A stretch of DNA of 63,964 bases, the filler included, from Salisapilia sapeloensis CBS 127946 (taxonomy: Eukaryota > Protista > Oomycota): the NCBI GenBank assembly GCA_023334545.1. It is 8 parts of 8 records of this genome, joined end to end, with 100 filler letters (N's around TTAATTAATTAA, not from the genome) between each part and the next. Parts side by side here need not be neighbours in the genome. Positions count along the whole stretch, not along the records: positions 26,864 to 45,880 come from JAADVB010000315.1; 7 more parts are not named here. The stretch is one strand, 5' to 3'. The notes below the pieces were generated by a model. That model was not told the DNA's origin. It was given only the letters and a program-made list of their open reading frames with translations, and ran no database searches. The translations under genes were made by a program, and so were the position numbers. How positions within the stretch are numbered: position 1 is the stretch's first letter; the number at the start of each line of letters is the position of its first letter. Shown piece after piece: positions 1 to 63,964 of this stretch.

Positions 1-1672
1 TGGATTCGTTATAAACTACTTGAAATATGCAGGCGTTTCTGATGCGACCAATCTCTTGCCTAGTTGGAAAGTGTCCATGGTCGGGTTCTACCCCATCAAA
101 ATTTGGTGAACACAAGTGATTGAAATAGACTACGTCGAGCTTGGAATTGTCTCTAAGAGACGATAAAACTGCGCCCCATTAGCTTCCTTCCTGTAGCAAC
201 CGTATTGATGGAAATTGTAGCATGCGATAAGACGAACTATAGAAGAGCAAGAATTTGACCACCATTTGTTGGCAACTCTGCTCCATCACGCATTGAAAAT
301 ACCCTCGAGCTTACGGTATCCTATATCATTATATGTCTGTGTCAAGTCAATTATATTCGTCCGTTGATGAGGTTATTGTCTTGACCTTATGAATTTAAAT
401 GGCGTAAACTATACAAACGTTTGTTGCTGCCTATACCTGAAAACGTCTCTGCAGACATTGATCAGTGGCTTCAAGCCACCGACCCAAGGCTACCATCATC
501 CACAATGGTGGAAACCTATGAAGCATTCCTGAACGGCAGGGCCGGTAGACTGTCATGCGATTAGCGTATGCTATGAGGCATTTGAGATCTCGAAAGTAAC
601 TCTAAATCAATTTGCCTCATTTCAATACAAAAATCAAACAAAGTCATTGTCTAGGACTATGGTCGAGCCATCCAGATCAAGGTGTCGTACCGGCATCTTG
701 AATGGAGAATATGGTTGAAAGTATTTCACTGGATCCGGAAGGAAATTCGGGATCGCAGTCCATAAATGGACTTGCTGATCAGAGCTCCGCCCCAGAGAGT
801 AGTCATCAATAAGAACCGCCCATTTCAACATCGGGTACTCTGAAACACACTCGCGGTATCTATCCAGTCGAAAGGCTCAGCAGAGACCGATCATGCACAT
901 CACCATTTTTCGGAATGGTTGAGTCCACCTCCGATGGGCTCCAAGGGTAGACATATTGTAACAAACTGTACATATACTTCCACCTTTGCAACGACGAAGT
1001 AGTCTGTCTAGGATTTATACTCGAATTGGTCTTCACAGCGAGCAAGCTAGAGTAGATTAGGGCCATTGGAAGAAAGTAAAATGATAAGATGCATGCATTT
1101 CATGGACATCGGATTCGGTCAGAAATGAGATGGCCATCCAAGATGGAAACGCTTGAGAAATCCAAGAAAAGAGCTATAGAGCGTTGCATCATCACAGAGT
1201 TAAAGGAATGTAAAAGACTTGTTGTAAATGAGAATGTGGTAGCAAGAGCACTTTCGCTTGTATGGGATAGTGCTAGCTACCAGAAGGCGAGGTTAGAGTA
1301 AGACTAAAAACTGTTGTGAAGGTTTATTCAGTACGGAACCAGCACATTAATTGATGAGTGTAGTCATCCACTGCCTAGCGTATAGTCTCCTTTTTTCACT
1401 CGGGTAGTACGAGAGTTAAATAGCAACTGAAGTGTGGCTAAATCATCAAGTCGTGTTCTATCTCTTGATCAAGAAAGGATGGCATATCGGGAGAACGTTC
1501 TAGAGACGGAAATTGACACTTTGCTCCTATATCCATGAAAAGCTTTCGAGGAGATCGATTCCAATCATCGACCAAATGTCGAGCTTTATAGGAAAGTTGT
1601 TTAAAATCGACCTAGGAATAGAAATAAAATACAAAAGTATCCAAACAAAAGCGGCGGCAGACACGTCTCGGA

Positions 1673-4600
1673 ATGATCACGGAGCGAGAGCACGCCGAGT
1701 GCGTGCGTCTGCTGACGAAGCTTACGAACAAGGAGATCCAGGACAAATGGTCGTGGGTGTTCATGCAGCCAGTGACCGGTCTGGCGGACTATGCAGACGT
1801 GATCAAGAAGCCGATGGACCTCGGGACGGTCCGGAAGAATTTAGGGACCAAGCCATCTCGCTGTCGCTTCAAATCGCACGAAAAGTTCGCGCGAGACGTC
1901 CGGCTGGTCTTCCAGAACGCTCTTACGTACAATGAGGCGGACAAGGGCATCAAGGGCTCCGTGTATGACGCCGCCCAGTACCTCTTAAATCTGTTCGAGA
2001 CCGAGTACGCCAAGTCGTTGGACTCGGTGCTCAAGGAGGAGGATGGACGGAAGCAGGACGCATCAGCTGCAGGTGAGAGCGAGGCAGCGGGTGCGAGTGA
2101 AGATCGTCGAGAGAAGCGTAAGAAGCACAAGAAGGACAAGAAGAGCAGACACCGCCAGCCTCCGCCGGAAGAAGCTCCTGCTACCGTCGAGAAGAAGAGC
2201 ATGTCGGAGAAGGAAAAGAAGGACTGCATGTCTGTGCTGATGAAAGTGATCAAGTATCGCGACGGAAACGCGTCTCCTGCGCTCCCATTCTTGCAGCCAG
2301 TGGACCTCAACTACTTTCCAGACTACCGCGTCAAGGTCCCTCGCCGCATGCACCTGTACGGCGTCCAGAAGAAGCTGACGAACGGAGGGTACGTCGACTT
2401 GGACTCCTTCGCATTCGACGTCCGCCTGGTGTTCTCCAACTGCCTCGTCTACAACAGCGACGTCGTGGTCAGTCAGACCATGCGCAGCCACGCGCTCAAG
2501 CTCATGAAGGTGTTTGAGGTGGAGTTGGCCAAGATCGGAGGCAGCTGGCCTGGCATCCGGAAGCGGTGGGAGTGCCAGAGCGTATTAGATGCCATCCTCG
2601 GCGTCCGGACCGACGGGCAGGAGACGGCGCAGTGGTTCAAGTACCCGATCGAGACGTACTACGATTCTCCGGACCAGATCCCGTATGGGTACTATGACAA
2701 GGTGACGGAGCCCATGGACCTCGGGACCGTCTCGACTAGACTGCACCTAGGCCAGTACCGCAGCGCTCGGCAGTTCGTCAACGACACACGGCTGACGTTT
2801 GACAACTGCATCCGGTACTGGCGAGATATCCCCGGAGGCCAGACGTACTGCGACTCTGCCAAGACGCTGATTCGGAAGCTCAAGGAGGAGACGGCCAAGA
2901 GGTTTGACGAGACGCTGGTGGAGAAGGCGAGCAAGAAGGCTCGTCACGCGAGCACTCTGTCATCTGCCTCCTCCTCTTCCTCTTCCGCTAGTCATAAGCC
3001 AGAGGCGCGAGAGGAGAAGGGCAAGAGCTCGATGGACAAGATGAGCTGGCGAGACGCGTGTAGGGAGGTGGTGGGGATGCTCAAGAAGCACAAGATGAAG
3101 GGCTACCAGGGCGTGGACATTCGCACGGCAGCTCCGTTCGAGCAGGCGGTGGACGTGAGCAAGTACTCGGACTACCTGACGATCGTCCAGGAGCCCATGG
3201 ACCTCGCGACAATCGACAAGAAGCTCCGGAATGAAAGGTATCACAGCGTCGATGAATTCAGTGCCGACGTCCACCTGATCTTCTCCAACTGCCTCAAGTA
3301 CAACAGCGACCCAGTCCAGTGCGCCGACATTCGAGCCATGGCCACGAGCCTACGAGACTACTTTAGCAAGCTTTACGACACTCGCCTGGCGCATCGAGCC
3401 AACTCGACTGGCCCGACGACGCTGCCGGAGCAGACGGCCGACAAGAGCAAGCCCACGGAGGACAGGCCAGTGGAGAAAGAGAAGCCTCCTGCTCCTGTAG
3501 CAGACAAGGCGGAAGAGAAGGACGCCAAGGCGAGGGAAAGAGCCGAGAGGAAGAGGCGAAAGCAGGAAAAACGGGAGCGGAAGAAGGAGAAGAAGGAAAA
3601 GGACAAGAGGGAGAGGGAGAGGCAGAAGAAGGAAGAGGAGGCCAAGTCTGCTCCAGTTAAGGTGGAGCCCAAGGTGGAGGTCAAAGCACAAGCTCCTCCG
3701 CCTCCAAAGGCGGAAGCTCCTCCGAAGGTAGAAGCTCCTCCAAAGACGGAAGCTCCTTTAAAAGCGGAACAGCCTCCTCCGGCAGCTCCTGCCCCAAGTC
3801 GAGTGGCGACCAAGAGCGGCAAGAGTCGTCCGTCGGGTGTGAACTCGAGTCGGAAGACGTCCAAGAAGAGCGGGAAGAAGACGGACTTGAGCAAGTGGGA
3901 GTCTGCGTCCAAGCGCATTCTGGACCGCCTGAAGAAGATTGATGAGGTAGGCAAGCTCCACTTTGACAAGCCTCTGGTCGAAGCCTTTCCGCAACTCATG
4001 GACGAGTACGCTCGCTTCGTGTCCGAGCCCATGGACCTTCGGACGCTCGGGGAGCAACTGGAAGCCCACTCGTTGTCGCCAGAAGAGTTCGTTCGGAAGG
4101 GAAAGCTCATCTTTGAGAATGCCGTCACCTTTAACTCTGCCGACGACGAAGCTTCGGAGCACGTCCGGAACATGTCCAAGCACCTCGAGTGGTACTTTAC
4201 GTCGCTTTGTGCCGAGCATCAGCCGCAGCTCTTCCCCGAGAGCGAAGAGTACAAGGAGAAGAGGAGGCAGCTGAGGCAAGAGCGGGAGAAGCAGGTGGCG
4301 GACGTGGATGTGGAAGCCAAGACGAGGGAGTGTCATCGCGTCCTTCGGGCGCTGACGAGTCAAAAAAACGAGAAGAAGTGCTGGCCGTTCCGGAAGCCTG
4401 TGCAGGAGCTCTTCCCAGGGCTCTCGAAGGACTACTTTGACATGATCAAGCACCCGATGGACCTCCAGACGGTTGCCACCAAGCTCCAGGCTGGGCAGTA
4501 CGAGACGCACGATCAGTTCATCCTGGATATCCGTCGGACGTTTGACAACGCCATCCAGTACAACCAGGCAGACAAGGACAGAGGAGAGGAAACGGTGTAT

Positions 4601-5263
4601 GCTCTCGCCATGCACATGAAGCATCTAGCGGAAGACTTGCTCGGGGAGATGACGCTCGATGTCATGGAAAAACTGCATCGGAGAAAGTTGAACGGAGACG
4701 ACTGGTCGACGCGGAAGCGACCGGCGCCAGATGACGGAGGTAGTGCGAAGAAGGCGAGGAAGACGGAGAGCGTCAAGACGCCGGAAAAGTCTCCTGAGCG
4801 CAAGACCAAAACGCCAGAGACCAAGGATGCGCCGGAGAGTACCGCCAAGAAACCAGTGGACGACGATGTGATCGTCCCTCGCATTAAGCTCAACGTATCC
4901 TCCGCCAAGGGACCGGCCAAGGCAGAGCGCAAGGCGGAGGAGAAGCGTCGGAAACGAGCCAAGCGGGAGGAGGAGAGCCAGAAGCGTCGACGGACGGCCG
5001 TGGCTGCCACGGACGACGCCATTCGAGAAGCTGAGCGCCGGAGTCGACGCAAGCGACGGCGAGTGGAGGCGGAAGAGGCAAAACGAGCGCGTCAAAAGCA
5101 GCAGCAGGAGGAACAGGAGCGCCTGCAGGAAGAGAAGCGTCGAGAGAAGGCCAAGTTCGACGCAAGTAAGCTGTCGAGTATATTCCAGGGCGGATCCTTC
5201 TGGTGCAAGAAGCGCACCAAGTTGGGTGTGTCTCCTGCGTTCGAGACGCCGCAAGTCATGTAG
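1673..5263 (+). CDS. Multi-bromodomain protein (six bromodomains, Lys/Glu/Arg-rich linkers)
   Basis: Intronless 1196-aa ORF with six bromodomain signatures of the form F..PV..Y...PMDL..V/I..F..DV.L.F.N...YN: PMDLGTV/QNALTYN, RMHL/SNCLVYN, PMDLGTV/DNCIRYW, PMDLATI/SNCLKYN, PMDLRTL/ENAVTFN, PMDLQTV/DNAIQYN. Confidence 0.92.
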   Translation: MITEREHAECVRLLTKLTNKEIQDKWSWVFMQPVTGLADYADVIKKPMDLGTVRKNLGTKPSRCRFKSHEKFARDVRLVFQNALTYNEADKGIKGSVYDAAQYLLNLFETEYAKSLDSVLKEEDGRKQDASAAGESEAAGASEDRREKRKKHKKDKKSRHRQPPPEEAPATVEKKSMSEKEKKDCMSVLMKVIKYRDGNASPALPFLQPVDLNYFPDYRVKVPRRMHLYGVQKKLTNGGYVDLDSFAFDVRLVFSNCLVYNSDVVVSQTMRSHALKLMKVFEVELAKIGGSWPGIRKRWECQSVLDAILGVRTDGQETAQWFKYPIETYYDSPDQIPYGYYDKVTEPMDLGTVSTRLHLGQYRSARQFVNDTRLTFDNCIRYWRDIPGGQTYCDSAKTLIRKLKEETAKRFDETLVEKASKKARHASTLSSASSSSSSASHKPEAREEKGKSSMDKMSWRDACREVVGMLKKHKMKGYQGVDIRTAAPFEQAVDVSKYSDYLTIVQEPMDLATIDKKLRNERYHSVDEFSADVHLIFSNCLKYNSDPVQCADIRAMATSLRDYFSKLYDTRLAHRANSTGPTTLPEQTADKSKPTEDRPVEKEKPPAPVADKAEEKDAKARERAERKRRKQEKRERKKEKKEKDKRERERQKKEEEAKSAPVKVEPKVEVKAQAPPPPKAEAPPKVEAPPKTEAPLKAEQPPPAAPAPSRVATKSGKSRPSGVNSSRKTSKKSGKKTDLSKWESASKRILDRLKKIDEVGKLHFDKPLVEAFPQLMDEYARFVSEPMDLRTLGEQLEAHSLSPEEFVRKGKLIFENAVTFNSADDEASEHVRNMSKHLEWYFTSLCAEHQPQLFPESEEYKEKRRQLRQEREKQVADVDVEAKTRECHRVLRALTSQKNEKKCWPFRKPVQELFPGLSKDYFDMIKHPMDLQTVATKLQAGQYETHDQFILDIRRTFDNAIQYNQADKDRGEETVYALAMHMKHLAEDLLGEMTLDVMEKLHRRKLNGDDWSTRKRPAPDDGGSAKKARKTESVKTPEKSPERKTKTPETKDAPESTAKKPVDDDVIVPRIKLNVSSAKGPAKAERKAEEKRRKRAKREEESQKRRRTAVAATDDAIREAERRSRRKRRRVEAEEAKRARQKQQQEEQERLQEEKRREKAKFDASKLSSIFQGGSFWCKKRTKLGVSPAFETPQVM

Positions 5264-5596
5264 AGACCTTAGTCAAGAGAAAGGAAAGGAAGTGTATTGG
5301 AATATCAAACGACCTGCGTCTCTTGATTTTTTTTTGAAAGCGGTCACTTTGGAAAAGCGTCCACGAAAGAAGAGAAAGAAAGAAAGTAGTTTGTCCAAGG
5401 ACGAAATGTCCTGCCGAAAAGGTGCAGATCGTGTCGTGTTGAAAGAACCGCCAAGCGATTCGAATGCCTTTGAAAGTGTGTCTTTTTTATCTTTTTGTCG
5501 CACTCGTCCGTCGTGACAAGTGGTCGTCTTGTGCTTTTTGTTTCCTTTTTCGAGTATTTCATGCACCTCTCGTCTGTACATTTCCTGCTTTTCCCA

Positions 5597-7003
5597 CTAG
5601 GCAAAGTGGGGAGCATGCGTCGGGTTGAACGCCGGGTCCGACGCAAAGTTCCCTCCCTCCTTTCCGTTCCAGCCGTACTTGTAGTGGTACACATGGACGT
5701 CCGGCGCGATGGGCTCCGGATCGTACACGTGCTGCGAGTGGTGACTGGGAGGATGACCGTACCACAGCCAGTCGCCGTGCGTCTCCTGGCTCTCGGCGTA
5801 CGAAGGAGACGGCTCCATCATCGGCATGGGCGCCATCATCGGTTCGAACGAACGCATGTAGTACGGCGACCACGCGTCGTGACCAGACACGTATGCCTGG
5901 GACGAGTAGTCGAGCGACATCGGCCGGGCGTACGCCGGTTGATCCTGTCCGAGCACTTGTTCCATCAGATGCGGTGGCACAGCCACGACCGACTGGATGA
6001 ACAAGTGCTCTTCCTCGGCGACCTTGCTCCACCGCTGGCGGTGCTGCTGGTCGGCGTACCCATAGGACGCTCCAGGCCAGTGCACCTGCGCGTTCCCTCT
6101 CGTCGACGTCGTGTGGTGCAGCCAGCGACGGCAGTCCCACAGGACAGACGGTTCTAGCTGGAGAAACTGCGCAACAAAGTTGAGGTCGAGACTCGAGTCC
6201 ACGAGGAGCAGACAGGCGCCGGCGAGGACGCTCGGGAGGTAGTCTGGCGCGTGGGCATCCAGCAGGGCTGTGTCAAGGAGCTGCACGGCGTGCTCCAGGA
6301 GCTCTTTGGTGCCACTCGGATTCCGCTCCGCGTCGATAAAGTCGGCCATGGTGAGCATGGCGTGTCCTGGCGCGTGGCCGGACAGGAGGAAGAGCAGCCA
6401 TCCGTACGGAGATGGCGGGTGGAACTGCCACTTAAGCTCCTGCGCGAACTCGAGCTCCTTCGTGATGAGCCAGTTGGTCGCGTAGTTGGCGTGGTCGCTG
6501 GCGTTGGCCAGGTAGGCCGTGACTTCGGCTGCTTTGGGCGGATGCACCTCCTCGATCTTGGCGGCCATGAAGACGCAAACCGTTGCGACTTGGCGCACCT
6601 GGTGCTCCGGCGGGAGCGCCCAGACGGATGCGTCGTACGAGCGCATGGACGTGGCGCCAGACGCAGCGTAGACGGGTGCGCTGCCTCGACGTCGCTGGGA
6701 CGGCGGCTGTGGTCCGCCCCACTTGCGCAGTAGCGCGTGTGCGTACTGCAAGGCAAAGTGGGCTGTCTGTCGTTGTAGAGCAAAGTGGTGGCATGCGTGG
6801 GTGATCCAGTGCCAAGCTGCGCCGTAGTAGTCGAGCCCGGCGGCGTCCGAGGGCGGCGACTGACTGATGGCGAGGGGCGAGTACGAGGACTGTCCGAGTG
6901 CGTTGGACGTGTTCCTCGGCTGGGCGTTGGCCGGAGAACCTATTTCCTGGAACGCCATCTCCTTCCTGCGCATACTGAGCACGACCATAAGGTCCTGGTT
7001 CAT
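5597..7003 (-). CDS. Cyclin-like protein (divergent cyclin box)
   Basis: 468-aa ORF containing VATVCVFMAAKIEEVHPP, ELEFAQELKWQFHPPSPYGWL and DYLPSVLAGACL, typical of cyclin N- and C-terminal folds. Confidence 0.8.
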   Translation of the reverse strand: MNQDLMVVLSMRRKEMAFQEIGSPANAQPRNTSNALGQSSYSPLAISQSPPSDAAGLDYYGAAWHWITHACHHFALQRQTAHFALQYAHALLRKWGGPQPPSQRRRGSAPVYAASGATSMRSYDASVWALPPEHQVRQVATVCVFMAAKIEEVHPPKAAEVTAYLANASDHANYATNWLITKELEFAQELKWQFHPPSPYGWLLFLLSGHAPGHAMLTMADFIDAERNPSGTKELLEHAVQLLDTALLDAHAPDYLPSVLAGACLLLVDSSLDLNFVAQFLQLEPSVLWDCRRWLHHTTSTRGNAQVHWPGASYGYADQQHRQRWSKVAEEEHLFIQSVVAVPPHLMEQVLGQDQPAYARPMSLDYSSQAYVSGHDAWSPYYMRSFEPMMAPMPMMEPSPSYAESQETHGDWLWYGHPPSHHSQHVYDPEPIAPDVHVYHYKYGWNGKEGGNFASDPAFNPTHAPHFA

Positions 7004-7677
7004 CCTGTCCGTGGACGTCGGTGGGGAGGGCGCGTGCGCCGAGAGGGCTGGCTCGAGCCTCTTGGTGTGGTTCGAAGGAGCGTCTGGTCGGACTCGAGTG
7101 TCTTGTAGCTAGTGGTGAATGCAGCAGCTCTCCTTCTGGCGTGACGTGTCCTTATCTTGTCGTCCACCGACCGCGCTCTCGACTTGCGGAACGAAGAGCG
7201 GCGAGTGGCACCCTGTGACACTTTTACGCTGGCTTTAGCTAATGCGTACGGATTAGGAAAGAATTGACTCGAAAAGGGCAGCGAGGACAAAGAAATCGAC
7301 GTCCAAGCGCGCCAAAGTGTGTGAGAGCGGGAAATGGAGACATGAAGGTGAATAAAATTCAGTTGGAGGATGGAGAGGAAGGGAGTGATGGTGGAACTGG
7401 ATGTACGAAAGAAAATCAGTTTCAGCAGGACACAGGGTCTCATTGGCCTTTGACACCTTGTAGGTTCATCTACTAGCACATCCTCAATCGACATGCACTC
7501 GCCAACACTAGAAAGCTGACAAAGTAGCCTCCATCGTCTACTATCCTTTGTCGCTGACAGCAGCCTTCCGCCCTTACTTGTCGTGGGTGGCATTCTATGT
7601 CAACACCATCTATTTCGTCTCTAATCCGTACGAAATAGTCGAGTCGCAGAATAGCAACTCGTTGGCCAAGTAGCAAA

Positions 7678-9288
7678 ATGGGGGATCGACGTCGAGCCAA
7701 GGAGGTGGAGGAAGCTCGGAAGAACGGGACGCTGCCGCCGGAGAAGGATGCGGAGGGCAACCTGATCAATCCGCACAACCCAGAGTACATTAGTAAGCGT
7801 CCGTGGTATCTCGGCGACTCTGGGCCGTCGCTCAAGCATCAGAGCCTTCAAAAGTCGTCGCACCTCTTATCGATCCACGAAGCCGACGAGCTCCATGCGC
7901 GCCATCGTCCGACGTCGAAAGTCGATACTTCTCGTCGCAAGTGGAAGAAAGGCGCTTGTAAGAATTGTGGCGCCACGACGCATAAAGCGACGGAATGTGT
8001 CGAACGACCGCGGAAAGTCGGTGCGTGGAAGACGAATCGGAACATTGTGGAGGAGGAAGAAGGTGTGGATGTGCGATCGGAGAGGTATGGTAAGCTCGCG
8101 TTTGATGCGAAGCGAGACCAGTGGCTCGGGTACGACCCGAAGGACCATGAACAGACGATCAAGCGCTACGACCGGATCGAGTCGAAGCGTCGGGAGAAGC
8201 GACTGGCGCAGACGGATGGGCAGAAGGCGCATGAAGAAGCGCTGTCGGACTCAGACTATGAGTCGGACGCAGACTCGAGCGACAAGGAGTTTCGAGACAA
8301 GGAAGGCCAGCTCTTTACGGAGCGCGTGGCGAGACAAGGCGGCGTCGGAGGCGCCGAGATGAAGACGACGGTGCGGAATCTCCGCATTCGAGAGGACACG
8401 GCCAAGTACCTTCGTAACTTGGACCCGAACTCGGCGTACTATGACCCGAAGACGCGTTCGATGCGTGAGAATCCGAACCCGGAGCTCGCACCGGAAGACA
8501 CGACGTTTGCTGGAGACAATGTGGTGCGGCACACAGGCGACTCTGGTCGCTTAGCCCAGATGCAAATGTTTGCGTGGGAAGCGCATCGGCAGAGCGGGAG
8601 TGAGCTGCATCCACTGGCGGATCCGAGTCAAGCCGAGTTTCTTCAGAAGCAGTTCGAAGAGAAGAAGCAGCGGCTGGAGGAGGAGCGGAAGCGGCGGATC
8701 TTGGACAAGTATGGCGGACAGGAGCATCTGGGACAGGCGCCGGCGCTAGGCCAGTCGGAGCAGTATGTCGAGTACACCAAGGACGGTCGAGTGGCTGGCG
8801 GAGGAGAAAAGGCTGTGGCGAGGAGCAAGTACGTGGAGGATGTGCTGGAGAACAACCACTCGAGCGTCTGGGGCTCGTTCTTTGATCGGAAGAGTGGCTT
8901 GTGGGGATACAAGTGCTGCCACTCGAGCGTCCGGAATAGCTATTGCACGGGGGAAGAGGGCAAGAGAGCCGTCGTGGAGGCAGCTAGTCGACAGGTGGAG
9001 GCACGGGAGATGCTCCCTGTGAAAGAGTCGACGGACGACGCTGCGTCGGTCGTGACCAAGAGGAGTGAGATGTATGGGGAGAACGTCGCGCCAGAGCTAG
9101 ATGATAAGAAACTCCGGAAGGCACTAAAGCGAGCGAGGAAGGCGGATGAGACGGATGAGCGAAAGCGCAAGTACAATGCTCGCGGGACGTACGAGGTGGA
9201 TGCAGAGGAGATGGAGGCGTATAAGCTGACCAAGAGAAGAGGGGAAGACCCGATGGCTAACGTAGATGGAGAGGAATTGCTAGAGTAG
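7678..9288 (+). CDS. SLU7: Pre-mRNA splicing factor SLU7
   Basis: INPHNPEYISKRPWYL, zinc knuckle CKNCGATTHKATEC, TVRNLRIREDTAKYLRNLDPNSAYYDPKTRSMR and WGYKCCHS are hallmark Slu7 motifs. Confidence 0.96.
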   Translation: MGDRRRAKEVEEARKNGTLPPEKDAEGNLINPHNPEYISKRPWYLGDSGPSLKHQSLQKSSHLLSIHEADELHARHRPTSKVDTSRRKWKKGACKNCGATTHKATECVERPRKVGAWKTNRNIVEEEEGVDVRSERYGKLAFDAKRDQWLGYDPKDHEQTIKRYDRIESKRREKRLAQTDGQKAHEEALSDSDYESDADSSDKEFRDKEGQLFTERVARQGGVGGAEMKTTVRNLRIREDTAKYLRNLDPNSAYYDPKTRSMRENPNPELAPEDTTFAGDNVVRHTGDSGRLAQMQMFAWEAHRQSGSELHPLADPSQAEFLQKQFEEKKQRLEEERKRRILDKYGGQEHLGQAPALGQSEQYVEYTKDGRVAGGGEKAVARSKYVEDVLENNHSSVWGSFFDRKSGLWGYKCCHSSVRNSYCTGEEGKRAVVEAASRQVEAREMLPVKESTDDAASVVTKRSEMYGENVAPELDDKKLRKALKRARKADETDERKRKYNARGTYEVDAEEMEAYKLTKRRGEDPMANVDGEELLE

Positions 9289-9308
9289 ATTTTCACTTGT
9301 CTTTTGTG

Positions 9309-10257
9309 CTATGGAAAGAGCTTTTCGAGTTGAGCGAGCGTGTCTTGTGGACTCGTGACGGTGTGTCCGATCGTGCGTTCGTGCGTAAAGATCTCGTGGT
9401 CGTTCCCGCCTGGGTGCGTCTTGTCGCCAAAGAAGTGGATTTCGTCGTAGTCGGACGACGGGAGGTAGCGGAGGCAAAAGGTCTTGTCCCATCCGCGAGG
9501 GAAGACGTCGAACGAGATCTGTCCGCCGATGGAAAAGGTCAGGTCCATGTCGGCAAACTCTTGTCGGAGCTTTTCGACAAACGTTTGGCGGATATTGTGC
9601 TCCAGGTCGAAGCGTTCGAATTCATCTCGCTCTTCTTGAGAACAGTTGCGACCGATAGGGGAGACGTTGATCATACCCATGCGAAACTCGACAAACGTGC
9701 CTCTGCAAATGTGTTAGGTAGGTTGGGAGACAAGAGAAGAGAGACGTACCGTTTGATGGGAATATCGAGGTCGGCTACGTAGTGGAGGACATAGTTGACG
9801 AACTTGTTCAGCTGTGCATTGGAGTACTTGTCTCGAAGACTCTACTTTGGTGATGAGAAGAGGATGACGAGAGGAGAAAGGGAGGACGTACGGTGGATCC
9901 GATCTGCTCTCCGTTCTGGAAGGCCACGAGGCCGTTTTCAGAAAAGCTATAGTCAAAGTCATGCACGACTGGATGGGCTTTAGTATCGGATAGAGTGGCG
10001 GAGGGGAGGAAGAGGTACCGTTGTCACCGAGCTGCTCCTTTTGCTTGATCAGATCGGAGCCGCCGACGACGCCGATCTGGATCTTGGACCTCAGCTGCTT
10101 GAGTCGTTCGACCATTTCCGCCGATGCGTTCTATCATGTGCATACCTTTAGCACTCTCTATCCTCTCTACCGGAAAGGGAAAATGAGAGACCTTTCGAGC
10201 GACAGTAAGCGTGCCATCGACGTCAAAGAGAGCGAGTACGCGTGGATTCCTGCTCAT
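9309..10257 (-). CDS. PMM: Phosphomannomutase (HAD family, multi-exon)
   Basis: Pieces in different frames separated by GT-AG introns: [18 protein letters not shown] (ATG at 10257), [56 protein letters not shown] and [15 protein letters not shown]. Exon boundaries only partly resolved. Confidence 0.93.
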
Positions 10258-10452
10258 GGGGCTCGAGTGTTTGCTGATTAGAAACTGACTTGTAAATTGA
10301 CACATCTTACACTCCAAAAGCCATGGACAGTATACTTATAAGATCATATACAACTGTCTATAGAAAGATACACCAGATCTACTTGCAACTGCAACTTGTC
10401 CATTTCCCTTTTTCCTTCTTCCCGCGCAAGTCGACACCAACGAAGACGACGC

Positions 10453-13293
10453 ATGAGCAGTCGAGGTGGACGCAGAGGTGGAGCCAACGACGCTGGAGGG
10501 AGAAACCAGAGAGGACGAGGACGAGACGGTGGCCGAGGAAGAGATGGAGGTAGAGGATTTGGTGACCGCGGACGTGGACGCGATGGAGGGCGAGGAAGAG
10601 ACGGTGGGCGAGGAAGAGACGGTGGGCGAGGAAGAGATACAGGACGTGGACGTGGAGGTCGCGGACGGGGAGAAGGCCGAGGACCGCCGCCGCCGCAGTT
10701 TGACCAGCCGTCAGAGTTTGCGATGCCGCCCGCACCGCCGGCGGTGACGGAGCGGATGCAGGTTGAAGCTCCGCCGATGACGATTTCGCAGTTCCAAGTG
10801 CGGCCTGGATACGGGTCGGCGGGTACCAAGATGACGTTGGCCGCGAACCACTTTCCAGTCAAGCTCAAGCTGAAGGGAGACGTGTACCACTATGATGTCA
10901 CGCTAGGACAGGAAGGACGGAACTTTGGGCAGGAAGGACCACCGAAAACGCTTGCGACGAAGATCATGGCGGGACTGCTCGCGAGACTGCGTCGAGAGTT
11001 TCCGAATGTGACGGTGGTATCGGATGAACGGCGGAATCTCTACACGCCACAATTGCTTCCGTTCCAAGAGCAACGCTTTGATGAAATGACGCTCGCTGAT
11101 GAAGGTGACCGCCAATTCTATGCTTTGGTGCAAGAAGCCAACCCAGTTGCAGTCCGCATCGAGCCGCTTCGGGAACTGATCGCCGGCAAATCTACCTACA
11201 CGCCCATGGACGCTCTCTCGGCACTGGACATTGCCATGCGTCACACGGCGTCTCAGCGGTTTACGACTGTCGGACGCCGATTCTTTTCACCCCAAGGAGC
11301 ACAAAATATTGGCGAAGGTTCCGACCTCTGGTTTGGCTACTTCCAGTCCCTTCGTCCAACTCAGAAAGGTCTCACAGCGAACCTCGATATGGCTGCCACT
11401 GCGTTTGTGAGTGCCATGGACGCGATTGACTACATCCCAGAAGTGCTCGGAACGAATGGCATTCCGCAAACGCTCTCGAAACCGCAACACTCTGCCTTCT
11501 CCAAGGCGATCAAAGGCGTCAAGGTTCAAATCACGCACCGTCGTGGAGTGCAGCGATCCTATCGCGTTAACGGACTCTCGCCTCGGTCTGCAGCTGAGAC
11601 GATGTTTGAGAACGAGAATGGACAGCAGCAGAGCGTGGCTGACTACTTTGCAACGACGTACAAACGTCTGCAGTATCCGCAACTGCCGTGTTTGCACGTC
11701 GGCGCTCCGAACAGACGCACGTATATCCCGATCGAGGTGTGTCGAATCCAGCAAGGTCAGAAAACGCCTCGGAAGGCGACGGACAACCAGGTGGCCAATA
11801 TGATTCGCTTCACGGCTACGAGACCTGAGGAACGGAAGCAAAAAATCGAGCAGAAGCTGCGTGATGCCAACTTGGACCAGGATCCTGTCATGAGAGCGTT
11901 TGGCCTGAGCGTCGATCAGCGCATGACGAAGGTTCAGGGACGTTGTCTGGACGCACCAGCCATGGGGTACGGAAATAATCAGTCGGAGCGACCGAGAGGC
12001 GGTGCGTGGAATATGGCGAAGAAGAAGTTTTTCCAGCCATCGTCGATCAAATCTTGGGCCGTGATCAGTCTCTGCGATCCAAGACGCTGCTCTGACGGAG
12101 ATCTGGAAACGTTTTTCAAAGCGGTAGTACGTCAAATGGGGGAGCTCGGCATGCAGCGACCGCAGCAGTTGCCTCCCATCATCTTGCGCCAAGATCGCAA
12201 TCGTGACACGGTGCCGGTGCTCTTTCGCAGAGCTATGGATGCTGCCACGAAACAGTTCAAGCAGGCGCCGCAGGTGGTGTGGATGGTAAATCCGACGACA
12301 GACAAGTTCAATTATGGCGAGCTGAAGCGCATGTCGGACACGGAGGCGGGCGTCGGCATCGTCTCGCAGTGCATGCTTCAGAAGCACATTGGCAAGTGCT
12401 CTCCACAGTACATTGCGAACATCTTGCTCAAGGTAAACATGAAGCTGGGCGGGAAGAACACTGTCATCCAAGGCGCTCTGCCCAAGATCTCGCAGTCTCG
12501 CACGATCATGTTTGGCGCAGACGTGACGCATCCATCCCCTGGCGACTCAACGCGTCCGTCCATCGCAGCCGTCGTTGCGTCCATGGATGCCAACTTTATC
12601 AAGCACAATGCTTCGATTCGTGCGCAAGGCCATCGCGTGGAGCAGATTACGGACCTGAAGGACATGGCCAAGGAGCTACTGATGCAGTTCTATCGCGAGA
12701 CCAAGGGCAAGCCGCAGCGGATAGTCTTCTACCGAGACGGCGTGTCGGAAGGCCAGTTCCAGATGGTCGTCAATTACGAGGTGTCGGCCATCCGCGCGGC
12801 GTGTGCCGAGTTGGAGAAGGACTACGCTCCGCCTATCACGTTCATCATCGTCCAGAAGCGGCACAACACGCGCTTCTTTGTGGACAACCCCAAGGACGGC
12901 GACCGGAGTGGCAACGTCCGCGCCGGCACGGTCGTGGACCAGTCAGTGTGTCACCCGACGGACTTTGATTTTTACATGATGAGCCACGCAGGTCTCCAGG
13001 GCACTAGTCGCCCAACGCACTACTATGTCCTGGTAGACGAGATCGGCTTCACCGCCGATGAGCTGCAGACGCTGACATACAAGCTATGCCACACGTTTGC
13101 TCGCTGCACGCGGTCGGTGTCGATGGTTCCGTCTGCGTACTACTCTCATTTGGTAGCTTTCCGCGCTCGGTTCTTCACGGCGGAAGGTATCGACTCTGTT
13201 TCTGAAGGCACGGACAATGGGGAGCCTCAGGGCACAGACGCTCGTATGCATCAGATCCACGCCAACCTTCGTCAGAGCATGTTCTACGTCTGA
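10453..13293 (+). CDS. AGO: Argonaute (RGG-rich N-terminus, PAZ, MID, PIWI)
   Basis: Likely start is MSSRGGRRGG at 10453, inside ORF 10396-13293. Motifs: LAANHF, WFGYFQSLRPTQ, PAZ YPQLPCLHVG, MID YGELK..SQC..LKVNMKLGG, and PIWI GADVTH, HRVEQI, YRDGVSEGQF, QGTSRPTHY, PSAYYSHL. Confidence 0.97.
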   Translation: MSSRGGRRGGANDAGGRNQRGRGRDGGRGRDGGRGFGDRGRGRDGGRGRDGGRGRDGGRGRDTGRGRGGRGRGEGRGPPPPQFDQPSEFAMPPAPPAVTERMQVEAPPMTISQFQVRPGYGSAGTKMTLAANHFPVKLKLKGDVYHYDVTLGQEGRNFGQEGPPKTLATKIMAGLLARLRREFPNVTVVSDERRNLYTPQLLPFQEQRFDEMTLADEGDRQFYALVQEANPVAVRIEPLRELIAGKSTYTPMDALSALDIAMRHTASQRFTTVGRRFFSPQGAQNIGEGSDLWFGYFQSLRPTQKGLTANLDMAATAFVSAMDAIDYIPEVLGTNGIPQTLSKPQHSAFSKAIKGVKVQITHRRGVQRSYRVNGLSPRSAAETMFENENGQQQSVADYFATTYKRLQYPQLPCLHVGAPNRRTYIPIEVCRIQQGQKTPRKATDNQVANMIRFTATRPEERKQKIEQKLRDANLDQDPVMRAFGLSVDQRMTKVQGRCLDAPAMGYGNNQSERPRGGAWNMAKKKFFQPSSIKSWAVISLCDPRRCSDGDLETFFKAVVRQMGELGMQRPQQLPPIILRQDRNRDTVPVLFRRAMDAATKQFKQAPQVVWMVNPTTDKFNYGELKRMSDTEAGVGIVSQCMLQKHIGKCSPQYIANILLKVNMKLGGKNTVIQGALPKISQSRTIMFGADVTHPSPGDSTRPSIAAVVASMDANFIKHNASIRAQGHRVEQITDLKDMAKELLMQFYRETKGKPQRIVFYRDGVSEGQFQMVVNYEVSAIRAACAELEKDYAPPITFIIVQKRHNTRFFVDNPKDGDRSGNVRAGTVVDQSVCHPTDFDFYMMSHAGLQGTSRPTHYYVLVDEIGFTADELQTLTYKLCHTFARCTRSVSMVPSAYYSHLVAFRARFFTAEGIDSVSEGTDNGEPQGTDARMHQIHANLRQSMFYV
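10498..10680 (+). repeat. Coding GRGRDGG/RGG repeats in the Argonaute N-terminus
   Basis: Near-tandem GGCGAGGAAGAGACGGTG-like units encode repeated GRGRDGG. Confidence 0.85.
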
Positions 13294-13360
13294 GTCGAAT
13301 GATTTTATATAGTTGCAGCTAGTAGGGATACCAGTCGGATCCGCCGCTAGATAAGTTGAA

Positions 13361-15580
13361 ATGGCAATGGTTTGTTTTATTCTAATTATACCTGAGAGGT
13401 GGATGGAAGAGGGGAGTGTCGAGAGTCGAGTTGCGTCGATTCGTTCTCTAGAGGAGCGGGATGTGTCTAGTTGGCAAGCAGCGTTGGTGGAGGCTGTCAA
13501 GAGAGAGACCACGGGCTTGAAGGACCATGTCATGCTCCTGCAGGAAGAGTTCCGGAAGGATTCGCACTTTATTCGAGGAGATGCGACCTGGAGGAAGCAG
13601 CTAGAGACGTTGTATGAGCGTCTGAATGGACATCTAGAGACCGGGGTCGATCAGCTGCACGCTTGCTTCCGGAAGATGGTCGGTGGGCTCTTGACGCAGA
13701 TAGCCGAGAAAGCTCAAGTGGATCGAAGGATGTGGCGGGCAGAGGTCGAGCGACAGGCTCACGCGGCGGAGGAAAAGCTCCGTCGGACTCGAACGAGGTG
13801 TGACAAGGAGACGGAGCGAGTGCGGATGCTCGAGCGGTGTCTGCGCCGAGAAGAGTTACATCAGGCCAAGGTCATGCATCAAGTGCAGGTGAGCACGATG
13901 CAGCAGGAACATGCTGCCAAAGTCAAGGAGCTCCATGGACTCTTGTGCGACCTTAAGGCGTCGTACATGACGTTGGAAATGATCAATGGGAACCTAATGG
14001 AGACGCTAACGAACCAACGGAAGGAGATTGCGGATCTTAAGAAGCAGGTGCACTTGAAGAGAGTCCCGAGCATACAGAGTATCCCTAGCACCGACCTTGG
14101 TCTTCGACGAAGGGAGGTTGTGACTTCCACTCGAGTCGAGACGCCCGTGTCTCGACCGATGAACACAGAGCCGATGGTCCTGGCGTTGAAGCAGGCGCTT
14201 CGAGAGGCCCAGCAGCAGAAGCAGTCGATCAAACTCGACTTAGACGTCGCGAATAATGCCAAGGAGGAGCTCACGCAAAAACTTCGTGAGGCAAAGACGT
14301 TGGCTGGAGACGCCAAACGAGAGCTCGGGCGAGTGACGCAGTTACTGAACGAGTCGAGAGAAGCGCTGGTGACGAGTCAAGAGACGATGGCGACGTTGGA
14401 AAAAGAGCGAGAGAGGCTGGAGAGAGCCGTCGCAGCGGTCCAGGGACGTTTAGAAAGCGCCTGCCTTCAATTAGAGAACGCAAAGCAGCGTCTGGCTGTG
14501 AACGCCGAGATGGCCAAGGCGCTCGAGAGGAAGACTCGGTGGTGCAATAGGCTGGAGAAAGGCCGGAAGGACCTCGAGTGTGTCCTGTCGGAGGTGAATG
14601 ACAGCAAGCGAGATGTGACGGTGCTAGACAAGGTGCATGCTTTGGAGAGTGCAGTCGAGCGAATCGTCTTGCTGGAAGATGTAAAGGAAGAGAGAGAGTT
14701 GGATAGAGAGAAAGAAGAGGTAGAGCTACGAATTCGAAATGACTTGTTGACAAAGTTTGAGGAGCAGCTTCAATTCCGTCAGATGCATGAGCGCAAGTAT
14801 GTCTTAGCGACGTTCGATCGTTTGTGGGGAGAGCAGAGTAATGATGATGTGGTAAAGGAAGACGAGAGCAATCAGCAAAAGACCTTTTTGTCCTGGCAGA
14901 AGATAAAGGTCTCCAATACGTCTGAATTAGCCTACTCGGTCGTTCGACAAGTGATTGTGAATGCGTTTGATGAAATTGGGTTCGAGATGTGGGATACAAC
15001 GGATGTGGATGCGCTGAAGGCTCAAGTGCGTCGACTCCAGGACGCTGTGGACATCCGAGACGAATGTATTGATGAATTGAAAAAGGTCTGCGCAAACGGA
15101 CAGGAAGGAAAGACTCCTCTACTAGGTCAGCAAGACCGGACAAACTACTTTCTAGGTCCGACGTTCGATCGATATAGACTACTGCAGTCGTGTAAGGAAG
15201 GCCTGTGGATGGATGATTTGAGTGAAGCGAGTAGGAGCGGAAGGAGTCGAGAATTGAAAGTGTATGGACATGTCCATCCGTTGGAGCCTAGACCGGGTCA
15301 TCTGCGTCCAGTATCCGCGAATGCGGCATGCCTATCTCCAATCGACCGGCCGGATCTGCCTACTAAGCCAACAACGGCCGTTGGAGGTCGACGTGGGAAT
15401 CAGCAAGGAGACACCAAGTGCGATGACAAGTTAGGAGCTTTAAGTAGCAATTTGGAAGCCATGCCGGAAGTGGAAAGCCAAAGCAAGGTCGATATGGTGC
15501 AGATAGGCTCTGATGGCGTTCTCCAGATGGCTCAGCGACAACGACGTCGGCGTCGCCGACCGAAAGTAGATGGCAAGTAG
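13361..15580 (+). CDS. Long coiled-coil protein, function unknown
   Basis: 739-aa ORF with extended heptad-rich E/K/R/L/Q helices. No recognisable domain; start codon uncertain. Confidence 0.75.
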   Translation: MAMVCFILIIPERWMEEGSVESRVASIRSLEERDVSSWQAALVEAVKRETTGLKDHVMLLQEEFRKDSHFIRGDATWRKQLETLYERLNGHLETGVDQLHACFRKMVGGLLTQIAEKAQVDRRMWRAEVERQAHAAEEKLRRTRTRCDKETERVRMLERCLRREELHQAKVMHQVQVSTMQQEHAAKVKELHGLLCDLKASYMTLEMINGNLMETLTNQRKEIADLKKQVHLKRVPSIQSIPSTDLGLRRREVVTSTRVETPVSRPMNTEPMVLALKQALREAQQQKQSIKLDLDVANNAKEELTQKLREAKTLAGDAKRELGRVTQLLNESREALVTSQETMATLEKERERLERAVAAVQGRLESACLQLENAKQRLAVNAEMAKALERKTRWCNRLEKGRKDLECVLSEVNDSKRDVTVLDKVHALESAVERIVLLEDVKEERELDREKEEVELRIRNDLLTKFEEQLQFRQMHERKYVLATFDRLWGEQSNDDVVKEDESNQQKTFLSWQKIKVSNTSELAYSVVRQVIVNAFDEIGFEMWDTTDVDALKAQVRRLQDAVDIRDECIDELKKVCANGQEGKTPLLGQQDRTNYFLGPTFDRYRLLQSCKEGLWMDDLSEASRSGRSRELKVYGHVHPLEPRPGHLRPVSANAACLSPIDRPDLPTKPTTAVGGRRGNQQGDTKCDDKLGALSSNLEAMPEVESQSKVDMVQIGSDGVLQMAQRQRRRRRRPKVDGK

Positions 15581-15668
15581 CTAGACGTAGCGCATAGATC
15601 GAGCTAGGTGTCCAATAACATTTGACTTGAATAAAGTATACGACAGGACAGAACGGAGCACCCCCAGC

Positions 15669-17652
15669 ATGGCAGACGTTCTGCAGCACGCTACGACCGA
15701 TCTGTCGACGTTATCGGCACCGAGTACCTTAAAAGCCCTTGATGAGTACCTTTCGAATGCAGTGAGTACCACGAAACCGTTGGAAACATCACCCAAGCCA
15801 GTGTTTTGGCTCTACACGCAGCTCTTGGAGCGTCTAGAGCAAGACTCGGCGAACATTGGGCCGTTGGAAGCACTCTTACTACCGCTACGACTCGTTCCGT
15901 TTTGTCAGGTGTATGGACCGAAGAATGCTGAGCATGTAGGACGTCTATTAGACGCCTGTGCCAAGCACAAGCCTGAAGTCTTGGTCTCCCTCTCGCCTGT
16001 GCTAGCTTCGGTAGGTGCCTCCCTTTGTAGTTCTGCATGTAAGCGTGGTATACGGATGTGCTGATACGCTTGATAGCATTTGGAAAACCTGCATAAAGCT
16101 ATTAAAGCTGGGAATTACGAACAAGAGGAGGAAATGGGGCGATGCATACTGGACACTAGCAAAGCTGTAGGCTTTTATGTCGCTTATTTCTTCCTTCATG
16201 GCTCATCTCTACTTGTACGTAGCTATCTGGGCTAACGATGTCGACGAAAGCGACGTCTGTGTTGCTCTTGAAGACAGATAAGACGCCGGACGATGTCATT
16301 GAGGACCCATCGACACTCATCGCGTGCATCTTACGCTGCTATGAGCATGATCTACCATCCTTACAACGATCTGTCCAACGCACTCATCCAGACAAGATAT
16401 CGAGTGTAAACCGGTTGGTGGCGAAAGCTAGACTAGAGCTCTTATCAGTCACTAGTCGGTTCCTCGATGCAGTGATGCATCTCGAAGCAGAGCCGACGAC
16501 TGTAGGCGAGATGCTTCTAACGGCTCTCCACTCGTTCATTCAGTCTTGTGCCGTATCATTGGAGGAAGACAAGGGCTCGTTGCTGAGTGACGTATGGCAG
16601 CTCTACTCGTACAATGTACGTATCTTTACACCACGCTTTCTATCCTTTCTCTCACCAAGCGTATCATGTAGGAAAAGTGTCGGGAGATGCTGGAAAAGTG
16701 CGGAATGGACAGAGAGAGTGTCGAGTACCTCGATATGATTGTGGATAATCTGCCTCGACGTCGTCCTGTCCCAGCTTCTGTTGAGTTAGAGGAGAAGCCA
16801 GCCGTCGTGTCAGAGGAGTCTCCACCTCGTACTTCATCTGGAACGTTGGATGAGCTCATCTCTCAAGTACAAGACTTGCTTCCGGATCTAGGAGACGGAT
16901 ACGTTGCTCTCTGTCTCCTGTCGTCTCAGCTCCAAGTAGAAACGGTCGTAAACTTTTTACTAGAAGATAATCCTCCCACTCCGCTCGTTCCTATTCGTCG
17001 TGATCTCAAGCGCACTGATGATGACTATCAAGAGCTAGAGGATCTAGTCACTGGCAAGGCGATTGCTTCTGATGCACTCGATAAAGAAGGGAAGCTAGAC
17101 CCGAAGCAAGTGTGGATTGGCAAGCGGACGGATGAGAAGAGCTACAATCCGCAGACAGCGAGGAAGAATGATAAACTCACGGGCAAGATGCGAGAGATCC
17201 TTGAGCAGTATGAACAAGAGGATGACTATGAAGACCTCGTCGTGACGGACGAAGGCGTGAAGACGCTAGATGACTATGACGATGACTACAATGATGAATT
17301 CGAGGACTATGAGCCGTTTAGTGTCCACGATAGCGGCCATGGAGACGACCAGGACAGCGTCCGAGAATTGAACAGGAGGATGCGGGAGAAGGAGGCGCAG
17401 GACGCTTTCTGGCAGAACATGCGCAATCCGAATCATCGGTCGATGGACGATGAGAGGGAGGAAAAAGCGGACGCGCATCCAGAGACAGACGCTACTTCTG
17501 CTCCCAAGGCCAGAGAGAAGGGTGGTCAAGAAAAAGAAGCTGGCGAGAAGAATGCCAAGCAAGAGCAACGCCAGAGAGCACGCAAGGACAAGAACAAGGC
17601 CAAGGTGGGTAATCATCATCGAAAGGACAGAGCACTCAAGAAGCGAGGTTGA
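15669..17652 (+). CDS. ASCC2-like CUE-domain ubiquitin-binding protein (multi-exon)
   Basis: Spliced gene with an intron at about 16011-16076 and two more before about 16672. CUE motif LISQVQDLLPDLGDGYVALCL...VVNFLLED, acidic DDYDDDYND, and C-terminal KVGNHHRKDRALKKRG as in ASCC2/Cue3-type proteins. Confidence 0.75.
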
Positions 17653-17944
17653 TTGCAATAAAGCTACGATTTGTTGTTTCTGATGTATGAGATCGCTTTG
17701 GTCTTACGCGCGAGTAGACACCGTGACGTGCATAGAAGTTTTATCTGTATGTACCCGTTCATACAAGCTTCTCTTATTCGATGGAAACTGTAAACGCAGT
17801 GTTGTAGTGGAGAAAGAGGAAATGGAGACAGAAGGATAGACGGGTTGCGACGCCTGACTCTACGGTTGTGTAGAAGCACACGGAAGGTAGAACGTCCAGT
17901 GTCATTCCTCTTTTCACGTCATCGAAACAACCCAAGTTACCACT

Positions 17945-20384
17945 ATGGTGACGAACGAAGGGCTGTCGCCAGTAACACTCCAGCTGAGCTTTATCATCGA
18001 GTACACCGTCATGTTCATGTTCTGCGCCATCTTGCTTACGTACATGCGGTACAACCGGCAAGTCGCGTTTAAAGGAGATTTGAATGCCGCAAAGAAGATG
18101 ATCCTACCGGCGTTTGAACCACTCTTCTGGATGCTGCTTGTGACGACGGGAATCATGACCACCGTCTTCACGGTTGTTCTTGCGATGGACATTTTCCCCA
18201 CCAAGGTACCGACGCTAGTGCATGAAAGCGAGTACGCTGGTCGACAGTTCATCTTTCTGATCACGATCATCCTCCTGTTCCAGAAGAGTGTGTCGATCCC
18301 GGCGTTAAGAAGATCGATGTATATTACGCTGCTCTTGGCTTGCTACACCATCCCGATTGCATCCGTCATGCTCGTGCTAGACGTTGCTGGGGACGGAAAC
18401 CTTAAGGCATCTTGGCCACTCAGCCTCGCGCGTATTCTCTTCCTACCTTTCTATGCCTACATCGCTTGGCGTCCTGTTGATCGCGCGAGTAAGAGGACTT
18501 TACGAGAGTACTGTGCCTTTGCTTTCGCCAACCAGTTCTTGTACCTCACGACGATCGTTCTGGCTGATCGAGATCTCAACCAAGCTGCACTCGTGCTGAA
18601 CTACATTGACCTTTGCTGGGCCTCGCTGGCACCACTCTTCATCTGGCGCTTACTGAAGGCTGACACGGCCCATTGGCGAGGTATGGGACAACGAGCTTGC
18701 GAGCTTCAAACGGATCTACTTCGCCACCGAAAGAATGGAAATGAGATCCACGAACGAATTTCGTCGCAAGGGCTGCATGTCCTCATCGAGATGCATCGCA
18801 AGTACATTATTGACTTTGCATACTTGGAAATGCGACATCGTATCGGCACCGGGTCATCTGCTGTCGTGTTCAATGGTGTCCTGCACTCCAAGACGCCGTG
18901 TGCAATCAAAGTGTACACTCCAAGCGAGTTCAATGAGGAGATCGTCGGCACGTTTTCCCATGAAGCAGCACTCTGTGGTGCTTTGAACCACCCCAACATA
19001 GTCCAGGTACACATCTATCGCTTCTACACTTTTCGAATATGGTAACTTATCTGGTTTATTATAGTTCTACGGCCTTTGTATCTCTCCTCCAACCATCTCA
19101 CTCATCTGTGAACTCTGCGTTGGAAGTCTAGATGATATCACGGTTGCGATGAGCAAGCGTATGCAAAGTGACAAGCGGCAGCGACTGCTCATCAACCTCG
19201 CCTACATGCTGGACGCGACACGATCCGTAGCGTACTTGCACAGCTTCTCTCCAGCTTTCTTGCACCGTGATCTAAAGCCATCCAACTTTCTCATGGACTT
19301 TGAAGGCAACGTCAAACTGACCGACTTTGGCGAGTCACGCAGTCTTCCAAAGGAGCATCAGGCTGCACCGGCACACCAGCGCATCGTCGAGTCGCTTGCA
19401 GAACTCCCTCGAGATCAAAGTCGCAAGATGACCGTTCGAGGAACTGTGGACTACATGGCTCCGGAACTCATTAGTGGTCGTGCTGGCGTCGCGATCTACG
19501 GAGAAGCTGCAGACGTGTATGCTCTCGCAATCACGTACTGGGACATATTGTATCCTGGACAGGACAAATATCCTCACTACGACAACAATCACTTCAAAGT
19601 GTTCACGGCCGTGATGGAAGGTGAGCGCCCAGCCTTTGACCCAGAGCTGATATCCTCCTTGCGTCGATTGATCGAAGGTGCGTGGCATCCAGAACCTCGC
19701 ATGCGGATGTCCACGCAGAGTCTCGTCCATTCGCTCGAAAGCATTCAAGAAGAGGTTGCGAATGCGCTAGCGGCAGAAGTTTGTCCAGAGCTGAACAGAG
19801 GCTTTGGAGGCGATGTGTTTGCAGAATGGATGGAAAAGAGTGGATATGTAAGTGAGCCGAGCGAGGCTGTTCGTATGGGCAATGCACTCATGGACGCTGG
19901 CTTGATGCACCACAGCAAGCATGCCAGAGGGTTTGATTGTGCCAAGGATGCCATGTACTACTTTGACGAAGGAAAGATACTGCTCAATCAACCTATCGAC
20001 GTTACATCTCGGTCACAACATAAGCGCAGGACGAAGAAGAAGTCGAGTTACCACAAGCTCCCGATACTGGAAGATCAGGATGAATTTGCTATACAGACGA
20101 CGTTGAAGACGTGTGACAGTAATAGCAGTAGCTCGAGTGACGAGGAGGTTTCCGGTAGCTTATCAATGCCTGCATCTTGCCTCTGTCGCCGATTCGGCCA
20201 GCGCATAGAGCAACGGGCCAAGTTACCACGACGCCGTCTGCGTCAGAAGATGCGTGCACTAGTCGAAGAGAATGTCTTGACGCATAACTTGTTAGCGAAT
20301 GAGGAGCAGACGAAGGAGCTTGGTAGCTTTGATATAAGCGGTGCTGGGGTGTACCCGAGCAAAGATGCTAGCGTGATGGCGTAA
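17945..20384 (+). CDS. 7TM (GPCR-like)-TKL kinase-DEP domain receptor kinase
   Basis: Seven hydrophobic segments in the first ~240 aa, then kinase motifs IGTGSSAVVF, AIK, HRDLKPSNFL, DFG, APE. One intron at 19007-19064 (GT..AG, frame restored). DEP-like FAEWM...EAVRMGNALMDAGLMHH...YYF follows the kinase. Confidence 0.88.
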
Positions 20385-21028
20385 GACTGAGAGTGCTTTT
20401 AAAGATTGAATACATGACGTTCAATGTGACGTAAAAGTCGTTGTTTTTGATGCGAGTATGGTTGTAGTAGCTTCGCCCATGCGTTCATGAGCAAAGGTAT
20501 AGTATATTATCTTTTGTTTAGCCTAAAGTGGACACGAGCTTGGCAAGACCAAGCGCGAGTAGAGAGCAGTAGGTCGATGCACACAGGATACGTGTTGAAG
20601 CGGCATGAAGACCGAAAGCATATGACATACGTCGGCATGATTACGAGATGAGTGTTTCCACTAGGACACGATGCGAGCGCAACGTGGTTTATGCGCACCG
20701 TCTTCGGCATTGGTAATCGTGACCGCAGCTTACGGCTTTGAAGCAAGCATCGAGGCCAACCTTCCATGCCCACTCCTAAAAATGATACCACTATCCTAGA
20801 CATCCTAGACAGCACCAAAAGACAATGCAAGGTCCCAACACCATGTCAATTCACTTGGTTTACTCAGATCTCCATCCCCCTTCTACGTCCCATGGCATGA
20901 TGTGCAAAATCTGAGTACGTTCCAGTATACTTTATTGAAGTTGAGCTCGTACGCTACGCTTGCCACGTGCTTGGCATACAAAGACCAAGTGATTCGTGTA
21001 GCGCCCAGGACGCGCGGCTCGTATCTTC

Positions 21029-24000
21029 ATGTTCGCATTACGTGGGACTCGGTCGATCGCCAAGAGAGCACTAGCACGTCAGAGCACGGTGAGAATGAAA
21101 TCCTTTCCGTCCGCCGCTTTACTTCCAAAGGAAGAGACTTTAGCCGCAGCACTTGTGGGCAAGTACCCGGAATGCGATGGACGCAATACGGTCGTCGCTA
21201 TCTTCGACACGGGCGTCGACCCCGGTGCGATTGGTCTCCAGAAGACGCTGGATGGGAAGCCCAAGGTGCTGGATGTCATCGACGCAACGGGTGCCGGAGA
21301 CGTCGACATGACTACCAAGCTCCAGCTGCAATCGGATGGCTGTCTCCACTGGGGCGACAAGAAGCTCAAGCTGAACTCGGAGTGGCCTGCAAGTGCCGAC
21401 GGGGACTATCGCGTTGGGTACTTGATCGGCTACGATGTCTTTCCCGGTCCACTCGTCACTCGTATGAAGGAAGAGCGTCGAGAGGACTTTGACAAGTACC
21501 AGCGGGAGGCTGTGAACGCCGTGCAGTCGCAATTGGCGGCGTGGCGTGAAAAGCACTCGGAGACGACAAGTGACAAGACTGCTCGTCAGGAGAAGAAGGA
21601 CTTGGAAGCGCGACGGAGTCAGTTGGAGGATCTAAGTAAGAACTACGAGGACCCTGGTCCGATCTTTAACTGTGTCGTCTTCCACGACGGCTCCGACTGG
21701 CGTGCTGCCGTCAGTTCGAATGAAGATGGAGACTTTACCGGTGTCAAGGCTCTCCGAGAGTTCCACCTCGACCACGAGTACGGCACTTTTTCCCACAAGT
21801 CGCAGCTCAACTACGGTGTCCACGTGTACGACAATGGAGACACGCTGAGTCTCGTCTGTGACTCTGGTTCCCACGGCACGCACGTCGCGGGTATCGTCGC
21901 GGCGAACCATCCGGACGAACCGGAGTGCAACGGCGTCGCGCCTGGCGCGCAGCTCGTGAGCGTCAAGATCGGCGACGCGCGTGTCGGTGGCAGTATGGAG
22001 ACGACACCGGCGTTAAGTCGCGCCATCCTCGCGGCGATTAAGCACAAGGTGGACGTCGTAAACATGAGCTTTGGCGAGTACGCGACGGAGCATGACAAAG
22101 GTCGCTTCGTATCGCTCGCGAAAGAGCTCGTGGATGAGCACAACATCCTCTTTGCTGTAAGTGCTGGGAACAACGGTCCGGCGCTCGGGACGGTGGGTGC
22201 GCCTGGTGGCACAACGGGCTGCATCCTCGGCGTCGGCGCGTACGTATCTCCGGACATGATGGACACCGAGTACAGTATGCGTCGGAACGATCTGTCAGGT
22301 ATCGCGTATACCTGGTCGTCTCGTGGTCCGACGTTTGACGGCGACGTCGGTGTGGACATCTGTGCGCCAGGCGCTGCGATCACGTGCGTCCCGAACTGGA
22401 CACTGAACAAGAAGCAGCTGATGAACGGCACGTCCATGTCGTCTCCGAATTGCGCCGGGAACGTCGCGCTACTCATCAGTGCGCTCAAGCACCACTCGAT
22501 TGCATACTCTCCGCACTCGATCCGTCGCGCACTGCAGCACACTGCCGTCCAAGTGCCCAACGTCGAGGCGTTTGCACAAGGCAAAGGACTCGTGCAAGTC
22601 CTTCCAGCGTTTGAACACATGCAAAAAGAAGGGAATAAGCATGATGGTACACGCGAGTACCCTCTTTCTTACGACATCAATACGTCCTGCCCAGTACCTG
22701 CAGGTAGCAAAGCGCGAGGCATTTTCCTTCGAGATGCAAAGGACTTTGAGCATGACAGTGCCGAAGTGACTGTCACGGTGTCTCCATCCTTCCATAAGCA
22801 TGCAGACCCGAGTGATAAGGTCAAGTTCGAAAGACACTTGCGTCTGTCATCGTCTGCGAGGTGGATTGACGTCGGAGAGCACTTGGCACTCATGCAAGGC
22901 CCGAGGGCATTCAAGGTGCTCGTGGACACCAAGCACTTGGCGCCTGGAGAGCACTATGAAGAGATTCGTGCGGTGGATGCGGACCATCCAGAAGGTGGAG
23001 ACGTCTTTTTCATCCCCGTGACAGTGATTAAGCCAGAGCCAGAGGCGGCTGTCACGAGCTACAAGAAGACGTTGGCGCCAGGAGAGATCTACCGGCGATT
23101 CCTGACGCCTCCTCAAGGCGCGACGTGGTGTGACGTGACGATCCGTCGTGCGTCTGGAGACGATGTGGAGAAGGAGGTGGAGTCGAACTCTGGCGGGAAG
23201 CTCTTGATGTTCGATACGATGCAGTTCCAGCCATTTGTTCGCCAGAGCAATTCCGCTTGTACGAAAGCCTTCTTCCTTCGTCCAGGAGAAGACATGTCGT
23301 TTAGTTTCGATCTCCTAGGTGGTCTCACGACCGAGTTTTGTCTAGCACAGTTCTGGAGTTCGTTAGGTGATTCACTTATTCATGTCGACATTCGTTTCCA
23401 TGGTATCGTCCCGGATCAAGCCCAGGTCGGGATCGTCGGAGGCGTTGAGTCTCATAAAGTCTTAGTTGCATCGACTGTCAGTCAGGAGAAGTTGGCTCCT
23501 AGCGTCAGCTTCAATAAGCTCGTTCGTCGTCTACGTCCTTCGAACGCAGATATCTCTCCGCTTTCCTCCGACCGAGATGCGTATCCGGATCAAAGACAAG
23601 TGTACCAGCTCTGTCTCACGTACGAGTTCTCGTTGAAGGAAGATGGCAAGGTGACGCCTCGTCTACCGCTTCTGAACGGTCAGCTCTACGAAAGTCCGTT
23701 CGAAGGCCAATTGTCCTTGATCTTTGACGACAAGAAGCAGTACGTTGGTGCGGCAGAAGCTCTACCGGAGCCGACGTCGCTCAAGAAAGGAGCGTACGTG
23801 ATCAAGAGTCAAGTGCGTCATGAAGACGTTGGCAAGTTGGAGAAACTCAAGCAAATGGTCTTGGTGTTGGAGCAAGAGGTCAAGGACATCTCTGCCAGTG
23901 TCTATGCGAATCAGAACGACGTGGCGCTTGGTGGCAAGGCGATGACGTCAGCGGAGCTCCCGGTCGGCAAGTACGTCGCTGCGTTCATTGGCGAACCGGC

Positions 24001-24856
24001 GAGTGACTCGATCCCGTCGGCGGCATCTCCTGGAGACGTCCTGCAAGGCAAACTCTTCTTTGGGAAGAAGAAAGCAGGAGAGCAAGGTAGTGGACGTCGA
24101 CCGGGAGGCTTTGACGTGACGTATGTCATCCCTCCGGCAGCAGAGAAGAAGGAGACCAAGCCAGATGAGCCAAAGGACGAGCGGGATGAAGCGACAAAGG
24201 CAGAGGAAGCTGTGCGTGACCTCCTACTCGAACGTTTGAATAAATTGGCAGGCACCAAAGACTTTGACGATGCGTATGCCAAGCTGTCGGGACAGCATCC
24301 GACGCACTTGCCACTACTGCAAGCCAAGGTGCACCATCTAGACAACGCGACGGATCGGGAGACGAAGCTCTCGGACGTTGTGTCTGCGGCGGAGGAGACA
24401 CTCAAGCTGATTGATCAGAACGAATTGGCGCAGTTCTTTGGTACGCGCAGTGAGGACGATGCGGAGGATAAGAAGCAGCGAAAGGAGAAGGAGGAAGCGA
24501 AAGAGATTCTCATGGATACGCTAGCGCGTAAGGCACGAGCAGAGGGGGATGCAGGAGAGTGGGAGAAGTTTGAGCAGACGTACACAACGCTAAAGAAGTG
24601 GGCGGATGTGGAGGACTCAGCGTACTTGTTCGTCGGATTGTTGCATGACCGGCATCAGGATGCGCATGGTCTGGCGGTGGAACGAGTGCGGAAGGTGATG
24701 CAGTTGGATTCGGCTGACAGAGCCAAGGTCGCTTCGGACGAGACGTTGAGTAAGGAGTTGGAGAAGAGTCTCGAGGATCTCCAGTGGAGCCACTGGAAGC
24801 AGTATGAGGCGACGTGGAGCCGTCGTCGTCTCCCGCCTTCGTACCGTCGATTCTAG
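21029..24856 (+). CDS. TPP2: Tripeptidyl peptidase II (subtilase S8)
   Basis: 1275-aa ORF starting LLPKEET, with catalytic D (FDTGVDP), H (SHGTHVAGI), oxyanion N (SAGNNGP), S (NGTSMSSP) and the TPPII C-terminal domain. Confidence 0.96.
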   Translation: MFALRGTRSIAKRALARQSTVRMKSFPSAALLPKEETLAAALVGKYPECDGRNTVVAIFDTGVDPGAIGLQKTLDGKPKVLDVIDATGAGDVDMTTKLQLQSDGCLHWGDKKLKLNSEWPASADGDYRVGYLIGYDVFPGPLVTRMKEERREDFDKYQREAVNAVQSQLAAWREKHSETTSDKTARQEKKDLEARRSQLEDLSKNYEDPGPIFNCVVFHDGSDWRAAVSSNEDGDFTGVKALREFHLDHEYGTFSHKSQLNYGVHVYDNGDTLSLVCDSGSHGTHVAGIVAANHPDEPECNGVAPGAQLVSVKIGDARVGGSMETTPALSRAILAAIKHKVDVVNMSFGEYATEHDKGRFVSLAKELVDEHNILFAVSAGNNGPALGTVGAPGGTTGCILGVGAYVSPDMMDTEYSMRRNDLSGIAYTWSSRGPTFDGDVGVDICAPGAAITCVPNWTLNKKQLMNGTSMSSPNCAGNVALLISALKHHSIAYSPHSIRRALQHTAVQVPNVEAFAQGKGLVQVLPAFEHMQKEGNKHDGTREYPLSYDINTSCPVPAGSKARGIFLRDAKDFEHDSAEVTVTVSPSFHKHADPSDKVKFERHLRLSSSARWIDVGEHLALMQGPRAFKVLVDTKHLAPGEHYEEIRAVDADHPEGGDVFFIPVTVIKPEPEAAVTSYKKTLAPGEIYRRFLTPPQGATWCDVTIRRASGDDVEKEVESNSGGKLLMFDTMQFQPFVRQSNSACTKAFFLRPGEDMSFSFDLLGGLTTEFCLAQFWSSLGDSLIHVDIRFHGIVPDQAQVGIVGGVESHKVLVASTVSQEKLAPSVSFNKLVRRLRPSNADISPLSSDRDAYPDQRQVYQLCLTYEFSLKEDGKVTPRLPLLNGQLYESPFEGQLSLIFDDKKQYVGAAEALPEPTSLKKGAYVIKSQVRHEDVGKLEKLKQMVLVLEQEVKDISASVYANQNDVALGGKAMTSAELPVGKYVAAFIGEPASDSIPSAASPGDVLQGKLFFGKKKAGEQGSGRRPGGFDVTYVIPPAAEKKETKPDEPKDERDEATKAEEAVRDLLLERLNKLAGTKDFDDAYAKLSGQHPTHLPLLQAKVHHLDNATDRETKLSDVVSAAEETLKLIDQNELAQFFGTRSEDDAEDKKQRKEKEEAKEILMDTLARKARAEGDAGEWEKFEQTYTTLKKWADVEDSAYLFVGLLHDRHQDAHGLAVERVRKVMQLDSADRAKVASDETLSKELEKSLEDLQWSHWKQYEATWSRRRLPPSYRRF

Positions 24857-25016
24857 ACTCGTAAGAAGCGTAAGGGGTAGCGCAATACACAGTGTTATCG
24901 AAAGCTATTCGAATACTTGCTTTTGATTGTTTCTCTCGGTAGCTAGTGAAACGGTAGTAGCCGTTACGTCAAGCTCGTCAACGTCCTGACACGGTTTTCG
25001 ACATAAACGGTTGAGC

Positions 25017-25964
25017 ATGGTCAAGCGCAGTGGGGGTGGTAAGGTTGACAAGGCACACAAGGTGCAGAAAGTGGATGCTTTGAATACTCAGTGGACGGGA
25101 GAAGATAATCGGAGGTTTGTACGTGCTTTGGAAGCGTATGGGACGCATGCACCTCCTTTTGGGGCACAAGACGCTTGGAAAGGGATTGCTGATGCTGTGG
25201 GGACCAAGAGTGTGGAAACAGTGCAGCGTCATGCACAGCAACATCTCCTGCAACTTCAGTTGCTGAATAGTACCAAGGAGGAAGAGTATGAGCAGATGAG
25301 AAGGATGGATGCTGCGTGGACGATGGAAGAGGACAGAGCGTTTGAAGCGCTCTTGGCAGAGTACAGTTCTGCTGTTTGTTACCCATGGGCGGATATCTCG
25401 AGACAACTACCTGGTAAGTCACAACGAGCCGTCCAAGGCCGGTACCAGAAGCTTTGCTTTGATATCGCACGCATCGAAACGGGGCAGCAGGTTACTATGC
25501 TACAGGCTCGAACTCCGACGCCAATGACTGCTTCTGAAGAAACGTTGTGCGAAGATATTGACGGCAGTGGAGACCACATACAAGACTGCATCGTGACGCT
25601 GACGCCGACAGAAGAAGAGTTACTAGTGGAAGCGCTAGAAGAGGCACATGTCTTGCCATGTGCGCCGGCAGGCGTACTCAATAGCGTCGCATCGGCAGTA
25701 GCGGCCTTTGCGAATTCAAACGGCAAAGTGCCACCGCAACGAGCGGTACCAAGGTTTTCCAAGCAGGATGCTACGATTGCACTCAACCAACTTATGCAGG
25801 CAAAGATGAAGACGCCTCGTGCTGCACTCGAAGAACTCGTACAGCAGCTTAGTTTACAGCCGACGGAAAATATGGATTCGTTTACCAAAGACAATGTGAT
25901 GAGAGAAACAAGTGCATCATCTGTTGTACCTGGACAGACAGAGGATAACCAGGCAAACAATTAA
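25017..25964 (+). CDS. Two-repeat Myb/SANT protein
   Basis: Repeat 1: WTGEDNRRFVRALEAYG..AWKGIADAVGTKSVETVQRHAQQH. Repeat 2: WTMEEDRAFEALLAEY..PWADISRQLPGKS..RYQKLCFDIARIETG. Confidence 0.88.
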   Translation: MVKRSGGGKVDKAHKVQKVDALNTQWTGEDNRRFVRALEAYGTHAPPFGAQDAWKGIADAVGTKSVETVQRHAQQHLLQLQLLNSTKEEEYEQMRRMDAAWTMEEDRAFEALLAEYSSAVCYPWADISRQLPGKSQRAVQGRYQKLCFDIARIETGQQVTMLQARTPTPMTASEETLCEDIDGSGDHIQDCIVTLTPTEEELLVEALEEAHVLPCAPAGVLNSVASAVAAFANSNGKVPPQRAVPRFSKQDATIALNQLMQAKMKTPRAALEELVQQLSLQPTENMDSFTKDNVMRETSASSVVPGQTEDNQANN

Positions 25965-26379
25965 ACTGTGCAAACCTTTTAAATAAACAGACGCGTCCTC
26001 GTGACTGCCTAAATATAAATTACGGCGGAGATGGATTAATCGAAATGGTATTTGTTTCTTTCTGAAGTAAGTGTATGGGTAATGGAGTTGGATGAGAGAC
26101 TAAGCTTTGCAATCAAAGTCATGATAAGTCTTGATAAGCGCCAGTTGCCGTCCATTCGGTTGGCATTGATGACGGAGACGTAAATTAATTTGATATTGCT
26201 AGGTGGATGGAATATCAATAGTACATGCAAAATGGGTGGCCAAGACAAGAATAGAACGACCCGAATGCAAGAGCGAAGAGTATCAACATTTTAATCAGCT
26301 TTATGGCAACTTTCTAGGTTCCACTCATAGGTGGGGATAATAGACCTATAGCACTCAACCTAAGTCTGAGCAACTCAAA

Positions 26380-26763
26380 GTTTCCCTGTGCCATATCGAT
26401 ACGCTAATTGAGAATTAAAACGGGGAAATGATCATAGAGCTTTGGTACGAAATAGCGCTACGGTTAATGAACTATCGGCCTACATAGCTCAAGACACTAA
26501 AAGTTTAGAGCATTAATACAGCAACAATCTACATGTTCAAGCCCAACTTGTATGTTGATACTCAGTTCCATTGGAGGTCGGGCTTAGAACCTTCACGCTT
26601 GGTTGTAAGCAGCAGAAAGCATGGATGTTTGTATTTTCGACTCCATCCATAATGGTACCATTGTTTATTGATGATGGTCTCCCTAAAGTTACTTGGCCGA
26701 GCTGTACCCATGGCATCAGTGAATCTTGACACATAGGTATCCCACATCATACAGCTCTCCAAA
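26380..26763 (-). mobile_element. Possible decayed LINE endonuclease remnant
   Basis: Minus-strand fragments across stops and frameshifts read HTSW..(RL).. and (Y)DHFPVL, resembling the end of an AP-endonuclease domain. Weak. Confidence 0.25.
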
Positions 26764-26863
26764 NNNNNNNNNNNNNNNNNNNNNNNNNNNNNNNNNNNNN
26801 NNNNNNNTTAATTAATTAANNNNNNNNNNNNNNNNNNNNNNNNNNNNNNNNNNNNNNNNNNNN
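26764..26863. other. Artificial contig spacer (44N + TTAATTAATTAA + 44N)
   Basis: The same 100-bp spacer occurs at 45881-45980, 47736-47835, 51891-51990, 57493-57592, 59987-60086 and 62796-62895. The 12-mer puts stop codons in all six frames. Confidence 0.97.
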
Positions 26864-27004
26864 AACTTTGACAAGATGCAGGAGATGGTGTTGCAGAACG
26901 TATCGACGGAGGAGGACTTGAAGCGGCTCTTTGCCAACCTCCAGAACGCCATCAAGACGAACTCTCCGTCGCGGTCGAGTGGAGATGTGCAGGACGCGTA
27001 CTAG
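26864..27004 (+). CDS. C-terminal fragment of an unknown gene truncated by the spacer
   Basis: Open frame NFDKMQEMVLQNVSTEEDLKRLFANLQNAIKTNSPSRSSGDVQDAY* with GC-rich third positions, like the genuine genes here. Confidence 0.55.
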   Translation, partial: NFDKMQEMVLQNVSTEEDLKRLFANLQNAIKTNSPSRSSGDVQDAY

Positions 27005-27367
27005 TTGTATTTTAAAGGGGCCCGCCTCGGCGGAAGACGTGTATCAAGTACAAATAGGTGCTATTTAGCTCAAGCAAAACATAAATACATGATCGTAATT
27101 ATTATCATCAACCGAGGTGGCTTTGTCGATTTTATTGAAGTATGTTTCTTGAGTATCGTGGTGTTTTTACTGCGTGAACGGTACCGTTGGATGGTCGTAA
27201 GAAGGTTGTTGAGTAATGTCGGAGTATGATCGGAAGAGCCTGACCTGATCGAATGACTGCATAAGGTCAGACAGGATCGTCTGGAATGATCTTGAAGTGG
27301 TGGAGAGACAAATGTGTGGTCCACATAATAACACAACGAACCGCGCACACAACCAAGCGATTGCGTC

Positions 27368-29080
27368 ATGAAGAGTGGATTTCTCCCATCAAAAGCTAAT
27401 ACCGCAACTCGTGGCCCATCAAATCCTCTAGAGAGTATCCCATCGTGTACCAGGAATCCTACATATGCTCTAGTGGATGACAATCTGCAGGATAAGCTTC
27501 CTTCGTGCTGCAGACAACAGTTATGCGAGTCGAGTTCATCAATCCAGAGTACTTGGGTTCTGCCACTACAGAGTCTGCACGCCGACAAAGATTCCAAGCT
27601 CACGAAGATTGAGTTTAGATGCATGAAAAAGCGAGCATCAGAAGTACATTCGAAATGGGTTCCAATGGACTCAATTACGGTGGCATCTACAGTAGAAGAC
27701 GTTCCACGTGCACTCAGTTTACCACCTGCACACTCCCATTCAAATGCACCACATACGTTTGAAGTTCAGAACCCCCATGTGTCTTTACTCTGTGCTGATC
27801 ATGAAATTGGTCGGTTTTTGACAGTCCGAGATGAGTGCGCACCCGGCACTCGTGTCCTCGAAGCTACTGCCTTTGCAGTTACTCTACATGACAAGTGCGT
27901 ACAGACTCTTTGCCATTGGTGCTTTACAGATCTAGAGAGAAAAGCTTTCCAGTGTGGATCATGTCAGTTTGCTCGATACTGTAGTCGTAAGTGCATGGAC
28001 AATGACACTGCCCTCCACGACTTTCAATGTGGCTCACTGCGTCGCATCCAAAAGTTCGACCAGATGCGCTCTCAGCATAGCTCTGGTAAACTGCACAGCT
28101 CCCGCGAAAGCATCGGGAGACAACGACCTACATCAGCAGTGGACAGCGAAACGATTCGATTGACACTGGCTGTTTTAAGCATGGAGAGCTTTATTGACTC
28201 TGCGAATGCACTCCAGGGTCTTCAGCTGCCATCCCAATGCTTGTCATCGAAAGAAGAGTCCGACCTGGCAGCTGCGGCAAAGTTCATCCACGCCTCTTTG
28301 TTGGAGGAAGAGATCATTGTACCTGTGGATCACATTCGTGCAATACTTCGCAAGGTACAAACGAATGCGCACACTTTAAATGCAGATGGACTTCGCGAAA
28401 TCGGCATTGGAATATTTCCAGAGGCAGCGATGACAGTCAATCACTCATGCTGCCCTAATGTCCTCCCCACTTTTGACCCAAATTCCCGAACTCTTAGTTT
28501 CCAGGCGCTAAAGACGCTTGGCAAAGGAGAAGTGGTCGAGATGTCGTACATTGAAGTGTTTAGCGACGTTTCCAAGCGCAAGGAGCTGCTGCTAAATGCG
28601 TTCGGATTCAAGTGTTGTTGCAGCCGCTGCTGTCGAGACTTGAGGAAAGAGCAGCTGCCGGCGGAGGAAACGGAGAGAGTGCTGAGCAGTCTTCAGCACC
28701 TTTTGACGCCATCCTCCAAGCTATTACCGACCGTCCTTCGTGAAATGAGTCAGCACAAGGAGCAGGAAGCTTCTGTGTATACAAAATCGTCAGAGCTTCG
28801 TTTTTTGTTCTACCTGGGCAAGATGCAGCTACTAATCAATGGAAAGATGCGTACGAGTAGACAGGAAGAAGAGCTCATTTCTACGATCCAGACACTCCTT
28901 CGTCTGTGGAAAGAGGAAGCTCTACCTCCGATCCACTCGACGCCTCTGCTCTTGCTAAAGCACTTAGAGAAGATTCTTCGAGACCAACGACGCTTGTCTG
29001 AAGCGGACGAAGCGTACGACCGGGCCGACATGATTTATCGCACCTGCGGCTTCCCTCTCGGCCTCCCCGTGCGTACATAA
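27368..29080 (+). CDS. SET and MYND domain protein (SMYD family)
   Basis: Split SET domain with MYND CHWCF..CGSCQFARYCSRKC..HDFQC, GIGIFPEAAMTVNHSCCPN, SYIE and post-SET FKCCCSRC. Confidence 0.9.
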   Translation: MKSGFLPSKANTATRGPSNPLESIPSCTRNPTYALVDDNLQDKLPSCCRQQLCESSSSIQSTWVLPLQSLHADKDSKLTKIEFRCMKKRASEVHSKWVPMDSITVASTVEDVPRALSLPPAHSHSNAPHTFEVQNPHVSLLCADHEIGRFLTVRDECAPGTRVLEATAFAVTLHDKCVQTLCHWCFTDLERKAFQCGSCQFARYCSRKCMDNDTALHDFQCGSLRRIQKFDQMRSQHSSGKLHSSRESIGRQRPTSAVDSETIRLTLAVLSMESFIDSANALQGLQLPSQCLSSKEESDLAAAAKFIHASLLEEEIIVPVDHIRAILRKVQTNAHTLNADGLREIGIGIFPEAAMTVNHSCCPNVLPTFDPNSRTLSFQALKTLGKGEVVEMSYIEVFSDVSKRKELLLNAFGFKCCCSRCCRDLRKEQLPAEETERVLSSLQHLLTPSSKLLPTVLREMSQHKEQEASVYTKSSELRFLFYLGKMQLLINGKMRTSRQEEELISTIQTLLRLWKEEALPPIHSTPLLLLKHLEKILRDQRRLSEADEAYDRADMIYRTCGFPLGLPVRT

Positions 29081-29185
29081 CCAAAGATGAATTTATACGA
29101 AAACTAGTCGTTTCCATTCTTAAAGCCTACGAAATAACGCTACGTAAAAAGCACAGTGAGCGATCCACTCATTCATACAATACGC

Positions 29186-31933
29186 TCACTCGTCATCGTC
29201 CTCTGCATTGTGGAAACCCTTGCCAGTGGCCTTGGGTTGCTTCATGCTCTCGAGAATGGGGGATGGGAACTCTACAGGACTCAGTTCCTTATCCACTGCC
29301 GTGCTGTCCGCCTGGTGCGGCCGACCTGCCTCTGCTGAAAGAGCCGCTGCCGCCGCCTCGTCCGAAGGAAGGGTCGAGTCAGAGCTCATGGATGACGCGC
29401 CGGACGGATCGTTCACATTCTCGTGACGACCGAGGTTGGCAATGTCAAATTGAGACTCGATGGGTCCTTCCAGCGTCCGCGAGGTCTCATCCTCCTCATC
29501 GTCGTCGACAACTTCCGAGATATCCTGCCGACCTTCCTTGACGGCTTCGGCGGTTGCAGCCTTCTTGTCCTCTTCGTTCTCCTCATCTTCGTCCATGTAG
29601 TTGAAGGCAAAGTCTTTAAAGTGCTCGTCATGCGTCGACTTGACGGACGCAGGGGTATCCACCGGCACCTCTAGCGTGTTCATGTACGTGTCAAAGATAT
29701 CGTTTGTCTCGTACTCCTTGGCATGTGTCTTCATCAGATTCTCCTGGCCTTCGAAAGTCTCCAGTCGCTGCTCGACGCGCTTCCAGTCTAAACCTCCAAA
29801 CCACGGGTGGTTCATCAAGTGCTCAAAGCCACGTGGTCCTGTTCCGAGTCGGGCTTCTTCGTCCTTGGACAAGAGCTTCGCCACAAAGTCCTTGGCGTCT
29901 TCCGTGAACCGAGGGCTGAAGCGAAGGTCGACATTCGTGATCCGCTCTCGAATCAGTTTGTTCGTCTTGGCGTTGAACGGCGTCCGACCGTCGATCATCT
30001 CGTACACCATGACGCCGAGCGCCCACCAGTCAACTGCTCTCGAGTACGACTTTTTCATAAAAACTTCCGGCGCCATCATTTGGTACGTGCCGACAAAGGT
30101 AGATGTGCGGCTGTCGTCGTCCATGTTCTCCTTGGACATGCCAAAGTCTGTGAGTGCAATGTGTCCGTCGGATCCGACGAGCACATTCTCTAGCTTCAGA
30201 TCACGGTAGATGATGTCGTGTTCGTGCAAATGACGAATAGCCAACGCCACTTCTGCAGCGTACAGCCTCGTCCGGTCTTCCGAGAAGCGCCTGGCCAATC
30301 GCATCTGGTCCAACAGGTTACCGCCAGGGTAGTACTTGGACAAGAGATAGAGCTTCGCATCTGTCTGGAAAGCGTACCGTAAGGTCGCGACGTACGTGTG
30401 GTTGATGCTGTCCAGAATACGCCGCTCCGCGTTGGTAGCCTCTACCAGTCCGCGCTGGATGACCAGCTTCTTCCGAATCGCTTTCATGGCGTACATTGCG
30501 CCCTCGTCCGATCCGTGCTTCTTCCGAACGAGCTTCACGCGACCACATGCGCCTCGACCGATCAGTTTGACGATCTCAAAGTCTTTTAGAGACACAGGCT
30601 CTTCATCGTTCGGCTTGATAAAGACGCTCATGCGTTCTCCGTCCTCTGCATCCACCTCCTTCTGCTTGCGAGTGCGAGGGTCGATGAGGCACGGCAGACT
30701 CTGACACAGTTTGCAGACGCGCCACATGTTGAACGCCGGGACGAACTTGTCTTCGCAACATCGGGAACAGAGTTTGACTTGACACCACGCACACTGTATC
30801 CGACGGTTAAGGACGGTCAGCTTGCGATGACAGATGCCGCAGGAAGAGATCTTTTGCTCGTTGACCGTCACATCTGCTGCTTCCCCACAGCGAGCCGCGA
30901 AGCTTCCGTAGACAGAGCTGCGGACCATCTCTAGAGCCCACGCGCCACTGCTGCCCTGCACAGTGGACGGGACAGCTCCGGCAGAGATGCAGACGCACCC
31001 GTGCTTCTGTTCGCCCTTTGGGATCTTGGACCCGACGTCAATGTCAGACGATAGGATCCACGCGACGGCGCGACGGGCGAGCACTCTGCGGGCAAAGTAC
31101 GTGTCGCTCTCGGCAACGTAATGGCTGGGCTCGACCAGTGCGAGAGCCTTAACTCGGTCCTGGACGACACCTTGGCCGTTGTCATGGTTGAGCAAGTGCT
31201 GGACGAACTGGCAGCCTCGTGAGAAGGCGAGGAGGAAGATGGAGGAAGAGAGAGGGGCGATGATGGAATCCCACGCTTGCTCGACGTGTTCTCGCGGATG
31301 GCAAGGCTGTGCCGCTGGGTTGAGGATGATGACGCCGTAGTTTTCCTTGAGCGCCTTCTCGAGGTACGAGATCATGGACCCGCTCGTGTCACTTCCGCTC
31401 GTCTGGTGCATGCAGATGCTGCGGCTCCAAATGCCGGCTTCGCGATACGGGACGATGACCAGAAGTCTTTCTTTCGTGTCGTATTTTGGAGAGACGTAGA
31501 CCGTGCCGCGCGCACAGTCGGAGCAGAAGGATCCGTCGCTGTTGTCGCTGCCGGACGGTTTGGCCTTAAGTCCGTAGAGGTAGGAGCGTTTGGAGTTGTT
31601 GAGCGTCTCCCAGGCATCGTCGCCGACGACCTGCCGTACGTTTTCGTCCGAGTAGCTGCTGCTGATGGAGTTATTTGCGGAACTTCGGTCGAAGCCGGTG
31701 GAAGCGTCTAGGTCGTCTTCAGCCGTGGCGTCGTTTCCAGAGGAGACGAGGATTTCCCGGAAGCCGAGCTCCTTTTTGATCTGCGTCTGAATGTTCTGAA
31801 TCATCCGATCGACGGCGGCGGATGCGTCGTCGGTGGCGCTGTTGGCCTGTGCGAAGAATGACTTTGACCTGGATGCCTTGGAGGACATGCCTGGCAAGAG
31901 TGAACTGCTGGAACTCGTGTGGGTCATGGGCAT
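29186..31933 (-). CDS. Arb2/FAM172A-like alpha/beta domain + FYVE-like zinc finger + AGC (S6K/SGK/PKB-like) kinase
   Basis: Single uninterrupted ORF (frame open from 32005; likely Met at 31933 or 31888). Kinase: IGRGACGRV, AMKAIRK, YRDLKLEN, DFGMSK, TFVGT, APE, VDWWALG, hydrophobic motif FKDF. Eight-Cys finger: CGIC..CAWC..CSRC..VCKLC. N-terminal domain: VYVSP..RLLVIVP..AGIWSR..GSMISYLEKALKENYGVIILNP..HVEQAWD..AFSRG. Confidence 0.88.
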   Translation of the reverse strand: MPMTHTSSSSSLLPGMSSKASRSKSFFAQANSATDDASAAVDRMIQNIQTQIKKELGFREILVSSGNDATAEDDLDASTGFDRSSANNSISSSYSDENVRQVVGDDAWETLNNSKRSYLYGLKAKPSGSDNSDGSFCSDCARGTVYVSPKYDTKERLLVIVPYREAGIWSRSICMHQTSGSDTSGSMISYLEKALKENYGVIILNPAAQPCHPREHVEQAWDSIIAPLSSSIFLLAFSRGCQFVQHLLNHDNGQGVVQDRVKALALVEPSHYVAESDTYFARRVLARRAVAWILSSDIDVGSKIPKGEQKHGCVCISAGAVPSTVQGSSGAWALEMVRSSVYGSFAARCGEAADVTVNEQKISSCGICHRKLTVLNRRIQCAWCQVKLCSRCCEDKFVPAFNMWRVCKLCQSLPCLIDPRTRKQKEVDAEDGERMSVFIKPNDEEPVSLKDFEIVKLIGRGACGRVKLVRKKHGSDEGAMYAMKAIRKKLVIQRGLVEATNAERRILDSINHTYVATLRYAFQTDAKLYLLSKYYPGGNLLDQMRLARRFSEDRTRLYAAEVALAIRHLHEHDIIYRDLKLENVLVGSDGHIALTDFGMSKENMDDDSRTSTFVGTYQMMAPEVFMKKSYSRAVDWWALGVMVYEMIDGRTPFNAKTNKLIRERITNVDLRFSPRFTEDAKDFVAKLLSKDEEARLGTGPRGFEHLMNHPWFGGLDWKRVEQRLETFEGQENLMKTHAKEYETNDIFDTYMNTLEVPVDTPASVKSTHDEHFKDFAFNYMDEDEENEEDKKAATAEAVKEGRQDISEVVDDDEEDETSRTLEGPIESQFDIANLGRHENVNDPSGASSMSSDSTLPSDEAAAAALSAEAGRPHQADSTAVDKELSPVEFPSPILESMKQPKATGKGFHNAEDDDE

Positions 31934-32560
31934 GGTATTTATAAAATAATTTGCTAGCGGAGAAGGTCTTGCCGGCGAGGGGGAAAGAGGAAAAATGAAT
32001 TGCATACTAGGACGCAGTCAGGCGACGCAGCTGGTGGACTTTCTACCGAATGCCATCTCCCGACTTGCTTTTTTCCATCGAGTGCAACTGTATACCGTCG
32101 GTCGTGTCAAATCGGATGCACGGGACGCCTAGATAAGATCGTGGGCGCGACGGAGTGGAAGAGCTGGTCTTAAATTAGACATGCACGTTTACAGCGTGAA
32201 CCCTCTTTGCATCTGTCGAATCAGGATGGGTGCGGGTGTCGAGGAACCCAAGTCGGCGCTCGTAACGTCCGGTCAAACGCGACGGACTGTCTGTCTGCAC
32301 GCCCGTCTTGCCGGTCGTGGCCTCGCGAATCTTTTCATACTTTGCGATCGGTAGGAATTCTTTTCTTCCGCACCAAGTCAGCCAAAACGTCCGGACGTCA
32401 TTGGGCGAAAATACGTTCAGTCGAGCCGAAAAATCCAAAACACGATTTCCAAAGAGAAGAGCTCTTGTACAGACTAGGTACGGCCTTCGTTCCCGACGGC
32501 CTCCGACGTGCATTTAACAAAAAACTCTCTTGTGCATAGATACACCCAACGTTTTACACC

Positions 32561-35500
32561 ATGGCAACCGACCAAGCTTTCCAAGGGGCCGGCAGCACGC
32601 ACGGACTGCAGGCCTGGCGCATTGAAGATCTGCAGCCCGTGGCCGTGAGCAGGAAGGACATGAACAAGCTGCACATGGGCGACAGCTACATCTTCCTCAA
32701 CACCTCCAGGGGACAAGGGTAGGTCATCTCCTGGACCGATCCCCCATTCAATCTGCCGTTCGTCTAATCGTCAATGCGTGTCATAGAGGCAAGCGCTGGG
32801 ATATCCACTTTTGGCTTGGAAAAGAGACCTCGCAAGACGAGAGCGGAGCGGCAGCTTACAAGTCCGTCGAGCTGGACGATGCTCTTGGTGGAGGCGCCAC
32901 CCAGCACCGGGAGTGCCAGAACCACGAATCGGTACGTTTGTCATCGACTGCCTGGCCAAAGTGTCGTATGCATAACCTCTCTGCTTCTAGGACCTCTTCC
33001 TGTCGTACTTTAAAGAGTCGGGACTCCAGTACCTCGAAGGCGGTGTCGCCAGTGGCTTCAACCAAGTGGATCGCGACAGCTACGAAACGCGTCTCTTCCG
33101 CGTCAAGGGCAAACGCACGGTCCGAGTGACCCAAGTGCCGCTATCGGCCTCCTCGCTCACAGTCGACGACGTGTACATTCTGGATAAGGGACTGGAACTC
33201 TTCTTCTTCGAAGGTCCAGACGCGAACCGCGTCGAAAAAGCTAAAGGCTTAGACTTTATCCGCAAATGCAAGGATGAAGACCGGGGCGGACGTGCCGACA
33301 TTGTCTTTATGGTCGATGAGCCGGAGAACGCTTCGTTCTGGGAGACGCTCGGAGGCCAACAAGAAGTGACGAAGCGAGGACTGCCGGACGATGAGCACGA
33401 CCGGATGCAGAAGAAGACGACCAAGGTACTCCGCGTCCACGGCACGGACGACGTCGAGACGACGGACGTAACGCCGTCTTCCGGTGTTCTCACAAAGGAC
33501 CTGCTGGACTCGAAGGACGTCTTTATCTTGGACGTTGGCAGCTCCGTCTTTGTCTGGATCGGCAAGGAAGCCGAAACCGAAGAGCGAAAGTACTCAATGA
33601 CGGTCGCCACCAACTACTTGGCGCAGAACGGCAAGTCGACCCACACGCCCGTCAGCCGCATTGTGGAAGAAGGCGAGCCGGCCGAGTTTCAAGTGCTCTT
33701 CAAGCAGTGGAATGCGCCCAAGCCGCTGGACTTTACCGTCCAGAGCCAAGGCATCGCCCAGACACAGGACGACTACGAGGTGGACGTGAACAAGCTCGCG
33801 TCTTCTCCCGTCGCCAAGGAGGAGGACTTGGGACTGGACGGCGAGCACGACATCCAGGTGTGGCGCATCGAGGATATGGACAAGGTGCCTGTGCCGGAGG
33901 AACTGGTCGGTCAGTTCTTTGGAGGCGACAGCTACATCGTCCTGGACAAGAAGACGACTTCCGCTGGTCGGACGCAGCACATTATCTACTTTTGGCAAGG
34001 ACGCGACAGCACGGTGGACGAGAAGGGGTCGTCTGCGGCCTTCACGACGCAGCTGGACGATGAAATGGGCGGAGACGCCGTCCAGGTGCGCGTCGTTCAA
34101 GGCAAGGAGCCCGCGCACTTCCGCGCCTTGTTCGACGGCAAGATGATCGTTCATGCCGGTGGCAAGGCGAGTGGCTTTGTCAACCGCGACGACCAGGACT
34201 CGTACGATGAAGACGGCGTCAAGCTGTACCACGTCAAGGGCACCAAGCCAGAGAACACGGTCGCGTCGCAGGTGGAAGACTCTGCGTCTGCCTTGAACTC
34301 TGGCGACTGCTTCGTCCTCGTCACGTCCGAGACGGTCTTCGCGTGGAAGGGCAACGGCAGCAACGCTTCCGAGCAGGAGGTGGCTCTGAACGTCGCCAAG
34401 ATCCTCCAGCGGAACCGCGACTTGGAGGAAGTGGAGGAAGGCGACGAGCCGGTCGAGTTCTGGGTCATGCTCGGCGGCAAGAAGGAGTACGCCAAGCAAA
34501 AGGCAGCGGTGGAGCTTCCGCATGCCGCCCGCCTCTTCCATTGCTCTAACATGTACGGGTACTTTGATGCGCACGAGGTCATGAACTTTGATCAGAGTGA
34601 TTTGTCGGTGGACGATGTCTTTTTGCTCGACACGTACACGACGCTCTTTGTCTGGATCGGATCCAAGGCGAACGAGGAGGAGAAGAAGAACGTCATGAAG
34701 CTGGCGGACGAGTACCTCGACACCGTCCGAAGCGACGGACGTGACCAGGGAACGCCGGTCGTGACCGTTCGCTGCCGACGCGAACCTCCCATGTTCACGA
34801 GCAACTTTTTGGCCTGGGACGACTCGTACTTTGACAAGGATGAGTTTGTTGACCCGTACGAGACCAAGCTACGGAAGATGCGGGAGGAAAAGGAGAAGAA
34901 CGCCCCGGAGGACTTGGAGGGAACCATCACGAGCGAAGATGTCAAGGAGGCGAGTGCTGTCTCTGAGCCAGCCTCCTCTCTCGACGTCTCCGCCGGATCC
35001 TTCGAGTCCAACAATGCAGAGCTGGTGCGTATGGAGGAGGACTCTCTTCCGGGCTCGGCTCCGATGCCAGTGCCCGGACAAGGAATGCAGGTGGACGAAC
35101 CAGGCGCACCTGCCCCCACCTCCGTCTCGTCTGCTCCCACGGACAAGGATGTGAGCGTAAATGAACTCATTCGTGAAGAGGAAGACGCACTATCGAATGG
35201 GGCTCCGGTTTCTGCTGCTTCGGCTGCTGAGGAAGCCCCGGTGTCCACCTCCTCGGCCGTTGAAGATGCTCCAGTATCTGCTGCTTCAGCCGCTCAGGAA
35301 GCCCCGGTGTCTGCTGCGTCGGCTGCATCGGAACCTCCTTCGAACGAAGAGACGTCCGAAAGTCCTGAACCGCTCCAGGACGTTTCGGAGTCTACGGCGG
35401 AGGAACCTTTCAAGCCATCCGCTGCGCCCAAGGAAGAAGAGCCATCGTCCGAAAAGGAAGAGATCTCAACGCCCAAGGAAGAGGCGCCTGTGGAGAAGGA

Positions 35501-35705
35501 AGAGAGCGCGCCAGCCAAGAGCAGCGGTGGGTCGTACTCGTACGAGCAGCTCGTGGAAGGCGTGGATGGGATTGACATTACGGCCAAGGAGACTTACTTG
35601 TCGGACGCTGATTTTGCCGAGGTGTTTGGCATGGACCGCGCCGAGTTCGAGAAGATGCCCAAGTGGCGCCAACAGCGCAAGAAGCAGGACGTGAATTTGT
35701 TCTAA
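32561..35705 (+). CDS. VIL: Villin (gelsolin repeats + acidic linker + headpiece)
   Basis: Exons 32561-32718, 32787-32931 and 32991-35705 splice in frame: [48 protein letters not shown]. Repeated gelsolin motifs; headpiece [28 protein letters not shown]. Confidence 0.95.
35202..35335 (+). repeat. Four 33-nt coding tandem repeats ([11 protein letters not shown]-like) in the villin linker
   Basis: Protein reads [44 protein letters not shown], with matching GC(C/T)CC..T.TCTGCTGC.TC.GC units in the DNA. Confidence 0.85.
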
Positions 35706-35805
35706 GTTTCTTTCATATACATACGAAACCGATTGACGCACAAAGGAATGCTGTCACGAGATAGACGATTGACTTTTACGACTTGTTAAAAAGTAGTTTA
35801 CGATG

Positions 35806-36648
35806 CTAGCGACGTCTGTCCTGCAGACGAGGGCGGTGTTGGTCCTGCTCCAGCTGAGCCGACTGGTTCGACTGGATTAACTTGCCGTTCACATACTCCT
35901 CTGTCACACGCTTCGTCTTACCATCTGAACCGGTCGTCTCCGTCGTCTTCTTCATGACCTTCCGACCGCTGCTGTCGACGTACGTGGATGAACTGACCTT
36001 GGTCGAGACGCCACCGCCGATCTGGCCGGAGAAGCCGCTGCTAGAGCTGTGCATGCGCATCATACTAGAGTTCATGCCCATGTTGCTGAAGAAGGCGTCG
36101 TCGTCGTCAAACATGCTGTCCATGTTCATCATGCCAAAGGACCCAAAGCCAAAGGGGTCTGTTCGACGACTAGGACGACCGCCTCTCGACCGACCGTGGT
36201 TGAAGAACGACTCAAATGGATCTTCTCCGCCAAAGAACGACTCGAAAATGTCTCGCGCGTGACGCATGCCTCCGAACGGATCCTGACGACCACGCCGAGA
36301 CGTGAAAAACTCGTCATACTCTTCGTCCTCTCCACTGCTGTCGCGACCAATACCACGTTTCCCCAGTCGCTCGTACGACTTCCTCTTGGCGCTGTCTCCC
36401 AGGACTTCGTACGCTTCTGATATATTCTTAAAGTACTCCTCCGCCTTAGGATGGCTGCGATTCTTGTCCGGATGCCACTGGACTAGCATGTTAAACAGGT
36501 TTTAGTTCGGGAGCTGCCGTCTACATCTTAGGAAGAACCAACCTGCTAGTTTACGATAAGCCTTCTTGACATCTCCTTCCGTCGCAGAGCGAGTGAGGCC
36601 CAGCACTTCAAAGTAGTCGTCGGATTCCAAGTGAGCTACGGCACTCAT
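35806..36648 (-). CDS. DnaJ/HSP40 co-chaperone (DNAJB6-like, class B)
   Basis: Exon 1 (36648-36543) MSAVAHLESDDYFEVLGL..KKAYRKLA, intron 36542-36483, exon 2 VQWHPDKN..FKNISEAYEVL, then a G/F-rich region and S/T-rich C-terminus. Confidence 0.93.
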
Positions 36649-36943
36649 GTTCTCCGTCTTCTTCCGTGTCTTCGACTCTGGATTTTCACTCGGTTTCGTC
36701 GCGCTTTCTTCTCTCGATCGCTTGGATGCTGGATTGCAAGTGCCTTCTTCGACGTGGTCGTACCGGGCACAACGTCCCATTCGTCCAGTGTTATTTTTGG
36801 TCTGGTGGAGCGCTTGCTCTCGCCATATATTCCACCATACAGATCATACTGAATTCCAAGTCGAATTTTTACCAGACATCCGTTTACATACAAAATGCAA
36901 GTGATTCGGACCAAACCACGGTCAGCCCTCTTGTTCGAGAAGC

Positions 36944-38459
36944 ATGAACCTGTCTGGGAAGATGTGCATGTTATTATGGACCATCTTGGCCTCTTTGTCT
37001 AGCCGCGTCCTCGGTTTCGACACCCCCGTTTTAGAATACAACGGTCCTTCCCATTATGACTTTGGATACCAACTCGGGGAAAGGTTTAAGAGTCAAATCC
37101 ACGCTCGTGTCCAAAAGCATGAAAAGCTGCAGACACTTCTTCTGCCGTACTACGAAACGAAAGAGGGAAAGGAGCTGTACCGAAAGTACCTAGAGACGCA
37201 CAATGCTACGTTTCCGGTAACTAGCTATATCTTCAATCGGGTCGTAGAATCTAAATTTTATTTGACATTCTCTAGGAGTACCTCCAGGAGATTGAGGGTA
37301 TTGCCGCCGGCAGTGAGAGGCCTTTCGAGGTAGACAGCAAACAGCTTGCTATTTAGACCAACCTTTTCGCTAACAGTACGATACGCTCTAGGTCATCTTT
37401 TTACTGAACATTGTGGAAGAATACCAAGACTCGATCCCGACGTCGTTCACTCCTGACTTTCATCGTACGCACGAGTTAAGGTAGTACTCTTTAAAATATT
37501 TTTGATTAACTCTTGACCAACTACTATCCAAATAAAGGTGCTCCGATATTGTCGTCATGGGTGACTCACATCGCTTCGTTGCCCACAACGAAGACAGCGG
37601 CATTCAAGATGTAAACCACTCGGCAATCGTCGTCGCCCAGATAGGCCAGGAGCCAAAGTTTATCGGATTCACATATCTCGGAGACCTTCCGTCCGGAGCG
37701 TTTGCAGCCAACGCCAATGGCATCGCTTTCACGCTCAACTGTACGTATCTACGTGATACGCTCCATATCCGTTCTCATCTAATGCATTCGCCTCTCTAGT
37801 CGTAGAGCCATCCGATATTGAAATTGGTGGACTCGGTCGAGGCTTCATCTCCCGAGACCTCTTGACAGCAGTCAACATGACCGAAGCCATCGCTATGGCC
37901 ACCCGGTACGCTCGACGTGCTCGTACCATCTTTATTTTTTCTCACCTATAGCTCTTTTCGTTGCAATAGCCCTCATCAAGCGGCAGGACACAACTACCAA
38001 CTCATGGATCTCCACGCAAATCGAGTGTACAATGTTGAAGCTGCTTCCTTCCACCGATTTGTCGTGTACGAGTACCCGTCTGCCTCTCGGACGTCTCAAC
38101 TGGGCTCGAAGAGTATCCAAGGCGTGACGTACTTCCACGCAAACCAGTACCAGCGGCTAGTCATCCACCAGCCGCCGTACCAAAGTAGTCTCCATCGACT
38201 GCACAGGTATGCAGAGCTTTCTCCTCCAAGAACGACTGAGGAGGCGCTGTGGGTGCTGGGAGACCAGCAAGACCAGCTCTACCCCATTTACCACGACGCC
38301 AAGTCCCATGCCAGTGGAGAATTGTCCGGCTGGACTCTTGCTACTGTCGTCTTTGACCTACGACACAATGTGGCCCTCGGGTACGAAGGAAACCCTCGTC
38401 TTGAGCAGGTCTCATGGAAGTGGGATTTGAACACAATGCAAGTATACATGGCTGCTTGA
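36944..38459 (+). CDS. Secreted peptidase C45 / acyl-CoA:6-APA acyltransferase-like Ntn hydrolase (multi-exon)
   Basis: Hydrophobic N-terminal signal (MLLWTILASLSSRVLG), HYDFGYQLGERF, nucleophile segment CSDIVV..FVAHNED, NANGIAFTLN, YFHANQY, TLATVVFDL. Several short introns. Confidence 0.82.
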
Positions 38460-39272
38460 TCCAGGACGTCAGTGGTATCTTTGAAGTACTCTACTGGACA
38501 TAGTACAACGTTTTACCACCATCATCTTCGTAGCTCCTTATGATTTCCACTTCGCTTGAACACTCTTCTAGCGGCGTTTGCTGTGGACAGATTAGAAAAA
38601 CGCAGACGATACTAGATAAGAGGAAGCGAGTAAGGCATGCTATGAATACAAACCCACCTGAGAATGTATTCTTTGCTACAAAGTGTGCAAAAATTGTACA
38701 CCCAGGCTCTGCGCAATTGCCACCAGCTACCTGAGACCAGTCGCACTTGAGCTAACTGGGAGGCATCTAGTCTTGGTGTATAGATGCTTGCTGACTAGCA
38801 CTCGACCGTAAACTGCATCGAAATAAAAGCTACATGAATTTTGTTCTTGGATGACAAAGCTACTTGTTAAGCATGGCATGGCATCAGAGAATCGTGAATG
38901 TTTTAAAAGATCCAGCGCCCTTGAAGCCACACCTTCAAGAAGCAAAAGTGAGTGTCTATGATATGCAAGCATGCGCGTCCGTTCAAGAGACAGGGCATAT
39001 CTACCAGCTCCAAACGCATCTTGCAATCTTCATTTCAACCGTTTCTGTACCTCATCTGCTTCTGTATCAAGTCCTACTCTTTACACTCTTCTTGCCGATC
39101 TATGAACTAAATGGACATGGACACTTGGATAGAGATTTGTGCTCATGCAAGAGTTTATTGTTGACGACCTAAATACAAATAATATCTGTTGGAGTTACTT
39201 TTAAGTCTGTAAGGAAAGTTATATTTATAGCTGGCACTACTTCGTGCACAAGTAAAGATACTTGCACGCACG

Positions 39273-40399
39273 ATGAAGACAGCAGATGAAGTAGCAAATG
39301 AGCGTACACAAGTCGCAAACAAAGCTCCCGCTCCAGCCAAGATACTTTCCGACGAAGCAGAAGACGAGGATGAAGAAGCAGCATTGGTTCGTTAGCACCG
39401 TCTGATGTCTCGTATATCGCTTCGACACATCTAACGTTAGGATACGTAGGAAATGTTGGATTGGCTGAATGCGTCAGCCTCCGACCCGAAGCAGCCATCA
39501 TCAACCTTGTCAGCATGCATCTCGAATTTAATGTGCTGTACTGGAAGTGTTCGTTTCTTATTGCTCGTACTGATCTTTCTACCGGCTGCTGCCATTATCA
39601 TACTAACCTCCATCGATGACATGGACACGTACATTATTGTTCTCGGAGCTACTTCTTTTTACGCTCTGTATATTGTACTAAAGGTGTTTACGTGGTTTCT
39701 GGTGTACGTCCAGCAAGTCCAAACAGATACAAGGACAGCCAAGATTGCTCATCACTACATCCAACAGACTTTGGTGATGAAAAACGCTACGAGAACGAAT
39801 ATTCCTGGTACTGCCATGAAAGTGCTTCCGACAGCTGGAAAGATTCCAGGACTCTTTGCCCTGCTAATGAAAGCTGCCAAAGAAGATGACGTCGACACTC
39901 TCAAATGGGGATTTAGCCAAAATGTCCTCACCGACTACAGCAAGCGAGATTACAACGGCCGATCGCTATTACACTGGGCTGCAATGCGAGGCAGCTCTAA
40001 CGCAATCGAGTTCTTGCTATCCAACGGAGCGGCAATCAACTTGCAGGTATGAGTGGGATCAATTGCACAAGACGCATAGTGTAACATTTTAGTTATGAAT
40101 AGGATCGACTGCATTGCTTAACACCGTTGCACTACGCTGCGTACTACGGACACCTGCAGTGCGTCCGAATATTGGTCGACAAAGGAGCCGACCTCTTCCT
40201 CACAGATGACCGAGGGTATGTTCCTCTACAAATGGCCGAAACTGCTATGCTGGCCTTGTCAACGACGCAACCTGCCCACCAAATGATCGTTCGATATGTC
40301 CGAGGCTGGATGGGGGAGAAAGCGCCACCTCCAATTCAAAGTCTCACGTCCGGTGTCACTGTCGTCAACCTTGTCAGTCGTCAAGCGCAAATGAAGTAG
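39273..40399 (+). CDS. Two-TM + ankyrin-repeat protein (multi-exon)
   Basis: Exon 39273-39386 (MKTADEV..) splices in frame to 39450. Two hydrophobic helices, then ankyrin repeats GRSLLHWAAMRGSSNAIEFLL and PLHYAAYYGHLQCVRILVDKGAD..PL. Confidence 0.8.
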
Positions 40400-40603
40400 C
40401 TTGGTAATAAACACATCCCACCAAGTACACAATCATACAAATTGCCCACTCGATCTCATAATCGCACGTTTGCACCCGCAAGATAAGAGTGCTTGGTGGT
40501 CTGGAATTTCGAATCCTTTCAGGATCGATTAATTTGTATGTCAAATGACAGAAGCCTTTTATATCTCTGTTGCGAACGCACGAACTGAAGTGACGAAATT
40601 AAG

Positions 40604-42116
40604 ATGGGGTCTCGCAGGAGGAGGTCGACTTCAGCATCATTGGCGTACTTCCTCCTCACCACATTCCTTGGACTCGTGCTACTTGCAATACTGTACACCA
40701 ATGTAATGATTGGTACACCGACGTTCGAGCCACGACCGAAAACATAAAGGAACGACTTTTATGCACGAGTTAAACTTAGGCGAGATGCATTCGGGCACGA
40801 CAGCACTAAGCGCTATGCAAAGCATATCGGCATTACTAATCCGATCGACCTGCTTGAAGTGAACAAAACACTTTCCAACGCGGAGCGAAGGGCCTACGAG
40901 TTTGCCAGCGTAGCATATTCGACAGTGAAACCAGGCGCATGCGGCATCGTCCTACCTATATACGATTAGATTGTGATGGAAGGCGCGTCGCTCTTGCGTG
41001 ATCTGGATGCTTATTATGTGCTGAATTTGCCTATTGAGATCCTACATTGTGGCGATCTAAAGCCAGAGTACCAAGAGCTACTTCGACACCAATTACCAGG
41101 AACGACCGTCCACGTTTATGATATCTGTGCAAAAGCATTGGAAACTTCGCATGTATTTTGCCACGACATGCAGCACTGCCAAAAGCGCTTTCGAGGCTTC
41201 CTGATCAAGCCCCTCTCGGTCGTGTTCTCTAAATTCGAAGAGATCATGTTTTTCGATGCAGACATTCAGTTCTTTCGAGACCCCATGACATTATGAAGTA
41301 CTCAGGAGTACAAATACAACAGGCATCTATCTCTTTCGAGATCGAAAATGCCAGGCGAAGCGCTTTGCCGGACATCCGACTAGAATGTGGGATCACGATC
41401 GGACTCGTTTAAACATGTTTCTTGAACAATTTTACATCGACCCGTTCCGAATTTTGCTCACATTGCCTCGAGAAAAGCATCGAGCAATACCGTACGACCC
41501 GATGGTCATCGAAATGAATCTGATAGAGAAGCTGCCATATGAGCCAAGTAACGAACTTCTCAAGAGCCACGTGTGGAACCTCCGATCGGGCCACATCATT
41601 GATTCGTCTCTAGTGCTGTGGAACAAACGAAAACAGGTTCGAGCAACGGCACTGTTGTCATTATTCATTGGTCGAGGGCAGTTGAAGCCTCAGTCATACG
41701 GAGACAAAGATCTCTTCTTCGTTGCAAGTGAGTTGGCCAAGATGCGTTGCAGTCTGTTTCCGTACGGCGTTGGTGCGTACGGCAACGACGTTCGTTGGCA
41801 CCAAAAGAACCGGACTCGTTGTAATCCTATGATTGCGTTGTGCGGCCAAGCGCTGCACTTCTATCCGACAGTAGAAGTGGATGTTGCATCGGATGCGCCA
41901 GCCTTCTACGTCAATAGCAACGGACTAATGAAGACGGAGGCGAATGGAAAGCAGTTGTACCGTACGAAGGCGAGGGACAAGAGTGTTTAACCTAGCGACA
42001 ATAGTTAGTGGAAACTACGCAAGGAGTGCGAAGTGGACGTGGAAGTCATGGAGCTATCGCCCGCCGAATTGAAGCGACTCAAATGGAGACAGGAATATTT
42101 TGACGAGTTGCTGTGA
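40604..42116 (+). pseudogene. GT71 alpha-mannosyltransferase-like pseudogene
   Basis: Type II TM anchor from ATG 40604, then GIVLP, LPIEILHCGDL, LIKPLSVVFSKFEEIMFFDAD, DSSLVLWNK, SYGDKDLFF, LCGQALHF. Interrupted by in-frame stops (about 40745, 40967, 41294, 41380, 41988) and a frameshift. Confidence 0.82.
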
Positions 42117-45100
42117 TAGGATCGTAATGTAAACTAATAGAACACACACTACTGGTTGTATTCCAGCGTCTTATAGCGAATCGTGGAATGCGTTTCTCCT
42201 TACATGTAAATCTAGGAGCGTATTGAAAATAAAAGTTTGCTACTTGGATTTTAATGAATACACGTGGAGACCATCTAGGCCGTCTTCGTTCTAGTTTAAA
42301 CTAAATCGACCACGGTGGGAGCTGAAGCTGAAACTGACAAGTGTTGGAAGTCGAATGGAACCCTACAAAGTTGAAGTTCATCGGATGTCGCACAAATGTT
42401 GACACAAGAAAATAAAATAAATAGGAAAGAGAGTAAGAAAGATAATAAAATCAAGTGGTCGGTCAACTGGATCGATCACTCTCCTTTTCGCACAGAACCA
42501 AGCACTTCAGCCAAGCTATCTCGTGTGCATAGGTTTCGTTGGAATTCTAACAAGCTTGAATAATAAGATGTCGAGAAAATTGATCGCTTCTGTGTCAGCA
42601 TCCGCTCCATTTTCCAACACGTGAATGAAGCTGAATCTTTACGGTTAAACTGACAAACATGCATTGGTCTATCATACCACTGTGTTGTGTTCGGATTAGT
42701 AGACTGAAACCCTGCCTTCGATGAAGCTAATATCAATTTTTAGGTGCCGTCTCGCTGAAAAAGGTGCACATACGTGCAAAGATGGCGAGTCGTAAAGCAG
42801 AGCAATCGAGAGACGACGACACTAGAATAATGACAACCATTTAAGTGGAGCACATGGATGATTATCATGTGGAGAAGAAAGCATTCTATGTTGCAGCTGC
42901 GGTAAGCATAGATGATAAGGGTCGGATGAGTGTAAAGAATCAATGCGTAGTTTTGGATAGGCGGTATGAAGCTAAAAAGGTCAAAACGAATACTTCCGGC
43001 TTTAAAACGCATGATAGAGATCTAGCAAGCTTACATTTCACTATCTTGAGCGAACTAATGTGCTACTACGAGTTTGATAGGATACTATGAACGATAGGTC
43101 ATATAGGTCCTATGGTAGAGGAGTCATGCTGCTCGGCACGTTCCGTACGTCCACTATCTATGTATGATGATGAGTGTCAACGAGAGGCTTCATCTGCCAC
43201 AACGAGTCACATCATGAGTAATACAGTTGTGGTGATGCGGGTAAATAAATATACCTAGACCACAAAGGCCAATGTGGAAAGATAGCATTCACTAGGCTGT
43301 GTATATTAGCAGCGGCTTTTGATTTGACCAACACAATTCTGCAGCCAAACACAAACCGCAAGTTCGCTGGGTATGAGCTATTTGCAGCAGAAGGGAGCCA
43401 AGATGGTGATTGGCGGATCTGGACGTAACTTTCTATAAAAGTAAGAGAAAGAACGCGCATCAAGCTCCCAGTCTTTAAAGCCGTTAACAAGCGGCTGATA
43501 GCGGATAGCTTGTAGCCTCGCGTACGAGCTCCTCTGACACTAGACCTGATCGCGGAACACGTCCAGACCTTAAACCTTAGCACCCGCTGGTGGTTTGATC
43601 GACAAATTTCCAACCCGCTAAAACGAGCGAGGTACTACATCTAACCAGTAGAAACCAGAGACTGAGTGTCTTACACAGAATTTGGTAGTACTGTCCGTCT
43701 GAATTCAATATAACCGGCGCTGGGCAGTACCGAACAGCTTGACACCTTTTGGCTGTTGCTTTACCTTTTTTTCCTTCTCCCCTCTCGATATGAAGTGCTT
43801 TTCTGCGTTTTATTAAACCCGGAAAAGCATAAATATGAAGTGCTGGTGTTGGTTTCCGCGAGAAAAATCAACTCTATAGTGCGAACCTGACGTTGAGCTG
43901 GAGTTACTATTCGAACACTAACGTTGCAGAGGACGCTTGTGAACTTAGTCGGAAAATCTAGGTTGAATTACTAGCTTACCTACCTTTGTTTTCTTCTTCG
44001 TTGTTTTCCTACTTCCAATCTTTTTGCTTACATTCCTATCTTCCCCTCCTCTACGCTCCACTTGTTTTCAGTATCTGGCTGTCACTGGCTGCCACCAACT
44101 TCTGATGACATCCGTCACTTGGCCCCGGCCTAGTAGGTTAGGCTGACCCCAATCATCGCCTTCGACACCTTGCGCACGGTTGAAAATCTTCCCTCTCATC
44201 TCTGCTCTAGGTCAAGTGGTGTAAACACCATCACACACTTTCTTTGCATACTTTAAGCACATTCCCTTATCGGCATCCATAGGCTGAATATGTCTTCACT
44301 GAGCACTCATCAACGACACTCTACACCGTCTGGCTTTGTCGACCATTCTTAGTTGTCCATCGTTGCTGATGATTTGGACCCTCACAGTCTGTCCTCGTAA
44401 CTCCTTCACGCTCCTTCGAACTATTAGATACCACCGAAAACTGTCGCTTCCGTTGGCTTATCACCTTCGTATACTAAATGCTTTATCTGCCTTGAACTGA
44501 TATCTCAAACCCGCCATTTCACCGACCGTTTTTTTGGAGGTTCTTTGACGTTGGTTTCTTGGTTCATGCACCCTCATTCTCATTTAAAGCATCCGTAGGC
44601 CTGCACATTAAGCGATTACCTCCTTTAATATTTCTTCATCACAGCTCACTGAGTCACGGTTAGCTCGGTTGGTTACACCTGACCGACAACCCTCATTTGC
44701 TTTAAAATTTTTTGTCTCGTTCCATACCGTTGCCCTCCACCGCTACAGTCGCATTATTGGTTGGTAGTTGTACAACCAGTACTGAGTAACACTGCTTTAC
44801 AGTAGCTCGTGCTGAATCCCTGCTAATGTGACTGGCCGCGACCACTCAGAGCTGGGTATCCGGATATAAAGTGCGCTTTCCATCTGAGTACACCTAGCAA
44901 ATCTTTTCTCATATCAATACAAGTCTTCATCTTCTCGCAACCTGCAAGCCTTTCAGTTTTCAGCGGTTCATGCCTAATCTCAATTGGATTCTCCTAGAGT
45001 AACCTGGTTATTGATGCGGTCGTGACGCCCTTTATTTTGCATCGGCTTCAATTGTACGTATACATATGGTGGATGTTTCGCGTAGTAGCAATAACTGCTA

Positions 45101-45406
45101 GGCTCGTTTTTTATCTATCCGCACTGGCATGACTTGTTCGCGTGACGATCGGGTCGTACTTCGACATTGGCTTCGTCAGGAGTGTGATAATATACTTCCA
45201 AATTTTTCAGCTAGATCCAAGGGCGTACGTTGACACCGCTTATGGGAGTAATTACATTGTCTTACATCCAGCTTATTACTTGGGGCTGATATCGGATGCC
45301 TATAAGAAACAGGCTGGCCTACTCCTAAAACCAAAAATTGTGTAGGATGTAGCACAGTAAGCATAACTTTTGCAATGGACACGAACCACTCTTTCGATAG
45401 AGTTCG

Positions 45407-45730
45407 TGTAATGGGACTAGTTTCTTCTGTCTCTCGGAGAGAGAATCAGAGGAAGCAAGAGAAGTAGAGCGGATCCTAGAAAGGTATCCGAGACCAACGA
45501 AGACTTGAAGGATTGAGTCTTAGAAGGAAAAATTGCAACTGAATTAAAAGTAAGCTCTTAAAGAGAGCGTCCTAAATCTAGTGCTATCCTGTCCTCTCTT
45601 CACCAAGACTGTCTAGTTCAACATGCATAGTAAAATGAAGATCTCGGTCCTTGCGTCATAGAAAGCAGGTGCTGACGTCACTGGAATTCGGTTCTGCGTC
45701 GTTCCCGCGCTGCGTGTCTTTGCTGCCCAC
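45407..45730 (+). mobile_element. LTR remnant, family A
   Basis: Starts TGTAATGGGACTAGTT and shares CGGATCCTA(G)AAAGGTATCCGA, AAAATTGCAACTGAATT and CTATCCTGTCC with the reverse-strand copy at 47850-48034. Confidence 0.6.
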
Positions 45731-45880
45731 TGTGACGGGAGTCACAACGATAGCCCTTTAAACGTAAGGGAAGCGTAAAACGCGGAGTATGAAACTCTTG
45801 TACTTAAAAAGTACGGAAGTAGTGTAAGACACTTGTGCTTTAGAAAGCAAAATAAGAACTGGTTGTATTTAGCGTTAATC
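45731..45880 (+). mobile_element. LTR, family B (truncated by spacer), apparently inserted into family A
   Basis: Starts TGTGACGGGAGTCACA and is highly similar over about 140 bp to 48424-48566. Confidence 0.7.
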
Positions 45881-45980
45881 NNNNNNNNNNNNNNNNNNNN
45901 NNNNNNNNNNNNNNNNNNNNNNNNTTAATTAATTAANNNNNNNNNNNNNNNNNNNNNNNNNNNNNNNNNNNNNNNNNNNN

Positions 45981-46121
45981 GATCGGCGTGAGAGCTCGTT
46001 CGATGCGTGTATGAGTGGTAGATTCGGGGTCGTCGTGTGGTTTGTGATTGGCGTTGTCTGTTGCTAGAGCGGAGGTGGAAACCCTTGGCTTCCATCGATC
46101 GGGAGATGGGAGGTGGATAGA
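45981..46121. repeat. 141-bp perfect inverted repeat, left arm
   Basis: Exact reverse complement of 47595-47735. The two arms form the two ends of the 1755-bp contig. Confidence 0.95.
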
Positions 46122-46346
46122 AGAATGAAATGTATTCTGATTTAGATTTGTAGTGATGTTGGCTTTGGTGAGAGATTCGACATAAAAGGTCATTTAGGAT
46201 GACCCGTGTGTTGTCTAGGACTGTATAGGAACGTGTATGAACGTGTATACGAGTGTTTGGGTGTTAGCAAAGATAGAATCTGTTGGCGGTACTTTAAAAG
46301 TGGCATGCATTCGCTGGACGTGGAGCCTTGTCCACCATATATTACT

Positions 46347-47303
46347 CTAATCCTGATCCATAGGCTGTGCATCGCCAAGTGCCGTGGCATAATTCTTCTG
46401 TTGTACTACTCGAACAAAGCCTATGACACTCTCATTTCCTCTAATAGAGCAATATAGTGAGAACATTGTCTTTAGTGTAAAGTATAAATAAACACAGTGC
46501 GCACCTTTGGCAAGCCTCAGAGCAGGCAAAGTACTGTTCATCCGACAAATTTCCTAAAAAAAAGTCACCAAAATTTAGCTACAATGCCGATGAAGTAGTG
46601 ACCCATAAAGTACTTACCACTAGTGATGCATGTCAGAATGCCCTGACTTGTGGTCGATGTCGCCGTGGTGATAAGTGCGGCACATTCCTGGTTGGTACGA
46701 GTTGTGAGCATCCAATTTCATAATAAAACGACTCAAATACTGCTTACCTCTTCTTCTTTAGTAGAAGGATCGAGCAAAAGATTTCCGTTGGTGAACAACG
46801 CGCAGGTAGTGGAAGCCACCATCGCTGTCATCGGCACTCCAGCATCCAATAGCGCCACACTCACAGCGTTCAACGCAACTGAAAGAAGAGAGCCATTGTC
46901 TTCCAAGACTTGGACTACGATCGTGATGAGAGCCTTCGGGAAGCTGTGCAGATCGATGATGGGCTCGAACGTCTGGCGAATGATCTGCTCATACTCTTTT
47001 TCTTTCGATGCTATCAAGTAAAATAGTGTTAATTCTCCACTCCGTACCGTGCTATCCTGAGTATTAAAGTGTACTTGTGCCATCTTTTTCTAGTTTGAAG
47101 AAGACCTCGACTGTAGCGTAGTCTAATTGCTCTTGATGACGGCTTTTCGCCGGAGCAGGACCATATACGGCAGCTAATACAGCACTATCACCATGCGATA
47201 TACGAGCGGAACCATCCGCTCGGAAAAGAGAGCCTTGTTCTGATGCTAACGGCCGCAATTCGTTGCCCTGCCGCCCATCGACGCGCTTCTGATCGCTTGT
47301 CAT
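46347..47303 (-). CDS. RRP46: Exosome complex component RRP46 (RNase PH-like, multi-exon)
   Basis: [43 protein letters not shown], intron 47074-47011, [47 protein letters not shown], then further spliced exons ending ..[18 protein letters not shown]. Confidence 0.88.
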
Positions 47304-47594
47304 TTTTCGTTGTTCGAAGTTGTGTCCAAACCAGCAACTCAAACGTCGTTGATTATTCAGGACACTAGCTCACAATTGGTTCAAGTTGCATTAATCTTCA
47401 GAGACAGAGAGATCTACATCTACCTACATCCTTCCTACAGCTTTGAAAGCTCTAGGTAGAACGACCAATCTTTCTCCGTCGGCACCACATTACTAGTACT
47501 ACAGACACTCCTCCACATCAGAAGCTTATTAAACGAACATTCATCAACAAGCAACTCATTATCATCTACTCTGTCATTCAACTTCTATACGCCC

Positions 47595-47735
47595 TCTATC
47601 CACCTCCCATCTCCCGATCGATGGAAGCCAAGGGTTTCCACCTCCGCTCTAGCAACAGACAACGCCAATCACAAACCACACGACGACCCCGAATCTACCA
47701 CTCATACACGCATCGAACGAGCTCTCACGCCGATC
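47595..47735. repeat. 141-bp perfect inverted repeat, right arm
   Basis: Exact reverse complement of 45981-46121. Confidence 0.95.
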
Positions 47736-47849
47736 NNNNNNNNNNNNNNNNNNNNNNNNNNNNNNNNNNNNNNNNNNNNTTAATTAATTAANNNNNNNNN
47801 NNNNNNNNNNNNNNNNNNNNNNNNNNNNNNNNNNNCGACCTCAGCCAAC

Positions 47850-48034
47850 CAACAAGGTAGGACAGGATAGGACATAGTCTAGCTTTCTAACATTTTCAAT
47901 TCAGTTGCAATTTTGCTTTCTACTACTCAAGTGCCTTCCTCCTCTCCACCGAGCTTCGGATACCTTTTAGGATCCGATTGAATACCTCTATCTTTCCTTC
48001 CCCTGGAGACAGAGAAGAACTATGTCTCGTTACA
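47850..48034 (-). mobile_element. LTR remnant, family A, inserted into a PIF/Harbinger transposase
   Basis: The minus strand starts TGTAACGAGACATAGTT exactly where transposase similarity stops. Homologous to 45407-45590. Confidence 0.6.
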
Positions 48035-48321
48035 TTCTAGGGCATCAAGATTACTTTCTCCGCCTAAATATATAGGCCAATGAGCATCTTCTCGCCAGTA
48101 GAAATTGCACGCAAAGTCTTGATATTGTTTGCCGCCTCGAAATTACGAAGGAGACGAAAGAAGACACGCTTGCTCATGTCTATCTGTTCTTGAAAACGAA
48201 GCTCGATACCAGCACACAGCTCCGCATGGTATGTCGCACCTGTAGAAGACGATGTTCGGCAAGGCTCTTTTAAATACGGGGACACAATGTCACCCACGGA
48301 CATCGAGACAGCTTCAAGCAT
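48035..48321 (-). mobile_element. PIF/Harbinger transposase N-terminal fragment (pseudogene)
   Basis: RFQEQIDMSKRVFFRLL..ISTGEKMLIGLYI, then a frameshift to LGGESN.D. This resembles the F.E.FRM.K..F..L...S.EE.L..FL...G..SNR pattern of PIF/Harbinger (ALP1-like) transposases. Confidence 0.65.
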
Positions 48322-48357
48322 ATCTCGTCGTATTCATCGTCGAGCTTGATCGTAGTG

Positions 48358-48388
48358 TGATGCCCGCCACCAAACGTGGCGGGCATCA
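48358..48388. repeat. Perfect 13-bp GC-rich hairpin (5-nt loop)
   Basis: TGATGCCCGCCAC-CAAAC-GTGGCGGGCATCA. Confidence 0.9.
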
Positions 48389-48423
48389 TGTACTTTCGTG
48401 TTGTGTTTTCCGATTTTCGTATA

Positions 48424-48773
48424 TGTGACGGAAGTCACAACGATAGCGCTTTAAACGTAAGGGAAGCGTAAAACGCGGAGTATGAAACTCTTGTACTAAA
48501 AAGTACGGAAGTAGTGTAAGACACTTGTGCCTTAGAAAGTAAAATGAGAACTGATTGTATTGAGGCTTAATCCGAATACTAGACTTCGAGTTTCTATATA
48601 CCTACTAAATCCTAATACGATCTCCTTAATCTCCATCTTAGTATGGAAAGGTCTAACGACCATTCATGTTCCTTGTACCTTTGTATTAGCATCACATGCT
48701 CTAATACAAGACCCACTTCAAGATCCGGAATGTTACCCCATCTTGGGATACATTCATGTAACTTCCCATTACA
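48424..48773 (+). mobile_element. Solo LTR, family B
   Basis: Starts TGTGACGGAAGTCACA and matches 45731-45873. The putative 3' end ..CCATTACA at 48773 is inferred; no target-site duplication found. Confidence 0.62.
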
Positions 48774-50169
48774 GGGTCAAATTATATATAAAAGATAATA
48801 GCAATTGAAGTCAGTAAAATAGAAAAAAAAGATTTCGAAACAATATTTTGCAAACGTATGTAGATACAGCTTTCACTGCTCTACTTTAGACACCTTTTTA
48901 AAACTCCTATCAGGTAAAACTTCCGTTTCAGTCACGAAAATTTATCGACAATTCTACGAGCAGATGCATTACATGCTCCACGTTGGCTTCATGCCCACTG
49001 TCAGTGGTGACACGCAGCATGACGTGGCTTCATATCGCAATAAAAAGAGGGCGCGGAAATTCAGTTCGAGACAAAATGCACTCCAACCGCAGTCTTTCTT
49101 CTGTTTTAGGATAAAGCAAAACTCCTATCCGAGGGAAGCTTTAGACACTTAGTAGATTGCATCGGCCTTCCGATTTGGATATGAAGTGATCTTTTCAGTC
49201 AAGTGAAGGGTGTAGATTCCGCTAGCTGTACCATATTTGCGGAGTATGGCGAGAGAAGATACCCATCTAACCGTGGAGTAAACGACAGCCACTCAAAAGC
49301 CGGTGCCTGGTGCGTATGAATGAGCCAAACTTTTGGAGCAAGCCGGTATGTTTCGAAACCACGACTCACAGACCTATGTGCACGTCTATACTATATTGAC
49401 ATACTCTCTCTGGGTTCGCCAGTACGCCGTCATGAGACCGCATATGTTGTCGGTTTACGATACATTTTGACTTATGAGCTAAATGGAAATGAATTTGCAG
49501 ATAGACTATGCCAATATATCTTTAAATCTAGTTTGTCTTCATATTTTTCTTGGGTCGAAACTTCAAGGAGTTCTCAGATCTGGTCTCAATTGCAGTTCCT
49601 TCTACATGCAGTGAATCTGACAATCTGGCTGCTGCTGCGTACTACGAATGGGATTCAAACGATTCTCGGACCGTCTGCTTGGGTGCCTACACATGCCCAG
49701 TGAAAACCAGAGTCACGCCACCACATTATGAAGCTTGTATATAAAAATAATTTGGTTAATCTCTGTTCGATTTTATACTGAAAGCATTTACTTGGGTGTA
49801 CACGAAATGAACGTATAAAAGATGGTAGAACGAGAAAAGATGACATACCAATAGTTTATTTAATTAAAAGGATCAATTTGCATTTCTTCTTGTGTATTTT
49901 GCCATCGTACAAAAGCTACCTGCTATGCTACGGGAAGTGGCCTTTCTGTAAGATAACAGTAAATTACAACAAATAAGATATTACCCAGTGCCATGATAAA
50001 GCCTTGAACTATCGTAATATGTGGCATCAACGCGATGAACTTCAAGCTAGTAAATGCGTTCAATGTATTTATTCTTTATTGTCCTATCTACACACTAAGC
50101 TGTTTCCCGCCCTTCCTACCCGTCTGTCCTACATGGCGGATTCTGTCAATCAAGAACCCTTGAGAGGTA

Positions 50170-50860
50170 ATCATGAGATTACGTCTCAAAATGTTTGTAG
50201 GTTTCATCCATCTAGACGTGCTGAATGGTTGAAAAATGGTCTGAATTGGACATTGCTCGAAGATCTAATATACTCCTACTACAAGAAACAAGAATGTTGT
50301 AAAAGAATGAAGCAATTATATTAACCCGTCTTTGGGAGTCTTTCTGGGGAAATGAGGATGCCGGTGGAAAAGTGCTATTTTACAAACGGCATAAGCATGG
50401 AAGAGCCGGTGTAGCCATTCTGGCGCCTCATCTTTGTTCGCGGGTACAAAGACTGCCGGTGCGAACCTTCAACGGTCGTAGTATTGAAATCAAGATTCAC
50501 GGTGTACAAATAGTAAACGTGTATGCTCCAAGTAAGAACGCGTACAAACAGTTGCAAAGGAAATTTTATGAGAGATTAGAGCTTTCTTTACCAGCGGAAG
50601 GAGCCCTCGTTCTGGGCGGTGAGTTTAATTGCGTCCTTTCGAAAAAAGGAGACAGGCGTTATGGTCTTGAATAGGATAGAAAAGGCTCTGAGAGTCGATC
50701 TTTGAGTATTCTGATTCGGCACCACAACCTCCATGACGCTGCATTAGATGGCGACATGCCATGCAAACACTTACGTCATAACTGGTATACTCTCCTACAT
50801 ACAGACGCAAAAAGCCGACTTGATCGTTTCTAGCTACGCGAGACAGAGGATTGCACATTT
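50170..50860 (+). mobile_element. Decayed L1-type LINE AP endonuclease
   Basis: ITSQNV.., GRAGVAIL, QIVNVYAP, LVLGGEFNCVL and SRLDRF motifs, interrupted by stops. Confidence 0.8.
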
Positions 50861-51479
50861 TTACAAGTTATTCATGAGAAATGAGTGCGGCAGGCTGATC
50901 ATTTGTCTGTGTCGACGACACTATCTCGTTTGATACCAACAGCTACTACTAAGGCCTCGTTAAAAATTAACGAGTCTACGCTGCATGCGGGACGGGAACT
51001 AGCAGGCGGGGCGAGTACGCCAAAGGTAGAAAAAAGCAATCGAAAAACAGTAAAGAACCAGTTAAAATCTTGTCGTCATTGACCGCGACTGGTTTAAGTA
51101 ATTCGACACTTGAACATGAGCGTCCGCCTTCAGCATTGACATGCGATCAACACTCACAAGATCAGTTGCTATCGATGAGCTCAAACCTGTTAGATCTTGC
51201 AGTACGTAACGGAAGTGGAGCAGATCTGAGCAAAATCAACACTGTCTCAAGGTATGCTGGCAGTACGACACAACTTAATGTAGATGAGTGGTCTTCTATT
51301 ACAGTTCGCATTAATCACTAGCGAGCTAGAAGATAAGTTAATCGACAATAACATTGACACGACGAACGCTGTCACCTGACGTTCGCTCGAAACTCGCAAG
51401 CGTCACTGCGTTGGACGATACGCCGAAAGCTACTTCCCAGTCCAAGCATGCGCTTAGCAAGCCTCATAAACGCCGTTAA

Positions 51480-51890
51480 GTCGGTATCTATGGCTTTGGT
51501 AACTTTGGCTGGTTCCTCGCGAAAACATTTACCAAGTACTTTGACGTCCGAGCGACGTGGCGTACGGACTATTCGGACGTAGCATCGAAACTCGGCTGCT
51601 CCTTCTAGAACTCGTCGACTCAAGTCGCCGATTTCTTCTCCGGCCTTAACGTTGTCATCTTGTGCGTCAGTATCTTGTCGCTTGAGTCTGTAGTGAAAAG
51701 TCTACCAGTCAACGCACTGGACAATGTCGTTGTCGTGGGTGTCTTGTCAGTTAAGACGCATCCGAAGCAGACGCTGCTCAAGGAACTACCGTCCAGCGCC
51801 AGTATTCTTTGCACACACCCGATGTTTGGTCCTGAAAGTGGCAAGTACTCGTGGCGTGGACTACCGATGATGTTCGAACGCGTGCGTGCG
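51480..51890 (+). pseudogene. Arogenate/prephenate dehydrogenase (TyrA) pseudogene fragment
   Basis: VGIYGFGNFGWFLAK (Rossmann motif), in-frame TAG at 51606-51608, then VILCVSILS, VLSVKTHPK, ILCTHPMFGPESGKYSWRGLP. TAA at 51477 directly upstream; truncated by a spacer. Confidence 0.8.
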
Positions 51891-54800
51891 NNNNNNNNNN
51901 NNNNNNNNNNNNNNNNNNNNNNNNNNNNNNNNNNTTAATTAATTAANNNNNNNNNNNNNNNNNNNNNNNNNNNNNNNNNNNNNNNNNNNNCGTGTCTTGA
52001 GTTTGTTTGTTTGGTCTGTACAGATGTTGCGTAAAGGCATACTGAAACCAAGTGCAGGGTTTATTTGTTGAGTCGGGGTATCTTTAGCCGACACTCTCGA
52101 CAAACAAGTACCGGCTGAGTTTCCATGTCGATCTGATTTTCTTTGTGGGTCTTGCTGCAGTGCGAGCTGACTTTGTAGATCTTAAAGTTACAACAGGTCG
52201 TTTGACCGTACATAGCTTTGTTACATCAGTCAGCGACCAAGATTTTTGGTAGATTGGATGGTGGCTGGAGCAAACTCAGTCATGAGCAATCGATGGGTCA
52301 AAGGATGCTGTCTACTGTTTGAAAGGCATTTTTAAATTCGCGATAACGCCCAAGTTATAGCTCTTCTATTGAAATGCGAGGAACAACAGCATTCTTGATG
52401 CTTATTAACCTGTTCATGGCTGTAGAGTGCAACGACCCCGTCAGCTCTCGATCCGGGCGATATCTGCGCAGCTCAGCAAATACCAACAAGCAAGATCTTC
52501 TAATTTGGTACAGCACTCTTTTATGTATCCAGCTGCGGTAGTAGTATTCATATCTCGCTTAAATGTCTAATGGTCGTGGGGCTATAGCAAGGTGGCCGTG
52601 GGTAGCTCCACCGAGCTGGATGAACCAGATTACCAGGGCTGCGAATTTATGTATGCGTATATATTCCGTCCGCTTGCATTGAAGACTCTATGTGGTAGTA
52701 CTTATTTAACGCTTCTTACACAAAAGCTCCATCCCGAAGGCTACCGTGACCAAATTCAACGGCATTTTCACCGACTTGCTAGTCTTGTTGGCATCATTTC
52801 AAGTATCTGCATGCTCTCAGTCGCATTGAATTCTATATATACTTCAATAGAGACATGAGGAATGCAGACTTGTCAGAGCTCAAGGGAGCTCAATTTCCGA
52901 ACTTGGAAAGACTGTAAGTCACCGCTTTTCGTTCAGCATTTGAGCCAGCCTGATCGCTACTTCCACATCTACATGTTTTTGATTTATCATCTAGAGTCGT
53001 GAAGGGGACTTTGCGGAAGATGACAATGGAGTGGGAACAGTTGAGAGTTGTGTATGCTTTCTAGGACAATGCACCTCTATTTCGTTTAGTTGACAGTCTT
53101 CATGGATCAGCGAAGCTGAGGAAACATCACTGCATGAGTTCTCTTCGGAAATGCCGAAGCTCGAGATCGCGTACGTTGTCTTTCGGCATATATCCATGTA
53201 TTCTAGCTGTATTACCATCAATTTGGTTATGATCCAGGAAGCTCAAAGGAAACCTCCTCAAAGAGTTTGGATGCAACTCTCCATTCGCTCAGTCAATGTA
53301 CACTCGATCTGGAATGAATTCAGTCTACAAACCATTATCAGTCTGACGGTTTCCCACAACACTCGCATCTTGCGTTTTACTAGAAATCTGTCCAAAAACC
53401 ACATCCAAGAGCATGGACTTCTGCACTTTCAGACAACATGTGGTGCTGCCAAGCTGTGAGCAATAACATATTTCAATGTTTATCTCACAGATAATGATTT
53501 AGTGCTGTCTGTAGGGATGTCAGCAGCAACAAGATTGCTACTCTTAATGACAGTCACTCGGCCTTGTATCCAAACATTACGCGGATGTAGGCTCAATGCT
53601 TTTATCATCGAGCTTCCATATTAATGCTTTACTTCTGTGCTCTGTAGCTGGGGCAAATCGAACGAAATGCAGCAATTTACCGGTAAATGGCTAAATCTTC
53701 AGCAAGTGTAAGACCCATGCACACATCTATGCACTTCACTCGTGCCAATGACGACGATCGGAAGAGTAACGTGGTCTATGGGTACTTTACATGTGTAGCG
53801 CGCTGGAGCATAACAATTTGACTGATTTTTCACCCCTCATGCCTTCCGGGAAAATTATGTAAGTACCCGTTTGTACTATTCTCAACGGACATTAACTCTT
53901 GTGTAAGAGAAGGCTGCTTGGGCATAACCAGCTTGTGAGCAGGCGGTTTCTTCCACGCCCACTTGTGAAAGAAGCAACCATAACCATCGCTACACTTGAA
54001 AAGCTGTAAGATCGTTCTGTCTATTAGAACTTTAGCAGTGCATATTACAGTCTCATCGCTTACAAAACATAATAACATAGAGATCTCTCTTTCCAAAAGG
54101 ACAAGAAAGCTGCGCATGATGACAGCATCCAAAGGCTGAAGCTGAATATGCCTCTGTCGGATTCCTTCTCATGGCTGTATGTACATCTTCTTCCTCTCCC
54201 GCTGTTGCTTCATCAGCGTAAATATTAACATGAGTATATAAGATCTGTCGAAGGTACTCAAAATCAGAAAGGTGATATTCAAGCTACCATTACAAATACT
54301 CCGAACGCTGCGCTGTACGCATTCGCAATTTACTTTGTCTTTGAACAGTAAAACTATTTTATTGTATGAAACTTATAACCGTGTGGTATCAATAGATTCT
54401 TTGAAGATGGATCTAAAGCGGTGATCAAGGCTACGGAGTACAAAGTATTTCAAGGTGGCAAGAAAGCTTATGATTTTAGCCTTATGTCGGCAATGCACCA
54501 CTATGCGCGCTACGATTCGAGTGACTTTTTAACGAGCTCCGACGCGTAATTTTGAAAAATTTACGTCCTTTTGCGTTGATTTTCTTTGATATGTCGTTTA
54601 GGTGATTTGGCTATTGATACATGAAATTTGCTCACTGCACGGTTTGTGCGGCATTCTATCACTAGCCATATACGGTTCAAAGAATGCATGACGGAGCCTG
54701 AATGGATGGATTTAATTGTACGTTTGCATACCCGAGGGGATATCTATGTTGTCACCGTTAGTTTCATCTTTGAATAGACATCAACTATGCATTAAGCCTA

Positions 54801-57800
54801 TATGAATAGCATACTGGGTTACCATGCGGCCCCCTCTTTTACAGCTTCTCACCTGTCATCCTTATTCAAACTTCTTCTGCTATATGCAATTCTCGGGCAT
54901 AGCGCTACAAAGAAAGAGAAATGAATTTCGAGGATTCTTAGTCATCATTTTTCCCTTATGACATGACAGAGGTGTGAGTGGACATCCTAACAGCAGAAGA
55001 GAGCCCTGTGTATTAGCTATATTGATTGCATTTACGGGTCTTTGTAATATCAAACTCGAGCGAATTATTATAGTCTCCGGAGACGTTTGCTGAAATGTAC
55101 TGGTTTGGAGATGAATACGAATCTAATAAAGATAACTAGATAATAAAATGGTCAGTATTCAAATAGTGATTAGTATGTTGGCGAACAAATGACACTTCTC
55201 CGTTATCTTATAATCTATTTTTACTGTCATACTTTGCTTCCTTCACTGTCCAGAATCTCCGTATGCGCACACCACATTTAATTTTGTAAGTCGGACAGAT
55301 TGGCTGGTTGAGTTGTACGATCGACTTAACGTTCTGATGTTGAAAGCTTTGAGTGAAATATATTACATATCTTAGTAGGAGTGGATCCTTGCAAAGCACG
55401 GTTAATTATTTGATAGCAATTGATATAGTTTAAATTGTATTTAAGTGAGTACTTGCTAGCTTGGTCGATTCCTGTTCTTCTCTAAAGAATATGCGAATAC
55501 TAGATTATAAAAGGATAATTTTTCAAAAGGAATTCCGACAGCAAAGGAACTTTGAATTCTTAAAGAAAACCCTCGCAGCTAGTGGAGGTAACTTCCATTC
55601 CAACAGACGATATCCTCGGTATCATCTGAATCGTGTGCTGTGTTTTTAAGGTTGCTAGTACAAACAACATGAGTCAGTTAGACCAAATGTCACTGGTACG
55701 ACCATCAGGCAAGTTACATACACTTCCTTTAGGCATGAAGAATCTGGAAACGATAGTTTTAGCTTTAGCTTTTCCTTTACTCCGTTGTATGACAAATCCC
55801 TAAATGTCCACCCAAGCATGTATTAGTTCTATAACATCGATATGCTTAGAAGATTGCTCACAAATACTGAAGATCCTTAAGTTCAGAGTACCACTCCTTT
55901 GATGAGAAGGGTTCAAGATTTACGCCATGGCTCACTCTTGGCTTCGGGCTGAATCCGGTATCGATCAGGTTGTTGTACTTGAGATGCCTAGAGTATACAA
56001 AGTCATCATGAGTAGTGCCATATATGTTCACAAAGTCGTTTTTATGACAATCGACATAGTGTCATACATTACTACTATCTTTGGAATATACGCGCGAATG
56101 TCTCGCATACCATTGTTCTCCATAGACCTGCATTGAATTAAACCGATCTTATCGTAAAAATGACTTTGCTCATTGAGAGATACGCACACTTCTTTCAGCT
56201 TCATCCAAGAGCCACCCCACCACTTCAAATGCGTGCTGTCTGCAATGCTGTCACGTTTTCAGCATGCAAGTATCGGAGATTGTATTTACAAGTGTTATCA
56301 CGTACAGTTTGGTCAGCGAGTCCAGCGTATGAGCTTGCGGATCGCCGAGTTTTTTGATATAGTTGCCGCTTAAAATGCTGTTCACACGGTTCAGTCTCAT
56401 CTTGTCAAGGAAAACATATCGCTATGTACATAGTTTGAAGGGTTTTACACTTTCGTCCACGCAAACTGTTCTTCGTCAACTTATTCATCGAAAGATCCCT
56501 ACAATCGACATTTATTAAATCTGAAAATTTGATGTCTAGCAAAATGAGCCTTACAAGTACTCAAGTTTCGTCTCGGCGCAATTAAAATCTGTGAGCTGAT
56601 TATCTCGAAGGTTCCTATTTAGTGCGTGATGTGTCAAACATACGGCTAGAGAGCTTACTGCTGAGGTCTTACGCTATCTTGGTCTTGGGTATCTTCGCTT
56701 GGAATGTGTCAAGCTTGTTATCTGTCAAATTTCTGTGTTGGCACAAACTATAAACTCAATGCCGTAAATGGGCAGGAATTGGTGACTTACAATTGTTCGA
56801 GCTCTTCCCAATTGCCAGTAATAACCTTCAACAAAGATTTATTGATTTGTCTACGTTATACGTGTAGAGGATTAATATCCAACCATCAACTTCCAAGTAC
56901 CAGCAGAAATATATACAATCTGCGGATTTTTGGAAAGCTATCTCCATCCAGGCTTTGGATCGATGCATTTGCTATGTACCTAGTGGCATTCACCCTTTAG
57001 TACGTGATCTGATTCACACTACTCAAGATCATATCAGACGTACAGCTCTTCCAGCTTTAGAAACTTTCCAGACATTTGTTCAAGTGGGACATTCTCAAGG
57101 ATACTGGATTTGTACAATCAGTCAAGCTTCATAATCCCATAAATAATGACAGTCGCTGTACAGAGTTTTGGCGTGCTGAAATTGGTGCCCCTCGAGTTTT
57201 TTCATTTTGTTTCCACTCAAGTTGCTACGATCGACATGAAATTAGTAGAGCATTTACCGGCAATATATATTTTTTCACCTACATTATTTTCAAGTCGTAT
57301 GGAAAGGATATAGCAGATAACATTTCATCATCAAGCTCCTTGTGGGCAAACGCATCATAGAAATAATCGTTGGCTTCTGACGCCAAAGCTTGCCACGTAG
57401 CCACAAGGAGGAAGAGCAGCACAACTTGCACACTTGGGCGCTTCACCCCAATCATGGTCGGATAGTTGAACTAAATCAAAAGTGACTACCTANNNNNNNN
57501 NNNNNNNNNNNNNNNNNNNNNNNNNNNNNNNNNNNNTTAATTAATTAANNNNNNNNNNNNNNNNNNNNNNNNNNNNNNNNNNNNNNNNNNNNGACCGCTA
57601 CAAGCTCAGTCCAAAGAAGCAGGCACTGACGCTAGCTAGTCATCCTTTGCATCGCATGGCAATGCACCAGTCCATTCGGGACATGCAGGCTCTCTCACTT
57701 TGCCTGCACTCGAAGCAAACGAAGCAATTCACCATAGAGGCTAAGACGGCGTTGGTCTCACCGTCACTTGGAACCTTGCTTCGGATGGTTCATCGCCTCT

Positions 57801-58470
57801 TGAAATCTCGTATTGTCGATTAATGCACCAGCGATAAACTCCAATTCACTCCTAATCACCTGAGTGTCGTAAATGCACCAGTTTTCAATTTCTGATGCTC
57901 CTGTCGGGAGTACATGACCGGTAACCGTATACCGGCACGACTCTGTGCTCCCATTCTGTCATATACGCCCTTTTATGCCGAGGTACTTGGCGAGATGGAC
58001 ATGAAAAAAATAGTACTCCAGAGCACGTCGTCACAATGTACGTGGGTGGTCCTACGCCAGTACCTCGTATTTTCTGGTTTCCATTCGATGTAGGTGCAGT
58101 CAACCACGTCGTTCGTCGTTCTATCAATTCCCACCGACAAAACGGTCCAATGCTTGGATACCTCCGTTGGAGATCCTGGGTGCGACGAACGATGATGACC
58201 AAGATGTCATTTTGCTCTCTACTATCCGAGGTACTTTGAACCCATATCCTTTTGTCTCAGCAAGCTGGAAGGCTTCATCGGATAGATAGCTCACATGGTG
58301 TCACGCATGGCAGGCTCTTTCTCTCCGTTTCGTAGTATACACCCCGCGCCATATTTTCTGGCGGCGTAGATTGAGTCGATGGTGTCAACACTAGATGCGC
58401 TTCAAGAGACCTGGCGTAGGATTGTAGTTGCGAGGTCGTCCCGTGCCGACGCGGACGGTCTTGTCCGAGA

Positions 58471-58488
58471 GCTCATTCTCCAACTTGC
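58471..58488 (+). promoter_or_regulatory. Oomycete Inr/FPR core promoter candidate
   Basis: GCTCATTCTCCAACTTGC, about 45 nt upstream of ATG 58533. Confidence 0.6.
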
Positions 58489-58532
58489 CAAAGCCGCCAC
58501 AAGCCTCCACAAGAACCACTACTCAAGTCCCA

Positions 58533-58715
58533 ATGAAGACCTTTGCCATTGTCATCGCTGCCATCATCGCTGTGCTGTCCGAAGACGCGCTGGCCGAAAA
58601 TGTCCGCGGAGCTGACCGAATGCTTTCTGACGGAAGTGAAACGAAGGCTCTGGAGAAGACTGGCGTTGCCACGGGAGAAGACGGCAAGAAGTACGTCATG
58701 TACTGCTGCATCTAA
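58533..58715 (+). CDS. 60-aa small secreted protein
   Basis: MKTFAIVIAAIIAVLSEDALA-ENVRGADRMLSDGSETKALEKTGVATGEDGKKYVMYCCI*. Signal peptide, strong C/G-ending codon bias and an upstream Inr/FPR. Confidence 0.72.
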   Translation: MKTFAIVIAAIIAVLSEDALAENVRGADRMLSDGSETKALEKTGVATGEDGKKYVMYCCI

Positions 58716-58746
58716 GTCTAAGCCAGTGCCGAGCTCGAGGTTACTT

Positions 58747-58774
58747 GAAAGAAAGAAAGAAAGAAAGAAAGAAA
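58747..58774 (+). repeat. (GAAA)7 microsatellite
   Basis: Seven perfect GAAA units about 30 nt downstream of the small secreted ORF stop. Confidence 0.9.
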
Positions 58775-59378
58775 AAGAGAGGAATACATTGTTCAGTTTG
58801 ATCCATCCCTGCCGTCCGAGTTTAATAGGTGCCATGATCTTTGCTGTCTACTGAGGACGCAGCTTCAGCTTCATGTATGAAACATCGACCATTCTTTGTC
58901 CTTTCGAACGTCGGCGCTGGCGGAATGGAATCGCATGGCGTCGTCAGGTCGGAAGATTGCGGTTCGTCGCTTTTTGAAGTTGCGTTGAAGCGGTCGTACC
59001 GGTTCGCCGCTGTCGTTTCAACAAGCAGGGTTCGAGAAGGCCAAAAAAGATAAACCAGAAAAGAATTTGTATCGGCCACCTCGGGTGAATTCGGACAAAA
59101 ATCTAGACGCCGTGCGCTTCAATGTTGAAGTAGACAAACACGTTCGTTCGCCTCTTCCAGAAACCACCCGCACGAGAGCCGGACAGTCGCGATAGCCTCG
59201 CATTTGAATCTGGTGCTGAGACGGCCGTCGGTCACTGCGGAATTGTATGGCGCGACAACGCACCCATGACGCGCCGGCGTGTCGGCCGATTGACCTAACC
59301 TCTTTCACACAGTGTTTTCGTATGCTGCTTGGATCGCCAGGTTTCCTTGCCCTGGACGCTGGCCGCTGGCCGCTTCGA

Positions 59379-59396
59379 CTTCATTCCCAAATCTGC
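59379..59396 (+). promoter_or_regulatory. Oomycete Inr/FPR core promoter candidate
   Basis: CTTCATTCCCAAATCTGC, about 65 nt upstream of ATG 59462. Confidence 0.65.
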
Positions 59397-59461
59397 TTCG
59401 TCAAGCTTACGTACGTTCCGTCCAGTCTCCGAAAGCAATCTATCGCCACCAGCACTACAAC

Positions 59462-59596
59462 ATGTTTGGCCAGAACAAGAACGAATCGAGCAACACTGCC
59501 AACTCGCCGCAGACCAAGGCGCTGTCCGTGTCGGAAGCCACGCGATCGGCGGACATTTCCACGGCCTTTGAGCGATCTGGCTGGGCGAGCATCTAA
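59462..59596 (+). CDS. 44-aa micro-protein of unknown function
   Basis: MFGQNKNESSNTANSPQTKALSVSEATRSADISTAFERSGWASI*. C/A-rich leader (CACTACAAC-ATG), C/G-ending codons and an upstream Inr/FPR. Confidence 0.6.
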   Translation: MFGQNKNESSNTANSPQTKALSVSEATRSADISTAFERSGWASI

Positions 59597-60086
59597 GCCT
59601 CGCACCTTTGGAAGGAAGGCTCTTCGTAAAGCGCGCATTCGTTGTTTCTGAACGATTCGAGCGACTGCGCTGCGGAGGCTTTAATTTATACTGTATACCC
59701 AAGTGATAGTGGAAGCAATCCAATCCAACTTTCCACCTTTATTCTTCATTCCTTGTGCCGTTTGTTCTCGTTGGTTTCTCGCGTCGAGATAGGTGTTGAG
59801 TCGGATGATACTCGTGGATACCGGCGAGATCGTCGTCTCGTGCGCCTGGATCGTGGAATCAGGTTTCCACATGCGAACAAAGCGAGTGGAAACGACTGCA
59901 ACGGACGTTCAACACGCCATGAATCAGATCTACCAGAGTCTTTCGTATCGATTGCGGTGTTCTACGCAAGCGTGCAATGGGGATACNNNNNNNNNNNNNN
60001 NNNNNNNNNNNNNNNNNNNNNNNNNNNNNNTTAATTAATTAANNNNNNNNNNNNNNNNNNNNNNNNNNNNNNNNNNNNNNNNNNNN

Positions 60087-60331
60087 CGGCGGCGATCGAC
60101 CAGACGACGGAGCGGAAGCTTCAGGAGGTGGTGAACCGCGACTTTGAGGACGCGACGGTGCTGACGATCGCGCATCGTCTCGCGACTGTGGTGGAGTGCG
60201 ACCGCATCATGGTGCTGAGCGAGGGTAAAGTGGTGGAGTTCGCTTCTCCGAAGGAGCTGGTGAAGGACACGAATGGTGTCTTCTATCAGCTGGCACAGGA
60301 AGGTGGAGTTTTACAAAGACTGCGAGAATAA
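60087..60331 (+). CDS. ABCC (MRP) transporter, C-terminal fragment of NBD2
   Basis: AAID..T...LQ..V...F..TVLTIAHRL.TV...DRIMVL..G.VVEF.SP..L. 5' end lost at a spacer. Confidence 0.9.
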
Positions 60332-61530
60332 ATATAGTCGATAGATACGATTTTTGCTTGTGGAGATGAATCAAAGATAGAGTCTAAATCGGTAACTAAG
60401 TTTGTTTTTATACTTGGAAGACTTGTTTGACTGCGCTAGGCTGTCATCTGAAAACCTTAGTCGAAGTAACTTGGAGTTTGATGCTCTCATTATCCTAAAC
60501 AGGCCTGCTTGTATCATTTTGCAAGTGATAGATACTGGATGTAAGTCGTACTGTTGACCGTAAGACTAGGCTGAGTCATAGCGTTGGCATACTTCGCGAT
60601 CATACGTGGATAGTACCATATGACCCATGCAGGAGTTTGGAGTAAGGAGCTTTCGTGTCCACAATAGCATTTCATTTAAGAAGATAGGGTCTGCATTGTG
60701 TTTGAAACGTGTACAATAGTAGAGATCAGCACCCCTACCATTATGCATGAGGTAATTTCGTTGAATTAGTCGACTGGAGGTGTTTCCAACGGCGATAGCA
60801 CATTCATTTTGGTGTGTACGTTGGTCAATGGGAAAGGTTCATCGTAGCAAATTCCCTACCGTGCTTGACAAAATGAATGTATATCCATAGAATGCATGCA
60901 ACTGACTTTACATCTTGTTGAGCAAGATGTGTCAGTGCTTTTCAGCTCCATAAACGGCACATTTCTATCAATTTTCCTTGCAACAAACGTGAAGGATGCG
61001 TGCTGCCGAACTAGCTTCTGGATGTTGTTCAAAGAACGAACAGCATACTGTCAATCCATGCTTTGTGGTTCATACATGCATTCTATTCTACTCCACTGCT
61101 AAAAAGCGAGAAAACAACTATTGAATCAAAATCGGATGTAACATTTGCATTTGATATTCGAATGCAAACGCACTTGACGTACAGCAAAATACATGGCCAC
61201 CGAGGTAGACACGAATTTATTTAGGTGTTTGTCTGATACCTTTTCGTTCATTACTCTCCCCGACCCCTGTCCAGAAACCATGGCTTCACTTCGAAGACAA
61301 GATACAATGTGACGGCAGTGTACTTCAATTAACAGGCATCATCCAAATCTGATGACGAAGATGTGCTCGCCAAATGAGCTCAAGAGTGGGATACGTATCA
61401 GAACACGAAAATGAATTTCGGCACCAGTCATCCCACCTCGGCGCCTCTTGGTCATATTATCATCGAGAGGTCAGTCTCATCCCAGTTGCAAATAGAGACC
61501 ACAATTCATTTCGCCTGTTAGCACACAAGC

Positions 61531-62795
61531 ATGAAGGACACCGCGCTGCGTAGCGCTGGGAAAGACGCCGGCGGCTACGACACATTCGTTGCGAGCGAGT
61601 ATCAAGCGCCATCTATTGAGGACGCATCATGGCTGTCCAGCCTCTTCTTCTCGTACACATACCCGATCTTGGAAGTTGGTAACAAGAAGCAACTGAATCT
61701 GGAGGACTTGAGTCAAGTCCCATCTAAGTATTTGGTGAAGCCTACACTAGACAGGTTCGTGCCGAATCTTGAGCGAGCGAATGGTTCCATCCCCATCGCT
61801 ATCTTCTATTCATATGGATGGACACTTGGGCTAAGCATTGCTGCTTCCCTCTTCACTGCTGGAGTCGTCGTATTCGCTCCGGCCGTACTGCATCACGTCG
61901 TCGATGCATTTGCACAACCAACGCTGGATGTGCCTGATCTAGCGCTTTGGCTTGGCATATTCCTACTTGTGCGACTGATAAATGCCTTTGTTGTCCCTCG
62001 CTGCATCTTCTACTTGGAAATCGTGGCCTTTCAGGTGATGGTCTCCGTACGTGGCTTGATCTTCCGCAAGTCTCTACGTTGCAACACTGCAGCGAAAAGT
62101 GCTTCAGACGTTGCGGATGTCAACAATTTGTACACTTCAGACGTTGAAACGATGCTCCAAGCTGCATTCTTCCTCGGTCAAGTCCTCGTTTTGCCGATGC
62201 AAATCATCTTCATCACCGTCATGCTCTACAATGTTATTGGCGTTGCGTCCTTTGCTGGACTCAGCATCATGCTTCTGTCGATGTTTGTTGGGTTCCTTGT
62301 TGCCAAGTACACTGGTGAAGCGTATGCAGACATCATGAACAAGAAAGATGTACGCAACAAGGCTATCAAGGAAGCATTTACGTCCATTCAGATCGTAAAA
62401 TTGAATGCTTGGGAAAATAAGATTGAGCAAAAGATCTTGGATGCACGTGAAAAGGAGTTGACTGCGATTCGACGCTTCTTGTACTCGATCGCCCTGTCCA
62501 TCTTCATTCTCTGGAGCTCTCCACTCTTCGTTTCTATCACGACGTTCTATGTCTATGCGCTCGTACTCAACTTGCCACTCACAGCCGCTAAGGTGTTTAC
62601 TGCCATGGCTCTCTTCGACTCGCTACGAGAACCGATGCGAATGCTGCCGTCTGCTATTCAGATGATGATCCAGTCCAAGGTGTCGGTGGACCGTATCAGC
62701 AAATTCCTGGCGATGGAGGAATACGATCAGAGTAACGTCGACCGTGAAGACCCGTCGCAGCCGAGTGACGTTGCAGTCTCGATTCAGGACGGAAC
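61531..62795 (+). CDS. ABCC (MRP) transporter, N-terminal fragment (TMD1)
   Basis: ASWLSSLFFSYTYPILEVGNKKQLNLEDL, IFRKSL, IQIVKLNAWE, LTAAKVFTAMALF..LREP..LP, SKVSVDRISKFL. Truncated before NBD1 by a spacer. Confidence 0.92.
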
Positions 62796-62895
62796 NNNNN
62801 NNNNNNNNNNNNNNNNNNNNNNNNNNNNNNNNNNNNNNNTTAATTAATTAANNNNNNNNNNNNNNNNNNNNNNNNNNNNNNNNNNNNNNNNNNNN

Positions 62896-63823
62896 ACATT
62901 AGACACAAGGTGGCTAGTATATCCATCGCCTACGACTTTCGTCACTGGGAGGAGCCGAACCTATCTCGGCTGTGTGAAAGGATGGAAAAGCTCCAGTTCA
63001 CATACAACGATGTTATCGTTACGGAAGGGTCTCCAGCGAGTAAGTTGAGTATATGACATCACCATCGCCTAGGTTACCATTGCATATATCTTGCAGGCCA
63101 TTTCTTTGTCATCGGAAAGGGGCACTGCCGGCTCATTAAGCAGTATAGAAACATAGTCAAGTCGGATAAGACTAGTCACGTTCATATCTGCACGATCAAC
63201 GTGTACGTTTACAATTGTTGCATGTATATAAGAGATTGACAAGGTCAAGTAGTGGACAGAGTTTCGGGTCGTACGAAATCATCACAAACAGTCCAAATGC
63301 AGCATTCTCTGTTCTCGTATCCTCTCCGAAGGCTATCATATATCGATTGCCTCGGATCGACTTTCGGCAGTTTGTGATGAAAAACGAGCGTACGGAACAA
63401 GCGTTGCGAGAACAAGTGACAGACCTCTCGTCTCGTCTGAACGTTGATCGTGTGAAAGCTGACTTGGCAAAATCTCGACAATGGGAACTCTTTAAACGCA
63501 AGCTGGTCGACGATATCATTTCTAAACGGAAGCCATCTACAACGCTACCAGCTGCATCTCCTCCTGTCAGGAGTCTTCGACAGAAGAATACATCACTACA
63601 ATACGATTGTGATGGCCACAGATATACCAACTATGGTGCATGTGCGAACGCTTCGATAACTGGCAAGAGCATACCAATGAAGCCTGGCAATATGTCGAGA
63701 AAATCGATGAGTCCACGCATGCTAAGTCCACGCAATCAGAGTATTGTACTTGGATTGGCAAAGGCGACGGCAAAGGAGGACACTTCAGATAGCGCGAATG
63801 AGACAAGAACAAGCTTACATTGA
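62896..63823 (+). CDS. Cyclic-nucleotide-binding domain protein, 3' part (multi-exon)
   Basis: Exon pieces FRHWEEPNLSRLCERMEKLQFTYNDVIVTEGSP, HFFVIGKGHCRLIK, and GQSFGSYEII..AAFSV.V..IYRLPRIDF, consistent with a cNMP-binding beta-barrel. 5' end lost. Confidence 0.65.
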
Positions 63824-63964
63824 TATCGGATAGTAGACAGTTGTAAACATGTTTCCATTTAGTAGCTTTGATGAACGCTTTGGCACAGTGGTGTTTGCAT
63901 GGGAGGAACGAAGTGTCGCTCTGTATCTCGATTCAATCGCTTGGATGCTCAAACGACGCATAGA

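Follow-up and report, generated by a model that had tools for sequence, protein, structure and literature searches.

An oomycete AGC kinase with an N-terminal Arb2/FAM172A-type domain and a FYVE-like finger, a probable Salisapilia ortholog of Phytophthora sojae PsZFPK1

The window, that is, the whole 63,964-nucleotide stretch of Salisapilia sapeloensis DNA that was analysed, contains a single, intronless and expressed gene under purifying selection that joins an Arb2/FAM172A-like domain, a FYVE-like zinc finger and an AGC protein kinase in one ORF. Sequence identity, clade membership and shared features of the FYVE-like finger and the hydrophobic motif argue for orthology of the gene with P. 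sojae PsZFPK1. We consider it probable that this ortholog is a member of the stramenopile S6K/Akt-like AGC kinase family with the Arb2 domain at the N terminus, and that the accessory modules are regulatory. An earlier sequence-only reading had proposed the same three domains in one ORF, and profile, structure, orthologs and RNA all bore this out. The same reading took the architecture to be undescribed, although it was published in 2010 (PMC3019232) and a knockout of the ortholog followed in 2023 (PMC10381902); with architecture and ortholog function both already known, this is not an undescribed system.

One transcript for three domains

The ORF lies at 29186..32005 on the minus strand, stop codon included, and was read as a stop-free 939-aa frame in which every motif string quoted in the sequence-only reading is present. 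Translation likely starts at M25 or M27, where the ortholog models begin. The transcript extends over 29092..32352 (minus strand), as given by a single unspliced RNA contig from each of two samples: contig X1 record 3 spans 29101-32307 and contig X3 record 6 spans 29092-32352, both free of joints and of mismatches (0). Read depth was 0 at 32375-32525. This unspliced RNA piece of ~3.2 kb includes the whole ORF, ~95 nt of 3' UTR and a 5' leader of ~300-350 nt, with all three domains inside. The RNA contig of the adjacent gene has two GT..AG introns, and these visibly spliced introns prove that the contigs are RNA. The unbroken contigs across the domain junctions therefore indicate one intronless transcript for the Arb2 domain, the finger and the kinase, with no split into two genes. 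Contigs from a related organism differ from the ORF almost exclusively at third codon positions.

Domains of the encoded protein

Conservation delimited an N-terminal helix motif at aa 62-88 (..VDRMIQNIQTQIKKELGFREIL.., 31742..31822, minus strand), which lies upstream of a low-complexity insert and is common to the P. infestans paralogs PITG_01365 and PITG_06776. It is followed by the Arb2 (FAM172A/ARB2A-type) alpha/beta-hydrolase-like domain at aa 164-374 (30884..31516, minus strand), which was assigned from Pfam, a structural model, fold matches and conservation. The coordinates of the sequence-only reading, 30896-31650, correspond to aa ~119-370 and are the Arb2 core. Searched with the full ORF, Pfam Arb2 PF22749 matched with 58.8 bits (E 6.8e-16; gathering cutoff 26.8 bits), and with the N-terminal third alone the score rose to 66.3 bits. 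The match comes in two parts: aa168-232 align with profile positions 77-140, and aa237-320 align with positions 175-257. The motifs of the domain are G191-x-W193, H240, the elbow A260-F-S262-R-G264, E292-P-S-H295 and C337-x-C-x-S341-A-G.

When the Arb2 region was compared directly with PDB sequences, by sequence and by profile, no meaningful match emerged, and hence its kinship to the solved Arb2 domains is seen only by fold. An AlphaFold model of aa160-374 built from a diverse 109-sequence alignment had a pLDDT of 93.2 and a pTM of 0.91; an earlier run on aa125-450 with 33 close orthologs (pLDDT 51) was discarded. In the comparison with Arb2, FAM172A and Hda1 structures that the sequence-only reading had proposed, the best fold match of the model was ARB2A/FAM172A (TM 0.80-0.82, E 1e-13 to 1e-10), followed by S. 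pombe Arb2 (TM 0.70) and Hda1/Clr3 (TM 0.61-0.63). The solved Arb2 domains of Clr3 (5ikk, E 1.5e-7) and Hda1 (5j8j) outranked generic alpha/beta-hydrolases, which had TM values below 0.5. By profile and predicted fold, the domain is thus a member of the FAM172A/ARB2A family. FAM172A/ARB2A of animals and Dictyostelium, S. pombe Arb2 and Hda1/Clr3 all have the same alpha/beta-hydrolase-like fold, and they share with the window's protein the signature motifs GxW, NP, H, the A-x-S-x-G elbow, [DE]xxH and CxCxSAG. They differ in being standalone or HDAC-linked rather than fused to a kinase, and in having Asp instead of Glu at position 292; the roles described for them lie with Argonaute, chromatin or splicing.

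The zinc finger at aa 386-436 (30698..30850, minus strand; Pfam, alignment) contains all eight zinc-ligand cysteines (C389, C392, C405, C408, C413, C416, C431 and C434), which are kept in orthologs, together with the RVC motif (R429-V-C431). "FYVE-like" is the right term because the FYVE model PF01363 scored 21.6 bits at aa382-435, under the cutoff of 27.8 bits. When PI3P-binding motifs were sought in the finger, WxxD was absent and R(R/K)HHCR had become RRIQCA. The PsZFPK1 finger is similarly degenerate, RRIPCS (PMC10381902). In paralogs the PI3P-binding FYVE motif is canonical or close to it, reading RRHHCR (P0152, P0168) or WRRHCR, and the alignments indicate that the PsZFPK1 lineage lost the PI3P-binding residues its paralogs retain while keeping the zinc ligands. 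Loss of these residues would account for the unchanged localisation of PsZFPK1 upon deletion of the finger (PMC10381902).

The AGC protein kinase catalytic domain (aa 476-736, 29798..30580, minus strand) was assigned from Pfam, PDB matches and motifs. The Pkinase match covers aa476-736 with E 5e-59, and the motifs comprise the G-loop GRGACGRV, K508, Y-R-D602, D620-F-G, the T-loop threonine T636 (TFVGT) and APE. The top PDB match was S6K1 (E 2.5e-74), then Akt and RSK, with PKA also among the top. As judged from these residues and matches, the kinase has a full catalytic set plus the AGC T-loop threonine T636 and is closest to S6K/Akt. Conservation also defined the AGC C-terminal tail (aa 737-803, 29597..29797, minus strand), with an invariant T784-P785 and the hydrophobic motif F796-K-D-F-A800-F followed by an acidic run; the Pfam tail model Pkinase_C had no match in the ORF. 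The phospho-site of the hydrophobic motif (F-x-x-F-[S/T]-[F/Y]) holds Ala (A800), which makes TOR-type phosphorylation at this site impossible. A766 of PsZFPK1 occupies the same hydrophobic-motif position (PMC10381902), and the spacing from the T-loop to the hydrophobic motif is equal in the two proteins (T636/A800 here, T602/A766 in PsZFPK1). The remaining residues, aa 804-939 (29189..29596, minus strand), form a C-terminal extension that by sequence and conservation is acidic, of low complexity and weakly conserved. Akt (PH-AGC), SGK3 (PX-AGC) and p70 S6K are alike in combining an N-terminal accessory module with a T-loop-activated AGC kinase, whereas here an Arb2 domain and a FYVE-like finger without the phosphoinositide-binding residues take the place of the accessory module.

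Orthologs, paralogs and the fused clade

The Arb2, FYVE-like, AGC architecture is kept in about 45 oomycete orthologs, and about 35 full-length orthologs are available. The window's protein is 69% identical to P. sojae PHYSODRAFT_345221 (P0011, which is PsZFPK1, protein 345221), and in the Arb2 tree the gene falls with P0011 in a clade marked 98*. PsZFPK1 has the same order of Arb2, FYVE-like and AGC domains, the T-loop Thr and the hydrophobic-motif Ala; it differs in coming from another oomycete genus and in its diverged N- and C-terminal low-complexity parts. The P. infestans ortholog is a 918-aa "ribosomal protein S6 kinase, putative" (P0126). PF22749 is already part of the public Pfam annotation of the orthologs, and a P. 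ramorum gene model bears the name "Cotranscriptional regulator FAM172A".

In the P. infestans kinome survey of Judelson & Ah-Fong (2010), Arb2 is among the novel accessory domains of kinases, and Table S1 of that survey has, among AGC/AKT kinases, PITG_01365 as "FYVE, ARB2" and PITG_06776 as "ARB2, C2, FYVE" (PMC3019232). We rejected PITG_01365 and PITG_06776 as direct orthologs, the kinase sequences in Table S1 being different from that of the window. They have the same domain architecture, including the ..ELGFRE.. helix before Arb2, but are paralogs of ~36% identity, and such paralogs keep a PI3P-type FYVE finger and often lack the elbow serine in Arb2. A P. rubi paralog equivalent to the PITG paralogs is collinear over Arb2, FYVE and kinase. 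The collinear paralog alignment reaches 36% identity over 636 aa across all three domains, and identity to the paralog P0186 is 36%.

A fused clade in the Arb2 tree held 33/35 rows with an SH-aLRT of 94; P0195 was an outlier and the backbone was weak. We had entertained multiple independent fusions of Arb2 to kinases, but the tree argues instead that the Arb2-AGC fusions fall essentially into a single clade, within which there are several lineages of paralogs. Its architectures are Arb2-FYVE-AGC, PH-PH-Arb2-AGC and Arb2-AGC, and Nannochloropsis also carries an Arb2-AGC fusion.

Proposed regulatory modules and alternative roles of the Arb2 domain

CRISPR knockout of PsZFPK1 (Ru et al. 2023) gave slower growth, most marked on poor medium, more sporangia, abolished oospores and lower virulence, and the phenotypes included the response to nutrients or rapamycin (PMC10381902). 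Function required each of four elements, namely the N-terminal region, the finger, the kinase domain and the phosphorylation site of the T-loop, and none of them set localisation (PMC10381902). Our alignment placed the deleted aa 2-321 of PsZFPK1 on window aa ~43-362, which takes in the whole Arb2 domain. Given this alignment, the essential "N-terminal region", left unnamed by Ru et al. (2023), is an Arb2/FAM172A-type domain.

By analogy with the genetics of PsZFPK1, the kinase would promote vegetative growth, especially on poor medium, would restrain sporangium formation and would be needed for oospores and full virulence. Function is transferred here from an ortholog of 69% identity. A PDK1-type kinase presumably phosphorylates the T-loop and thereby switches the kinase on. 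Both the Arb2 domain and the degenerate finger may be regulatory modules that work within the molecule or through contacts with other proteins; Arb2 could serve to dimerise the protein or to dock a substrate or partner, as with Hda1/Clr3 and FAM172A. The two modules would apparently be neither a membrane-targeting device nor an Argonaute adaptor.

A chance read-through or an assembly error joining an adjacent Arb2 gene and kinase gene would make the architecture an artefact, and some ortholog database models are indeed Arb2-only or kinase-only (e.g. P0040, P0044-P0047). In the tree, however, these short models lie beside complete ones, and they appear to be truncated. The single stop-free frame, the unbroken RNA contigs of both samples, the full-length orthologs and the collinear paralogs also speak against a chance joining, as does the PsZFPK1 gene model, which was verified by RT-PCR (PMC10381902), and we regard an artefact as having a negligible chance of being right. 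The proposal of the sequence-only reading that Arb2 binds Argonaute or chromatin, so that AGC-kinase or lipid signalling would be coupled directly to small-RNA or heterochromatin silencing, is without support and seems very improbable. It draws on a fold family that includes S. pombe Arb2 and FAM172A/ARB2A and on the association of FAM172A with AGO2 (PMC10205598), but it comes down to the family name, which records the partner of one member and not a demonstrated property of the fold. In Hda1/Clr3 the same domain is a module for dimerisation or histone binding, and FAM172A, Hda1 and Clr3 homodimerise via a conserved Arb2 subregion (PMC10205598). The AGO2 interaction of FAM172A has been discussed in terms of its NLS/CK2 loop (PMC10205598), the position of which is taken in our protein by an unrelated low-complexity insert, and the kinase-fused Arb2 domains form a clade apart from the standalone FAM172A-type proteins. 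PsZFPK1-GFP was seen in nuclei as well as cytoplasm, but in a pattern like that of free GFP (PMC10381902), and hence its localisation says little, for or against, on a role in the nucleus or at chromatin. The published effects of the knockout are on growth, on the response to nutrients or rapamycin and on sporulation, with no silencing readout among them.

Within the PsZFPK1 group Arb2 might instead be a working serine hydrolase of esterase or lipase-like type, or a sensor of a small molecule or lipid using the same pocket, that gates the kinase. In sequence and model, S262 of the A-x-S-x-G motif comes straight after a beta-strand and before a helix, the classic nucleophile-elbow position, and S262, E292 and H295 are invariant in 34/34 orthologs of the group, from Peronosporales to Saprolegniales. 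The standalone FAM172A-type proteins largely keep the corresponding residues (Ser 44/50, Asp 45/50, His 49/50), a weak Pfam Ser_hydrolase match (E 0.003) crosses the elbow, and lipases and esterases occur among the lower-ranked fold matches of the model. Against this, H295 lies three residues past the acid, in the loop after strand 6, whereas canonical alpha/beta-hydrolases have this His after their last strand, a place where the window's domain has none. Most kinase-fused paralogs, Nannochloropsis included, have Gly, Ala or Asp at the elbow; since Ser occupies this position in only 21/53 of the kinase-fused clade, and Gly does in 22/53, hydrolysis is not the common function of the clade. Arb2 has been classed as an inactive alpha/beta-hydrolase-like domain (PMC11878206). 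Our literature search on FAM172A as a hydrolase gave nothing relevant. FAM172A is said to carry an esterase-like serine motif, which we did not use as evidence. Taken together, we think an enzyme or sensor unlikely. Similarly doubtful is the broader proposition that the PsZFPK1-group Arb2 keeps a working pocket (Ser262, Glu292, His295) inherited from standalone FAM172A-type proteins, which would gate the AGC kinase in the switch between growth, sporangia and oospores, be it by hydrolysing or sensing a lipid or small molecule or by docking a partner from chromatin or an Argonaute. If true, this would be an enzyme-or-sensor-plus-kinase module that is ancient in stramenopiles, given the fusion in Nannochloropsis. 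Because the three residues are invariant, the domain might still catalyse a reaction or bind a ligand instead of being a scaffold alone.

For oomycete biology, the reading we prefer, a PsZFPK1 ortholog with regulatory accessory modules, identifies the essential N-terminal region of PsZFPK1 as an Arb2/FAM172A-type domain. It would also place the kinase in one old Arb2-AGC clade that is wider than the 2010 survey and reaches beyond oomycetes to Nannochloropsis, with the loss of PI3P-binding FYVE residues apparently specific to the PsZFPK1 lineage.

A single expressed gene

The 939-residue ORF (stop included) lies at 29186..32005 on the minus strand, and the interval 30896-31650 singled out by the sequence-only reading corresponds to its residues ~119-370; the single frame and all of the motif strings quoted in that reading were found in this ORF. 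In each of the two RNA data sets that came from the same organism one joint-free contig (29101-32307 and 29092-32352, 0 mismatches) ran across the ORF and its domain junctions with no split, and RNA depth was zero within the 32375-32525 gap upstream of the kinase transcript. As the contig of the adjoining villin-like gene has two short GT..AG introns spliced out (32718-32785 and 32931-32989), these contigs are genuine spliced RNA. RNA contigs of two further data sets from 2025 (X5 and X6; window 29138-31427) came from a second organism, a close relative or strain, and gave a copy ~96% identical. Nearly all of the differences shared one phase, that of third codon positions in the 939-residue frame, which indicates purifying selection across the whole frame. 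Moreover, ~45 oomycete proteins (Phytophthora, Pythium, Bremia, Peronospora, Albugo, Aphanomyces, Achlya and Thraustotheca) have 57-72% identity to the window protein and the same Pfam content. Two mis-joined genes are ruled out by the unbroken contigs, the frame-wide selection and these same-content proteins. Because ortholog gene models begin at the position of M25/M27, the first 24-26 codons are probably leader.

A villin/gelsolin-type gene (32537-35705, plus strand) with five gelsolin repeats and a villin headpiece (Pfam E 1.7e-64 and 1.6e-16) is divergent from the kinase gene, and the ~185 bp zero-RNA gap between their 5' ends (32353-32536) is probably a compact bidirectional promoter. 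Its listed ORF opens with GTG at 33066; as RNA contigs extend from 32537 and two introns are removed, the true start lies in the upstream exons. Convergent with the kinase gene is a 570-residue plus-strand ORF (27368..29080) that encodes a MYND zinc finger, the stop codons being ~105 bp apart; the RNA contigs end ~20 bp apart (29073 and 29092) and hence the 3' ends nearly abut. Past ~36.4 kb (window 35806-45880) GC falls from ~0.55-0.60 to 0.42-0.50, and ORFs for a DnaJ fragment (35806..36489, minus strand), an acyl-CoA:6-APA acyltransferase-like protein (37917..38459), ankyrin repeats (39453..40052) and a weak mannosyltransferase-like match (41385..41990) are probably exons of spliced genes.

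Arb2, FYVE-like and kinase domains

Pfam gave the order Arb2, FYVE, Pkinase. Arb2 (PF22749) scored 58.8 bits (E 6.8e-16; curated cutoff 26.8), and up to 66 bits when the N-terminal third was isolated. Sub-range scans divided the match into two stretches, residues 168-232 (profile 77-140) and 237-320 (profile 175-257). A sequence search of the Arb2 region against PDB chains gave no matches, and an initial model whose alignment was shallow came out poor, at pLDDT 51. An oomycete Arb2 profile run against 1.84 billion representatives recovered 665 relatives, and a final model of residues 160-374, built from an alignment of 109 diverse Arb2 domains, reached pLDDT 93.2 and pTM 0.91. Among Swiss-Prot AlphaFold models it matched ARB2A/FAM172A of Dictyostelium, mouse, human and others (TM 0.80-0.82, E 1e-13 to 1e-10), S. 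pombe Arb2 (TM 0.70), and Hda1 and Clr3 (TM 0.61-0.63). In the PDB the best match was Clr3 (5ikk, E 1.5e-7), followed by the Hda1 Arb2 domain (5j8j); lipases and other alpha/beta-hydrolases fell below TM 0.5. Hence, profile and fold, two independent methods, agree on the Arb2/FAM172A assignment. A short, strongly conserved ..ELGFRE.. helix motif (residues 62-88; 31742-31822, minus strand), common to the paralogs PITG_01365 and PITG_06776, lies upstream of the Arb2 core with a low-complexity insert in between. This motif may be the N-terminal element of the Arb2 domain, which an inserted loop is said to interrupt in FAM172A.

The FYVE-like finger proposed downstream of Arb2 is present but degenerate. 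The FYVE match (PF01363, residues 382-435) scored 21.6 bits, under the 27.8 cutoff. All eight of the cysteines and the RVC motif are kept, WxxD is missing and RRIQCA stands in place of R(R/K)HHCR, the core of PI3P-binding FYVE domains. As the paralog fingers keep RRHHCR or WRRHCR, this degeneration is specific to the lineage of the window protein and its Phytophthora sojae ortholog, PsZFPK1.

The AGC kinase lies in the same ORF (Pkinase, residues 476-736, E 5e-59) and is nearest to p70 S6K, Akt and RSK. The G-loop, K508, the RD602 motif, D620-FG and APE are intact, and there is an AGC T-loop (T636-F-V-G-T). In the hydrophobic motif, F-K-D-F-A800-F, Ala occupies the usual phospho-site, and an acidic run comes after the motif; T784-P785 is invariant. 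The locus encodes an expressed, constrained AGC kinase of catalytically competent appearance that also carries Arb2 and a degenerate FYVE finger.

Spread of the Arb2-AGC fusion

An AGC kinase was also found on ~25 of the best 144 distant Arb2 representatives. Paralogs P0186 (P. rubi) and P0152 are Arb2-FYVE-AGC proteins, P0152 with a canonical FYVE (47 bits), and a Saprolegnia paralog is Arb2-AGC with no FYVE-like finger. Two to four PH domains accompany Arb2 and the kinase in the oomycete paralogs P0183 (Pythium oligandrum) and P0236 (Aphanomyces), both PH-PH-Arb2-AGC, and in P0193, P0157 and P0149; therefore, within this kinase clade, Arb2 is repeatedly found beside modules that bind phosphoinositides. 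P0149 (2041 residues; four PH and two Arb2 stretches) may be a merged gene model.

The fusion is not restricted to oomycetes. The protein of the eustigmatophyte Nannochloropsis oceanica (P0208/P0316) occurs in two assemblies at NCBI and also as JGI and Logan copies; its Arb2 scored 81 bits, and the window protein aligns with it collinearly through Arb2 (27% identity, E 2e-16) and kinase (44%, E 1e-66). An MMETSP marine protist transcriptome also has an Arb2-AGC kinase (P0224/P0325), and in both of these non-oomycete fusions FYVE is absent and the elbow residue is Gly. According to the P. infestans kinome survey of 2010, diatoms, apicomplexans and ciliates had no ortholog (PMC3019232).

In a quick-search, midpoint-rooted tree of 109 Arb2 domains, which has a weak backbone, 33 of the 35 kinase-fused rows fell in a single 53-row clade (SH-aLRT 94) and standalone proteins in a separate 50-row clade (99). 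The unfused rows of the fused clade mostly adjoin fused rows and look like shortened gene models; one fused outlier, P0195, lay outside. The tree fits a single old Arb2-AGC fusion with duplication afterwards.

A characterised ortholog and a proposed working

The sequence-only reading knew of no description of this architecture, a view contradicted by the 2010 kinome and by a 2023 study of PsZFPK1 (PMC3019232, PMC10381902). The kinome listed Arb2 as a kinase accessory domain unseen outside Phytophthora, discussed PITG_06776 and drew PITG_01365 with FYVE; Table S1 gives 'ARB2, C2, FYVE' and 'FYVE, ARB2', respectively, both AGC/AKT (PMC3019232). These two are paralogs, as their kinase sequences are unlike that of the window protein. 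The P. rubi paralog is collinear with the window protein through all three domains (36% identity over 636 residues). The direct ortholog is PHYSODRAFT_345221 (P0011; 69% identity), which is PsZFPK1, protein 345221 of Ru et al. 2023 (PMC10381902). CRISPR knockout slowed growth, more so on nitrogen-poor medium, raised sporangia, abolished oospores, and lowered virulence and rapamycin sensitivity (PMC10381902). Removal of the N-terminal region (residues 2-321), FYVE or kinase domain each abolished function, T602 was important, and localisation resembled that of free GFP and was unaltered by any region (PMC10381902). The numbering of that paper is P0011 minus 88, hence T602 and A766 are P0011 T690 and A854 and window T636 and A800, and the 'N-terminal region' is window residues ~43-362, the entire Arb2 domain. 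Residue 766 is a natural Ala, as in the window protein, and the FYVE core reads RRIPCS, against RRIQCA in the window protein; the word Arb2 is absent from the paper (PMC10381902). Public annotation of orthologs already includes PF22749, and one P. ramorum model is annotated 'Cotranscriptional regulator FAM172A'. Our literature search found no further paper tying Arb2 to kinases in stramenopiles and no follow-up study of PsZFPK1.

By analogy with the ortholog genetics, the window kinase would support growth, most clearly on poor medium, restrain asexual sporulation and be required for sexual spores, with T-loop phosphorylation and all three domains needed. A PDK1-type kinase would activate it, and as the hydrophobic-motif site is Ala, TOR-type input there would be absent. 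Arb2 and the finger would act as regulatory or docking modules, not membrane anchors. Coupling to Argonaute or chromatin silencing, as had been suggested, is unsupported, the family name being its whole basis. Since Arb2 mediates dimerisation in Hda1, Clr3 and FAM172A (PMC10205598), the most economical guess is homodimerisation or partner docking through this domain. Alternatively, Arb2 of the PsZFPK1 ortholog group could be a hydrolase or sensor, given a Ser/Glu/His set (elbow residue 262, acid 292 and His 295) invariant in 34 of 34 orthologs. The standalone clade has Ser in 44, Asp in 45 and His in 49 of 50 rows, and the kinase-fused clade Ser in 21 and Gly in 22, Glu in 43 and His in 43 of 53. 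However, the His does not occupy its canonical place, and paralogs do without the Ser.

The window protein belongs to a kind that was already known, and its ortholog has been characterised. The analysis gave useful but modest by-products: the N-terminal region essential to PsZFPK1 is identified as an Arb2 domain, the FYVE PI3P-binding residues were lost specifically in the window/PsZFPK1 lineage, and the Arb2-AGC fusion extends to Nannochloropsis.
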